Source: a virus. Taken from it: DNA of 64,000 nt. The DNA lies in the IMG/VR virus record IMGVR_UViG_3300045125_000071, positions 171,582-235,581 of that record; one strand, given 5' to 3'. Positions 1 to 64,000 of the stretch are shown here, one piece after another (the first letter of the stretch is position 1; each line of letters begins with the position of its first letter). The notes beneath the pieces were generated by a model that searched no databases, was not told the origin of the DNA, and saw nothing but the letters and a program-made list of their open reading frames with translations. Position numbers and translations under genes: made by a program.

Positions 1-537
1 ATGAACAGAACAAATTATTTTAACATCAGTTTTTGTATTTACATATTTTGATAATGAATAATCGTAGGTATTACCATGAACACTAATTGCTTTATCTACA
101 AAATCTTGTGTTGTCAATTTCCCTGTTTTTCCACATTTTGGGCAACCATATCCATTTAGATGGTCGTTAGGTCGTTGGTTAAATTCCCCATGAATATGAC
201 ATAATATTGTGACTTTTGTTGTTGAATTAATTATAACACATTTTGAGTAATCATATTTATCACCATGAACTTTTTTAGCTTTTTCAATAAAAATATCAGA
301 GTATTTCGGTTTGATAGATTTTTTTACTATTTCTTTCTTAATTTTCTCTTTTACCTTTCTTTTACTTTTATTGTATTGTTTCAATTTTTCTTTTCTTTCT
401 GGTGATAGATTTTTATAATAATTTTTATCATATTCCAATCTCTGTTTTTTTATTTTCTCTATATTGTTTTTCTTGTACTCCCTGGCTCTTGCCTTATATC
501 TTTCTCTTTGTTCTTCCGTTAAGTCTAACCATTTCAT
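1..537 (-). CDS. Zinc-ribbon repeat (DUF723-like) protein, probable homing endonuclease; runs off the window edge
   Basis: Manual translation from ATG at 537 (MKWLDLTEEQ...) shows repeated KAKKVHGDKYDYS...CHIHGEFNQRPNDHLNGYGCPKC / KAISVHGNTYDYS units typical of phage endonuclease-associated zinc ribbons. Confidence 0.6.
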   Translation of the reverse strand, partial: MKWLDLTEEQRERYKARAREYKKNNIEKIKKQRLEYDKNYYKNLSPERKEKLKQYNKSKRKVKEKIKKEIVKKSIKPKYSDIFIEKAKKVHGDKYDYSKCVIINSTTKVTILCHIHGEFNQRPNDHLNGYGCPKCGKTGKLTTQDFVDKAISVHGNTYDYSLSKYVNTKTDVKIICSVH

Positions 538-608
538 ATTGCTATTTATCAATAAGTATTATCTCATAACCCAAAAATATAGTCCACAAAAAATTTTTTT
601 GGGATTAT

Positions 609-640
609 TTTGTTGTATCAAACTATTTTTGTTATATTTG
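609..640 (+). promoter_or_regulatory. Bacteroidota housekeeping-sigma promoter (-33 TTTG / -7 TAnnTTTG)
   Basis: TTTG 609-612, 20-nt spacer, TATATTTG 633-640, just upstream of ATG 656. Confidence 0.7.
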
Positions 641-655
641 CATAAACAACACGCA

Positions 656-877
656 ATGTATAATATTAAAAGAGAATGTTGGAATGAAAAAACATATAAT
701 GGATATGTTGATGCCCCATATTGGCGTATTACCTTTTCATACTATATAATTGGATTAAAAGACAATGGAGAGTTTTGGGCTATTAATGGAAAAGGTATTG
801 ATGTGAACACGCATTATGTTAAGGATATGCTAAACAGAATTATTACAGAATGTAATTTGAATATAACACTTTCTTAA
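656..877 (+). CDS. hypothetical protein (start revised to MYNIKRE)
   Basis: ORF track 464..877; ATG 656 follows the promoter and an A-rich leader. Confidence 0.6.
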   Translation: MYNIKRECWNEKTYNGYVDAPYWRITFSYYIIGLKDNGEFWAINGKGIDVNTHYVKDMLNRIITECNLNITLS

Positions 878-889
878 AAACAAAACACG

Positions 890-1123
890 ATGGTAAAACT
901 TGCACAAAGAACTATCTGTCCCAATGGACATGACATATCTATTGGACTAACTGGTAACATTGGTTACGTTTCAATCACAGATACTAATTTATATCCAGAT
1001 GATGATAGTAGAAGTGAGAGAAGGGATTTAAATTATCATATAATGATGATACCCTTATTGACCAGGAAAGACTTGATAGCTTTAAGAACTGCGATTGATG
1101 AAGTTTTAGAAAATTCAAAATAA
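890..1123 (+). CDS. hypothetical protein
   Basis: ORF with A-rich leader, tightly packed in operon. Confidence 0.6.
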   Translation: MVKLAQRTICPNGHDISIGLTGNIGYVSITDTNLYPDDDSRSERRDLNYHIMMIPLLTRKDLIALRTAIDEVLENSK

Positions 1124-1194
1124 TATATCACCATATTTTTGATAAAGTATAACAATTTTTTTCTTATATTTGTAAAACTAAAACAATAACAATC

Positions 1195-1598
1195 ATGGCT
1201 AATCCGTTAGTACATTCAAAGAGTTCAGTTAAACGCTGGGGTGGGCAAATATCCGATTACCTTCCGCTTCACGAGCTTATTGATTCACCAAAAGCTACGA
1301 TGAACAACAATTCGGTAAGATTGCTTACGCATAACACATGGTTTGCGTATCACATCATGCCCAAGATTTTCGGCTACAACATCACCAATTCGGATGGCAA
1401 GTCCGTTGATGTGGTGGACATCGCCATGTTGCATATTGCCGAGGATTTTCGTATGAAATTCGTTCCAACCCCCAGGATTATTTGCAGCACCTACAAGTTC
1501 AGCCGTGGATGAACAATGGGGTAAAAGTATTAGAGAGTGAAGAAGCACAAAACATTGTTAAACAATTAAATGATAAATTACATGAGCAAGAAAACTAA
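1195..1598 (+). CDS. DUF6915-like protein (apparent frameshift near 1470)
   Basis: MANPLVHSKSSVKRWGG..DYLPLHELIDSPK..RLLTHNTWF..HIAEDF motifs; other frame continues QPWMNNGVK to TAA 1598; TATATTTG at 1165-1172. Confidence 0.6.
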
Positions 1599-2253
1599 AA
1601 CAATCGAGTTCAGAATTGAAACGGAAGAACAAGCCATCCAAGAATGGAAGAAGTTAGGTATTACATCATGCGAAATGCAATTCAGTTGCGGTGGCGACAG
1701 CATGAACGACTATTCCTTTGAATTTTTCAAAAATGGTGTTGGTGTCATTGAAAGCAAAGAGTTGGATAATTTTTTCGACAACGAAGTTTTCAAAAGGGTG
1801 GAGTTTTATGAGGCTTCTGATGGACATTACATCGGTGAGGCTGGTTCGGTTGAAATCACGTTGGTAGAAGAAGATGATGAAGAACCTTTCTTAAATTATT
1901 CCAAATCATCACAATCCGAATGGAACGAAAGTTTCACAGAAACGATTGATGTGGAATTGACAGAAGAAGAAACCAATTTTCTGAATAGCAAGGTTCGGAG
2001 GGTTTCTGCTGATGAAAGTAACGAACCTTTTTATATCTACAAAAAGGACTGCATATTGTCCAAACGTGAAATGGAAATAAGAAATAAATTGGGTAGAAGA
2101 TTGGATGAAATTGCCCAAGACCATGACATCGAAACCGCAGTAGGTGATAAGCAAGAGTATTACCAATGGGAAATCAATACCGATGATACAGAGGTAAACA
2201 AATTGCGTGTTTCAAGGTCATACGTTGTTTACAAGGATGATGACACTTTTTAA
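1582..2253 (+). CDS. acidic DUF6878-like protein
   Basis: FSCGGDS motif, very acidic, adjacent to DUF6915-like gene. Confidence 0.45.
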   Translation: MSKKTKTIEFRIETEEQAIQEWKKLGITSCEMQFSCGGDSMNDYSFEFFKNGVGVIESKELDNFFDNEVFKRVEFYEASDGHYIGEAGSVEITLVEEDDEEPFLNYSKSSQSEWNESFTETIDVELTEEETNFLNSKVRRVSADESNEPFYIYKKDCILSKREMEIRNKLGRRLDEIAQDHDIETAVGDKQEYYQWEINTDDTEVNKLRVSRSYVVYKDDDTF

Positions 2254-2273
2254 TTCAAATAAAAACAAACAGA

Positions 2274-2960
2274 ATGGAAATTATTATTGACAACGCATCG
2301 TTTCCGTATGACATTGGTTGCCGTCTTATCAAGACGAAATACTCCGAATGTCCATTTGATGAACTCAAAGAAGTATGGGATGATATTCAACCCATAACAT
2401 TCAAGGAAATCACAAAGCATTTGGATAACATCGAGAAAAGAAGGGTCGCCATAAATTGTTTGGGCATCAACCGACTTGTGAAGGAAGTTGAACCGAAACT
2501 GCTGGACACCCAGACAATCAAGAAAACAACGGCATGGGTGAATGACGATGGCAAGTTGGAAGCGTTCAATTTTGAGGACACCTACGAACTTTACCAAGTC
2601 GAAGCCAAAAAATTGGGTCTTGAAACAACCCAAGAGAGTAGGAACTATTTTCACTATGTCCGATGCAAGGACACATCAACGGACAGGGAATATCTTTTGT
2701 GGGTGGATGCCATAGACGTTTACAGGCATAACAACAATTCACACGGATGGGTTTCAAGTAATGTGAACTATGGAACGAAAATAAACGCCATCCAAGCCAT
2801 CGCATGGACAATCCAAACGGACATCAAAGAGGGTGGTATTGAGAAGATTGTTCGGCAGGGAGATTGCATCCTTATCAAAGAGAAAAGGAAGGTTGAAAGG
2901 GGGTCGGAAAGGCATCTGACAGAGGAAGAATACAGGGAACTGCTGGTTGCTGAAAGTTGA
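2274..2960 (+). CDS. DUF6745-like protein
   Basis: NIEKRRVAI, CKDTSTDREYLLWV, AIAWT and RQGD motifs. Confidence 0.45.
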   Translation: MEIIIDNASFPYDIGCRLIKTKYSECPFDELKEVWDDIQPITFKEITKHLDNIEKRRVAINCLGINRLVKEVEPKLLDTQTIKKTTAWVNDDGKLEAFNFEDTYELYQVEAKKLGLETTQESRNYFHYVRCKDTSTDREYLLWVDAIDVYRHNNNSHGWVSSNVNYGTKINAIQAIAWTIQTDIKEGGIEKIVRQGDCILIKEKRKVERGSERHLTEEEYRELLVAES

Positions 2961-2980
2961 TGTTGTTGTGTGTTTTGTTT

Positions 2981-3009
2981 ATCCCCATCCGAAAGGGTGG
3001 GGATTTTTT
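2981..3009 (+). terminator. Rho-independent terminator
   Basis: ATCCCCATCC-GAAA-GGGTGGGGAT followed by T-run. Confidence 0.85.
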
Positions 3010-3043
3010 GTCCTTCAGGTTTCTCCTGGCTAATTAGCGGCTG

Positions 3044-3086
3044 GATTTTGTCTAGTTTTGTGTGTGATATAAAACTAAACAAAATC
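3044..3086. repeat. 16-bp inverted-repeat element, copy 1
   Basis: GATTTTGTCTAGTTTT-N11-AAAACTAAACAAAATC (one mismatch). Confidence 0.9.
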
Positions 3087-3126
3087 TTTCCAGGTTGGTT
3101 GGCTAATTCTTCAGATAAAAAAAATT

Positions 3127-3157
3127 TTTGGTTATGTAAATAAAAGTTGTATATTTG
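3127..3157 (+). promoter_or_regulatory. Bacteroidota-type promoter
   Basis: TTTG-N19-TATATTTG. Confidence 0.75.
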
Positions 3158-3178
3158 CTGAAACAAAAACCAAACACA

Positions 3179-3694
3179 ATGAAAATCGAATTAAAAAACG
3201 TCAAGTTCTCCGAGTTCGCATCCGAGGAAACCAACTGCTTCGCTGCCGACCTTTATGTGGATGGTAAGAAGGTTGGATTCTGCAAGAATGATGGTCATGG
3301 TGGTAACACCTGGGTTTACAATTCCGATGCAAATACGCTGACCAAATTCCGTGAGGTTGAAGAATATTGCAAGACGCTTCCGCCAATTGAATTCGGTGAT
3401 TTTTCAATTCCATCCAATTTGGAAAATGTTGTCGATGGTTTGTTCGAAGAGTGGTTGAAAGAGAAAGACAAAAAACGGATGCAAAAGAAGTTGGAGAAGT
3501 CCATGCTCAAAGGCATCTGCATTGAAACCGAGAATGGTTTCACGTTGGCAACATTCAAGATGGTTGGCAAGGTTGTCCCATTGGCTGATGCGTTAAAGGT
3601 TCAGCCAGTCCTCGAACACATCAAACAATTCTGTATTACAGAGAAGCAAAAAGGGAATAAAATTCTGAATACAAATTTGCCTTTTGAAATATAA
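3179..3694 (+). CDS. conserved phage hypothetical protein
   Basis: SEETNCFAADLYVDGKKVG..NDGHGG motif; start revised to MKIELK. Confidence 0.6.
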   Translation: MKIELKNVKFSEFASEETNCFAADLYVDGKKVGFCKNDGHGGNTWVYNSDANTLTKFREVEEYCKTLPPIEFGDFSIPSNLENVVDGLFEEWLKEKDKKRMQKKLEKSMLKGICIETENGFTLATFKMVGKVVPLADALKVQPVLEHIKQFCITEKQKGNKILNTNLPFEI

Positions 3695-3723
3695 TTGTAT
3701 TACCTTTACATAAACAATACACT

Positions 3724-4585
3724 ATGTCATTGAAAGATGCTTTTACAACGGAATTAATTCGCGAACTCAGGAACAGGGGTGTAATCAACATCCTGTGGAC
3801 GAATGAAGATATTATCGAAACGGCAAAAAATCTTGAAGTCGAATTGACGGATGAAGAGATTGATGATGTTACCACATTGATGGAAGAAAAACATGATGCC
3901 AATTATGGTGTCAACTGGTCATTCATTGAGGAATGTATTTGGCAAGTTATTGATAACCGAAAAAAATCAAAAACATGAGCAAAAAAACATACGAAGTTTC
4001 TTTTGCAACTCTCCGTTCAGGCAGAGAATCCGCTTGAGGCAGCGAAAGAGGCCAATAGATTAGCCTTCAATGAAGGTGACACATTCATCTACGATGTTGA
4101 AGACGAAGAGACGGGCGAGAAGTTCACCGTAGATTTGTCCGAAAACGATGAGGATGCAGTTTTACCCAACAACGATTAAATTTCATATGAAAACAAAAAT
4201 CGTAACAACACAAGCAATTCGTGAAACCGCATACGACATCGCGGAAGAAATGACTGAAATGTTGGGAACGGAATTCACGGTCACCCTTGTCGAGGGTATG
4301 CCACTTGGTGACTATTACCGCATCGAAGGAGAGATAACTGCGGAACAGTTCGAGGAAATGCCTGACATCGAGAACGAATGGCTTTTCGAGAACCCGACCA
4401 ACGAATGGGTGTCGAAGTTCGGGAAACTTAGCGATACCGAATATTCCAAGACAATCAAGGATACTGTTTTCTACTACAACACCTATTTGTTTGGTGGGAG
4501 TCATTATCAGATACTAGTAAGTGGTGAAATGGGTGGCAAGTACGATGTGGAAGAACCCGAAGATATTGCGAGAATATCAAGATAA
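3724..4585 (+). other. three small acidic hypothetical ORFs (3724-3978, ~3975-4180 frameshifted, 4187-4585)
   Basis: ORF track plus manual reading; tight packing. Confidence 0.55.
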
Positions 4586-4607
4586 TTTGTGTTTTGTGTT
4601 TTGTGCT

Positions 4608-4636
4608 CCCCCGCTGTTTTTACGGCGGGGGTTTTT
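4608..4636 (+). terminator. Rho-independent terminator
   Basis: CCCCCGCTGT-TTTT-ACGGCGGGGG followed by T-run. Confidence 0.85.
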
Positions 4637-4670
4637 GTTCCCGCTGTACGCCCGCCGAGCCAACTGTTCG

Positions 4671-4717
4671 GATTTTGTCTAGTTTTAAAATCGCGTATGA
4701 CAAAACTAGACAAAATC
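4671..4717. repeat. 16-bp inverted-repeat element, copy 2
   Basis: GATTTTGTCTAGTTTT-AAAATCGCGTATGAC-AAAACTAGACAAAATC. Confidence 0.95.
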
Positions 4718-4745
4718 TTTTCAGGGACACCAGGCCCAAAAATTT

Positions 4746-4777
4746 TTTGGTATATCAGAAATAATGTATTACCTTTG
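4746..4777 (+). promoter_or_regulatory. Bacteroidota-type promoter
   Basis: TTTG-N20-TACCTTTG upstream of ATG 4798. Confidence 0.75.
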
Positions 4778-4797
4778 TGTTCTAAAACACACACATC

Positions 4798-5407
4798 ATG
4801 CAAGACGAAAAAACAGTTGAAATCGTTAATCAGATTACCAATTATGTGAATACCTTTTCCAGAAGGGATGATTTCAATAAGGTAATGTCCACGGAACATC
4901 GCACTCTGCAACAATCTTTCACACGTTTGTGCCTGAAATGGTTGGAACACGTTGCTCAAGATGAATATAAGACAGACCCACGGAATGAAGCCAGCAAGAG
5001 TACTGCAAAAGAATTGATATCAAAGTTCAGAGAAGAGAAAGGATTTTTACCGTCAGAATTTTTACCTTTGTGTAAAAAATATTTGGTGAACAAAAAATAA
5101 CTTTATACTTTTACATTCTAAAACATACACAATGACAAATTTGGAAAATTACGATTTTGAAATGTTTTCCCCTGCTGGGAACAAAGCCTGTCAAAGTCTT
5201 GTAAAGAAGGTATTCAGGAAGATTGAAGGCAAGACAAGGCTTACCGAAGATGATGTCTATAAACACATCAGAGAAGGTATTAAGAAGGTTAAGGAAAAAC
5301 ATTCTGAAGTGTATGACAGCGAACCAGGTTGGCACATCCAAGAATGGGTGAATAAGAAACTGAAAGAGGTTGGCTATGGCTTCGAGGTATCAAGGTACGA
5401 TTTCTAA
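4798..5407 (+). other. two small hypothetical ORFs (4798-5100, 5132-5407)
   Basis: ORF track; A-rich leaders. Confidence 0.55.
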
Positions 5408-5431
5408 TAAACAAAACAAAAACCTACAACT

Positions 5432-6004
5432 ATGGGATTGGATATGTATCTGAACAAGCGCACCTACGTTAAGAACTGGTCGCACATGGATAAGAGTGAA
5501 TTGCACACGGTGACCATCAAAATGGGTGGTAAGAAAAGGGCTGACATTAAGCCCGAACGCGTGTCTTACATTATCGAGGAGGTCGCCTATTGGCGCAAAT
5601 TCAACGCTCTGCATGGGTGGTTTGTCACCAATGTTGCCGATGGTGTTGACGACTGCAAGGAGGTCTATGTTTCTCATGAAAATTTGATGGAGTTACATGA
5701 GACCCTTCTGAAAGTTCAGGAAATCCTGAACGCTGCGCCCACCGTACAAAGGGAGGTCTCAAACGGGTGGCAAACGGATGGAAATGGCGGGATAAAGGAA
5801 ACCACGGCTATGATACTTGTTTACGATTGTGAGGAAGAAATCAATGAGGTGTTACCGCCGACCCCAGGTTTTTTCTTTGGAAGCCAAGAAATCGATGGAT
5901 GGTTCAAACAGAATGTTGACGAAACGGTTACCGTAATCGGTGACATTCTGAAAGAAATCGAATTCGGTTATTCATCAGATTATTATTACGAGGCATCGTG
6001 GTAA
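5432..6004 (+). CDS. conserved phage hypothetical protein (MGLDMYL...YWRKxNAxHxWF family)
   Basis: MGLDMYL N-terminus, EVAYWRKFNALHGWFV, GFFFGS, YYEASW C-terminus. Confidence 0.7.
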   Translation: MGLDMYLNKRTYVKNWSHMDKSELHTVTIKMGGKKRADIKPERVSYIIEEVAYWRKFNALHGWFVTNVADGVDDCKEVYVSHENLMELHETLLKVQEILNAAPTVQREVSNGWQTDGNGGIKETTAMILVYDCEEEINEVLPPTPGFFFGSQEIDGWFKQNVDETVTVIGDILKEIEFGYSSDYYYEASW

Positions 6005-6006
6005 AC

Positions 6007-6032
6007 GGTGGGGAGCAATCCCCACCTTTTTT
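6007..6032 (+). terminator. Rho-independent terminator
   Basis: GGTGGGGA-GCAA-TCCCCACC followed by T-run. Confidence 0.85.
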
Positions 6033-6054
6033 CATTTCATAAAACTTAAAACAC

Positions 6055-8324
6055 ATGAAAACATTGAACGAACTGAAAGAACAATTGCAAGAGGATATTA
6101 TCACCTATCTTGATGACATCGTGGCTGAAGATGAGGTAACCGAATTGTGTCAAAAAGTGGTAAACAGGGTTAACGAACTAAAACATAATATTCAAACAGA
6201 ATACAGAGTATATTGTATTGACATGGATGATGATGAATTATATGCCGAAGATTTCGACGGTGTATGGGATTTGTCAGACGAAAAATTCATTGAACACGCT
6301 GAAAGGCAAGGTCTTGTATGGTCTCTGGAAGGTTTCCAAGAAGCGTTCAATCAGGACGGTGTATCCGATACATGGATTATGCGTATTATCAAACATTCAT
6401 AAATTCAAACAAATATGGCCAAAAGATACCAGGTCATTTCGCCAGACGGGTTCACCATCGAATTCGATGTGTGGGCATATCCATCAAAGAAAAAGGCAAA
6501 AGAGGCTTTTGAGAAGTGGAAGGAAAGATATACCAGACAAGGATATTATTCATCCGTGAAGTATGGTAGAATTCCTTTAGCCGAATTGGAAAATTATTGT
6601 CAAATTGGATAAAATTAAAACAAAATGAAACTTCGTAACTACATCCTGACTCTGGACGCAAAAGTTCAAAACCTTTACAAGAATACGATTGAGACAATGC
6701 ATATGCAAGCATATAATTTGCGTGATGCAAAGGTGAAATCTTCAAGAATTGCACGTGATTACAACATGAAAGTTGTAAGTGTAAAACTGAACAGAGCGAT
6801 TCATTTTTAAATTATAAACACAATGAAAAAGATTCTTGAAAAAATCAGAAAAGCTTACGAGAAACACGGACAGGCTGCGGCTTTCGATGTCGCCAACGAA
6901 CATGGGTTGAAGTACGAGTACTGTTGGACTTGTGAAACGTCAAGCCCCGCTGTTGACCATCAATGTGCTATCTGTGGATGCGACACAACAACGCGTATGA
7001 CACATACCGAGTTTTTCGAAAGAACGGATTACATTACTCTGGGACAGCAGAAGCTAACGCTGTTGGCTATTCTGGATAAAGGTGGATTGCACTCAACCCA
7101 GGTCGAAGACATTGAAGGATTAATAAATTTCATCGACAGCTTTCAAGACACAGCCATTGATAATGGTATGAAAGAAGAAGATGTTTTTATAAATTAAATT
7201 TGCGTAATTGATATAAACGTATTACCTTTATACCAAAATTCAGAAACATGGCACTCAAAAAACACATTCCAACAATCGAAGACAGAATCCAAGAAAGGAA
7301 AGATGTTCATGCAATGTTGAAGACATCGATGAAAGAAGTAAAAAGTCTTATCAATTGCCTGGATAAAATCGACGAGCAAATAAAAAAATTGGAAAAAAGA
7401 AAACGAAAAAAAGAAAGTGTGAACCAAAGTTCAAAAAGATTGTTCTAAATAAGTAACCAACAAAAACCAGATAAAATGAAAGTACAAGTAGTTTGCAAAG
7501 TTCCGAGCGGACATCAGCCAAAACCAGTCAAAATTCTTTGCGGTGGCTGCAAGAAAAACCCCGATGGTTCGTTTTCATTTGAAATGGAATTCGATACCAA
7601 GGTTGATGCAACCCAATGGTTGTATGATAGGGCATATGAAATCGCAAAAGATGATAAGGAACTCAAGCGGCTCAATTCGCAAATCAGGGTTCACAAGAAA
7701 CTGAGCTATGATGTTGCGACAGCAAAAATCATGCGTGTCAAAAACTAATCATGTCAAAAAGAGTTATCAAGTACGAAGTAATCGTCTGTGGTGAGGTCAT
7801 CAAGGTCGAAAACCTAAAAGAGGCTGAGGACAGGTTGAAGAGGCACGAACTATCGGACTTCGCACCATCCTACATCCTCCGAAAGGAGTTCTCCCAGAAA
7901 GGGAATTTGCTGGATGTGATAATGGTGGGTTAACTCATTGCGGATGGGTTCATGAGGACAAGGAGATGCCGAAAGGTGTCTCCTTTTTTATGAAATTATT
8001 ATCAAATATTTTGTTAATGTGGAAAAGATTATATATTTTTGCACGTACAATACACAATATGTTGATATTTTTGCACAAGTAAATCAAATCAAAATGAGTA
8101 AAGCCGAAACCGTAAACCTAACAGACAAGTTGAACAGAAAACACATACGACTTGTCCTGTCCGATGACGGAAAGGGCGTATGGGAACGATGGGAGTCAAA
8201 GGACAAACATAAGTGGGTTAAAACCCATGAATCTCTTTCTGTTCAAAATGTTATCAAGGAACAGGAGGAAGTTAAAACCCGAAACTATTTCAATCTATTC
8301 AGAATAATCTTTTCCAAACGATAG
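6055..8324 (+). other. run of small hypothetical early ORFs (6055-6402, 6415-6612, 6625-6810, 6823-7197, 7248-7448, 7476-7748, 7751-7933, ~8094-8324)
   Basis: ORF track; contiguous co-oriented ORFs with A-rich leaders; terminator at 7961-7989. Confidence 0.6.
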
Positions 8325-8358
8325 TTCTGTGAGATAGCTATTGTTGGTTTTAGTTCGA

Positions 8359-8387
8359 AAGCCCCGCAGTTTTGTGGGGCTTTTTTA
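8359..8387 (+). terminator. Rho-independent terminator
   Basis: AAGCCCCGCA-GTTT-TGTGGGGCTT followed by T-run. Confidence 0.85.
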
Positions 8388-8420
8388 TTTGTTCGAGAGT
8401 CGTCCTGGTTAACAGCTCCA

Positions 8421-8462
8421 GATTTTGTCTAGTTTTGGAACGATTTAAAACTAGACAAAATC
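8421..8462. repeat. 16-bp inverted-repeat element, copy 3
   Basis: GATTTTGTCTAGTTTT-N10-AAAACTAGACAAAATC. Confidence 0.95.
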
Positions 8463-8530
8463 CATCCAGGGAAAAAATTTTGCATATCAAAGTATTATTT
8501 GTATATTTGTGTAAACAAAACATATCACAT

Positions 8531-9291
8531 ATGAAGTTTAAATCAATTGCGGAAGCCAAGAGACAAACGGGCTTATCTTACCTGGGCAATGTTAACCACA
8601 GCGCAAAGCATGAAAAGAACGCGAAGTACAATGAGCTTGTATATGCATTATATCTGGCTCCAGCTAAGCTGTCTGGTTACAATGTTTGTCCAAAGTCGAA
8701 CGCCGAATGTCGGTTATTATGTCTGAATGAAAGCGGACAAAATAAGATGGACAAGGGGAATATCAATAATGCCCGAATCAAAAAAACAAAACTGTTTTTC
8801 GAGGACAGACAGTTTTTCATGGAATGGCTGGTGGCTGAAATCAAACGCTACAAAACCAAAGCCAAAACGATGGGGTATCATTTCAGCATTCAGATTGAAT
8901 AATACGTCGGATATCAGTCCCGAACAATTTCATATGGAAATCGATGGGGAACGGAAAAATATACTACAGCTGTTTCCCAGATGTACAGTTTTACGATTAT
9001 ACCAAAGTGGACAATCGAATTGACATTGTCAACAAACATACCAACTATGACCTTACCTTCTCGTATGACGGGTACAATTGGGAGGTCTGTGAAAAGATGC
9101 TGAAGAACAATGTTCGGGTGGCGGTTGTCTTCGCAAAGCAACTTCCTGAACAATGGCGGGGACATAACGTCATCAGCGGGGACGACTACGATGTGCGCTT
9201 CCGTGACGACAGGAACGTCATTGTCGGCCTGAAGTTCAAGCAGGTACGGAACAAGTATACCAAGGACATGAAGTTCGTGGTGCAGGACTAA
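8531..9291 (+). CDS. GP88-like phage protein (radical-SAM-related), frameshifted
   Basis: LYLAPA..CPKSNAECRLLCL, RLNNTSDI, QFYDYTK, YDLTFS, GDDYDVRFRD, IVGLKFK across ORF pieces; promoter TTTG-N19-TATATTTG at 8479-8509. Confidence 0.7.
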
Positions 9292-9311
9292 CGGTTCAGG
9301 GATAATGGTCC

Positions 9312-9342
9312 ATCCCCCAGGAAAAACCTGGGGGATTTTTTT
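9312..9342 (+). terminator. Rho-independent terminator
   Basis: ATCCCCCAGG-AAAAA-CCTGGGGGAT followed by T-run. Confidence 0.85.
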
Positions 9343-9358
9343 ATCTCAGCACGAGCAA

Positions 9359-9405
9359 GATTTTGTCTAGTTTTAAAACCGCGTATGACAAAACTAGACA
9401 AAATC
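9359..9405. repeat. 16-bp inverted-repeat element, copy 4
   Basis: GATTTTGTCTAGTTTT-AAAACCGCGTATGAC-AAAACTAGACAAAATC. Confidence 0.95.
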
Positions 9406-9447
9406 CAATCTGGTGCCAGCAGGTCATAAAAAATTGTTAAAAAAATA

Positions 9448-9562
9448 TTTGTTAAAAGGTATTAATGTTTTAGCTTTGTGTTTGAATATGTCAAATTTGA
9501 CATCTTTGAAATCAGAACAAAAACATTATGTTTTGTTTATGTTGGTTCTCGTGTTATATTTG
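9448..9562 (+). promoter_or_regulatory. two tandem Bacteroidota-type promoters
   Basis: TTTG-N19-TAGCTTTG (9448-9478) and TTTG-N19-TATATTTG (9532-9562). Confidence 0.65.
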
Positions 9563-9576
9563 TATGTGTGGGGTAT

Positions 9577-10146
9577 ATGGAGAGTCGTATTTTAATTACA
9601 GGTGATTCCAAATCACTGCGCAATCTGGCTGGGGACTTCGGCAACTTGTACGATGACCCTGAAAGGTTATTCATGTCTTCCATGGTTGGGATAGCAGCTG
9701 ACGGTTGTTCGAATCTGGTGCATTTTGGTAGTCCATATGATGAAGTTGTTGATTCATTTGACTACTCTTATTTTGCTGGTGAAATCAAAGCGTCCTTTAC
9801 TTCTGATTATCCCTGCAAAGAATTCTTCATTAAGCTTTCAAGGAAGTACGGTGTATCTATCCGTGTGGTATACATCGATTTTGGGTTACCATATAATTCA
9901 GGTTCTTATACTATAGTTGATGGTAGATTATGGGTACCAATAACGTATGAAACGGCGTATGAATGTCTGTACCAGAACTTTACAAAAGAATTCTGGACCT
10001 ATTTAAAACACGGGACACATTTGAAACATCTTAAACCAAGCGAATCAATTGACCAATTCATCGACAGGTTTTTTGGTTACGTATTACACCAGGACCTAGA
10101 AGAGATTCGCAGGTTGCACCAGGAAATAGTAACGAGCATTTCTTAA
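9577..10146 (+). CDS. hypothetical protein, weak resemblance to DUF1281/YubB ferredoxin-like family
   Basis: ORF track; start revised to MESRILITGD; FTS..P..FFIKLSRKY pattern. Confidence 0.4.
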   Translation: MESRILITGDSKSLRNLAGDFGNLYDDPERLFMSSMVGIAADGCSNLVHFGSPYDEVVDSFDYSYFAGEIKASFTSDYPCKEFFIKLSRKYGVSIRVVYIDFGLPYNSGSYTIVDGRLWVPITYETAYECLYQNFTKEFWTYLKHGTHLKHLKPSESIDQFIDRFFGYVLHQDLEEIRRLHQEIVTSIS

Positions 10147-10160
10147 AAAAACAAACAAAA

Positions 10161-11492
10161 ATGGGAAGAGTTAACAAACGGACTAAGTCAGCATTCGCAG
10201 ATTTAACTGGAAACGAGAGGGAAGTAAGCGCGTATGACATATTCCTTAACTTGAACAATCCAACGGAACCGTCGAGTACTCTGCTGGGCCTAATCTCCAA
10301 TTATAGGGTGTATATCGAATCAAACAGGTTGGTCATCGAGCGAATCGGATTGGTGGAAGAATTAATCATGCAACTCAGGACGTATGAAAACATGGATGAC
10401 ATTAAGATATCCAACATCAGGAACTACATCTACGCTCGTGCGCCTTTCTACAGGAAGGACATCAAGACCAAGGATGTTCGTGTCATCGTGGACAGCACCG
10501 ATATTTGGAATGTACCTCTGGATGAGCTAAATTCGAACGAGGAATTCATGAACAAAGCCAAGGAGGCCCTGAGGGAAAAGATGAAAGCTGTCATCGATAA
10601 GAACCTGGAACGACTTCAGGAACTGAATGAAAAGATTTCATCTGAAATGAAAGTTGGGGTGGATGATTAATCACGTATTACATAAATCTAACAAATATGG
10701 AAAACAGTGTTTACACTCAGGAGACGTATGACAAGTATTTTAAAGCGGCTGAGGATTACGCCAGGATGTGGGGAATCACTGATGTTCATGTAATAGAAAT
10801 CATGACATCGGTAATGTTGCACAGGGATAATCTGAGACCTGGTGGTGGCTTTGTACAGTCAGTTGTCGCCAACGACCTGTATCAGGCTATCAATAGAGCT
10901 GATGATACCTGCATTAAGTACTTGAAACAAATTGTTGCGGCTAAATACAATTGTCATGTCAGATAAGAAGATAAAGGTTAATGGTGTCTTCACCAAGATT
11001 TCAGGTGATGATAAAAAACTGTCTGAATGGGAAGTGTTTAAATCAAACACCGCCCGCGCCGCAGCTAAGATTGGTAATAATACCAAAAAAGCTCGCATAC
11101 AGGCTAAGCTTAAGCGTTACAGTGAAATCATCCAGAGCGAACAGTTCATCAGCATGATTGCAGAACTGACTCAGCTGGAACATGAAATCATACAGAATCA
11201 GTGCTCGGTAAACCCAAAGATTACCATGGGCACCCTGAAACAAACCAGGAACGGCAACGTCGTGGAACATCTGATTGCGCGTGCACCATTCCCATTCAAG
11301 GATAAGAACAGAAATGAATTTCGCATGTATCTGGGGAAAATGGGCGAACTTCCATATGCGACGGTGGAGGATGTGTGCAAGGATTCCAGGTTCATGGTCG
11401 AAGTGGAGAAAAAGGTCGTTTCAGCAATGAACGATATCATCGCTGGAAAAACCAATTCAAAAGTATATATGGGTAACAATCCAGAGACATGA
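10161..11492 (+). other. three hypothetical ORFs (10161-10670, 10697-10966, 10956-11492)
   Basis: ORF track; first and third share an ARAPF motif. Confidence 0.6.
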
Positions 11493-11625
11493 GAAAAATA
11501 TTGAAGTGGGCGGAATGGAAAATTGATTTATATATCGCCTATTTTATGTACAATCCAGGTAAACGGTACCACTATCATCGCTACATGATTAAAAAGTGGG
11601 GTGATAAATATTTAAATACGTTTCA

Positions 11626-12063
11626 ATGAATCGACCAAATGAGCAATTGGGGTCCGCAGCCCCATCGCCATGGACAATCGCACCAATGGCATTGCTGGCT
11701 CTTTTCCTTTCCTTCTTCGGATTCCCATTTCTATTCCTAGTTGTAATTTACCAGTTCTTCGAACTCTGGTTCTGGGACTATGAATTGTATGACCGAACCA
11801 TCGTGGAAAAGAAAGGAATATTCTCCGTGTCATACAGGGAGGTTCATTACGCCCGAATCAAATCAATCATGGTGGACCAACCATTCCTGCTCCGCATAGT
11901 GGGTCTGTCGAACATCACCATCAAATCAAGTGACCCTTACATGCCCATCCTGGAAATAAAAGCGGTTTCAGATGGTTTGCAATTAAAGGAGTTCATCAGC
12001 CAGAAAATGTACGAATGGCGAAAAGCCGAAGGCATTAAGGAATTCGATATGTACAATCTGTAA
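11626..12063 (+). CDS. membrane protein with bacterial PH (bPH_2, YdbS-like) domain
   Basis: N-terminal hydrophobic segment; KKGIFS..EVHYARIKSIMVDQPFLLRIVGLSNITIKS pattern. Confidence 0.7.
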   Translation: MNRPNEQLGSAAPSPWTIAPMALLALFLSFFGFPFLFLVVIYQFFELWFWDYELYDRTIVEKKGIFSVSYREVHYARIKSIMVDQPFLLRIVGLSNITIKSSDPYMPILEIKAVSDGLQLKEFISQKMYEWRKAEGIKEFDMYNL

Positions 12064-12154
12064 TTCCCGCGTATTACATTTTCAAAAAAAAGTTGCCCTG
12101 AAATTTTTTTATTCGGCCAGAATTTGTTATATTTTATATATAAACAAATGTAAA

Positions 12155-12361
12155 ATGAATAACAAAAAAATGAAAAGGGTCGGCACCCAAAAGAACGCCA
12201 GCAATTACACCCGCACAGGGAATAACATCTACTTCGACGGCTACTCGTACCGTGTACGCGTGAGCGTAGATGGTGTCAGGTACAGCAGGAACTTTACAAC
12301 AAAGAAAGCAGCAATGCAGTACCGTAAACAATTGCTCTCCGAGCAACTAGAAGTCGCGTAA
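12155..12361 (+). CDS. small basic AP2-like DNA-binding protein
   Basis: NIYFDGYSYRVRVSVDGVRYSRNFTTKKAAMQYR: three-strand-plus-helix AP2/arm-binding pattern. Confidence 0.5.
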   Translation: MNNKKMKRVGTQKNASNYTRTGNNIYFDGYSYRVRVSVDGVRYSRNFTTKKAAMQYRKQLLSEQLEVA

Positions 12362-12385
12362 TACAATAATCTTGCATGCCGTGCA

Positions 12386-12417
12386 ATGCCAGTGCTTTAT
12401 GTACTGGCATTTTTTTT
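12386..12417 (+). terminator. Rho-independent terminator closing the + block
   Basis: ATGCCAGTGC-TTTAT-GTACTGGCAT followed by T-run. Confidence 0.8.
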
Positions 12418-12459
12418 GCACAACATATTACAAAAATTTATATATGTATTACTACCGCA

Positions 12460-12475
12460 TGTTCCACGTGGAACA
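12460..12475. promoter_or_regulatory. chromosomal-type parS (ParB/Spo0J site)
   Basis: perfect palindrome TGTTCCACGTGGAACA, matching the bacterial parS consensus, in intergenic DNA. Confidence 0.8.
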
Positions 12476-12525
12476 TATCCTGGCGGCTCCGCGTATGACA
12501 ATGTGTATGTATGACACATTATTAG

Positions 12526-12534
12526 TTATCCACA
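12526..12534 (+). promoter_or_regulatory. DnaA box
   Basis: TTATCCACA, 50 bp from parS in non-coding DNA. Confidence 0.5.
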
Positions 12535-12808
12535 ATATATGCACTGACATTATGACATGCCAGGGCCAGAAATTTTGTCAGTAGGTCGAGATTGGGACGT
12601 AGGACAATCCCCAAATGTATTACAACTATTTTACATATTATCTACTTATTTATATTCAATATATTAGAACTGAATTTTTGTGGGTTTGTAATACTTAAAA
12701 CGCCAATAAATTAATTACGACAAAATGACCTGACTAAATAACCCTTTTAGATTACAAACAACTGACATTATGTTAGTAACATTTCTTTGCACAATAACAT
12801 AAATTATA

Positions 12809-13144
12809 TTAGTGTGCATCCCATATTAGGGGTTCATCGCAGTTCGGACATTCATTAAGAACCAGTAAATTATTCTTTCGGAAGCTCCATTTTTCTACTA
12901 TCTCTTTATCGTTTTCAGTTAGTTTTCGGTATCCATCAAGACAACCTATCTCGCCATTTATGTCATAGTATTTTCCTTTGTACCTTGTAATGACATGGTT
13001 CATTTCCTGGTTTATGTATGGTATACAATTCTTATACATTCTACTTAGTAATACATGGAACCTATAACATCCTCCCCTTGTAAAAATATATTCCATGTAT
13101 CCATCGGTGTTCCTTAGTTCATCTATGAATTTTTCCAAAGTCAT
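12809..13144 (-). CDS. hypothetical protein with C-terminal CxxC
   Basis: ORF track; FTRGGCYRFH..YYDING motif. Confidence 0.6.
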   Translation of the reverse strand: MTLEKFIDELRNTDGYMEYIFTRGGCYRFHVLLSRMYKNCIPYINQEMNHVITRYKGKYYDINGEIGCLDGYRKLTENDKEIVEKWSFRKNNLLVLNECPNCDEPLIWDAH

Positions 13145-13745
13145 AGTTCTTCCTTTCCTATTTGCAGGGTCTTCAGGTGTTTGATTAGTTCTTCTAGGTT
13201 ATAGGGTTCAAAGTCTGGGTTTCCGTCAATACCTATATCCATTCTCCTACCTTTTGAAATCTTCATTATGGTTAGGAAGATGACAATGACCGTGTAGGTG
13301 TATGCGACCTTTACGGAGGTTGTTCCATGTTTCCAAAGGGTAGTGCATACATTCTATGGTTTCTTCTTTGTATTCGAATTGTTCGAACCAATTTACGGAT
13401 AGGAATAATTTTTCTTATGTTATTATGATTCTTATCAATGTGATGGTCATGGTTACCGAGAATGAGGTGTATGTTTTTACATATGATTCTATTACGGAAT
13501 TCTTCGATGTTTTCAAATCCACCGAAACTCCAATCTCCCAGGTGTATTAGAATATCGTCTTCTTTAACAAGGTTGTTTATATTGTTGACGATTGCATCAT
13601 TCATCTCTTCAAGGGTATTGAAGTTCCTTGTTCTTTCTGTGGGTATTTCTCCTTCTGGTGTTCTCCAATTTGTTGTTCCTCTACAGATATTTTTCTGTGA
13701 GTAATGGGTATCGGAGGTTAACCATATGGTTTTATTGTTATCCAA
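13141..13745 (-). CDS. calcineurin-like metallophosphoesterase (frameshifted)
   Basis: SDTH, HLGD and LGNHD motifs; HLHGHCH downstream in another frame. Confidence 0.85.
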
Positions 13746-13766
13746 TTTTTATCATTCTCCAACATT

Positions 13767-14633
13767 TTAAAAATAATCCTTAATAAATAATGAATCCCAG
13801 TTTGTTTTATTGTTGCTTCTGCTTGATGGTGCAAAGTATTCTTCCACCGCATTTATATAAAACGAGTGTTCCCCTTGATTGAAGACATTCCAGTTATCAT
13901 CGCTGAAGAATCGTTTCATATTCAATTGTTCCAATGCCAGGTTGTCAAATGATGTTACATCGAATATATTAAACATCTTTCTTACCCACCAAAACCATTG
14001 CCGATGGTTCTTTGTGGTTAAATCAACCTTTCCCTCATTGAAACCGAAATTCTTTTCTCCCAATATTAATATCTTCCTAACACCTTTATTCCTTAGATTG
14101 ATTACATCCATAATGCTGTCAATCCCCGCGATTACATGGATAACCGTGTGCTCGTAAGCCAATATGGATTCTGGCACCTTCCAATTTAAATGATGACCGA
14201 TATGATATCCCCAAACCCTTAATCAACCCATTGTGGATTAGAGATTTTAATATCTTCTCATCCCTGTTTATATGACCCTGATTTATGGTTAAATTGACAA
14301 TATATCCCTTGCCAATTGCTCCAGCGAATAAAATCAAATAAATCCATTGTGATTTCATTTGCCCCAATTGCAAGTTCAACCCCCTTTGGAAGACCCGTTA
14401 ACCTATCCTTTAACTTATGATAATCACATTCATCCCCATCGGTTCTTGCGGATTCATGACAAAATTTGCAAAATGCCGAATTGGTCTTTGGATTATATCC
14501 ATATGCGCATTTTGTGCTTAACCCTTATGTCGATGTTCAAAGGATAATCCAATTCAAGCGTGTTCTCAAATTGAATTACCCTTGTCCCATCTCCATGCAA
14601 TTCAATCATTGCATTTCCGTTATTGTATATCAT
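13767..14633 (-). CDS. radical SAM protein (frameshifted)
   Basis: Manual translation from 14633: DIRVSTKC-AYGYNPKTNSAF-CKFCHES; later NLTINQGH, GLGISYR, VIHVIAGI. Confidence 0.7.
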
Positions 14634-14658
14634 TGTTTGTCCCGCGAAATTATAAATC

Positions 14659-15537
14659 TTATATCTCCGTTATGGTGAACCTGATAACCTTGACCAAACC
14701 TGGAACCTTTCTCATCTCATCCGTTATCAACTTATAACGTTTCCCCCAATCATTGTCATTTTTATTAATCAAACCCTTCCGCTCCAATTCCTTCTGAATC
14801 TCATAATAACGATTATCATCCTCCCTTTCCAAAAGGATTTCGCCATTTGAAAAATCCTGATGCAAATGGTGTCCAAGTTCATAGAAAACTCCGCGATGTC
14901 TGGTGATTTTCCATAAAATCGAATCATCGCTATTAAAACGACCATCCTCGCTTACCAACACGCCCCCCAAAAGCGAATGAATCGCATCACTTATCTCTTC
15001 ATCCGTTGGCTTGGTCAAAAACTTTGCGGTTGTCTTGAAATTATCAATGGTTAACTCAAACTTGAATTGCGGACGAATCATCTTCCCCATCCCTGTACTC
15101 AGGAACATGATAAAATTCGGGAGCAGCCGTGCTGTTGTCATTGCCACCAAATAACCATGAATTCTTGTTGAATATGAAATTCCTCAAATCATGCTTGCCA
15201 TTCGGAACAATGCCATATGATTCATGGTCAATGTAGCCATCATCCAACCCATTAAATCGAACATCCGTCGCCCCAGTCTGCTCCATGATTACCTCTTTCA
15301 ACATTTCCAACTTTTCATCATTATTGGCGAACGATTGGGCGGCATAACTCGCCTTGGTCGGAGCATCATTATTTTTGAACCAATCCCAACCATATTCCCC
15401 ACCAAATATTTCCACAACACCATATTGGTCTGGATATAAGGTGTCAAGAACAAATTGCTTATCCTCCGATGCAAGCGAAATGGAATGTGACGATGAGCTG
15501 TTTGTCTCAAAACCCCCTTTCTGATTAATTTCTTCAT
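14659..15537 (-). other. ETNSSS-motif protein (~15056-15537, frameshifted) and a downstream hypothetical ORF
   Basis: MKKLIRKGV / FETNSSSSHSI motif; FIFNKNSWLFGGNDN. Confidence 0.55.
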
Positions 15538-15554
15538 GATTCCGTTTGTTTGTA

Positions 15555-16119
15555 TTAATAGATATTTGATTTGACCTGGTCCATCTCAACGCTTCTCTTC
15601 TGCATCAATATTTCATTCTCATATGTTATCTTCACCTGTTTGTATTTGGATATCTCAACCTGAACATTTGTGTTATCCTTATATAACCATGTTGTGGAAT
15701 ATTGGCAATTTTCAGATTGAACCGCAACCATTTCATAACCATCATTCAATTCATATGGTGCGGTGAATTTTTCCGATATATAATCTGGTTGACCATATTT
15801 CTTTGTCAAAGTTTCAACCATCTCTTCGTATTTTTCATTTAACATATCCCAGGTTTCCTGCTTTTCCAAATATACGGTTAATCTACAGAACTGTTTTGAT
15901 TTTGGTGTCAAAATCAAATACAATTCAACATCCTGCAACATGATTTTTCCGCTCATGTAGATTGCAAGGTCGTCGGTTTTCATTACTTTGAACCCCTTCT
16001 GTTTGAACCTCTCAACTGCCACCGAAGCATTGCCAGAAATGTTAACCCCATAAAATTGTTGGGAATAAGATTGAAAGCGAGAATAAAACGAAAGCCAGGA
16101 TTGAAATAACTGTTCTCAT
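15555..16119 (-). CDS. secreted Bacteroidota-like hypothetical protein (frameshifted near N-terminus)
   Basis: hydrophobic leader MRTVISILASF; LTKKYGQP..PYELNDGYEM motif. Confidence 0.5.
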
Positions 16120-19100
16120 GATATATTTTTTGTAAAAATATGCAATTCTTTTTCTATTTACCAAATATTTTTATTTATTTGGAAAATTTTTGTTTCCCGC
16201 GAAATCAAAAAACGGCACCGTTTCATGGGTGCCGCCTTTGGTGTGGTTTTATTTAATTTAAAACCCTTAACACATGTTGGTCGTTATGGCTGAATAATCC
16301 TTAAACCCATCAGATGGCATGTCCTTATATTCCCACCCTTTCTTCCCATAAAAACATCTCCTAAAATCAAGAAACTCACTGCATTCTCATATTCCTCCTT
16401 CGCCAAGAGCATCATCAAAGCAATATCACACATGTCATCAAACTCTTCCAAGGTATAATCCTCATACTTATCCTTTATGAACATCTCAACAAAATCACTG
16501 GGCAATGTTATGGACTTGTTGGTGACCTCTTTTACATGGATAAGCAATCGGCAGAATTGCAACATGTTCGGCATCTCCCTCGTAAAAACATTCATCAATA
16601 TCTTCTTCATCTTCTTCCGTGTATTTGGTCAATGTAATGGTATTCTCCACCTTCATCCCAAATCAATTCATAAAACGCATCATCCCGTCTGATTGTGAAA
16701 GCAAGCACCTTTCCTCGATATTGGTTTCATACCTAAAACCTTGTAATTCAATGAATTCTCTTGTCAACCTCATGATAATGGATTTAGTTACCTGTGAAGG
16801 TAATAATGTTTATCCATATAACCAAATTTATCATTCATATTTGTCCATGTCCGCCCCATCAAGATGGTCGTAAATCCAATCCAAAGCATTGGTAAAGAAC
16901 AATCCCATACAAATCAAGACAAGAACGGTGATTAGAAACATCATATGGTTTAAAGCTTGAACGGTTTCGGTTACATAATACTTTTTCTCGATATTAACGA
17001 TTCTATCTGGGTCCACGAACGACCTATTGCTGACCCAATATCTTCCTTCATATAGAAAGGTTCTAACCTTCCTCTCAATGCCATTATCGATTGCAGTTAC
17101 CTCATATTGGTTATTTGGGTCGAACCTGGCATGAAATATCAACGTATCTTCTTCTTGCCTGGATAAACTTTCCTGATATGTTGAATTCTTATTCAACCAT
17201 TCAAACATGTGAATCCTTTCATTCTCCGACATTTCATTCCAATACCTGCTCGTTAAACTCTGCCAAAACATGGCTCTTGCGATGGGTCTAGGCGGAATGC
17301 AAGCTTCTGCAAGGAAAGCAAGTTCAAAAAAATCAATCGTGAAGTTGCTCATTTTGTTGTGGTATTGTGTCGTTGATAATACTATAAAATTCTTGGGCAG
17401 ATTTCGGGTTTTGTTGTTCGAATAATTTGAACGCCAACTGATATTTGATATATGAATCTCGCATATACTCCAATTCAGATACCATGGAATCACTCACATC
17501 TTTTTGTCTGGACAATTCATTCAAATTGGTATTGAGCGTTTCAATCTTTAATTCGGCATCACTTAACTTGTCGCCCAAATTAATCAGATAGAATAACATT
17601 AATACCAATGTTATAATACTTAATACATTATATGTGATAACAAACCCTTTTCTATTCATAAAGCTTTGGTTTTTTGAATTGATAAAATTTTTATACTTGC
17701 GTGTGGAACGGATTCTGATGGGTCTGTTTCCAATAATACATATTTCAAGATGAAATCAACATCAACATTTTCATCATGCAGCATCCACACATCGTCTGGA
17801 TGAATGGGGTATTCGACGATACTTCCATCTATTTTTTTGCAGGATACAATCCAGCTATCCTCTCTCTGATATACAGTCCCTCTCATTATCTGTTTCTATT
17901 CGGTGAAGTTAACAAATATCTTGCAATCAATACCAAAATCATTATCCCCCATATGGTGAAAATTATCATGGCTCTTTTTGTTCCTGTTGAATATTCATGC
18001 CATGACTTGCTGGTCAATTTATTTAAGATGTCACAACCCTGGGTTTTGGTGATGATTGCTATATAAATTGCCAACAAGGATATTGATTTCATGTTATTTC
18101 TATTTTAACGAATCCCGTTTTTTTGTTCTTTCAATACATTTTACACAATCAATGTAGTGTTCAATGTTACACCTATCATTAAGTTTGTAGATAAGTAAAT
18201 ATTCATGACCATCACTACCTAATACAATGCCATTACCATCCCAATCAATTTCATCATCAAACATTATTTTAAATGGTTTTGGGTATGTAGATGTAATTGT
18301 ATCTCCAATTAATCTTTTGTACTCTTTTTTGGAGATTGTTATTGTATCGTTACTACCACACGAAAAAAGTGTAAGAGTGATAATTGAGAATAAAATTGTC
18401 TTTTTCATTATTTGTTGGTAATTAATTATATTTTATTTATTTTTCTATACGGACCATCATCATTATAATGATGAAACTCCCAGTCAACATCTCCACTAAC
18501 TTTTTGATTTCTATCAATCAATTCATTTATAGCTTGATTGAACATATAATTTATATTTGGTTTTATCGGTTCCATATTCTGGATATAAGCCAAGCAAGCA
18601 TATAAACCATCATATGCATATTTTTCAGTATGTTCCAATATCCAATCAAAATCTTCTTCAGCTATCGATACGGATTGTGCGGTTGCAAACGCAAAGAAAT
18701 CATTGGCATTCATATCAGCACTGAACATCGATTGATGGAACATCTTAACCGCTTCGTGCTTCGATTTTTCCATTTCCCTTGCTTGTTCAAGAAACTCCAT
18801 AAGTGTTTCTTTATCCCAAACTTTATTACCATTTATATGGTCGCAAAATTTATCCGATTCTATCTGTTCTATTAACCAATTAGTTACCTTATGTTCAGTC
18901 ATGTTATTTGTTTTAGATAAGCCTACCTTCACCGCTCTCATACCATTTTTCAACACTTCCATACTTATCAATCATCGCATTAGTTTCCGACTCTACTTTT
19001 CTGTAAGCGTTCCTCCAATAAATTCTTGTTTGTTCATCTGCGGATTTATTATATGTACCCGTAAATAACATCAATTCATCTATTTCTTTATCAGACAAAT

Positions 19101-19924
19101 GAAATGGGTCTTTATGATTTAATTTATTTTTTTCCATATCTTTCATTGTAATATTCTTCCGCTTCTTCCAAGTACACTTCTTTGTCAGGAGTTGGTAGAA
19201 ATGGTGCTGTTACTCTTGCTTCTATCATCTGCTGCTTCTCCATTTCTTTGGCTTGCTCAATTATATAATTGAGTTCAATCATTTCTGGTTTATCAGTAAT
19301 CCACAAAAATCCTGCATCAAATGCAGCATTTATAAACCATTGAACTGCTGTCTGTGCCATTGCTGGTTTTGTTTCTTTTTCTGTGAGTTCGTTCACTTTA
19401 TCATACAGCTCATTCAGTTCTTCCTCTGTTGCGTTCTCAAAGAATGAGTCAAGCTTGTCAAGGATTTGTTGGTGTTTATTGTTCTGTTCCATGTGTTTGG
19501 TTGTAAAATTTTTCAATATACGGTGCTTCTACTTTTGTCAACCCCCAATTTTCAGCAACCTTGACACCAAATTCAATCATACGCTCCTTCTCCATTTGTT
19601 TTGCTCTTTCAAATAATCCTTCATACGCCATCTCCTGTTCGTGAGTGAAACTATCGTACAAACATTCCCGTAGCCAATCAACTGCCGTCTGTTGTGCCAT
19701 ATTATTATTTTGCATCGGTGTTTTTATCTTGAGTTTTGATATCAAGCCTTTTCTTCGAACCTTCCAAAAAAACAATAAACCAAATATGGTTATAAACCAC
19801 CTCAAAAATGGGACGGTATCATGGTATATGAAATGTCTACATACATACAGACCAATCAAACCAGCATAAACATAAGATAAAAAACTGAACAACTTTCTCA
19901 TATTTTACATTTTTTTATTTCATC

Positions 19925-21137
19925 TTCCACTTTGCTCCAATAGATGGCATATATGGCTGATACGTCATTGCTAAGGTTTTCTATAAGTTGTTTTTTTACC
20001 TCAGCACATACGTATAAAGCAATGTCTTTAGCAGTGAGATGATTCTTATCATCTGATGGTTCATGACACCATCTTGTATAAGCATCTTCATAAAGTCTGT
20101 CTGCCATTTTTTTCGGTGTCATAACTTTGTGATTTCTTGTTTTGTTTTATCAATAATTAGCTGTCCTATATATTTTCTACATATGTCTGCTGTTTCTAAT
20201 TGATTTTGTTTTTTTGCAGCATCATAAGCAGCAGCAGTATAAGCAGCATAAGCAGCATCAGCAGCATAAGCAGCATCAGCAGCAGCAGCAGTATAAGCAG
20301 TATAAGCAGCATCAGCAGCATAAGCAGCATCAGCAGCAGCAGCAGCAGCAGCAGTAGCAGTATAAGCAGCATAAGCAGCATCAGCAGCATAAGCAGCATC
20401 AGCAGCAATATCCAATTGTCTTCTATTTATTTTCCCTTCTCCAAAAGAAATTGCAGCATCAACTGCCGCTATACTTCTTTCATCCTTCATTAAGTGTCTG
20501 ACAGTGTTCGCACAATGTCCTTTTGCTAACGTTATAGGTTGTAATTTAATGTCCACTCTTTGTGCTAACCACAAAAGCCAATCGCCTCTATGGCATTTTT
20601 CGACCACCTCTTCAATAGTCATATCACTAGCCCAGTCTTTGGCTTCTTGACAGGCATTTAGGTTTATTAGCAGTTGTGCGAATGTTTTTTCTGTTTTCAT
20701 GTTATTCGGTTTTTGTTTGCGGTCTTGCAAAATCCTAAATCTTTTTCCGTCTTTATCTTTAAATTCTAATACATCGTTTTCAATTGCAGCTATTGTCATT
20801 TCCAATATTTCTTTGCCATACGCAAATTGCACAGGTTCATCATCATCGAATTGAAAACAGTATTCTACAGAGTCTTGTATCCATTCTTCGTATGTTTGTA
20901 TTGCCATGTTATTTGATTTTACTTTTTACTTATTTCACTTTCCACCTCACTCCAATAGATGGCATGTATGGTTGATACGTCATTACTAAGGTTTTCTATT
21001 AGTTGTTTTTTCACCTCAGCACATACGTATAAAGCAATGTCTTTAGCAGTGATGTGATTCTTATCATGTGATAGTTCGTGACACCACCTTGTATAAGCAT
21101 CTTCATAAAGTCTGTCTGCCATTTCTTTAGGTGTCAT
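19925..21137 (-). repeat. ~200-bp direct repeat, roughly 90% identical by eye (about 19925-20122 and 20940-21137)
   Basis: Near-identical ORFs 19898-20122 and 20919-21140 (MTPK[KE]MADRLYEDAYTRWCHE...). Confidence 0.9.
20119..20700 (-). CDS. Imm5-like/Ala-rich repeat protein
   Basis: LNACQEAKDWA..RGDWLLWL..DERSIAAVDAA then (AADAAY)n; start revised to MKTEKTF; tandem repeat 20216-20408. Confidence 0.55.
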   Translation of the reverse strand: MKTEKTFAQLLINLNACQEAKDWASDMTIEEVVEKCHRGDWLLWLAQRVDIKLQPITLAKGHCANTVRHLMKDERSIAAVDAAISFGEGKINRRQLDIAADAAYAADAAYAAYTATAAAAAAADAAYAADAAYTAYTAAAADAAYAADAAYAAYTAAAYDAAKKQNQLETADICRKYIGQLIIDKTKQEITKL

Positions 21138-23723
21138 CATATCTCTATTTTTGATTTAATACCCATAGTCCATTCGTTTTTGAATTTCTTGTTGTAATTC
21201 ACTATAAGAATAACCAGACTTGTTATAGTCTTCTGATGATGGGTTGTAGTTTCTATCACATACAGCATCTTTAAAATGCTCTAATAACTCACTATTTGAA
21301 TAGTCTTCAAGTTCGATTTTCTTTGTCATAGCTTTTCTATTTCTTGTTTTACTTCCTGTAAATAAACGCTTTGAGTAGATTCTGCAATATCTTTTTCCAT
21401 ACCCATAGCGTGCAAAGCTGATGCATATACATTCATCATTTCATCCACAGCTATTAATGCACATTGTTTCTTACAGTACGTTTTATCAAAACCTCTACCA
21501 TCTTCAGAGATTCTTGTTTCTACATACTCACCAAACATCTCAAATAATTCTTTTGCTTTTTCTTTTGGTGTCATAGTTTTTCTATTTCTCTTTTAACCTC
21601 TTGCCAATAAATCAACGCCTCTTCTCGTTGTGCTTCATAATAATACTGATGAGTTCCACCAACATCGTCCCAGTCGACGTTAGACGGGCTTCTTGGCTCT
21701 GACTTTATTATCTCATCCACCGCTTTCGATGCACAGTTTTTAGCATTTCGGTCTTTCATATTATCAGTTAAAAATGATAATATTAATTCTCTAAATTCTT
21801 CAAATAATTCTTTCGCTTGTTCTTTAGGTGTCATGATTTATTATACCTATAAGTTTGATTGTAATATTGTTAATAATATCAAAAACTTTTGGCATATCAA
21901 AATATTTGCCATTTTTTTTATCATTTTTTACCAAAATATTTGTTTCTCCATTCGGTGACTTGTCTTTTATATTCGTTCTTTTTTCTCTATGCCTGGCGAT
22001 TTCTTCAAGCAATGACTTAACATAATCGTCTTTTTTATATTCTTCGTTTCTATTTTTGTATTTGTCTTTTAATTCATCCAATTCACTTTTAAGTTCTCCA
22101 ATATGAAACTTCAGAGATTTATTCTCTTTCATTAAAAGTGATATGATTTCATTTTCAGACCAGTTCCTTTTAATCTGTAAAAGGAGTTCTCGCTTTAAGT
22201 ATTTATTCTGTTCCATAATATTTGTTATAATATTCCATACCTTGTTGATACGCCTCGGTTTCCAACGGTGAAACAAGTCCAACCACATGGGCATCCACAA
22301 TTTGCTTCATTTCCATTGTTTTTGCGCTCGATACAGCGGCTGATAATTCCAAAAGTTGTTTTGGTGTTAATGATTGTGGACCCAGGATGGTCTCAAGTCT
22401 CATTTCCAAATAATCAACCGCAGTTTTTTGTTTAATTTCATTTTCCATGTTATTTGTTTTTTACAATTTACTCACTTCAAAAGAACAATGTGGTTCTTCA
22501 ATATTGTTGTTCATGGTATTAAGTTTTATTATAAATGTATTTACCCACCCATTCGGTTCTCCCATCCTGGTTGGTAAATGTTTTTGGTTTGTCAGCATTT
22601 TTATTCTTAATCCTACTACCACTCCCCTTTACTCCCTTTTCTGCCCCGATATGATTATACTTGGGTTCCTCCTCAATTCAAACCCAATAGGTAGTTTGGA
22701 TTGGATGGATTGAATATATTCCGCAAGTATTTTTCTATTAATATTATTATTATATACTTTTTCAGAACCATCCATTGTTGGATATTTATATCTGTATTCA
22801 GATTTATTAAGGTCGAAGGAATTATAATAGTTTAAAAAACCAAGAAGATGTTCCTCCGTGAACATACACTTTTCACGGGCTTTATTATGGCCAGCTACAA
22901 AACCAATAACCATATCAGGACGTGAGTTTTCAGCCATCATTCTATCAGGGTTTCTTTTCCAATAAAAATCTCTAGCCAATTGGTCAACATCGTCTTCATC
23001 CTCAAGATATTTTTGGAATTTTAACAACTTCATCGTAATGTTTAAAATTATCCAAATTAAAATCTTTCATTGTTTGTAGACATATTTCATATTCCATCCC
23101 AGTTTCGTAGTAATTATCTACAAACCACCTAATCCTCTCTTCATAGGATAATTCCCTCATCTTTTTAATTGGGGGTAACACTGATATACCATCCAAATAT
23201 TTCGCACCATTAAGTGGTAAATGTGCAAGTATTTGGTATTGATTTTTCTCATCCCAATCGTTTGGATTATCTACTTGCCAAACATGATACTCGCCAGTAG
23301 TTAGTTTTTCTATGACCAAATATGGAAATATATCAGACTTGTAGTTCTCACCTATGGTAAATAAGTAATCATCTATCTTTACTATTGGATGTGTCATAGT
23401 TCTATTTCTGATGTGAGGAATGTTTGTTTATCTTCTTGGTATAACCCATTCATGTTATCATGTTCACAGTTATAATTTATGATTCCAATAGATTTACCTT
23501 CTTCAAAACACTTCTCAGCAAGAAGTGCTGATGGGATGAGTTGTTCTTTCACTTTCTTTAATGACGTTGCCATCTGGCTATCAATAGTTGTAACTGTTTT
23601 TCCCAAATTTGATTCTTTAATTAATGCGTCAAGCACAGCATTACTGATAAGAGAATAATCTTCAAGTTTTATTTTCTGCTTCATAATCCGATAGTTTAAT
23701 GATACAATATTAACAATAAACTG

Positions 23724-24804
23724 CTATAAATCCAATTTTTCCATAAAGGGTTTGCTCCATTTAGGTTTAATCATTTTCCATATCATATCATCTAAATCGG
23801 GTGAATATGAATTTAATCTCTTGAATAACAAAGATTTAATTGGGTTATCAACAACCTTTTGCGCAAATTCCTTTTATCTACCAATTGGGCAAATTCGGCC
23901 TCCATATTGGTTTTGATTTCGTCAAATTGTTGTTGTAGATTATAAACAACACCTCGTACCCAGTTATCAAACTCGTCAGGAACACTATCCAGGTATCGGT
24001 GAATATCTTCCCCAGTACTAAGAATTTCCCATATCATAGTGGTCGAAAAATTAGTCAATATCCTATGGAGTCTGATGTACTCATTCCCCTTTATTTTACA
24101 CATACTTCCATTGGAAAATTTAACAACAAACCCCTCTTGGTTATCTTTTATTATACCCTTTAGTATGTTTAAATCAGAAACACCATCATATTGTTTAACA
24201 ATCGGACACCCAATTATTTCAGATATTTTTTTGACTTGAGAATACGTTAACTCTTTCCCTGTCTTTGTATGAATACAAGATAATAAGAAAAGTTCTTCAG
24301 TATCACCATAATCAACAACTATCCTATTATTTTCTTTTATTAACTCGAACATATAGGTTAGTTCATCACCACTATAATTATAATCTGTTGCCTCATATAC
24401 GTCTTTATCTGTTAGTAAAGTAGTTCGATATTTTTCATCCATTATTTTTTTGACCATATTGCTTGGTCCGAAATAAATGAACCTTTAGATGATATGATTA
24501 ATTCTCCGTTATAAAAAAACGCCAAAATAAATGAACCATCTAATTTTTCTTGGACAATAAAATCTTGAGTTGGGATATGATAATTTTCTTCAATATTCCA
24601 AAATTTTTTAAATGGTTTGGCAACAACATTCCCTTCGTTGTCTAAAACAAGACCACGGCACATAATTGTCACATCATCCCAAGCATTATCATATTGACAC
24701 GCTCTTGAATAGTTATAAATGGACAAAGGTAGAGTCGGATGGTCTTGTTTAACCACCAAACCTCTACCAATATAATCGTTTAATATGTTCAAATCTATTT
24801 TCAT
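23724..24804 (-). CDS. T4 Rnl1-like RNA ligase (frameshifted)
   Basis: IYNYS, CRGLVLD, KPFKKFWN, motif I QEKLDGS, motif IV EGFVV, KIKGNEYIRLH. Confidence 0.85.
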
Positions 24805-24948
24805 TCTAATGAATTTGGTAAAAAAATTAATGTCGGATTTTTTTTCTGTATTTCTATTTCAGGGAATTGCTTTTTGAATTCCATAACATCAAAACGTTTT
24901 GTGATAAAATGAAAACCATTTTTGGTTGGAATAATGGCTACTACTTTA

Positions 24949-25401
24949 TCACCCAGTTGGTCTACAATAATCAATATGCTGTTTTATTGCCAATGTGGAC
25001 ATCCATAATCTGGTATCCACATCAACGACCCACCTTTTCTCATTTGTTTTGATTTGACCAACAACGGAGTCAAAAACATTCTTTTGATTTATTTGTCCTG
25101 ATTGAATCCGATTGACAATCTCGGTTATCATGTTCATACCAACATCCCTATGATTCTGTTTCTGAACATGGATATATGCACGAGCCTTGAAGAATTCACA
25201 CATCTGCTTTATCTCCTCGTATCTCTTCTCCAGGTATTCAATTGAGTTGATGCAATATGTTTTAATTGTCCTAACCGATTGATGATTATCTTTCTCACCT
25301 TCGGGTTGGTCCTTTTTCCTTTTGAGAATGAGACAAAAATAAAAATCACCCTCGTTTTCGAAGTTCAACAAGGGTTTGATTAATTCGATGTTGTCAATCA
25401 T
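24949..25401 (-). CDS. conserved phage hypothetical protein (probably extends to ~24804 past a frameshift)
   Basis: ORF track; DFYF..ILKRKKD, ARAYI, RWVVDVD motifs. Confidence 0.6.
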   Translation of the reverse strand: MIDNIELIKPLLNFENEGDFYFCLILKRKKDQPEGEKDNHQSVRTIKTYCINSIEYLEKRYEEIKQMCEFFKARAYIHVQKQNHRDVGMNMITEIVNRIQSGQINQKNVFDSVVGQIKTNEKRWVVDVDTRLWMSTLAIKQHIDYCRPTG

Positions 25402-25410
25402 AAAATTATT

Positions 25411-25806
25411 TTATAGACGGATTTCAAATCTGTCCTTCATTTGTTGTATCTTCTCTTCAGGGACACCATGTTGGTTCACACCATTATGTCTATTTTCCAA
25501 AATTACTGAGAACACACGATACCCATATGTTTCAGCCAATTTGTAGTAGTCTTCCATCTCCCATTCTTGGGTGAATGTATTTGATACCACAACTGGTGAA
25601 TGGTCATATTTCATAAGGAATTCGACCTCCATTTTGCACCAATTGTGTGCATCCTTTATTTTGGATGGTTCGAATTTGTAATTACCATCTCGGTCAACAA
25701 AGTACATATCCGCCTCCTTGTGACAAAAAGTCTTTTCGCCAACCAATAATTTGGCTAACGTGCTTTTACCGCTCCCAGGAATTCCTCTCAATAGTATTAG
25801 TTGTTT
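25411..25806 (-). CDS. AAA_33 P-loop kinase (polynucleotide-kinase-like)
   Basis: LLRGIPGSGKST Walker A, EADMYF, AHNWC, VVVSNTF, HGVP. Confidence 0.85.
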   Translation of the reverse strand, partial: KQLILLRGIPGSGKSTLAKLLVGEKTFCHKEADMYFVDRDGNYKFEPSKIKDAHNWCKMEVEFLMKYDHSPVVVSNTFTQEWEMEDYYKLAETYGYRVFSVILENRHNGVNQHGVPEEKIQQMKDRFEIRL

Positions 25807-26828
25807 CATAATTCGTATTTTTTGCAAATGTTATTTGTTTTTTTCGATTTTAATAATTTCGAAACCAAATTCTTTCATGTCAGAGCGGAGTTTTTTGAAT
25901 CGAATCATACCATCTTCTAATACCCTATCTTCATAAGACGATAATTGGTCCCCCCATGGATTCAATGGCATTGATTTTATGGTTTCTGTTCTTATGTTTT
26001 CCGCAGTTATTAACCGCCTCCAAATCCTACCATCCTCAAGAGAAAGTCCTTAAATACTGCCAACTCGTATTTGTTTTTAGTTTGGATTAATATAAACTGG
26101 TCAACATAGTCTTTATACTTTTCATTCAATTCTACAACCCTATCTTTCAGTTTTTGATTTTCTTCCTCTTTCTTCACCCTTTTCTCCTCTTCTTTTTTCT
26201 TCTGTTCTTCGGGTGTCGTTTTTTTGAAAAGATTCTTGAACATATTAGTTGGTTTTTTTAACTATTTCATTAATCTTGTTTTCAATATGGAATTCCAAAG
26301 CAGATTCCAAATGTTTGTTCACCCATTTGCTATCAAAGTAGAATCTTGCCATACCAAACTTCATTTTGATTTGATTTAACTCAAACCCTGGAATGGTTAT
26401 CATATCTTGCATAACTCCATCAAGATAGGTTGTTACCTCTGGAATGTCAAACTCCAATCCACCCCATCCATCAGGAATGTATTGTTTATACTTCTCGTTG
26501 AATTCGTCTGCTGTCATGATTGATTGTTTTTACCAATTAAATGCTTTGCCTACAATGTATTTTACCATTTTACTGGGTTCTTTGTCTTTACTAAAGGGAA
26601 TAAGAACACCCTCTATCGGTGCCATAAGTACAAAAACATAGAGCCAAAAGTAATTTTTAATTAACTTCTTCGATGCTAAACGAAACATAAAGATTGGAAT
26701 TAAACAAGCCACTAAATAAAGAATGAAATATTTCATAGACATTTGTAATGACAATGTATTTTTTGGTTATATTGATACAAATATAACATAATATAACACA
26801 TAAACAAAAAAATATGGGTTAACCCATA

Positions 26829-27374
26829 TTATTTGTTTAGTTTTTCAATACATTCATCGATTTTATCCCGCAATCGACCGCCTTGCCCATTATCCCCATC
26901 GACATGGATATGCCGCCATTTGGGGATTCTTGGTTTAAAATGTGTGAATTGATTACCAATGTTCAAGTCATCAATGGCAATCCAATTCCGTATCTTATTG
27001 TCTTTCACCCATTTGGCAATCTGAGCAGCCCTCTCCCATTCCAATGGTGGTCGGCTCAATTTCATCCATAAGTCCATGTGGGTGGTGGTGTCAATCAAAT
27101 GGTAACCTGGAATACCATAGTATTCAAAAATCCTCCTCATTTGAAGAAGACTATAGTGCATTCTCCAATCGGAACTTAATACCAGTTTGGCTTCGGTTTC
27201 ATCAATAATCTTCCGAAGAGCGGCGCAATCCTCCTCAACCCATGGGTATGGTATTGTGAACATACTCGACCCTTGACTCAAAGACACACGACCCTTTCCC
27301 CATGTCAGCCATGCCAAGGGTCCGTCAATATCAATGAATATGATTTTTTGGGTTGATTGATTAATCGTTGCCAT
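26829..27374 (-). CDS. HAD domain protein (HAD_SAK_2, Swiss-army-knife RNA repair-like)
   Basis: IIFIDIDGPL, LVLSSDWR, WIAIDD motifs. Confidence 0.8.
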   Translation of the reverse strand: MATINQSTQKIIFIDIDGPLAWLTWGKGRVSLSQGSSMFTIPYPWVEEDCAALRKIIDETEAKLVLSSDWRMHYSLLQMRRIFEYYGIPGYHLIDTTTHMDLWMKLSRPPLEWERAAQIAKWVKDNKIRNWIAIDDLNIGNQFTHFKPRIPKWRHIHVDGDNGQGGRLRDKIDECIEKLNK

Positions 27375-27643
27375 TAGGTTTTGCTTAACTTCTCAATGTG
27401 TTTCTTAATCCACTTGATTCTTGGTTTGATTTTATCTACTTTCCACCAATATCCTAAGAAAAAACACGAGCCCACCAAGGTTTGTTTCCATTTATGTACA
27501 TTCTCAAATCACGTAATTCAGAATGTGTTATAATATTACTATAACATAAATTTAGAGACCATAAACACAAACCAAGTTCAAAATGTTTCTCGTTATCAAG
27601 CATAATCTGAAGCAACTCCTTGATGGGTCTATTCTGTTCCATG

Positions 27644-28168
27644 TTATTTGTTGTTTACGTAATCAACCAAATACTTCAAGTCATTGTAGACCTGGATGAG
27701 TCCAGCCCTATCATCCAACAGAGCCGAAAAGAATGGTTTTGCTGATTCCCAACCCAAATTAATTCCCTTGGTATTAATACCATCGAATGGGATATTGTGT
27801 TCCTTTAAGAAGGCATCAACATAATCCAATTCTTTATATGCTGTCCAACAAATCAACTTGCAACCGATTGCCTTCAAGTCACGGAGCAACTGACGAACTT
27901 GCTCGTAGGTTGCACCCGTCTTATGGTAGTCATGGACGGTTCCGTCAAAATCGAATCCAATTGTTAATGAACCATACTTTTTGTACTCAGCAACAAGTCT
28001 TTCGCAAGACTTGTTGTGTATCAAAAACTCATCGGTATTGAGTGAATTGCTAACCAATTTTTCATACAACCATTTGAATGAAACATATTGGTCTTTGAAG
28101 CAACCAACCGAATTTGGATTCTCAATTCTGAAATCCTCCCACAAATTCTCAAAATTTTTATTTAACAT
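27644..28168 (-). CDS. HAD-superfamily hydrolase
   Basis: FDFDGTV, LICWTA, LLDDRAG motifs. Confidence 0.7.
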   Translation of the reverse strand: MLNKNFENLWEDFRIENPNSVGCFKDQYVSFKWLYEKLVSNSLNTDEFLIHNKSCERLVAEYKKYGSLTIGFDFDGTVHDYHKTGATYEQVRQLLRDLKAIGCKLICWTAYKELDYVDAFLKEHNIPFDGINTKGINLGWESAKPFFSALLDDRAGLIQVYNDLKYLVDYVNNK

Positions 28169-28949
28169 TTTCTTTCATTTTTGTTTTGATTTCTTCCAAC
28201 GTTGCAAGGTAAGTAAATTGACCGTCCTTGTAGAGTGTTTTCAATTCGCTATTAACTTCATAACCCCATGAAACTCTGTCAACTAAAGGTAATCACCGTC
28301 ATAGTTTTTGGTAACTTGTAACAAACCAGTCGCAGATTTCTTTGTTCCATCATCGGTAACAGGATTCTTGAAAATCTCACGACTTTCACCATTCACCTCG
28401 ACATAGGTTGCTTTCATTGCAAAACCAAAAGTGTCGCGGGTATTGTACTGATATGTGAATGAACCAACACCAAATACAATGTTCGTGGATGCGAACCCTT
28501 TGGATGCAAAGTCGTTTGCAGATTTCCTCTGCCCTCTCAAGCGTAATAGAATCCCCATAAATGACTCCAATGTGCGGGTCCAATACTTTGTATCCTTGGT
28601 CATTTACGGTGCCACCAAAGACATCCCAAAGCAGTTCTACAACACCTTTGAAAGATGGGTGATTGGCATCGTAATCGTGGTACTCAAGAATCTCTGCGGT
28701 GTTGTATCCACAAACGATGTCAGCTGGGTTTCCGCTATCAGGACGAATAACCAATTTACCATCACGGGCGACAATTTTGTCTTTCAGAATCGGAAGATAT
28801 TCAGTACACATCCTCCAAATATCAAAAGTGTCGCTAACCATTGAGAAAATACCTGTTGGGAATTTGTCCAATAGTTCATTAATCCCATTCAATTCGTTGG
28901 TGACTTTCTTTTTGACGACTCTCTTTCTTGTTTCGATAACGGTTTTCAT
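28158..28949 (-). CDS. Nampt/Namat-like enzyme, C-terminal half (frameshifted)
   Basis: Own ATG 28949 with A-rich leader; SMVSDTFD, LVIRPDSG, IYGDSI, FGVGSFTYQYNTRDTFGFAMKAT, KKSATG. Confidence 0.85.
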
Positions 28950-29000
28950 GATTTTTTTGTTTTTAATGTCATTTGTGTAGGTAACAATATATTTATTGTT

Positions 29001-29738
29001 ATGAATCACAAACAAATATACCAAAATATTATTGACAAAGCAAAATCCCAAAACAGAAATAAAAAAGAATCATATTTTGAGAAACATCACATTATACCAA
29101 AAAGTGTTGGTGGTAACAACTCAAAAGATAATTTAGTATTATTGACTGCTAAAGAACATTTTGTTTGTCATCGTCTATTATGTTTTATATATCCCGAATC
29201 CAAATCTCTTTATTTCGCATTTTGGGCAATGTGTAATCAAGTAAAAGGTGATGTTAAACGTGATTACAGAATTAGTTCCAGGATTTATGAAAACGCAAAA
29301 TTAAAATTTAAAGAAGTTAATTCTTTGTTACATAAGGGTAAAAAACTTTCCGATGAACATATATCTAAAATCAGAGAAAGAATGTTATCTGACAAGAATC
29401 CAATGAAAAATCGGAAAGGTGAAAATAATCCTCTATATAAAAAAGAACGTAACTCAAACATTAAATCTAAAATTTCAAAAACCAAACTCTTAAACCCCAC
29501 AAAAAATTGTAATTTCAAGGGGATTTACATTACTCCTTTAGGTGAATTTTTCACATCTACCCAAGCATCCGAAAAACATAATTTAGATAGGTCGGTAATA
29601 ATTGAAAGATGTAAAGAAAAATCTAATAAAGTCATAACTAAAAAAAGTGTTTGTTTTTCAAAAGATTTAACATCTAACGACATTGGAAAAACATATAAAG
29701 AAATTGGTTGGTATTTTATACCTCAGTTTCCGAAATGA
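29001..29738 (+). mobile_element. free-standing HNH homing endonuclease (MobE-like), antisense within the Nampt-like gene
   Basis: EKHHIIPKSVGG..NLVLLTAKEHFVCHRLL; NUMOD3-like HKGKKLSDEH repeats. Confidence 0.85.
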
Positions 29739-30540
29739 TATTTCCATTATCATCATAAACTACTTGAACTTTATACTCCTCTTCGATTTCAATTTCACTA
29801 AATTCAGTTATAGAGCACATCACCGAATGTTCGGTTGCATTTACACTACCAACAATCGTCCCTTGTGCCCCATAGAATTTCCTTGCACCATGAATGACTG
29901 GGAGACTATCGGAGCCTGAGAATGAGATTGCGTGTCCAAGACCCGAACTAACACAAGCTTCGACAGAATCAAGTCCCCGCATGGAGAAGTCATGTGCTTG
30001 CCAATCGACAAACCATGATTTTTCCTTGTCGGTTTTTTCTTGCCAACTTGTCAAAACCTTGCGATATTGGGCTGCGATGGTTGCGGAAGTCATTGGTTTC
30101 CAAAGCAGATTGGAAATGATTGTTTCCAAGTAGTTGGTAATCCAATAAAAGTCTGGGTGCGTGTTGTAAATTGTCAACACAGGAACCTTGATGCCAACAA
30201 TTTCACCTTCGGGAATGATTTTGACATGAATGGGTAAATAACCCAAATCATGGAGTTTCTCGAAGTGTGAAACATCGTAATCTGTATTTAAGTACAAACT
30301 CAATTCTCTTTTCATTTCACCACAAACCTCTTCCTTAGGTCTTGAGAAAAACTCTTTTTGGAATGCCTCATGAATTTGCATCATGACCATTTGTTGCCCG
30401 AATGAAACGACTTTATCGCAACCTTTCGGGGCGTGTTTATTGCTTCGGGGTGTGAAATTGGAGTACACCAGGGTTGTTCCTTGAGGGTACATCAAGTGGT
30501 GGCCTGTCTTATAGCCATCAGTTAAAAGCAACGGATTCAT
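29716..30540 (-). CDS. Nampt/Namat-like enzyme, N-terminal half
   Basis: LLTDGYKTGHHLMYP, YSNFTPR, HDFSMRG, ATEHSVMC, then an acidic tail and stop. Confidence 0.9.
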   Translation of the reverse strand: MNPLLLTDGYKTGHHLMYPQGTTLVYSNFTPRSNKHAPKGCDKVVSFGQQMVMMQIHEAFQKEFFSRPKEEVCGEMKRELSLYLNTDYDVSHFEKLHDLGYLPIHVKIIPEGEIVGIKVPVLTIYNTHPDFYWITNYLETIISNLLWKPMTSATIAAQYRKVLTSWQEKTDKEKSWFVDWQAHDFSMRGLDSVEACVSSGLGHAISFSGSDSLPVIHGARKFYGAQGTIVGSVNATEHSVMCSITEFSEIEIEEEYKVQVVYDDNGNIISETEV

Positions 30541-30577
30541 AATTCTTATTTTAATTGTGAGGTAAAGTTAATACATT

Positions 30578-31036
30578 TTATTGTTTGATACCCATATCAA
30601 CAAATAAAACTTCAAAAGTTTCATAAACGGGTATGTTATAATACTGACAAACTATGTCAACATTCCCCTTTCTCCAAAATCCTTGTGGACAAACGACCCG
30701 AATCTTGCCAGAATGGGCGAATAATCCAAGTTCCAACAAGGATATTGGGGATTTGGTGTCAGGGGCGAAGTACATTATAATCAAGTCAGCGTTCTCCAAG
30801 GCATTTAATTCCCAGGTGACTTGTTGAAAGAATTGCGGGTTCTCAAACTCTTGTGTCCAAGAGGAATCCCAATCGTCCCTTCTTGGGTTCAGAATGTCAT
30901 ATCCGCAATCACCCAAAATGGTTTCAAGTTTTTTCTGCCAATCTTCGGCTTTACCCATTTCGATTGAGCCAGCAAGAAAGACTGACTTTCTGTCTCTGTC
31001 CCTCTTTGCAATATTCATTGGTGGTTTGTAAATCAT
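30578..31036 (-). CDS. nucleoside 2-deoxyribosyltransferase-like protein
   Basis: VFLAGSI..DWQ, NPRRDDWD, QVTWEL, SPISLLELG motifs. Confidence 0.8.
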   Translation of the reverse strand: MIYKPPMNIAKRDRDRKSVFLAGSIEMGKAEDWQKKLETILGDCGYDILNPRRDDWDSSWTQEFENPQFFQQVTWELNALENADLIIMYFAPDTKSPISLLELGLFAHSGKIRVVCPQGFWRKGNVDIVCQYYNIPVYETFEVLFVDMGIKQ

Positions 31037-31203
31037 AGTTATTTAATTTGTTGTATAATTGTTCTATCGATTGGAAAAAGTTTTGCAATCCATCTTCGGT
31101 TTCAAAATAATAATACCCGCTTATTGTATGAAACTTTTTAACATTTATAAGATGAATGACATCGTAATATGCTGAAGTACCACTACTTAAAATGACCGAA
31201 ACT

Positions 31204-31545
31204 TTAAACTCTTTCATAATCTATGTATGTTATTTTAATTCCCTTCTTTGTTGCAAACTCAATCTCCTCTTTAACACCTCTTGATTTGTCCCAACCATCC
31301 ATTTTGTATACAATCATTTCATCACATTTATCAAGAAGAGTTAAACAAAAGTTTTTCCAAGATTCCCAATCGGTTGGCATTGTTACATGACTCACCAAGG
31401 TATGGCCATATACAATTGGTGAGATGGCAACATCACCCATCGAACAAAGAAACCCAGCGAATTTGGCAACCTTTAAATAATTCTCCTCAACCACATTCGC
31501 ATCTTCATGTGAATATGGTGATGATATAAAAATTAGTTTAGACAT
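31204..31545 (-). CDS. DUF1937 (NDT-like fold) protein
   Basis: IFISSPYS, SPIVYGH, GWDKSRGVKEEIEFA. Confidence 0.7.
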   Translation of the reverse strand: MSKLIFISSPYSHEDANVVEENYLKVAKFAGFLCSMGDVAISPIVYGHTLVSHVTMPTDWESWKNFCLTLLDKCDEMIVYKMDGWDKSRGVKEEIEFATKKGIKITYIDYERV

Positions 31546-31567
31546 AGATTATTTTCGTTTTAACACA

Positions 31568-32234
31568 TCAATAAAATTTCCTCAATATTTGAATTACGTC
31601 CCAAGCGTCTTCAAGTGCATTGTGTGTAACAACACCATCAACATTCGCACGTTCTTTACATGTTGTTAGATTGGGTAATGATTTATCATTTTTCCAATCT
31701 GTCATTAAAATTGCTGGGTCCAAAATTCTTTGTCTTATTTTAATCAATTTTTCCACCAAGGAAGTTGTTCCAAAAACAATTTATCAAATGTCGCGAAGTT
31801 TTTTCCTGCAACATTTATTGTGATTGGAATAGTATCTTTATTAATTAGAGGGTGGGTTATACTGTTTACAACTTCAACATATCCACCACTATTCAGAATA
31901 CCCTGATAATACCCATTACCATGCAACCATTGATAAAATTTTTTAACGACCTCATCCTTTTCTAAAAACAGATAATCGGAATGTGTTTGGAGATTTTGTT
32001 TCGTTTCATCATCACCTTCAAGATATTCACCAATCATTGCGATGATATCTTTATTCATTGTAATTGCTCTCGGTGAACCAACAATCTCCCTTTGAAGTAT
32101 TATGGTATTGAACTTTGGACATTCATCATATGGTAATTTCTTTTCTGTGTCTTCTATAATTGCTCCCATTGAAAGAATACAGTTTTCTCTGGGTCTAAAC
32201 CAGATGTCTCAATATCAATACTAATATACTTCAT
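31568..32234 (-). CDS. DEDDh 3'-5' exonuclease (frameshifted)
   Basis: MKYISIDIETSG, AGKNFATFD, HNALEDA. Confidence 0.75.
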
Positions 32235-32296
32235 TTTTTTATTCTTTATATTTCCAAATAAATCCACTACAAGTTTTTTTATAACTCCTACGTAGA

Positions 32297-32732
32297 TTAA
32301 AACACATTTAATTGTTTAACAAAACTGTGAATTGTTTTATGTTTTGAAAATGTGTCAACGATTGTACCATCCTGAATATCTTTGACACTATTTGTACAAA
32401 AGATACCATCGAGGTGTTGAACCAAGAAATCAAATCCGCACTGAATATTCCATGGGTTACAACCAAATAGACCTTACCACAATTTTTTGTTTTAATATTT
32501 TTGATAACTCAATAAACGTCCGACCCCCATCAATTACGTCATCGACTATTAAACAATCCATACCATTTAAATCATCTTTATATACTATCGTTTCAATGAT
32601 GTTTCCAGTAGAGATATCCCTAAGTTTATCGCACCGTATTATTTCCCCATCATATCCGATAGATTTTGCCAAATCAAAAATTTTCTTATTTGACCCCGCG
32701 TCTGGACTGATTAAATAAAACTTGTTATTCAT
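32297..32732 (-). CDS. Prs/Adps-like enzyme, C-terminal domain (frameshifted)
   Basis: Own ATG; LISPDAG, KLRDISTGNI, PRT motif LIVDDVIDGGRTF, VTHGIFS. Confidence 0.85.
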
Positions 32733-32742
32733 TTTTAGAGTT

Positions 32743-33528
32743 TTATATTTGTTTTTTACGTTCTAAAAATATTGTTGATTCATCATAAAGATAATCTAAT
32801 ATTTTGATTACTTCTCGTTTTCCACTATATTCTAAACAAAATATTTTATCTTCACTTATGTAACCGCCAACATTTAATCGATTATTTAAATGTTTTTTTA
32901 ATTCAGCGCAAAATTGTTCAGTACCTCTAAATGTTAATTTTTGTTTGTGTGTTTGTGTATTATCATTTTTATTGGTGTTAAGATACAAAGATAATCCCCC
33001 ATCACCATCAAAATAACCTCTAATAAAATGTTTTATCATATTATTGGGTATAAAATTAGGAATGTAATTTTAAATGTTTTGTTTTGAACACACCTAAAAT
33101 TTTTAATCTTTTGGATATCTGTTACATTGTTAATGTCCAAATATTTTTGTTTATAATTTTCACCTCTTGACGTATCAACACCTAAAGGTCTATTAGATTC
33201 CAAAACATTTTTTATTTTAATCAATATTTCTTCATCACTTTCTTTTAGTGATAAACGAATTGATTTTCTTTTTCATTATGATATCCATCAGCATATAAAA
33301 ACCCCAAAACGTATGAACTATTCTCATTTAATTCATCAAAAAAATTCTCATTGATTGTATAAATTCTCCTACTTTCAGAAAAGTTTTTTAATTTTCTCCT
33401 CTTCTTTTCAATAAATTTCTCACCGAAGTTCTATGTATCTTATATTTCAATGAAAGTTCATTTAAACCAATACCATTTCGATAGTCATCAATTAATGTTA
33501 TTTTTTCTGTATCTGTTAATTTTCCCAT
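32743..33528 (-). mobile_element. free-standing LAGLIDADG homing endonuclease (frameshifted) between the Prs-like halves
   Basis: YVLGFLYADG and HFIRGYFDGDG motifs; FLERK C-terminus. Confidence 0.8.
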
Positions 33529-33556
33529 ATTATTTAATTGTGATGTCTTTGTGGTA

Positions 33557-34024
33557 TTATTCTTTTACCACATCACTATTATAAATACTATCAATTGCAA
33601 ATAAAACCAATTCATTGTTTTTAATTTCAACAAAATTATTTAAACAACACTCTAAACTAGATGAATGCGGGTCAAGTGTAATAACCTTAGAATAGTTTTG
33701 ACTATTGATGATAGGACAAATTACTTGTTTGAGATAATTCACACCGCCCTCAACAAACTTCCTATCACTTCGTGACCCCAAGAAATATGGAACATATAGT
33801 TCAATCTTTCTACTTGGTTGAATATTGCGAATCGCCTGGGTTGCACAAATGATAAGTTCAGGGTCACGGAAGGAATTGAGTCGGGATTCAATCCTTACAG
33901 GGTCGGTATATCTTTCAATACATGACCAATCCGTAAGGTCGATTGTTTGTTGACCATCAGGGAAGTTAGATATTTTAAATTCTACTTGAGAATTTTCAGG
34001 ATATGCTAAAGAAAGGCTACACAT
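33557..34024 (-). CDS. Prs/Adps-like enzyme, N-terminal domain
   Basis: FPDGQ, YVPYFLGSRSDR, LDPHS. Confidence 0.85.
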   Translation of the reverse strand: MCSLSLAYPENSQVEFKISNFPDGQQTIDLTDWSCIERYTDPVRIESRLNSFRDPELIICATQAIRNIQPSRKIELYVPYFLGSRSDRKFVEGGVNYLKQVICPIINSQNYSKVITLDPHSSSLECCLNNFVEIKNNELVLFAIDSIYNSDVVKE

Positions 34025-35056
34025 ATGATTGTTTTTTTATGAAATAAAGGTATATGTTAAACTAACAACACTTAAAATTTGTAATATAACCCAGATAATA
34101 AAAATTATTGAATAATTCAAATTATTCTGTTCATAATTAACTGAAGTGAGATGTTCCGCAAATTTCTCAATGAAAAAAACACCTACTATGGGCACCCACC
34201 AATACCATATCATTTTTCTCATACTATTGATGTTTGATTGTTTAAATAATTTCAATAGATTCTGTCACCCAATTTTTTCTTCCTTCACTTTTTTATAGTG
34301 TTTCCAAACTTTGGATGATTTTTCATAATCTTCATAATCATTGAAAATTGTTATTAACATTTTTGAGAAAAGTTCGAATGTTTCTTCATCATACTCATAA
34401 TCAGAATGAATAAATTTTTCATCGATATCTCTGGGTAATGAAAGTAACCCATTACTGACCACACCATAATCGGCAAAAACTTTTAGTAACACACCCACAT
34501 GTGATATTTCTCCGAAAAAAACCATCGATGGGTCATCATCATCTGGTTTTAAATCGTTATTGTTAACTTTTAATAGCATTTTGATAGCTATTAATTTTGA
34601 AACTATATCACATTTATCCTTATCATCATTAATGCCTGGAAAATGATGTATACCAAGAATATTTGATTCATCAACCCAAAAAACAACACAAAACTTGTGC
34701 TCAATTTTTTTGGTATATATAATGAACTTACCACCTTTATGGGCGTATTCACTATCAAAATCTTGACAAGCAATAATTTCACGAGTAACTTTCATATATA
34801 ATTTTTTTAATGGTTAATCACCACCACCACTGTCTCCACCTCCGCTATCACTCCCACTGTCACTACCCCAATCACCACCAGAACCACCACCACCAAAATC
34901 ACCGCCACCGTAACTGAAGTTTGATGTCATATGTGTCGTTACATCATCATCAAAACTAAAAACACTAGTATTAAACATTGATGAGTCAGATGTTGAATAA
35001 ACATTGCCATCTTGTTCATCTTTTTTCTTTTCTTTTCTTATTCCAGGGCCACATGA

Positions 35057-35936
35057 TTATTCAGATTTTGTTGTGTTATCTGATTTTGTTTCAACCGTTA
35101 TTTTTGTTGCACCGCCCTCTCTCTCATAACTTCAAGACCAACATTTTCAATGCCTCTGCTCTTATAAACTTTCATTGCGGTGGCAACATCAATTGCTTGT
35201 CTTGTTTGTTCATCAAGGTCAAATGTAAGTGTGATGAAGTTTAATTTAACACCGAACGGTTCAAGAATTTTATTGCTCTCGACAAGTAATTTATCTTCCA
35301 AATCTGATTGGTCCAATTCAACAATATCTTCATCAACAAAAAGGCCTTTTGCAGCTTCTTTTATCCTTTTATCAATAACCATATTTTCAGCACCTTCAAA
35401 GTTGCTACCAATTGCAGCATCATCATCAGCATCGCTATTGGCTTTACCCAAAAATTTTGCTTGTTTAATAAATGCAAGTGGTTCTGTTATTGAATAATCA
35501 TAATCAATGTGAGTAACGGTTCTAACCTTGTCTTTTAGATTTGTAACGAACCTACTTTCACCTTGCATCGGAAAATTGGGGATTACAACTTTCATATAGC
35601 ATGGGTTTACACCAGGCCTAGGAACAGCTTCGCCAGCATTAATTTTTGACCATGTTACACGCAGTCATCTGAAACAACAACTTGTTGATTTGATTTGGCG
35701 TAATAGCATCCTTGCAATGTGAATAGAAGACCAACAATTAGAAAGGTCCAAATTCTTTTGAGAACATCGAAACCATAATAAATAAAAAACACACCACCGA
35801 GTAGAAGAATCACGCCAAGTGAAAAAATTTGTTCTGAAATAATTCAAATCAAATAGTCTGTAGATGCCGAAAGCGATTAGAATTATAAAATTGATAACAG
35901 AAGTGCTGCAATTACTTTGTTGAATTTTTTCGCCAT
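35057..35936 (-). CDS. membrane-anchored SPFH/band-7-like protein (frameshifted, boundaries uncertain)
   Basis: hydrophobic N-terminus; YDYSITEP, LEPFGVKLNFI, RQAID pattern. Confidence 0.35.
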
Positions 35937-36527
35937 GATGTTTAGTTTATGTTGTTAAAGATAAAAAACTTTTTGTTAAGAAAAAAATTATAGAACAAAT
36001 ATTTCTGATAATTCCTTGAGTTTTTTTTCAGAGTATGTTTGTTTGTTTATACATCAGACCGTATTCATCATGATATACTTCCAAAATGTTTGTTTTTTCC
36101 ATTCTTTTATAACCAAAAACAATAAAGCAATTATGAATATCTGAGGAAGCAATACCATTAAATAAAAAGATTTGGTTATCTTTTATATCAGAGAATTCGA
36201 TTTGACGATATTTTTTATTTTGCAAAACGTAAAAAAAATTATTTTGCAAAAACTTCGACATTATGGGATATTTTATACGTCTATAAATTATCTTAGTCGT
36301 TAATTTTTTTCAAAATATCGTTACTGAGATACATTAACCAGGCAAAAATGGCTAGTGTTTGTAATGTTACTGCACTGGAGAAATCACCTTTGAATACGTT
36401 GTAGGTTATCCCGCCTATGCAGAACACATTAAAAGACATTAAAAGTCCCTTCACTAGTTTTCTTATTTTATCGATGTTCATATGCAAATTTGTTTTTAAA
36501 TGTTTCTTTATATTTTTCACCATCATC

Positions 36528-36966
36528 TATTTCATCCAATTTAATCATGACATCCATTACCGCCATAAGACCATCGAACTGGTCTTCCATGATTTCTTTT
36601 TTCAGTTTTACGCCCATATTCGATAAATTCTAATATTGTATTGTTTTCGAATGCAAATTCTATTTGTGCCAATTCTTGATGAGTATACCCTGTCAATTCT
36701 TTCAGCCTTGTACTATAAGATAATAATTCACCATCAATAATTTTAGGTATTTCTTGATGTCCATGTGTCGTTATAAATAATTTTGACCAGAATGTGTTAT
36801 TTCAGATTACACCGAAAAAAGAATCTTCATCGATTTTTATTTTGGCACCCATAGCATCTGCAACAATGTTTCCAACCGCACAAGCGGCACATGTTCCTTT
36901 TGCCAATGTGCCATTCATGAATGCGTTGTACAAAGCATTGTACGCCTTTTCGAATCTTTGGGTCAT
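36528..36966 (-). CDS. Bacteroidota-type hypothetical protein (frameshifted)
   Basis: MTQRFEKAYNALYNAF..CAACAVGNI..GYTHQELAQIEFAFE. Confidence 0.5.
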
Positions 36967-37220
36967 GGTTATTGGTTTTGTTCTGAACCGTATGTTCTGT
37001 TGTAATAATCCTCGGAAGTTAATTGTTTGTCCTGGATGCTTCCGTTTATCATGGTAAAAATACCATCTTCTCTTGCTTTGATTATTTCTGCTTTTTCATC
37101 TGGAATGTAACATTCCACCATCTCAACGCAATCTTGTGGAATATTCAATTTCAATTGGTTCTCTTTTAACCATTTTAGCAAATTAAAAAGCGGAGTGTTC
37201 ATTTTGTTTGGTTTAGTTTG

Positions 37221-37304
37221 CGGAGAGGAAGGGAATCGAACCCCCAAAGCCATTACAGCCCAGCTGATTTCAAGTCAGTGTCCTCGTCCATTCGGACCCT
37301 CTCC
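37221..37304 (-). tRNA. tRNA-Ser(UGA)
   Basis: Acceptor stem GGAGAGG/CCTCTCC, anticodon loop CT-TGA-AA, long variable arm, GGTTCGATTCC T-arm; no encoded CCA. Confidence 0.9.
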
Positions 37305-37537
37305 ATATATAAATACTACCTAATCCTATCCTCTTTGATTTTTGTGCTGCTGATTTGTTGGTAATGAAAATATTTTCTTTCGTTTTCCAAAAGCTGATAA
37401 TATTCATCGAATGATATCAGTTGACCAGCGTCATAAGATTTACCATTCAAAGATTTGAACGATGTGTTGCACTTGTACATTTTTATTGATTTAAAAATGG
37501 GTGAGGGAAATTAATCCCCCACCCATTTGATTTTTGA

Positions 37538-38934
37538 TTAACCGTTTGCAATGGCCTTCACCGTGTTGCTAATTTGACCGAAGTAACCTTCGTCATGGAG
37601 CATAGCCTTGAAAGCATTCACAAATTGACTATCCTTGCTTGCGGATGTATCTTTCGTCTTGGACAATTGTACCTGACGGAGATATGAATCGATGCAAACC
37701 TTAAAGTGTAGTGCCTTGATAGTTTGCTCATCCCGCATAACCATATTACTCTTCACATTTTCAATGATTTCAGCCATGAAAGCGGGGGCAATATCGTTCT
37801 TTTCAATCATCTCATAAATCGGGGTGAAGTCACCTTCAAGTTCGATTCCCTGGCAGAAATGATTGATATACTTTTCAGCGGTTTTCGCGTTGAAGAGCCC
37901 ATCGAAATGATGCTACCAATCCTCTTCACCGCGAAGGAAGGTCGGTTCAATCAGATTGATAGCTGATTGGTGGTGAACAGAGAAATCACATTCATGTTCT
38001 TGGTATCGCCACCATCAAGGGTGTTGAGAATGTCTTGCAGAGCAGCATCCCTGTCACCTCTGGTAACTTGATCAATATCCTCAACGAATACGATGATACC
38101 GTTGCCATTTTTGTCAAGCGTCTTGGACATTCTCAGCGTATCTGCGAGGAGTTTCGGACTCTTGAGGTAGATGAATGACCAACTATTCTTGATGGCTTCT
38201 TTTGCCAATTTGAAGGCGAGAAGGGTCTTGCCCGTACCATACGGTCCTTCGAGAATGCAACCAAATTTCAGGGAATACCATTTGGACACATTTCTGAGGA
38301 TGAATGATTCTTGCTTTAAGTGGACTCAAAGCATATTCGGTTTCATCCGAAAGAATCATAACCTCCTTGTCAATGTTCGAAAGGTCGATGATTTCAGGTT
38401 GACCATGATTAACATTCTCATTTATCTCAAAAGCCTGATTCCTGTAAATGGAATCGGTATTCAAGAGATAAATTGTCCTGTCGATAATTTGGTCAATCAG
38501 ACCATTGAATCTGAACTGGCAAGTTCCCTGAACGTGGAGAGTTTTGGAATCAAGGTGATAACGGATATCAATTTTGGCATCCTCACCCATGTCTGGCAAG
38601 CTAATCTCTCCATAAGGAATCTTTTTCCTCACACCGTTTGCGAGTAACATCAATCGTGTCGATGGGTTGGTTGCCAGATGATGGTGATGTTTTCTGCTCC
38701 TTTACAGTGGATACACCGATTATTTCCTCGATGCTGCGATAGAGTTGGTAAACACCATCATTCAAAAAAACACGGGATTTTGTAGTTGAAATTTGTCATC
38801 CGCTTTGACATCTCTATCTCATTTTCGAGATAGGACAGAATCTGCGAATACGGCTTCTTTCCCTGTCCAAGACTTACTAATTCCGCTTTCTTTTCCTTGT
38901 CCCAGGTCTTTTGGGCTAATGCAATTTGTTGCAT
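37538..38934 (-). CDS. AAA+ ATPase (multiply frameshifted)
   Basis: Walker A GPYGTGKT, Walker B IVFVEDID, ILNTLDG, FTTN. Confidence 0.8.
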
Positions 38935-39507
38935 ACTGTTCTGATTATTGATTTACATTGTTGGTGACTTAGTTCTAGACATCCGAATGATACCATATCA
39001 TTACGGATTATCATCATCATGTTTTGACTTAACCTGATTCTATCCATTCCCGATTCATAAGCTGCTTTTAGATTATCAAATAAGAACCTATTATCTTTAT
39101 AAACCATTTCATTTGTAGTCTCATCGTACATGATTGGTAGTCCGTTCCTGCAATGGTCTAGTAGATACATCTGTGTCTTGTTTAATTGCTTGACAAAAAT
39201 AACAAGAATTTTTGAATACCAAAAATTTTTTTTAAAATTCTTTTTCTTCGTCCTCGTCGTAGTTATCTTCTTTTATGACCTTTATGAAATCTATAATCAC
39301 ATAAACCATAAGTATAGCTACAGCCAATCCAACGATTTTTATGAACATATTACAATTATTTTTTAATATTTTATATAAGGCTTATGTTTTGAATATTTGT
39401 TTAACGATGTATTAAACTTCCTCATTCCAAAACCAACTATATGCATTTTGGGATTGCAGTTAGTTGCAAATATAATTATCGTGAATATTATCAATAATTT
39501 ATATATG

Positions 39508-39948
39508 TTACCACATATTTGCGCAAGTAAGTTTTTTACCATCATAATCTATTTGAATTTGTTCAAATACTCTATCGACAGTATTCTTATAGTGTTGTTC
39601 TACAGTATATCTATCGTGAAAACTTCTCAATCCATGAATTACGGTTGTGTGGTCTCTATTTGCTACGATTTTCCCAATGTCTTGCAGACTTAATCCACAT
39701 CTCAATTTAAATGCCGCAAAACATATATATCTCGCATCAACTATATTTTGTTTTCTAGATTTGGAAAGTATATCTTCCACTGTAACATCACACTCGTTAG
39801 CAACAATTTGAAGAATTTCGTTCTGTGTTATTTTTAAGGGTTTTGTTGCTTTTTTAGGGGTAACTTCTTTTGCGTATGTTTCCATAATTTCTTGATAATG
39901 AACACCAACAAATATATATGGGTGTACTATCTGACGTTCTTTAGGCAT
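39508..39948 (-). CDS. stand-alone DnaA C-terminal (domain IV) HTH protein
   Basis: ILQIVANECDVTVEDILSKSRKQNIVDARY..SLQDIG..RDHTTVIHG signature; no AAA+ domain. Confidence 0.85.
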   Translation of the reverse strand: MPKERQIVHPYIFVGVHYQEIMETYAKEVTPKKATKPLKITQNEILQIVANECDVTVEDILSKSRKQNIVDARYICFAAFKLRCGLSLQDIGKIVANRDHTTVIHGLRSFHDRYTVEQHYKNTVDRVFEQIQIDYDGKKLTCANMW

Positions 39949-40308
39949 TTGGTTTTAAATTAATATCCCCAAATATATAACATTCTATTGAATAAATAAG
40001 AAATAACGGAAAAATTAAAAATTCTAAAAAAACGGGATAATTGTTACTTTTTACCTAAAATTTCACCTGTTTGTGTATTAATCGCATAAACAGTACCATC
40101 TTTATCTTGTGTTAAAAGAAACCTAAAGGTGCGTCTGGATTTACAACTTCTGAATTTGAAGTAGCGTCATCACCTATTTCGTCAGTATCGATTTCTTCAT
40201 AAGTATCCATTGATTCTTTCAACAATATTCTTAACGATAACCTCAATATCTTTCTGTTTGATTTTAACAACTTTTGACATATAATCTTTTTATATAAATA
40301 TTGGAAAA

Positions 40309-40859
40309 TTAGAAATAGTGTTTATTTAAATCGAAATACGGTAACGAATTATCTTTATCTGAAATTATAGCTTCTGAAGAATCAACACCCCAATTTATAT
40401 TCAATGATGGGTCGTTGTATTTTAAACCAGAATCGAATTCTGGTTTAAAAAAGTTATCTACTTTGTATTGTACAAAAGCTTGTTCTGATAAAACAGAAAA
40501 TCCGTGTGCAAAACCTTTTGGTATGTATATAATCTTATTATCAGTTAATTCCACAGACATGTGCTTACCAAATGTTGGTTGATGAATTTCTCAAATCAAC
40601 TATCACGTCGATTATTGTGCCATAAACACATCTGACAAGTTTTGCTTGTGCATATTTTTCCAACACTGGAAATGTAATCCTCTGATTACATTTTTTTTGA
40701 AAATGATTCATTGTCTTGTATGAATTCGACATTGTAACCAAGAAGAGAACTGAATTCATTTTGATTATATGTTGTTGAAAAATGACCTCTGAAATCTCTG
40801 AAAACATCGAAGGCATATAATTCAACACCAACAAGTATGGTTCCCTTATAATTTTCCAT
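40309..40859 (-). CDS. rmlC: dTDP-4-dehydrorhamnose 3,5-epimerase (frameshifted)
   Basis: QAKLVRCVYGTIIDVIVDLR, YIPKGFAHGFSVLS, YKVDN, NDPSLNINW. Confidence 0.85.
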
Positions 40860-41456
40860 AGGTCAGATTAATCTTCATTATATTCAGCTATCTCCCATGA
40901 AAATTTACGCTTACCATATAGTTGATAAACATGATTATTTTCTTTCCAATCTTTTGCTGAGATATTTTTAATCTCTTTGAGGTATTCTTTTGCTTCCTTT
41001 AGATTGTTAAATACTTTTGGTGTGTATCTTTCATCTTTTGGTTTATTAATCTCCCAAAATTTCCACCAAATGTCTGTTCTTGAAGATGATTCTTCGGCTA
41101 AGTACATTTCCATTTCGGGGTCGTGATTGAAATCCCTGATTACGTACTTCTTTTTCCATTTTTTTTGATTTTTAGATTTCGATATAGATTGGGGTTTTTT
41201 CGCCGACGTAAGCTGACCAAGTGTTGTATTCAAGATATTCGACAGAATCTTCAAATGTCATATCCTGTGTCTTTACAAGAATATCAATCATTTTATTTCT
41301 ATCATAAACTAAAACCATTGTATCTGGTTCAACACCAATAATGGCATCATCAAACCCATCCGCCTTTAGAAATTCTTCGTCTGGGTATAAGTCTAAAATT
41401 TCATCAAATGTCACTAAAATTCTTTGATATATGATAATATAGGAAAAATTTTTTGA

Positions 41457-41491
41457 AAAAAAAATCCCGACATGAAAGTCGGGATTTTTTT
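41457..41491. terminator. bidirectional Rho-independent terminator
   Basis: A-run, TCCCGAC-ATGAAA-GTCGGGA, T-run. Confidence 0.8.
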
Positions 41492-41536
41492 ATCACTTTA
41501 AGTGCCTGGATTTTATTTCATCCAGTATTCTTTTAA

Positions 41537-43669
41537 CTAAAAATTAGTCTCTTCTAAATTACCAAATGTTTTTTGTGAGATGTCAATACCAACCAACGCT
41601 TGCTGTGGGTCGATTGCTTTGACTTTATCCATAAAGTCATATATCACTTGTTCGAGACCTTCTCTAACAGGTAACAAATCAATAATAGTTGTTACTGTAT
41701 AATGTACCTTATCTTTATCTGGTAATTGGTTGAATTCTTCAGCCGATATTACTTGTCCTTCTGGTACTGACATACCTTGGCTACTGGTATATTTTCTTTG
41801 AGATATGAATGTACTATCTAAATTCATATTTTCATCAAGACCAACCTCTACGGTACTTTCAATAACCGAACCATTATAAACATCATTGATAAATTCAGGG
41901 GATAAATTATAATCTTTAAAATCTACTTTACCACCAAAAACTTCATCATTTTCGTACCGTATTGTAATTTCATTTTAAGATTCATCACGAATTTATTGTT
42001 TTCCTTTTTCCCAAACAATGTCCATAACTGTGATAATGTTGTAGATGGGTTTGGTTTCTGATAACCATATCTATCCAAAGAATATATTGGTGATGTACCT
42101 TCCCATCTTGTAATAGTTTTATCATCAGATGTTTCTTCAGGATTAAGTTCAAATTGCGCACCCTTATCAAGGTTCCAGTTACTATAAATTTTGTTAAATC
42201 TTCTGGCTACATAGTACATATTGGTTCCAAGATAGTTTAACGCCCACTTGTTACCGCTTTTTTGACCGACAACATCATCAATATTTATTGTTAACCTATT
42301 TCTTTTATTATCATAAGCAACAATATGACCTTTAATATAGTTGTTTTTACCCAAACCAAATCCAATTTTATTATCAAACAACTCTAATACAACTGGCGCG
42401 TTTTCTTTTCTTGGACCATCATATCTAACATCAACGTCTAATCTTATGGTGTCACCAATTTTTAATTCTTTTAAATTAAGAAAAGTTTCTATAATACGAA
42501 AATCGTATTTTTTACCTTGTGCTCTTGCTAAAATTTTGGTTAAGAAATCATCATCACTATCAAAACTTACATAATTTAAACCTTGATATAAGATAGTATT
42601 ATTTGATAATTCACCTATATGATTATTGAGGAATTTTCTAGAAAATATAATCGGTGGTATGCTTCTACTCGTAAAAAGATTATAATATTCTTTACCGTCT
42701 TCAAATTTTTCAGTCATTAAATCATTTATCTTTGTCTTAATCATTTCTGAAACCGAAGCTTTATTTCCAGTAACTTTTGCTGCACTTCTTACAGCAACAT
42801 CTTTTGAATATTTTTCAATATCGATAGGTGTTGTTGGTGTTACAATATTAAGTTTACCTTTTGGTTGGTCAGTTGGTCTAATATTTTTTTGTAGTTCGCC
42901 GCCAACTCTTCTCTGGCAACGAATAAATATGGGGTTTAATTTATGATACCTCTGGATTAATTTTAACCAATCAATATTATTTTTTATAAACTCATCAACA
43001 TTTTCACATGTCAATGGAATAACCATAAATTCTTCACCCTCAACCTTATTTGGATTTAAAATCCAATAATCTGGTTCTGGCGTTTTTCTGAATTTTTTTC
43101 CACATAGGGGCGGCTGCAACAATATCGCGACGAGTTATGAATGCCCCATAATTTGGGTTTTAATCTTATTACCCTCAGGGTCTTCTATATATTTTCGATA
43201 ATCTCTAGCTGGTTCTGCACCATGTTCTTTATATCCAAGATATTTTCTTAATGTTCTTTGATATGGTAAAAGATGGCTCACATCCCTGGATTCAATTTCA
43301 GGAAAATATCTATTGTGATTGGGATTTCTTGTCAATGGTGTAAAAGTTTGACCATTTGGTTTTTTTACTTCGACTGGTGGCGCATCCCCCAGCAATTATA
43401 AAAATTCTTTTGTTCGGTTGCTGGGTCCAATGCGGAATAATCTTTGAAAGATAAAATGGTTCCTTTTTTATTGTTTGACCATTGGATGTTGTAAAATCAA
43501 TTTCTGCTTTCCATTTCCCACCTCTCAAATCTTCATCATAATTCACAATGTCTCTATAACAATCACGAGGTTTTCTTGGTGTTGTGGCTTGTCTGGTCAA
43601 CGCTTCATCTACCTCATTTTGTGCTTCAATAATTAAATTAATTATTTGTAATTTGTCTTTTTTTAGCAT
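41537..43669 (-). CDS. large hypothetical protein (probably one frameshifted gene)
   Basis: abutting ORF pieces 43310-43669, 43135-43395, 41923-43122, 41537-41827. Confidence 0.45.
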
Positions 43670-43925
43670 TATAAAAATATTTTCCTACTCATTATTATTA
43701 TCATAAATATTATGATTTTCCGAATTATCATCTGGTATTTCGGGATTCCTTAGTTTATATTCATAACAACTTTTACAAAATTGCCCAACACCTTCGACAT
43801 AACCATACCGATAATATATATCGGTTTCAAAATCATAATTGGTTTCGCGACCGCACATAACGCATTTGTCCTTTGCCATAAAATATGTTTTATGCAATAT
43901 AAACAATTTCGGAATAAAAAAATTT

Positions 43926-45487
43926 TTATGATAAATTAGAACCAATAAATTTTTCTATTTTCCTACCACTTTGAGCTATTAGACTGTTCCCGCTATTCTT
44001 TCTCCTCTCAATCATCAACTCGGCTAGTGTTTCAGGGTCCGTTGTTCCAGATTCCACCAAACTATTCATCGTTTTAGCAAATCTTTGAAACCAGCCAGGC
44101 CCATTGTATGTGCATATATAAAATTAAATGTTAATTTTGGACTCGTACTGATTATTGATTTGGACTCATCGGATAAATAATTATTACTATTTTTAATATA
44201 TTCATTTTTAATCATATCTGTGGCTAATTTTTGAAGTTTCGGTCTATAATTGCCACCCATATAATTGTAATTCCAATTTTTTCTAGCATTTAGCGAATCT
44301 AATATTGCAAAAAATTCTCTACCTTCTGCGTATCTTTTTCCCAATCACCAGTTTTTCTATCAATACCAAACATTGTTTCACCAGAACCACCATATCTGCC
44401 ATCTTTAATTCTCCCATCCGTTAACATATCTGGATGGTAATAACCACCTTCTAATTTTTCGATGATGATATTCATCATACCATCAAAATCACCAGCAGAT
44501 AACCCTTGAGTGAACCTGAAACTTTTGAAGTTTCAACATATCGTTTTAAATCATCGGATGTTATATTTTCTGATTTCAATTTTTCATACAATAAATCAAC
44601 CATACTTTGTGTAACAACAGATAGATTACTACCCGTATTTGAAAAACCACTTAATTCAGCATCTGACGCTCCAGACCTATTTGATACATGTAGATGATTG
44701 TAATGATTACCACCAATATTTGTCTGCCATAAAACAGCTTTGTCGTTTCCAGATTCCTTATTCCAGGTGTAACCAAGGGCAACCAAAGCATCCTTCAATC
44801 TAAATCCTAATTCCTAAATTTTGGATTACCGTTTGATTGATTAGTTGCACCACCCGAACCAACACCATCAAGAATCGCAATATCAACCGCAGTTTGTGAC
44901 ATGTGACGACTTACTCTATTTGAATTAGACACACTATGCTGATGCCCAGATTTTGCGGTAGTTATAGTTACAACTATACCAGCAGCCTCAGCCGCTTTCT
45001 GTAAATCATCCAACAAAGCTTTATTAACAGAATCATATTGTGTAGCATCATTATCAAACTTAACATTTGAATATGAAGTATCGGCTAATTGAATCATTTC
45101 AAGTTCATTCAATATCCTAAACAATTTTGATTCACTTAAAGGTTCATTTTGATTTAAATCATTATCTTTTTTAAATTTTTCAACCGCTTTTGCGGTTTCT
45201 GGACCAAATAAACCATCAACACCGAATCTTGGTAATTGATAACCGAGAAGAATCAACGCTATCTGTATAGTTTCAACATCTTTCTGAAAATTCATACTAC
45301 CTCTTTGTTGTTGAGAAAGAGGTGTTTTAATGTTCTTTAGATTATCAAAAAATTTGGTCACATCATCTGTGACCAATTCAGCTTTTTCGGCTTGCTCCCT
45401 AATTGTGTTTAATTTGGATTTAACATCCTTTTCACCGTAGATAAGTGAATATATTCTAAATATCTGTTCGTTGAATTGTCTCCCCAT
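43926..45487 (-). CDS. multidomain peptidoglycan hydrolase: PG-binding + M15-like peptidase + GH108-like lysozyme (frameshifted)
   Basis: GVDGLFGPETAKAVEKFK; SRHMSQTAVDI..HYNHLH; manual translation KLEGGYYHPDM..GETMFGIDRK at ~44350-44460. Confidence 0.7.
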
Positions 45488-45500
45488 GTTTAATAAATAG

Positions 45501-46223
45501 TCAGTCGTATAAATAAAACTCTCTAAATTTTTTATTAAAATTTTCGATATATTTTCTCAATGTACTATTTTTTAACTTATCTGGTAATCCCGTCGATAAA
45601 TAAGCCTGAATCTCATCATCGATTATTTTCTTATTCTGTGAATAACCAATTTCTGTTAAATAATTCTTTGCGAATTGATATGTTTTCTTGTCTATTTTTT
45701 TTAATAATGTATTGATATCTTTTCTATATTCTGAGTTTATATAGTATAATCCATGTGCTATCTCATGTCTGGTCATTAAAGTGTTAATGTCATCAACACC
45801 TATAAGATAATATTTTTCATTTAAACTATGTTCTTCACATTTTTCTATAATTTCTCTCATTAATAAATTATATTCATCAATTTGTCTTTCAAATACTTTA
45901 TATGATTTTTGTAAACTATCAGATGGTATATTATAACCGCCCCAATCAAGATGATACCTAAAAACATTCTTTTTTGTTTTAATCATGTAGTGTTTAACAA
46001 AATATTCCAAACTGAATTCTTTACCTCTGAATTCTTTATATGGTGATTCGTAAAATTCTTGATATCTACAAAATAACATTGCGCGGTCATAATCATTTTC
46101 GATTACGACCGCGTAAATACCTGGAGCGACTATCTGAAGATACCCCTTTACAAGGGTTGTTTTGAAACTATGTATTAGTGGTTTTTTTACCACATGTTTT
46201 TTTATTCTTTTCCACCATGGCAT
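45501..46223 (-). CDS. HEXXH-containing hypothetical protein
   Basis: RHEIAHGLY..DEIQAY; FCRYQEFYESP. Confidence 0.55.
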   Translation of the reverse strand: MPWWKRIKKHVVKKPLIHSFKTTLVKGYLQIVAPGIYAVVIENDYDRAMLFCRYQEFYESPYKEFRGKEFSLEYFVKHYMIKTKKNVFRYHLDWGGYNIPSDSLQKSYKVFERQIDEYNLLMREIIEKCEEHSLNEKYYLIGVDDINTLMTRHEIAHGLYYINSEYRKDINTLLKKIDKKTYQFAKNYLTEIGYSQNKKIIDDEIQAYLSTGLPDKLKNSTLRKYIENFNKKFREFYLYD

Positions 46224-46793
46224 TTTTTTTGGTGGTAGTGGTTTTGGAAAATGTTATGTGTGAATGTGACTTTATTTAGATACTTGGTTGTGAGCATATT
46301 CAAAAATATCTCTCGATACTCTTCTGGTATCTGAACCATATCCGCAGTCACATCAACTTCTAGGCTGACTTCACCCTGCTCAGTGTAAATTGTAAATAAC
46401 TCTTTAAGTTTCACAACACATGATGCTTGCATTAACAAATAAGAAGAGCCTAAAGCAAGTTCTGTTTTTTCATCATTCGATTTCATTCATTATTTTTTTA
46501 TAGAGTTCTGGATTCTCCCTTTCTACCACTCCCCCATCATAACTTCGTACCTACTTAATTGAATATCCCATACAAATATTTCTGTTTAATACTATCAACC
46601 TCACGTTTACAACGAACATTCTCTAAATAGACTTGTGATGTTTTTTCCATTGTCTTATTGGAGAGCTTCATCACAAAGATTATCGAAAAAATATTGACGA
46701 TTAATACAACAATCAAAAAAATTTTTAATTTATCCATAAATCAAATTTAACTAAAACTTTTAAATAAAAAAGTGTGGTTTGGAATATTTTTTA

Positions 46794-48505
46794 TTAAAAA
46801 AAGACATCTTCCACATAAGTCTCTGATTTTACGCGAGTTGTCTCGATTACGTTTAGTGAATTTTTTATAGCCAAAATTCGAGTTATATTAGTCAAATCTG
46901 TGATTGCGGTTAAAAAATGGTCTGGTGGATTTTGATTACAAAAATATCTTGATTGTAAAAGTTTCCCCGTTTTTACATCATGTTCACAAGTAACCCTGTC
47001 TTTACTTTTTGTATCTCTTATAGATACTATTATTGAAGTTTCTTTATCAAAATATCCAGCAACACAATGATGCATATGGGAACCTTCATCAATGTATTCC
47101 AATTCAGTTGTCAACAATTTAAAATTAAATCTATACTCTGTATTTGTTTCCTGGTCAAAATAAGTTTTATTACTATCAATTGCTTTTATAGTATCATCAT
47201 AAAATCTTTTAATACCATAATATTGTTTTTTAATTTGTAATAGTAATCGTGCAAAAGATAAATGTTCATTATGAAACTCATCATAATTGTTAAATCTAAA
47301 CCTCACATTAATATTGTATTCAATTAATTTATTTAATTGGTCTATATGGTCAACTAATAAATTTAATTTATTAATAGTTAATGTAAGAGAATCACAAATA
47401 AATTCTGGTTCTCGTAAAAGTTTAATTACTTTCCTTTTATCGTGTTCAGAAAGATTATATTTCTCAATTCTTCTAAAAATGTGAGAAATACCAACTAATT
47501 CACCATTTGCCGAATTTTGAAAATCTTCGAGTCTAAATTTAGGTATTTCAATATTATTCAAATAATGACCGCTATTATCACCCATAATTTTAACTATATA
47601 GGTCAAAAAATGATATTCAAATCTGGCTTTTCATTGAATATTTTGATTGTTTTTTTTGATTTAATTCCGAATTTATCAAGAATCGCAACCAGAAGTTTTC
47701 TATCACTCTTTTTAAGATGTTTTTCAGTTGGATAAAAATGTCGAATCAACCAGCTTGGTGTATTGTTAGCTATTTTAATTTTTTTAAACTTAATGAAAGT
47801 ATCTATTATGTTATCGTAAAATGATTTGTTAGATTTTTCATCAATACCTAATTCATCTAAAAAAATATACATGAAATTTTGAATATCATTGAAATCATCA
47901 AAAGCATCTCTTAATTTTTGATTTGCTAAAATATCAAGACCAAATTTTGTTAACAAACTACTCTGATATATCACACGATGTAATAAATTGAAATTGTTCA
48001 CTCTAAAGGTTTTGGATTCACCTTTATTATGTTTATTTAAAATGCTGATATGTATATTACCTGTTTTTGTATTGATAGTGATTGAATTTATGTTGGTTGT
48101 ATATTTAAAAACATATCGTTGTAATCCCTGGATTTAGTATGATGAAAAATTTTAATGGTCAATTTATCACCATTCCTGATAATTTTTCTCTCAATATAAT
48201 GTGTTATAATTGAAACAAAAGGTTTTCCATAATATTTTTTTATTTTATCATCTTCATTTGTCCATATCGTTTTATTTACACGTTCAAAATACCCATGATG
48301 ATATACCCCATTCTGGTTATTATGAAAAAATTTTGTTGTTCTATTTTTATATTTTGGTGGAATGTTTAAATTAACAAAAAGAATTACCTATTGAACCAAA
48401 AATATCTGATTCATTTTCGTAAAGGTGTTTTTTACTTATTTGGCAATAGTTTTTCACCATAGTAATAGATGCATAATTAATTTTCTTACAATACAAAATT
48501 TCCAT
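46794..48505 (-). CDS. PcfJ-domain protein (frameshifted)
   Basis: EGSHMHHCVAGY, IVSIR, QSRYFCN. Confidence 0.7.
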
Positions 48506-48895
48506 GTTAAAATTTTTTGTTAGGATATTTATAAAAAAAATTATGGCTAAAAGTAAAAGTGTAAGTGAGAAAACAAAGATTTCTTTTGGCAAGAGAAAAG
48601 AGGTAGGGTCGCAAGTCATATAATAAACATGACAGAAGCGAAAGAAATTATAACGGTCAAGGTCGTTGATTCCCCATAAGTGAATCTTGTATTTCATATT
48701 GCTTCTGAATCATAAAATCTATCTTTTGACTCATTGAATCCAATTTTATGTTTGTTAATTCCAACTGCTTTTCAACTGATGCTGAGTTAGAATGTGAATT
48801 TACTTTAACAACATCATTTATTTTCTTGAGCATAATATAAAAAAATATGATTGTCACAATGATTGCAACAAAAAATTCGATATATTTTTGATTTT

Positions 48896-49564
48896 TCATG
48901 GTTTGAAGTTATCTAAACTTAGAGATGTGTTCACATTTTTATAGAATAGATATAAAAGATAAAAAATTATGATAATAGCACTTGTAATGACACCAGCGGT
49001 TGCTCCACGCATTATATTATCACCGATATTAATTCCACTTTTTTCAATTTCTTCTTTGTTCTTTATTTTCTTTTCCATTCTTTTTTGTTCTATTAGTTGA
49101 TATTCTTCATCCTGTTCAAAAATTTCAGGATTATTAACAACGGTTTTTAAAAGAGCCTTATTAGTTAGTTCGTTGAAAAAATATTCATTATTATGACAAG
49201 AGACTATGGCATTATAAATCAATTCACTATCATCACTTTTTGTTAAATAAGAATTAGCACCAAGACTCATCATTCTACTAACCATACTTGTTTGATTATG
49301 CATGGATAATATGATGACTTTGATATTTCGATACTCTTCATTAGATTTCAATATTGGTAGTACCGCCATACCATCCATATTTGGCATGTTGATATCCAGC
49401 AATATCACATCTGGTTTTATGTTTCTCAATTTATACAATAAATCGGAACCATCAACGGCCTCACCAACAATTTGAATATCATCCTTGGTTGATAATGCCA
49501 TTTTAACACCTTGTCTAAATAGGGTGTGGTCATCACAAATGAAGACTTTAATCGGACGATTCAT
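48896..49564 (-). CDS. NarL-like receiver domain with a C-terminal transmembrane helix
   Basis: CDDH, LLDINMP, ILSMH, YLTK; no LuxR HTH; C-terminal AGVITSAIIIIFYLLYLFY. Confidence 0.85.
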   Translation of the reverse strand: MNRPIKVFICDDHTLFRQGVKMALSTKDDIQIVGEAVDGSDLLYKLRNIKPDVILLDINMPNMDGMAVLPILKSNEEYRNIKVIILSMHNQTSMVSRMMSLGANSYLTKSDDSELIYNAIVSCHNNEYFFNELTNKALLKTVVNNPEIFEQDEEYQLIEQKRMEKKIKNKEEIEKSGINIGDNIMRGATAGVITSAIIIIFYLLYLFYKNVNTSLSLDNFKP

Positions 49565-49608
49565 AATTAACCCAATTATAGACGGTAAAGATAGGGTAAA
49601 GTATTCAA

Positions 49609-50235
49609 TTAATAAAATTTTATTTTAGGGAATAGGATATTTTCCATAAAATAAGTTGCGGAGACCTCGCCAATCTTCTTTTTCAATACATTATATGTCC
49701 TGGGATTTTTTGATTGGATTTCACAGTAATTATTCTGAATCTCAATGATTTTCCTATAATCACCAGTCTCTTTTATATTCAAAATTTCATTAATATACCA
49801 ACTATACTTTGATATTGCCCAATTGCAAAATCGTTTTAGCTCATCCATTGATGATGGTTTAATCAATATGAACCTATCGCTAAAAACAGTTGCCCATTCT
49901 GGTAATGGTTTCCTTTCATCCCAACTAACACCCTCATCAAAGGGGTAGCTTTTGAGACCAGGACTTAAATCCATGTAAGCACCAATTGGGTTGTTATCAC
50001 TTATAATGACATCAAATCCAAAAATAGGTTCTGACTCAATGGTGTGGAAATGTTGTTATATGAAGAACATCGACTTTGGAATCTGTGTATCTTTCAACAT
50101 GTGCCATCCTAAAGATGTCAGATTTGAAACGATAATTACTCCACCCATAATCTTCAGTTGTTAATTCAACAACATTATTTGTTGCATTGATTACGTCTAA
50201 AAACTGTAAGAAACATCATCTAGAAAATTATACAT
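49609..50235 (-). CDS. ferredoxin-dependent bilin reductase, PcyA-like (frameshifted)
   Basis: Manual reading: FRMAHVE, VLHITTFP, PIFGFDVI, MDLSP, PLPEWATVFS, QNNYCEIQSKNPRT. Confidence 0.75.
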
Positions 50236-50770
50236 TGATTGTTTTTTTGTGCAATTTTTCGAATATATCAATTATAAAATCATAACCTTTATTAACCTCA
50301 TCGGCCCATTCATCTTTCTGTCGCTCTCTTATGATTTTTATAACTTCTTGACTATTTTCAAAATCGTACATTTTACCTGACCCTGGAATTTTAGACTTCA
50401 TCATTTGTCCACCAAACAACAAAGCTAAATAATTTAAATAAACATGGGGCCAAATTGTTTCTTCATCCAATGTAGATAGATAATTACAATAACTATCAGC
50501 AATTTTTGTTTCTTGGTCTATGATATTATTTTGGTTATTACCATTATAGTACGCAAGATTCATTTCTACAATATCCTGATATATTTTACCTGACCTTAGA
50601 AATTCATTCGGTAAAAGAATGATACTTTCTATTTTTTCGAATATCTTATGTTGTGATTTTAAATATTCTAAGTATTGTAATTGAGTTAATTTGCCATCAA
50701 ACATGATGAGATTGAATGGCATCCTTTCAGCTAACTTATGTTTTATTGCGGTAGCTTCTCTTAAATTCAT
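50228..50770 (-). CDS. heme oxygenase
   Basis: LREATAIKHKLAE (proximal His), HVYLNYLALLFGGQMM, EVNKGYDF. Confidence 0.85.
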   Translation of the reverse strand: MNLREATAIKHKLAERMPFNLIMFDGKLTQLQYLEYLKSQHKIFEKIESIILLPNEFLRSGKIYQDIVEMNLAYYNGNNQNNIIDQETKIADSYCNYLSTLDEETIWPHVYLNYLALLFGGQMMKSKIPGSGKMYDFENSQEVIKIIRERQKDEWADEVNKGYDFIIDIFEKLHKKTINV

Positions 50771-52127
50771 TAAAAGAATTTACTTCCCTCATTTTATATT
50801 GGTTAACAATCTGTTTCGGTATATAACTTCTACCAAACATATCTAATTTTTCAATTGGTTTTCCAGTTTTAATTATTTCCTGAGCTTTAACTTTATTTGT
50901 CACAAAACCAACAATTTCATACTGAGCATTAAAACCGATTAACTTTCCATTATCTGTCAATAACTCCTCTATTAAATATATTTTCTTCATAAAATCCGAT
51001 TATTATAATAATAAGAAAAAAATTTGAAAAAACAAAATTTTTTAATTATTTTTATTATCGAATTTTCTAATTGGTGAATTATTATTTTTTGGTTAGGTTG
51101 TTTTGGTGTATAAACCTTTCTTGGTTCTTTTTTAATATATGGTTGTTGTATTAAAAAATCAAAAGGTACATATGGATACCCATAATAAAATTGAGGAAAG
51201 AATTGTCTTTCCCAAAACATTTGATTCCTGTAATTGTATTCTTCAAAAATATTTCTTGGATTGGAATAATACACATCGTCAGGATAATATTCTTTAGTTG
51301 TTACACAACCAACATTAACCAATAGAAAAATGAATAATATATACTTTTTCATATTAATAAATATGGTCAACTAAGTCAAATATTATTTCCAAAATATTTT
51401 GGTCATTAACTTTTTTACCGCTTTCATCTGTTACAGTATAATCAACCATATTTTCACCAGTACCATGTTGCTCAAACTCATCATAAGTGTATTTTTTACC
51501 ATCTATGCTTATTTCATAAACACGATATGTTGTTTTTGATTCATAATGATTAATAATTTTTGCGTTCATATTATTATTATTTAATCCCACCAGGAGCGAA
51601 TATCAGAACCATCAAAATTTTTATAATTATACTCAGTTTTTTTGTACCTCTGATAATATCCCATAATTCTTCCCATTCCATTTCTTTTAATCTCTCTGCT
51701 CTGAGATATATTCTACGATTATAATCAACATCGTCTGGATTGTTATCGTTAGTAAAAATATTAATTTCTTTGAGTTCACCCATTTCTTTCTCCGCTTTTT
51801 CGATATAATGGAACTCATCAATATTATTTAATATTTCTACTGCCCTCCGCATTTTTTTTAACTTCAGGTTTTTTGTCTCAGGTATTTCCATACCTCTTTT
51901 ATCGGTTTCTTTCTCCATTAAAACCAAACAACGAGAAAACATTTGTAATGTATATGAATAATCCCACCATTGGAAATTCATTAATTCTTTTCTGAAAAGC
52001 CAAATATTTCTAAAGAAATTTGGTATATCGTATCTAAAATAATGATACAATTTATACCACCAGGTTTCGTGCATTTTCAATTTTTCTAATGACTTAAAAA
52101 ATGTGTCTGCAAAAGTGATTCGCATAA

Positions 52128-52313
52128 TTAATCGTTTTCGAGTTCGAGTTGTGATTCATTAAATATGTGTAACATACCATTATCCCTCATTTCAGCAACA
52201 ACCCTGGTTTCACCAGATGTTGTTTTAAAGATTGCAACAACAATACCTGGGAATTTATAACCTTTTGGTTTATAAACCTTGTCTCCTACCTTGAATTTGT
52301 AATTATTTTCCAT
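52128..52313 (-). CDS. DfrB/R67-like SH3-fold protein
   Basis: FKVGDKVYKPKGYKFPGIVVAIF..NGMLHIFNESQLE aligns by eye with R67 DHFR FGMGDRVRKKSG..GQIVGWY..GSVQIYPVAALE. Confidence 0.55.
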   Translation of the reverse strand: MENNYKFKVGDKVYKPKGYKFPGIVVAIFKTTSGETRVVAEMRDNGMLHIFNESQLELEND

Positions 52314-52318
52314 ATTTT

Positions 52319-53772
52319 TTAATTTGTGTAAACATATACGCAATCAATTGCCCTTGACATTGCAACATACTTTAATTGTTGTTCAACTTGTTTATCGCTG
52401 AACCTTTTAATCGTATCTTCAAGAACAAAAACTCTACTGTAAGTTCCGCCTTGTGATTTATGAATGGTATGTGCATAACCATAACCCAATGTTTGCTTTA
52501 TTTTATTTTTTCCAGAAACATCTTTGATGTTTTTCATAAATGCTAATTGTGATTCAATCATTCTAGCTTCTTTAAAACAAATCATCGCCTTATAATAATC
52601 TTTATCTTTCATAAATTGGCCACCCATTCTATTTTTATCCGCAATAGCTTCAACAAATAATTGTATTTTATCATTACTTTCATTATTATCAACAACAAAA
52701 ATATTTTTGAAACTATCCTCATCATTCATAAGGTTTTTAAGAATAAGATAAAAACCAGAAAATTCAACATACTCATTTTCTATTTTTACATTTTTAGTAC
52801 CCTTATTAACTTCATGGACCAGATAATCACCACTATTGATTATCAAGGGTTCTTTTGTATCATAATCAATATCAAAATTATTATAACCCATCAATATATC
52901 GTTGACAACAATTTGTTCATCTGTTTGAAATAATACATTTCTCACATAATCGTTTAAACTGTTTACACCAGAATTAGTACCAGATAAAATCCTGAAAAAA
53001 CAATTTATTTTCATTGAATTCTTTAGATTTAAAATTCTCATTTATGATTTTTCTAGCACTATCCGAATCATTCACATAATGAACACTACCATTATCTCTA
53101 ATATCTGTTATGTAAGAAAAATCACCACCTAACCTTAAAATTGTAGATTCTTTTAAAATTGGATTATCGCCAGTTCTTTCAACTTTGGTCAATTGTATTT
53201 TTTTACCTTTTCTAAAAACTGGTGAAACATCAGAATCTTTTACAGGTTTAAGTTGTGCGGGGTCACCTACATATATGATTTTAATTTTATACTTCGTTTT
53301 TCCAAGTTTCCAAAAATCCATATAAAGATTCTGACACCATGGAAGATTCATCAACTATTATAATATCTCCACGTTTAATTTTTTGGTTTATTTTTTTGCG
53401 AATTCTAAATCCTTAATATCGTAATCACCATTTTCAAATTTTAATATCTGGTGCTAACCCAAATAAAGAATGTAGTGTTATTACTTGAGCACCAGGATTT
53501 TTCATTTTAGTTACGGCATTTGCCCTATGCGTTGGACTTGTATAATATTTTTTTACTTTACGGTGTTGTAGGTATTGGTCAAACAACGCAATAATTGTTG
53601 TTTTTCCTGTGCCAGCATAACCCAAAAGTGTTATTTGGTTATCAAATTTTTCAGGATTTTCAATAAATTCTTCTAATTTTAATAACGCGTTTTTTTGTTC
53701 ATCATTTAAACCAAATGATAAATTTATGCTAAAACCATTTTTAAATTTGAATACATTCTTATTTTTTGCCAT
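52319..53772 (-). CDS. Dda/RecD-like SF1B helicase (frameshifted)
   Basis: GYAGTGKT, SPTHRA, VGDPAQLKPV, GYAHTIHKSQG, YVAMSRA. Confidence 0.85.
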
Positions 53773-54397
53773 AGTTAAAATATAATAAAAATTTACTCAA
53801 AATCAAAATCTTTTTGGTCTTTGTAAATTTCTTTTAAATAATGATTTGTTTTACTGTAAACTTCTTTTATATCATTTTGAAACTCGTCATATGTTTTTTC
53901 TTTACAACAACCACATTCTTCAAAATCTAAAAAATACATAGATGATTTATTTGAATAACAAGTACCAGTCCGACCATCATACCAATCACTACCTACTTTA
54001 TAAATTGGGAATCTAGCACCATTTTTTCATCAAATCGGTATTCGATTTTTTCTATCGTACTTTTATTATATCCACCCAATGAGTTTTGGCCCATTGATGT
54101 GTAACTATCCATGTATACAACATCACCTACTTGTTTACTTTCCATTTTTTCTTTTCTTTTTATACTCAACGGTACCTGCCGTTCCAATGAACGCACCGAT
54201 TAATGCGGGTATCAATAATGATTTATCCTCAACGTAGTTTGTGGTGACCACCGCACCAGCCAACATAATACTTGCTGACCATATTCCAGCTGCAATCGAT
54301 TTTCTTTCTTCGACTTTCATGAAATAAACAGTCCAACATACATCTGTTAGAATCATCGCAAACATTACAATAAAAAACTTAATAACGTAATCCATAT

Positions 54398-54634
54398 TTA
54401 ATTTATTATATTAATTTCAGCTTCTGTTTCAATCACCACTCTAGCACCACAAGATAATAATGGTTTGGAGTCACAACCTGGTCCACCATAAATGATTCTG
54501 CTTGGACCCAATATCTCAACTTCATTACAATAGATATTCTTTCTTCCTTGTTTGATTGTTATCACTGGAAGATTTGTGTCCTTTGTTTTATTGGACCTTA
54601 TGTTATGCTGATTGACATGAATTCGTGTTTTCAT
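54398..54634 (-). CDS. conserved phage hypothetical protein
   Basis: IHVNQHNIRSN..PLLSCGARVVIET. Confidence 0.65.
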   Translation of the reverse strand: MKTRIHVNQHNIRSNKTKDTNLPVITIKQGRKNIYCNEVEILGPSRIIYGGPGCDSKPLLSCGARVVIETEAEINIIN

Positions 54635-57600
54635 ATTTTATAACCACATTAATGCAAGACATAACATTATAAAAAAACAATTGTAAAACCGAATGATAGC
54701 CATACTAAAAATTGAAATATTTCTATAACCCTATTCAAAAATCCTAATTTATTTTGTTTAGAAATGACTAACAATCCAGTACAAACGGACATTAAAATAA
54801 AACTAATTATAAGTACCGTTGACGAAATTTTACTTGCTAATAAAAGTATTTCTTTCATAATTTTTATTTTTTAGGTTCAATATAATCAATTCTTGTTATC
54901 CTATGTGGTGGTATATGTCTATACGCTATATTAGCGCTATATTCTTCTTTGGGTAATTCATATGAAAAACCAGTTCTAAAAACATTATCAATAAACATTT
55001 TTCTTTCATCGTAATTATTTACCCTATTAAGGTTAACCTCATACCAGTTTTCTCGGTTGTAATCTTCTTGGTAATATATGTAATAGCGAGCGGGATAATA
55101 TTTTTCTTGATTTTCCATATTTTTGCGTTAATCAATAAAAATTACACAATTTTTTTTGTTTTTCCAAATTTGGTAGGTGTTTTTTTCTACCAAACAATAC
55201 ATACATCTACGAGTTCCTGATATGAGTCCCATAACTTATGATTTAAGGTCTTCTTCAATTATATTGACCATCTCATCAAAAGAAACATTTTCGTTCTTCT
55301 GCCAATTTTTTTATATAATCCTCACTTAGTTGAATATACGATGCCTTACTGTTTCTATTTGAATCTTCGATTAGTTTACTTGCTTCGAGTAGTTTTGATA
55401 CTAATGATTTTTGATTATTCATAAACTTCTATTTTTTTGTTTTTTTCATTTTCAATATATGATTTTAACTTATTAATACACACCTTTACTTTACCATCGA
55501 TGTCAATAACTGTTGGATTTTCTAATGCCCGTAAAAAATCATGTATTGTTTCTTCTGTTATGTTTCTTTTAATATATTTAATCCCATCATAAAGATGTTC
55601 CGCAGTATCAATATAATCAGAAGTTTCTAATATATTAAGGATTTCCAAAATAGTTTCTCGCCTTTTGCTATTTTCGTTATTCATAAACTTCTATTTTTTC
55701 TCCGTTGTATGTCTAATGTGATTTGTTTGGTTGGAATTTTATACGGTGTATTATCCACATTACTTGGAATCATGATACTGGATAAGAGTCCGTATTTCTC
55801 TTTCCATATAGGAAGCGCAAGTTGATATCGCTCATCCAAACTCAACTCTCGTTCTTCAATTTTTAATCCCCATCTATCGGAGAAGCCTTTATCGGTTTTG
55901 ATTTTGTTGATGAATTCATCTTTTGTTAATCTCAAACCAATTTCTGTCATTTTTTCTTTTGACATATTTGGTAAAATCTTCGCATCTTCTATTAAATAAA
56001 TCCAATAAACCTCATCAATGATTTGGTTGTATCGTTCTTTACTCATAACTTACATTTTTACTCTTTATATTTGTTTGCTAAATAGGTTTTATCCTCACCA
56101 TCCCAACATATCTTGTCGATATAATGTGGTCCGAACCATTCGTGTCTGCCATCGATTTCTACACGATACCCAGTGCTCCATATCTTCTCCGCATGTTCTC
56201 TCGCTTTCTCTGCGGAGTCAACATCGTATGTGAACACGTTTCCGTTCTTAAAGTAAATGTACATTTTCATGGTTGAATATTTTATTTTTTCCGTGATTTT
56301 ATTTATCAGTCAAAACAAAGTGTACCATCGGTATTTTTTTATCGTTGACATATACTATAACAGTATCTGTTTTTATTGTTTTATGGTTATGTGATTGAAA
56401 CTCTACTCTATACTTTACAATATCTATAAAATGTTCGACCATTTCTGTTGAAATATTTTCGTATTCAAAAAAGTATGGTCTGTTGATATACATCGACCAA
56501 CACTAAATAATTGTTCAACGACATGATTAACAATTCGAGTTGTTCTACCAGTTTGTCTATTATTTTCCATAATTTTTTATTTAATCTTTTAATAACTCTA
56601 ATACCCTTTGCTTCAGTTCTTCAAACTCCATATCTGTATGCGGGCGTTGGAAACACTCAAATTTAACCCCACCCCCCGTAAATTCATCCGCAGTTACTAA
56701 AATGTGATAATCTTCCGCAAGGGGGGATTTGTTTAATTTTTCCGAATACGCCTCTATTATTTCTAAATTACTTTTGGTAATCTTACTATAAAAATTGGTT
56801 TGCTCATGGTTTTGTTTTGATTTTAAATTAAAAAGAGTACTCTCGCACTATAGTATCCTCCCCTATTTTATTGTTAAAAGTATCATTGTGTCTCATGTAT
56901 AATCTTTTCAGCCTCTGCAATATCTTTTGGGAATGAAGATAAATAGGATATAACATTTGTCAAAATTGTATTTCCTCCAATATCCTGCCAAACTTCACTT
57001 ACTGTTGATTCGTACTGATTATCTAGCGTGTACACTTTACTTGAGGAATGAAGACTGTACATTTCTTTGCTTCAATCGTGTATTTTTTCTGAATAATTCT
57101 GTATTCCATAGTTTATCATTTAAAAGGTATATTAATAACTAATCCGTGTTTCATATCCATTATCTATTTTCATAAACTCATCAATCTCTGCCTAGGATAA
57201 TTCTTAGGAAATGCACAAAATTTTGTTGCAGTTGGAGCCATATTTTGAATGTTCTCCTATCCTCTTTGTCAAGATTAACATGATTGGTTCATTGGATGTG
57301 TCATATATTTTATTGCCGATTTTTACTTTCATAATTTATTGTTTTTATTTAAATCTTCGAATTGGTTCTTTTTTGAAGAAAAACCCAACTACATCAACAT
57401 AAGGAAGTAGTTCTTTGTCTCCTTCAATTGTTGTGTTTCCTTTACTAGCCTTCAACATTATTATTTTGAATCCAAATTTATTGGATAACCACTTGATGAA
57501 TTTTACGTGTACTCTATTCATTTGTTTTTTAATTTATTTTATTAACAACAGGAAAAATTCCTTCATGTCTCAAGTACTCATAGTTTTCCATCTCTTCGGG

Positions 57601-57969
57601 TTTATCAATTGGCATTTGAACCAAATTAACTGATGTTTCATTGTATTCAAGTAATGTCATCGTCATAACGTATAAGATTCCTTTATTGTTTTTATGTTCT
57701 AATTGTTCTTTAAAATGAGAAAGGTTTAATGTTTCCATGATTTTTAATTTAATTTTCTTTTTTAACTATCTCGTACTCTTGAGTCTCATCATCATCATCA
57801 CTCAAACATTTTATTTCGATTCCGAAATTTTGTTTGAGAATCCAATTAATTGTATCCACCACTTCCCATGGTGTGTAATCAGTATTAATTTCAAATTTGT
57901 TTTTTTTCATGATTTTTTAATTTGTTTGTTAATAAATGTATCAAATATATTTGTAATTACCAAATTTAC

Positions 57970-58800
57970 CTATATCGCAATTTCTAAAGGTGAAACAATT
58001 TTTAGAATATTTTCGGTTCCTAAAATATCAAAATCATTTATTGTGTAATCATAGAAATTTTTGTTCTCTTTCAACATTAATTTTGGTTGTACATTCATTG
58101 GTGTTCTATTTAATACCTCATTAAGTGCATCAAAATGTCTGTCATATATGTGAAGATTTTGAACCAAATGACAAAATTTACCAACCCTATACCCACAATG
58201 TCCAGCAACCATCATTTGCAATGCGACATATTGAATCTTGTTTATATACCCCGCGACCAAGTAATCGTTGCTACGTTGAATCAATGTCATATCTAATATT
58301 AAACCATCATTATCTTTTCTGACCGAAAACATAACCTCGTATGCACAAGGAAACAAACCTTTTGTTTCAGACAAATCATGGTATTGAAACATGTTTATGA
58401 TATGTCTTCTACCGAATGGGTCATCAACTAAACCTTTTAACTTTTCATCAATTAAGTTATATCTACATATTGTTGCACCGTACCTTTGTCCGATTGTGTC
58501 ATCACCAATATTCCATTCATCCCACCAATTAATACCCATTTCTCTTGCAACTTTAAGTGAGGATGTTTGTTTTTGGTATATCCAAAATATTTCTTTGATT
58601 CCAGTTTTGATTGCAGTATTTCTTAGTGTAGGAATTGGATATTCACCTTTTGATATATCATATTCTTCGAATACTCCAGTGATAAACTTAGAGTGTGCTC
58701 GAATACCGTCAGGATATTTTGCTCTTGGATTTTCATCGAAACAGCCTTCGTTGATAATTCTGTTGAGATTATCAATATAATACTTGTCTGCTTTATTCAC
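57970..58800 (-). CDS. thyA: thymidylate synthase
   Basis: WWDEW, IGQRYG, FGRRHI, LFPCA, QRSND, NLHIYDRH. Confidence 0.95.
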   Translation of the reverse strand: MNKADKYYIDNLNRIINEGCFDENPRAKYPDGIRAHSKFITGVFEEYDISKGEYPIPTLRNTAIKTGIKEIFWIYQKQTSSLKVAREMGINWWDEWNIGDDTIGQRYGATICRYNLIDEKLKGLVDDPFGRRHIINMFQYHDLSETKGLFPCAYEVMFSVRKDNDGLILDMTLIQRSNDYLVAGYINKIQYVALQMMVAGHCGYRVGKFCHLVQNLHIYDRHFDALNEVLNRTPMNVQPKLMLKENKNFYDYTINDFDILGTENILKIVSPLEIAI

Positions 58801-59656
58801 GATTTAAAATTTTATACTTCCATTTATATCCACCCGCAGTTTCGGCTTTACCCATACAAACATTACCAATATTTAAAATTTTTGTTTCATTTATTGCGTG
58901 AGATATACTTTCCCAACTTTTTATATAATTTCCAAATAAATCGTATTGGTCTACAGGTTTTCTTTTTCGATTCAGCATTTTTACATGGTATACCTTTCTT
59001 TATTTTGGATAGTGTTTCTGAAAATCCTTTTGGCTTAGGTTTTCTCATTTTTTGTTTGGTTTCCTCCGATAATTTCCTTCCTTTGAATGCGTTTTTAATT
59101 TTTTCCTTTGCTTCGGGTGAATGTGTCCATCCATTTTCCATTTTATACTTTTGATACTCGGATATTTTAAGTCTCCATTCTAAATGTCTTCTATTCGCTT
59201 CTTCCTCGCCATACTTCTCTACCCACAAAGCATACCTACCTTTTTTGTTAATGGTGTACCAATTTGTTTTAATGTATCTGATAATTTTTTTATTTGGTTT
59301 TTTCTCCTCTCTATTGCTTCTTCTTCCCCATATTTAGAAACCCAATAATTATATATTCCATTTTTTGCTATTTCATGTCCAATTTTTCTATCTCCTTCCT
59401 TACTACCTTCACTAATGTTATAGCCAGATTCTCTGTCAGTACTATTATAATATTTTATCCAATATACCTCTCTTTCATTTAAATGATTTTCATCAACACA
59501 TTCTTCTAATATATCTTTTTTAAAATTTTCTCTTCCATATTTTTTTATTGCCTTTATTAGTTTCAAACCACTACCATAATATGATGGATTGTTATTTTTA
59601 TCTTGTCCAATGTAAATTTTTCCATCAATTAAATTTGTTGTTTTATAGATAATCAT
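58793..59656 (-). mobile_element. GIY-YIG homing endonuclease with NUMOD3/NUMOD1 domains (frameshifted)
   Basis: MIIYKTTNLIDGKIYIGQ, GYNISEG, HSPEAKEKI, KPVDQYDL..TAGGYKW; overlaps thyA start. Confidence 0.85.
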
Positions 59657-62600
59657 AGTAAATTATTTACTATAAATATCTTTCTATCTTATTTATTCTA
59701 CATAATCCTATCTTTTTTTGTTATATAAACAATGGTCCTATCCTTTTTCGTATTTCCGAATCGTAGGATGTGTTCAACAAGTTCTAAATACTGACGGTCG
59801 ATGTTATTATTCATATTCAATTTCAAATGTATCGGGGTTAATGTATTTAATTTTTTTATCACCAGTTAAATCAACCATCTTATCATCAGGTATTCTATTT
59901 TTAATGATTAAATCTTTTAACTCCTGTGATATATCAGGATTATTTAGAATTTCATCACGTAACTCTTCGTGTTTACGTGCTAATTCAGCTCCTTTCTCTA
60001 TTAGTTTATCTATGTTATTCATTTTCGTTTTGTTTATTTATTAGTTGATAATTTAATTTATTGACGTAATAGTTATCATCACCATACCCATATTTAATTC
60101 TTGCTTCTTCAGCTTCTTTACTTGTATTGAATGGCGCAAGTATTACTACATTCTTGTCTTTTCCGTGTCTCGGTTCTTTTTCATAAACCGCGTATTGTTC
60201 GCTATTCATTTTCGTTTTGTTTTAGCTTTAATAGACTTCATTAATGATTTGGTTGTATCTTTCTTTATTCATATACCATATTTTATTGTGTACAACATTG
60301 ATTGAAGTTGGTATTTACTAATGTTATTGTCAAAAATTCTCCAATTACCAGAAGAATTATCAGAAGTGTCTAATTCAGCAACAACATCGCCATAAAAATA
60401 ACTACAATTATTTTTTTTATTGTATATTTCTACGGCTTGCTTTTTATTTTCAGCTTCTATTAACTGTCCATCAGTGTAATAAATTTCAGGAGATTCCATC
60501 AATCCTTCGCATTGCAATGCGACTATGTACTTACTTCATAAACTTCTGTAAGATTTTTTATGTTTATTAACCAATATTTTTCCCCGCTTTTACAACCAAA
60601 AACCGTTTCCTTTATCCTCAACACACGTTACCACTTTTCCATTAGGTTCTAAATCGGGTCTTAAAGAATCCCATGATGACTGCACTATAAATTTTTTACC
60701 AATATTACTCATAAACTTCTATTTTTTCGTCTTTGTGTGTTAGACTTATTTGTTTGGTTTCGATTTTTAATACCCTATTTTAGTTCCTCTAACTATATAC
60801 ATTACTTCATTCATGACCCTACCATCGATTATGGAATTTTGTCTTTCTTCTATGATTTGATAAACATGAGTATAATTTTTATTTATGAAATCCTCCAATT
60901 CTTCTTTCACTCTTGAAGGGTCTTCCATTTCTGAATAAGTTTTGGTTAAATCATATTTCCTCAAAATGGTATTTTATGCATAAAAACTGAATATCTATTC
61001 TTTTTGTAAATAAAATGATGTGAATTTACAATTTCAATAGTTAGTGATAATTTATCCAACGGAATTATGTATCTCCATGATTTATGAATATCATCAATTT
61101 TAAGGGTTCGTGTTTCACAAAACTCATCAATTGATTCGTGCCACAATTGCCCCATATATCCACGCCAAGATTCTGTCCTTTCTTTTATAAATTCGCTATT
61201 CATAAACTTCTATTTTTTCGTCTTTGTAATGTAATGTGATTAGTTTGGTTGGGATATTTTCTTTATCACAATCTTCGTGAGTTGTATATTTCGACACATC
61301 AAATCCAACATTAAATTTAGGTCCGTCATCATTAATTTCCAATTCAACCCCATTCGATAATTTAGTGTATAGAATTTTTAATCTTTCCTTTAAATTCAAC
61401 TCTCGTTCTTCAATCTTTAGCCCCACTTATCTGAAAACTCTTGGTCGGTTTTACTTCTTCTGATAAATTCTTGTTTGGTGTATGGTCTACAGCCGTCATC
61501 CTCAGTCTCTAAAACTTTATCATACTTAGTATCCCACGATTGTAACATTCTACGTATATCTTTACAATACCTCTCATAGACTTCATCAATGATTTGGTTG
61601 TAGCGTTCTTTATTCATATCTTAATTTTATTTGGTCATAATCTCTATCGTACCATTCACCATTTTCATTTTTATGGTTTCTAATAAGTTAGTGCTAACAA
61701 TATCTCACATAATCCCACACCTGAACAATCTCCTTTGTCCCACCTCTTGTAGTGGTTGAGAGTTTCACTATCTGTCATGTCGAGTAGTTCTTCTATCTTG
61801 TCTCTAATAGATTTATCCATATACTTCTATTTTTCTTCGTTGTGTGTTAGTGTGATTAGTTTGGTTGGGATATTTTGTTCACTTAATGATTCTTCTTGTG
61901 TTTTACCATGCCCCCACATTAACATTATACGTAATCCTTCAGTACGTTCATTCCAAATTTGCATCCTCTCATCCAAACTTAATTCTCGTTCTTTTATTCC
62001 CAATCCCCACCTTTCGGAAAATTCTTGGTCGGTTTTCATTTTGTTGATGAATTCTTCATTGGTCATCAGTCTGGTTCGATTCTGTGATGGGTCATCAACG
62101 TGGTACTCGTAGTCAGGTTCTTCAAGAAAACCCGCGAATTTTGAATAGCTTTCGTAAACCTCGTTAATGATTTGGTTGTAGCGTTCTTTATTATTTTTCA
62201 TTTAATATCTGTTTGTTTTCCATTGTTCATCACTTTGTTCTTCTAATTTTTTTAGAATATCATATGCCGATTTTGTGGTTTGAATTTTGCAATCAAAATC
62301 ATACGCAATCATACCGACATAATAAATTAAGTATCCCAGGTATTTCCTATCTACCGTTAAAGTATGTTCAGAATCGTATCGCACATTTCTTTGATGACAT
62401 CTCTCTTGGTTCTTATCCATTCATCAACTTCTTTATTACGAACAAGTATTGAGTGCAACCTTTCTTTTTGCTCATCGGTTAACTTATCAAGTTCAGATGT
62501 TATCCACCAATCAACATCACCGATACCAGAGAAGAAGTTGTAACAATGAGCAAACTCTTCTTCACCTCCCAACATAACACCGTCACCATAAAAACAACCC

Positions 62601-63387
62601 GCCCAATATGGACTAAACCCTCTCCATTTACTCAAATACTCACCATTATCCAATTTTATCATCCAATCTCTTTTCATATCTCAATTTTTTTCTTTGTATT
62701 TTTCCACACTTTAAACATATTCTTTCTTGAAATTCCTCTTACAACATTCAAAGTTTTATCTAAATGAGGAAAATAACGCATACTTTCTTTCCTGAATGTC
62801 GCCCACCTTGTCCATTTATGAAAAAAGAAACATGAACCTTTTTTCTCGTTATTAAACGCTTCAAATGTTGTCATTCCGCTGACTGGTTGTGATGTATTGT
62901 TTTCCATGTTCATTAATTTTCATCAATTACATTATATGAAACCCAAACCAAGATACACAAATACAAATATAAAATCCGTAACTAAAACCCATTTAAATGT
63001 GTTTATATATGTTTCGTCTTTTATATCAAAAGTTGCACCAATAATAAACATGCTTAACATGATTATTGTGTGTAAAATCATAAATGCTAATATTGGTTTA
63101 TTAATTTTCTTCATAATTTTGTTTTTTGTATATTAGTTTGGCATCTTGAAACGATGTTGTAGATGCGAATTCATCATTTAAGTAATTTATAACTTGTTCT
63201 ATTAACTCATAATCTCGTATTCCATCTTTAAGATTAACACTCTTAACTACCAAAGAAATTGCAGATGCCATTATCATGGCAGCATTTTCAATTTGAATGT
63301 TTTCTGTATGGCCTATTTCAATATCAATACCACCCCTATCATTAGCCTTACAGGTAACCGAGACCTTCGCCTCAAAATCTTTATCTA

Positions 63388-63852
63388 CCATATTAGATGT
63401 TTTTCTTCTCAATATATTCAAGGGTATTCTCGAATATAGTTTTAAGTTGTTTAGACATACCAAATCTTTGGGAATTGATTTCGATTGACCTCGCCATGTT
63501 CCCATCCTTGGTCCTTTCACCAGCAGCCTTCCAATCGAAAACATCTCCATCAAATCGAATAGATTCATCCCATTGATGCGATTCTCATAGTGTTGCGGGT
63601 GATGACTATTAACGGAATAATGATGGTCAAGAGCGGTTTAATCTGCCTGGTTGCTTCGGTATATTCCTCGCTCCCAAATGTTAAACCAGCAATAAGTGGT
63701 GTGACCTCATCAAAGGTGGATTTTTCGGGTTCCTCCAATTTCGATTGGTCATGATTTTTTGCTCTTTCCAATAATTCACATGAAGCATTAATCAGATATT
63801 CATTAACCTTTCTGATGTGCTTCAATGTTTCTGCTGTCGAATCGTAATTCAT
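63388..63852 (-). CDS. DUF5662-like (HD-related) protein (frameshifted)
   Basis: HIRKV..HDQSKLEEPE; HHY..NSHHP and MNLFDLMEM..DWKAA in other frames. Confidence 0.6.
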
Positions 63853-64000
63853 AATATTAATTTACCAGTTTATCGAGATTAATATCTCTTTCTTTTAAGA
63901 TTTCCCAAAATCTTTCATACACAGCATCCAACAAATCTTCTTTGGTTTCATATTTGTCAATAGACCATTCAAACCCTTTCTTTGTGTTGTGACTAAATTC

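Follow-up and report, generated by a model that had tools for sequence, protein, structure and literature searches.

The split Namat locus and its neighbourhood

The window analysed here, a stretch of 64,000 nucleotides from the IMG/VR virus record IMGVR_UViG_3300045125_000071, contains a Namat-like gene that is carried in two halves on one strand, with a free-standing endonuclease gene between them on the other (Table 1). The split point is located four residues past the catalytic histidine, and the insert takes the place of a six-residue surface linker of intact Namat. The N-half ORF ends exactly as quoted in the original prediction, in a tail with ten Asp/Glu residues and one Lys, and the seven Lys/Arg residues counted for the head of the C-half are present in MKTVIETRKRVVKKKVT. 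The antisense HNH gene had been described as overlapping the N-half stop and starting about 50 bp from the C-half start, and the ORF coordinates agree: the overlap is 23 nt, the last 7 tail codons fall within the HNH reading frame, and 51 nt separate the HNH ATG from the ATG at 28949. This spacer is partly conserved in L358, another split locus. A promoter and terminator scan remained at chance level (11 promoters found vs 10.2 expected from shuffles).

Table 1. Positions of the split Namat gene, its insert and the Prs-like neighbour within the window
Feature	Position	Strand	Remarks
Namat N-half CDS	29716..30540	-	274 aa + stop; ORF; alignment with intact relatives over their residues 1-242
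Catalytic His238 codon of the N-half	29827-29829	-	
N-half C-terminal tail	29719..29814	-	32 aa of net charge -9 that intact homologues lack
MobE-family HNH homing endonuclease gene, free-standing	29001..29738	+	245 aa, antisense to Namat
Divergent spacer, HNH ATG to C-half ATG	28950..29000	.	51 nt, A-rich leader
Namat C-half CDS	28158..28949	-	263 codons, allowing for two 1-nt assembly indels (28508; 28284/28285)
C-half N-terminal head	28899..28949	-	17 aa of net charge +6, not present in intact homologues
Cassette-linked haplotype, C-half residues 18-81	28707..28898	-	signature SDTF..WRMCTEYLP at 28791-28835
GSFTYQY, aromatics of the Namat selectivity-clamp helix	28445..28465	-	alignment to PDB 9w5x
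Prs-like (likely Adps) neighbour gene, in pieces	32300..34024	-	N part 33557-34024, C part 32300-32732

Pfam NAMPT_N and NAPRTase were matched on all pieces (in the N-half at E 3.7e-7 and 1.1e-4, respectively), which sustains the Nampt/Namat-like identity first proposed; judged by its sequence, the split enzyme is Namat-like, as in NARP1 counter-defence, and not a plain Nampt. The closest solved structure is 9w5x (E 7e-153), with human NAMPT at E 5e-66. His238 of the ATEHS motif is aligned to the corresponding His of both, while GSFTYQY is aligned to G390-Y396 of 9w5x, so that both selectivity-clamp aromatics are present. In the available text of Lan et al. 2026 (PMC12774641), Phe392 and Tyr396 are given as the extra clamp-helix aromatics of SpbetaL1 Namat; 9w5x, named once in that text, is probably the structure of this protein.

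In L002 (a further split locus) and L358, the gene immediately upstream of Namat is Prs-like; in the window, the Prs-like gene is separated from Namat by about 1.8 kb on its upstream side. The window gene, likely an Adps, matches PHROG 619 (ribose-phosphate pyrophosphokinase, E 2.8e-19); a search of solved structures returned only ordinary Prs (best E 5e-13), and for this reason that search does not distinguish the two. In the window this gene encloses endonuclease-like ORFs (32743-33224; PHROG 4645 endonuclease, E 2.8e-17), its C part itself has frame breaks, and no Rfam intron was found there. Megablast of the region against cultured phages gave zero matches and tblastn of the N-half returned 2007 records, every one below 60% identity; no close cultured relative is thus known. 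Likewise, no phage match was found for the largest ORF of the window.

The gene between the halves had been called MobE-like, and its product indeed shares 47% identity with T4 MobE over 119 aa (E 7e-33). It also matches PHROG 655 (E 7e-43) and Pfam HNH (E 1.9e-6, above the cut-off), with NUMOD3 below the cut-off; by these matches it is a MobE-type homing endonuclease. A single-protein HNH scan gave one weak match. At locus L097 an HNH gene whose product is 53% identical is intergenic and adjoins an intact Namat, an arrangement that bears on the origin of the insert. The gene beside this relative was considered as a source of the tail, and was rejected when BLASTP of the N-tail against its C-terminus gave no alignment at E <= 100.

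Contrary to the original prediction, the C-half is not readable as one ORF in the window: 28949..28158 needs three frames, the first change being in a T-run at 28508-28510 and the second at 28284-28289. An independent 305-nt Illumina contig of RNA-library origin matches 28225-28529 fully apart from two single-base differences (one base absent at 28508 and one A added behind 28284), and these restore one frame of 263 codons. As this contig removes both breaks, they are 1-nt assembly errors. The window contig is in general indel-ridden, with 17 of 54 reference proteins matching in more than one frame and 8.0 ORFs of at least 300 aa per 100 kb, compared to 28.5 in a relative. The RNA origin of the Illumina contig is a weak hint that this part of the C-half is expressed. 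Among two sequencing runs with a small share, X2 covers only 29526-29686, within the HNH gene.

Recurrence, selection and mobility of the extensions

Beyond the window, the split together with its acidic hairpin tail and basic head was encountered again in 23 protein clusters and 4 DNA loci. Tails were present in 23 of the best 120 N-half-like clusters, and heads in 10 C-half clusters, all of them single ORFs of 258-302 aa. An N-half, an antisense HNH gene and a basic-head C-half are found together in all five split DNA loci (window, L002, L358, L376 and L360), and the repetition of this architecture outside the window makes it a feature far beyond chance. The opposite charges pointed out for the window are maintained throughout, with a net charge of -6 to -13 in 24/24 tails and of +5 to +7 in 11/11 heads. 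It had further been supposed that intact homologues have a short linker only. This is the case in 76 of the 80 related IMG/VR loci, which run uninterrupted through ...EHSVMC-AG(S/G)K(D/E)D-E..., with no insert resembling the tail or the head in any.

A degenerate tail motif searched in IMG/VR was matched only on the contig of L002. The same motif gave 123 loci in the 28 of 64 parts of the metagenome contigs that were covered, of which 3 were true and 120 were matches to unrelated YD-like hairpins. Tail and head are known as a pair from only five contigs, too few for covariation. P0021, which ends much like a tail and had been considered as evidence of another split site, was discarded since its relative L255 is one 568-aa ORF with a loop insertion.

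Both extensions are under purifying selection. Between the window and L002 the tail shows a pN of 0.17 and a pS of 0.64, and the synonymous excess is significant for the tail codons outside the HNH overlap (P 0.009) as well as for the head (P 0.003). Across loci, pN/pS ranged from 0.05 to 0.45 for the tail in 10/10 locus pairs and from 0.15 to 0.87 for the head in 6/6 comparable pairs, the constraint on the head being weaker than that on the tail. For the Namat core, pN was 0.14-0.17 vs a pS of 0.7-0.8.

The suggestion that both extensions are beta-strand-like is in line with AF2 for the end of the tail. When AF2 was run on the N-half alone, the last 17 tail residues were modelled with moderate confidence as a beta-hairpin (strands 258-262 and 268-273), pLDDT being about 77 for residues 261-270 and below 50 for residues 243-255. 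The model of the C-half alone was uninformative (mean pLDDT 48), its head (below 50) appearing as a low-confidence helix instead of a strand.

The tail, the HNH gene and the head, together with some 60 codons downstream, form a single haplotype that behaves as mobile. The allele at L002 is a mosaic, which is 95–97% identical to intact genes except in the cassette block: its N-core is 97% identical to the intact P0002 and 80% to other tail-bearers, and its C residues 144-302 show 95% and 78%, respectively, whereas C residues 17-80 are closer to other tail-bearers (85%) than to P0002 (73%). Scattered over an N-core tree of 105 rows, the tail class takes 18 changes to explain, with starred branches forcing at least 8. 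The cassette signature SDTF..WRMCTEYLP is present in 10/10 type-A C-halves and in 0/58 intact proteins.

The same site also harbors other split classes. A search with the type-B head identified 22 proteins, of which 21 were near-neutral (net about -3 to +3; one of these 21 is intact and has no head), the exception being P0173 (+5), which resembles type A. As near-neutral heads occur at the same site, charge zippering is no general requirement, and the halves in these classes apparently cope without charge pairing.

Possible routes from two halves to one enzyme

The absence of a group I intron, put forward in the original prediction, was corroborated by the lack of any Rfam match at E <= 1 in 27500..31200, where the sole match was a sub-threshold U1A_PIE (30 bits vs a gathering score of 50). 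The reasoning that an intron core has no room here likewise stood, since the flanks of the antisense ORF measure only 51 nt and 73 nt and are coding or spacer. The stop and start codons at the split are conserved across the split loci. On purely in silico grounds, the Rfam, Hint-domain and stop/start evidence argues against RNA or protein splicing of the split Namat.

We lean towards a reading in which the separately translated halves reassemble non-covalently into an active enzyme, with the extensions acting as assembly tags. An antisense MobE-family HNH gene would have entered phage Namat just behind the catalytic histidine codon, replacing the linker and bringing with it the 32-aa acidic tail of the N-half and the 17-aa basic head of the C-half, and the two translation products would then rejoin with no splicing. 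The extensions are predicted to assist by mutual binding, or by stabilising the dimer and a composite active site, as in Aeh1 NrdA, and tail, HNH gene, head and the adjoining downstream codons are linked as one block that moves horizontally. The anatomy, the missing intron and intein signals, the selection on halves and extensions and the block linkage are observed at these loci, and the activity of the pieces and their assembly via the extensions are inferred.

Alternatively, the native barrel interface might be what brings the halves together, and the extensions would be selected for something else than mutual binding: a restored dimer of heterodimers or composite active site beside the cut (as in Aeh1 NrdA), or the solubility of the exposed half-barrels. 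This is somewhat unlikely in our view, though not without precedent: according to Crona et al. 2011 (PMC3045599), the Aeh1 NrdA halves form the a/b heterodimer even when the tails are missing, whereas dimerisation of the heterodimers requires them, and type B and other split classes manage without charged heads. The opposite charge maintained in every tail and head speaks against it, and so do the exit points of tail and head, which in intact proteins are bridged by six residues, so that the two extensions must lie side by side. If, on the other hand, the extensions were by-products of insertion with little role in the enzyme, the tail arising by read-through into the cassette and the head from a start codon within it, their conservation would reflect a young or DNA-constrained cassette. 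The 7 tail codons within the HNH frame, the partly conserved spacer beside the head, which may be regulatory, and the horizontal spread of the cassette are all compatible with this. It is nevertheless improbable, as pS is near saturation (0.5-0.85) at a pN of 0.03-0.30 in those 25 tail codons that the HNH frame does not overlap, and tail length and stop are kept in 24 clusters despite an N-core identity to the window of only 64-88%.

Two further alternatives are much weaker. The insertion could have killed Namat and left a decaying pseudogene with C-half frameshifts, as the two frame breaks and the equally broken Prs-like neighbour might suggest; this is very improbable given that the independent contig has neither break, that frameshifts affect the whole window contig while the C-halves of relatives are intact, and that the core shows far lower pN than pS. 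Slightly less credible still is the proposal that tail and head are split-intein stumps or intron flanks, and that the product is ligated. Tail and head may loosely resemble the terminal strands of the DnaE split inteins of cyanobacteria. The polarity (acidic N part, basic C part, beta-strands) fits the split inteins in the accessible part of Dassa et al. 2009 (PMC2677866), and a split-intein origin was raised for Aeh1 by Crona et al. in the text of PMC3045599 that is available. Set against this, 32 + 17 residues are too few for a Hint fold, and 24/24 N-halves lack a Hint or intein Pfam match even at E 10. When the PDB was queried with tail, head and a profile of the tail, inteins were not among the matches, and a YD/Rhs-like hairpin at E 2-3 was all that emerged. 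Moreover, the Cys preceding the tail is absent in 3/24, the residue after the head is Glu in 11/11 and never Cys, Ser or Thr, and Rfam found no intron at the locus. Assignment to the split-intein class was therefore rejected, as Hint-fold blocks and splicing residues were both absent, and ligation of the Namat halves would not be expected from these sequences.

If non-covalent reassembly is true, Namat would provide a second and widespread case beyond the ribonucleotide reductase of one phage. Its many diverged natural variants offer sequence statistics beyond the reach of the single Aeh1 case, namely tails under purifying selection, a charge polarity that never varies, and the joint movement of tails, endonuclease and flanking haplotype between otherwise intact alleles. 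More tentatively, the endonuclease may carry its own antidote, consisting of acidic beta-hairpin and basic strand tags plus a resistant downstream haplotype, and may home into the catalytic centre of an anti-defence enzyme that is left working in two pieces; at least three other cassettes with tails of their own would then have colonised the same loop independently. Should this antidote reading be true, phage Namat would represent a natural test bed for how broken genes are repaired with no splicing, and natural tags for split proteins could be drawn from it. NARP1 is a phage counter-measure to NAD+-depleting bacterial immunity, and the presence of a split Namat within it implies that selfish elements colonise anti-defence genes, presumably without disabling them. 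Annotation pipelines would label such halves as truncated or as pseudogenes, leading to an undercount of NARP1.

Comparison with known systems

The window enzyme shares its family and clamp aromatics with the NARP1 Namat of SpbetaL1 and Bas63, and a Prs-like partner lies upstream. Those two are single polypeptides according to the available text of Osterman et al. (preprint 10.1101/2024.02.11.579819) and of PMC12774641, whereas the window Namat is in two pieces. The words "split" and "homing" have 0 occurrences in the main text of 10.1101/2024.02.11.579819, as has "split" in that of Lan et al. (PMC12774641). In the openly accessible literature searched, which included passages of PMC5107563 and PMC6715854, no case of a homing endonuclease accompanying a split nadV, Nampt or Namat was found; among the NARP1 papers listed, a split gene is named in no title or opening of an abstract.

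The fractured genes described in the available part of Dassa et al. 2009 (PMC2677866) have the same layout of gene half, endonuclease gene and gene half, and both systems combine an acidic N part and a basic C part with beta-strands. Unlike those genes, the split Namat lacks a Hint domain as well as splicing residues, and its extra residues number only 49. A Mob-type insertion is also found in T4 topoisomerase (gp39 / mobA / gp60), whose products carry tail-like charged extensions, as stated in the accessible text of PMC3045599; T4 gene 60 additionally uses translational bypassing, according to the part of bioRxiv 10.1101/2022.08.31.505936 that is available. Both the Aeh1 system and Namat have endonuclease relatives that are intergenic beside an intact gene, at L097 in the case of Namat.

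The arrangement nrdA-a / mobE / nrdA-b of phage Aeh1 was reportedly first described by Friedrich et al. in 2007. To our knowledge, its ribonucleotide reductase has for fifteen years been the sole worked-out case of rescue by endonuclease-borne tails. In both Aeh1 and the window a MobE-family HNH gene lies inside the gene of an essential-site alpha/beta-barrel enzyme, the active-site residues are shared out over two polypeptides with no splicing, and the C- and N-terminal tails are unique, oppositely charged and absent from intact homologues. The original prediction had invoked this precedent, and the available text of Crona et al. 2011 (PMC3045599) supports it, as the activity of the MobE-split NrdA needs the oppositely charged tails; charged-tail reassembly of a MobE-split enzyme is thus not new as a concept, being already experimental for Aeh1 NrdA. 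The same text predicts further cases, which would be hard to find. Unlike Aeh1, the split Namat is known from sequence alone, in dozens of metagenomic lineages in which the tails move with the endonuclease. The window enzyme is an anti-defence NAD+ ligase instead of NrdA, its endonuclease gene is antisense where that of Aeh1 is co-directional, and the charge polarity is reversed, with the acidic extension on the N piece and the basic one on the C piece of Namat.

The split locus and its enzyme

In the window, a Namat-like enzyme is encoded by two genes without splicing signals, with an antisense gene for a MobE-like HNH endonuclease between them. The N-half ends, as originally noted, with ATEHSVMC followed by 32 residues containing ten D/E and one K (the tail), and the cut lies four residues past the catalytic histidine. 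Its stop codon is overlapped over 23 nt by the HNH ORF, and 51 bases beyond the HNH start (about 50 bp had been estimated) the C-half begins at its own ATG with a 17-residue head that contains the seven K/R already noted. T4 MobE is 47% identical to HNH residues 1-119 (E 7e-33). The presumed absence of a group I intron core agrees with the Rfam scan of 27500..31200, in which no intron was found and the sole match, taken as chance, was a sub-threshold U1A_PIE inside coding sequence (30 bits, gathering score 50, E 0.0013). A nucleoside 2-deoxyribosyltransferase-like gene lies directly upstream of Namat, and a similar gene is also found upstream in L376, a locus split like the window.

Features of the split Namat region and its surroundings (window positions unless stated)
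Feature	Position	Strand	Remarks
Namat N-half ORF, 274 aa	30540..29716	-	Nampt N-terminal domain and start of phosphoribosyltransferase barrel
HNH protein, 245 aa	29001..29738	+	Pfam HNH above cut-off; NUMOD3 just below cut-off; PHROG 655, E 7e-43
Namat C-half	28949 (ATG) to 28158	-	rest of barrel
U1A_PIE match	28442-28519	-
Nucleoside 2-deoxyribosyltransferase-like gene	30578-31036	-	Pfam PF15891, E 8e-37
Prs-like gene	32300-34024	-	in pieces
Prs-like N part	33557-34024	-
Endonuclease-like ORFs in Prs-like gene	32743-33224	- (same strand)	PHROG 4645, E 2.8e-17
Prs-like C part	starts 32732	-	further frame breaks
Second HNH copy, partial	G000:C1:144063-144383 (outside window)		internal TAG; 44% identity over residues 10-114

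The C-half shifts frame twice, at a T-run (28508-28510) and at 28284-28289. Over 28225-28529 a 305-nt Illumina contig from an RNA library agrees with the window apart from a base missing at 28508 and an additional A behind 28284; precisely these two differences yield a single C-half frame of 263 codons. In the whole 251-kb contig (G000, with the window at 171582-235581), 17 of 54 proteins from a relative have matches in two or more frames, ORFs of at least 300 aa number 8.0 per 100 kb vs 28.5 in that relative, and the 64-kb window holds one ORF of at least 330 aa. We read the C-half breaks as assembly errors, not decay, because an independent contig restores one frame and 1-nt indels affect the whole contig. 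Such errors are pervasive in G000 and call for caution with any ORF of the window.

In L002 and L358, two loci split like the window, a Prs-like gene lies directly upstream of the split Namat. The NARP1 operon reportedly consists of a Prs-family gene followed by a Nampt-annotated gene. The place of the first gene in this order is given in the preprint by Osterman et al. The original Nampt/Namat-like assignment stands for the family and is narrowed to Namat-like, since PDB 9w5x (E 7e-153) is a better match for the intact relative L005 than human NAMPT (5e-66). Lan et al. 2026 (PMC12774641), who describe the structure of SpbetaL1 Namat, name '9W5X' once, and the entry presumably belongs to that paper. 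The motif GSFTYQY is kept in the C-half and aligns with Phe392 and Tyr396 (numbering of PMC12774641), which according to this paper contact NAD+ and were altered in the F392G/Y396K mutant used in selectivity clamp tests; in our reading they are the two extra aromatic residues of the clamp helix. The NAD+-contacting residues listed in the same paper are divided between both halves. The window gene was filed as putatively Namat-like because of the 9w5x match, GSFTYQY and the NARP1-like layout in L002 and L358.

The Prs-like gene of the window, which may be the Adps gene of the same pathway, is also in pieces. The endonuclease-like ORFs inside it carry an FDGDGG motif, which we take to be LAGLIDADG-like; they had no Pfam match, and no Rfam intron was found at 32300-34024.

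Intact and split relatives

Among 80 related IMG/VR loci compared, 76 read without interruption through a six-residue linker (AG-S/G-K-D/E-D), bearing out the short linker expected at the break. The window's split recurs in one (L002), in two (L067 and L070) another endonuclease splits the gene at this position, and one is uninformative. Within the best 120 N-half-like clusters of the protein collection (151-483 aa), 67 have an intact linker, 23 the acidic hairpin tail of the window (type A), 16 a helical-looking tail (type B) and three a third type (type C); five are cut before the site, and the other six comprise P0055 with a fourth tail kind, P0084 and P0115, intact with variant linkers, and three truncated or frameshift-like clusters. 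The basic head was found on ten C-half clusters, each a single ORF of 258-302 aa. A motif scan of metagenome contigs (123 matches) gave three more type-A loci, and in all five loci with DNA the N-half is followed by the antisense HNH and then by the basic-head C-half. In L358 an additional 63-codon ORF precedes the C-half: between HNH start and C-half start (reverse strand) the window's 51-nt spacer is recognisable, followed by about 300 extra bases with this ORF.

In L067 (2661-5083), and also in L070, an unrelated antisense endonuclease has split Namat independently at that loop. This endonuclease has no similarity to HNH, matches PHROG 314 and is accompanied by a different tail on Namat (in L067 the endonuclease is 264 aa long, with NUMOD3 just below cut-off). 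The type-B N-half tail is helical-looking (AGTGDMEARLKNGEYTELIKEYYSF in L067, GIGDIVSKLENGEMKELVEEYYS in most type-B clusters), and the head is near-neutral.

Mobility and maintenance of the cassette

Sequence comparison shows that the HNH, the two extensions (tail and head) and some 60 codons downstream make up one mobile block. L002 is a mosaic: its N-core is 97% identical to the intact protein P0002 vs a mean of 80% to other type-A proteins, C residues 17-80 show 73% vs 85%, and C residues 144-302 return to 95% vs 78%. The signature SDTF..WRM..(E/D)YLP is present in 10/10 type-A C-halves vs 0/58 intact proteins. Split and intact members are mixed within 90%-identity clusters, and near-identical split/intact pairs (e.g. 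P0010/P0089, P0061/P0066) occur in the N-core tree. In this quick FastTree analysis of 105 N-cores, picked by likeness to L002 and at most 483 aa long, type A required 18 state changes, at least eight of them forced by well-supported branches, vs a shuffled-label mean of 21.9. In L097 (945-3226) an HNH relative (53% identity) is intergenic and divergent from an intact 499-aa Namat, mirroring T4 mobE beside nrdA; the endonuclease probably had its ancestral "home" there.

Both halves have been maintained long-term, as have the two extensions. Net charge is -6 to -13 in 24/24 tails and +5 to +7 in 11/11 heads; in pairwise comparisons, identity averages 0.62 among tails (N-core, 0.77) and 0.69 among heads (C-core, 0.70). 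Between the window and L002, the tail (25 codons outside the HNH overlap) has nine synonymous and 12 non-synonymous differences (synonymous excess, P 0.009), and the head ten and nine (P 0.003). Across the five loci pN/pS was 0.05-0.45 in 10/10 tail pairs and 0.15-0.87 in 6/6 head pairs.

Assembly of the halves and precedent

The barrel would be formed jointly by the two halves, whose assembly the extensions would help. Tail and head may bind each other, because both exit the fold six residues apart; alternatively, they may act by stabilising the dimer together with the composite active site. For the isolated N-half AF2 was poor overall (mean pLDDT 61) and placed a hairpin at residues 258-262 and 268-273, with pLDDT about 77 over 261-270; the tail profile matched only YD/Rhs-type hairpins in PDB (E 2-3), and AF2 of the C-half gave nothing usable on the head. 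Some evidence speaks against a strict form of the charge zipper that had been suggested for these extensions: type-B heads are near-neutral, and constraint is weaker on the head than on the tail (pN/pS up to 0.87 vs 0.45). A search for type-B heads returned 22 proteins, of which 21, including one intact and headless, have a near-neutral stretch before the helix.

The Aeh1 nrdA precedent holds in part. According to Crona et al. 2011 (PMC3045599), the tails of MobE-split NrdA were shown experimentally to be essential, but they serve heterodimer dimerisation and are not needed for the halves to join; arrival of the tails with the endonuclease was proposed in the same paper. The principle of a tail-rescued endonuclease split is thus already known. 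As far as can be told from full-text literature searches and term look-ups in the main text of NARP1 papers, outside subscription journals, novelty lies in which enzyme is split, in the antisense layout and inverted charge polarity, in evidence at the population level and in repeated splitting of a single active-site loop. Compared with Aeh1 NrdA, the enzyme here is Namat, the endonuclease is antisense and the charge polarity is reversed.
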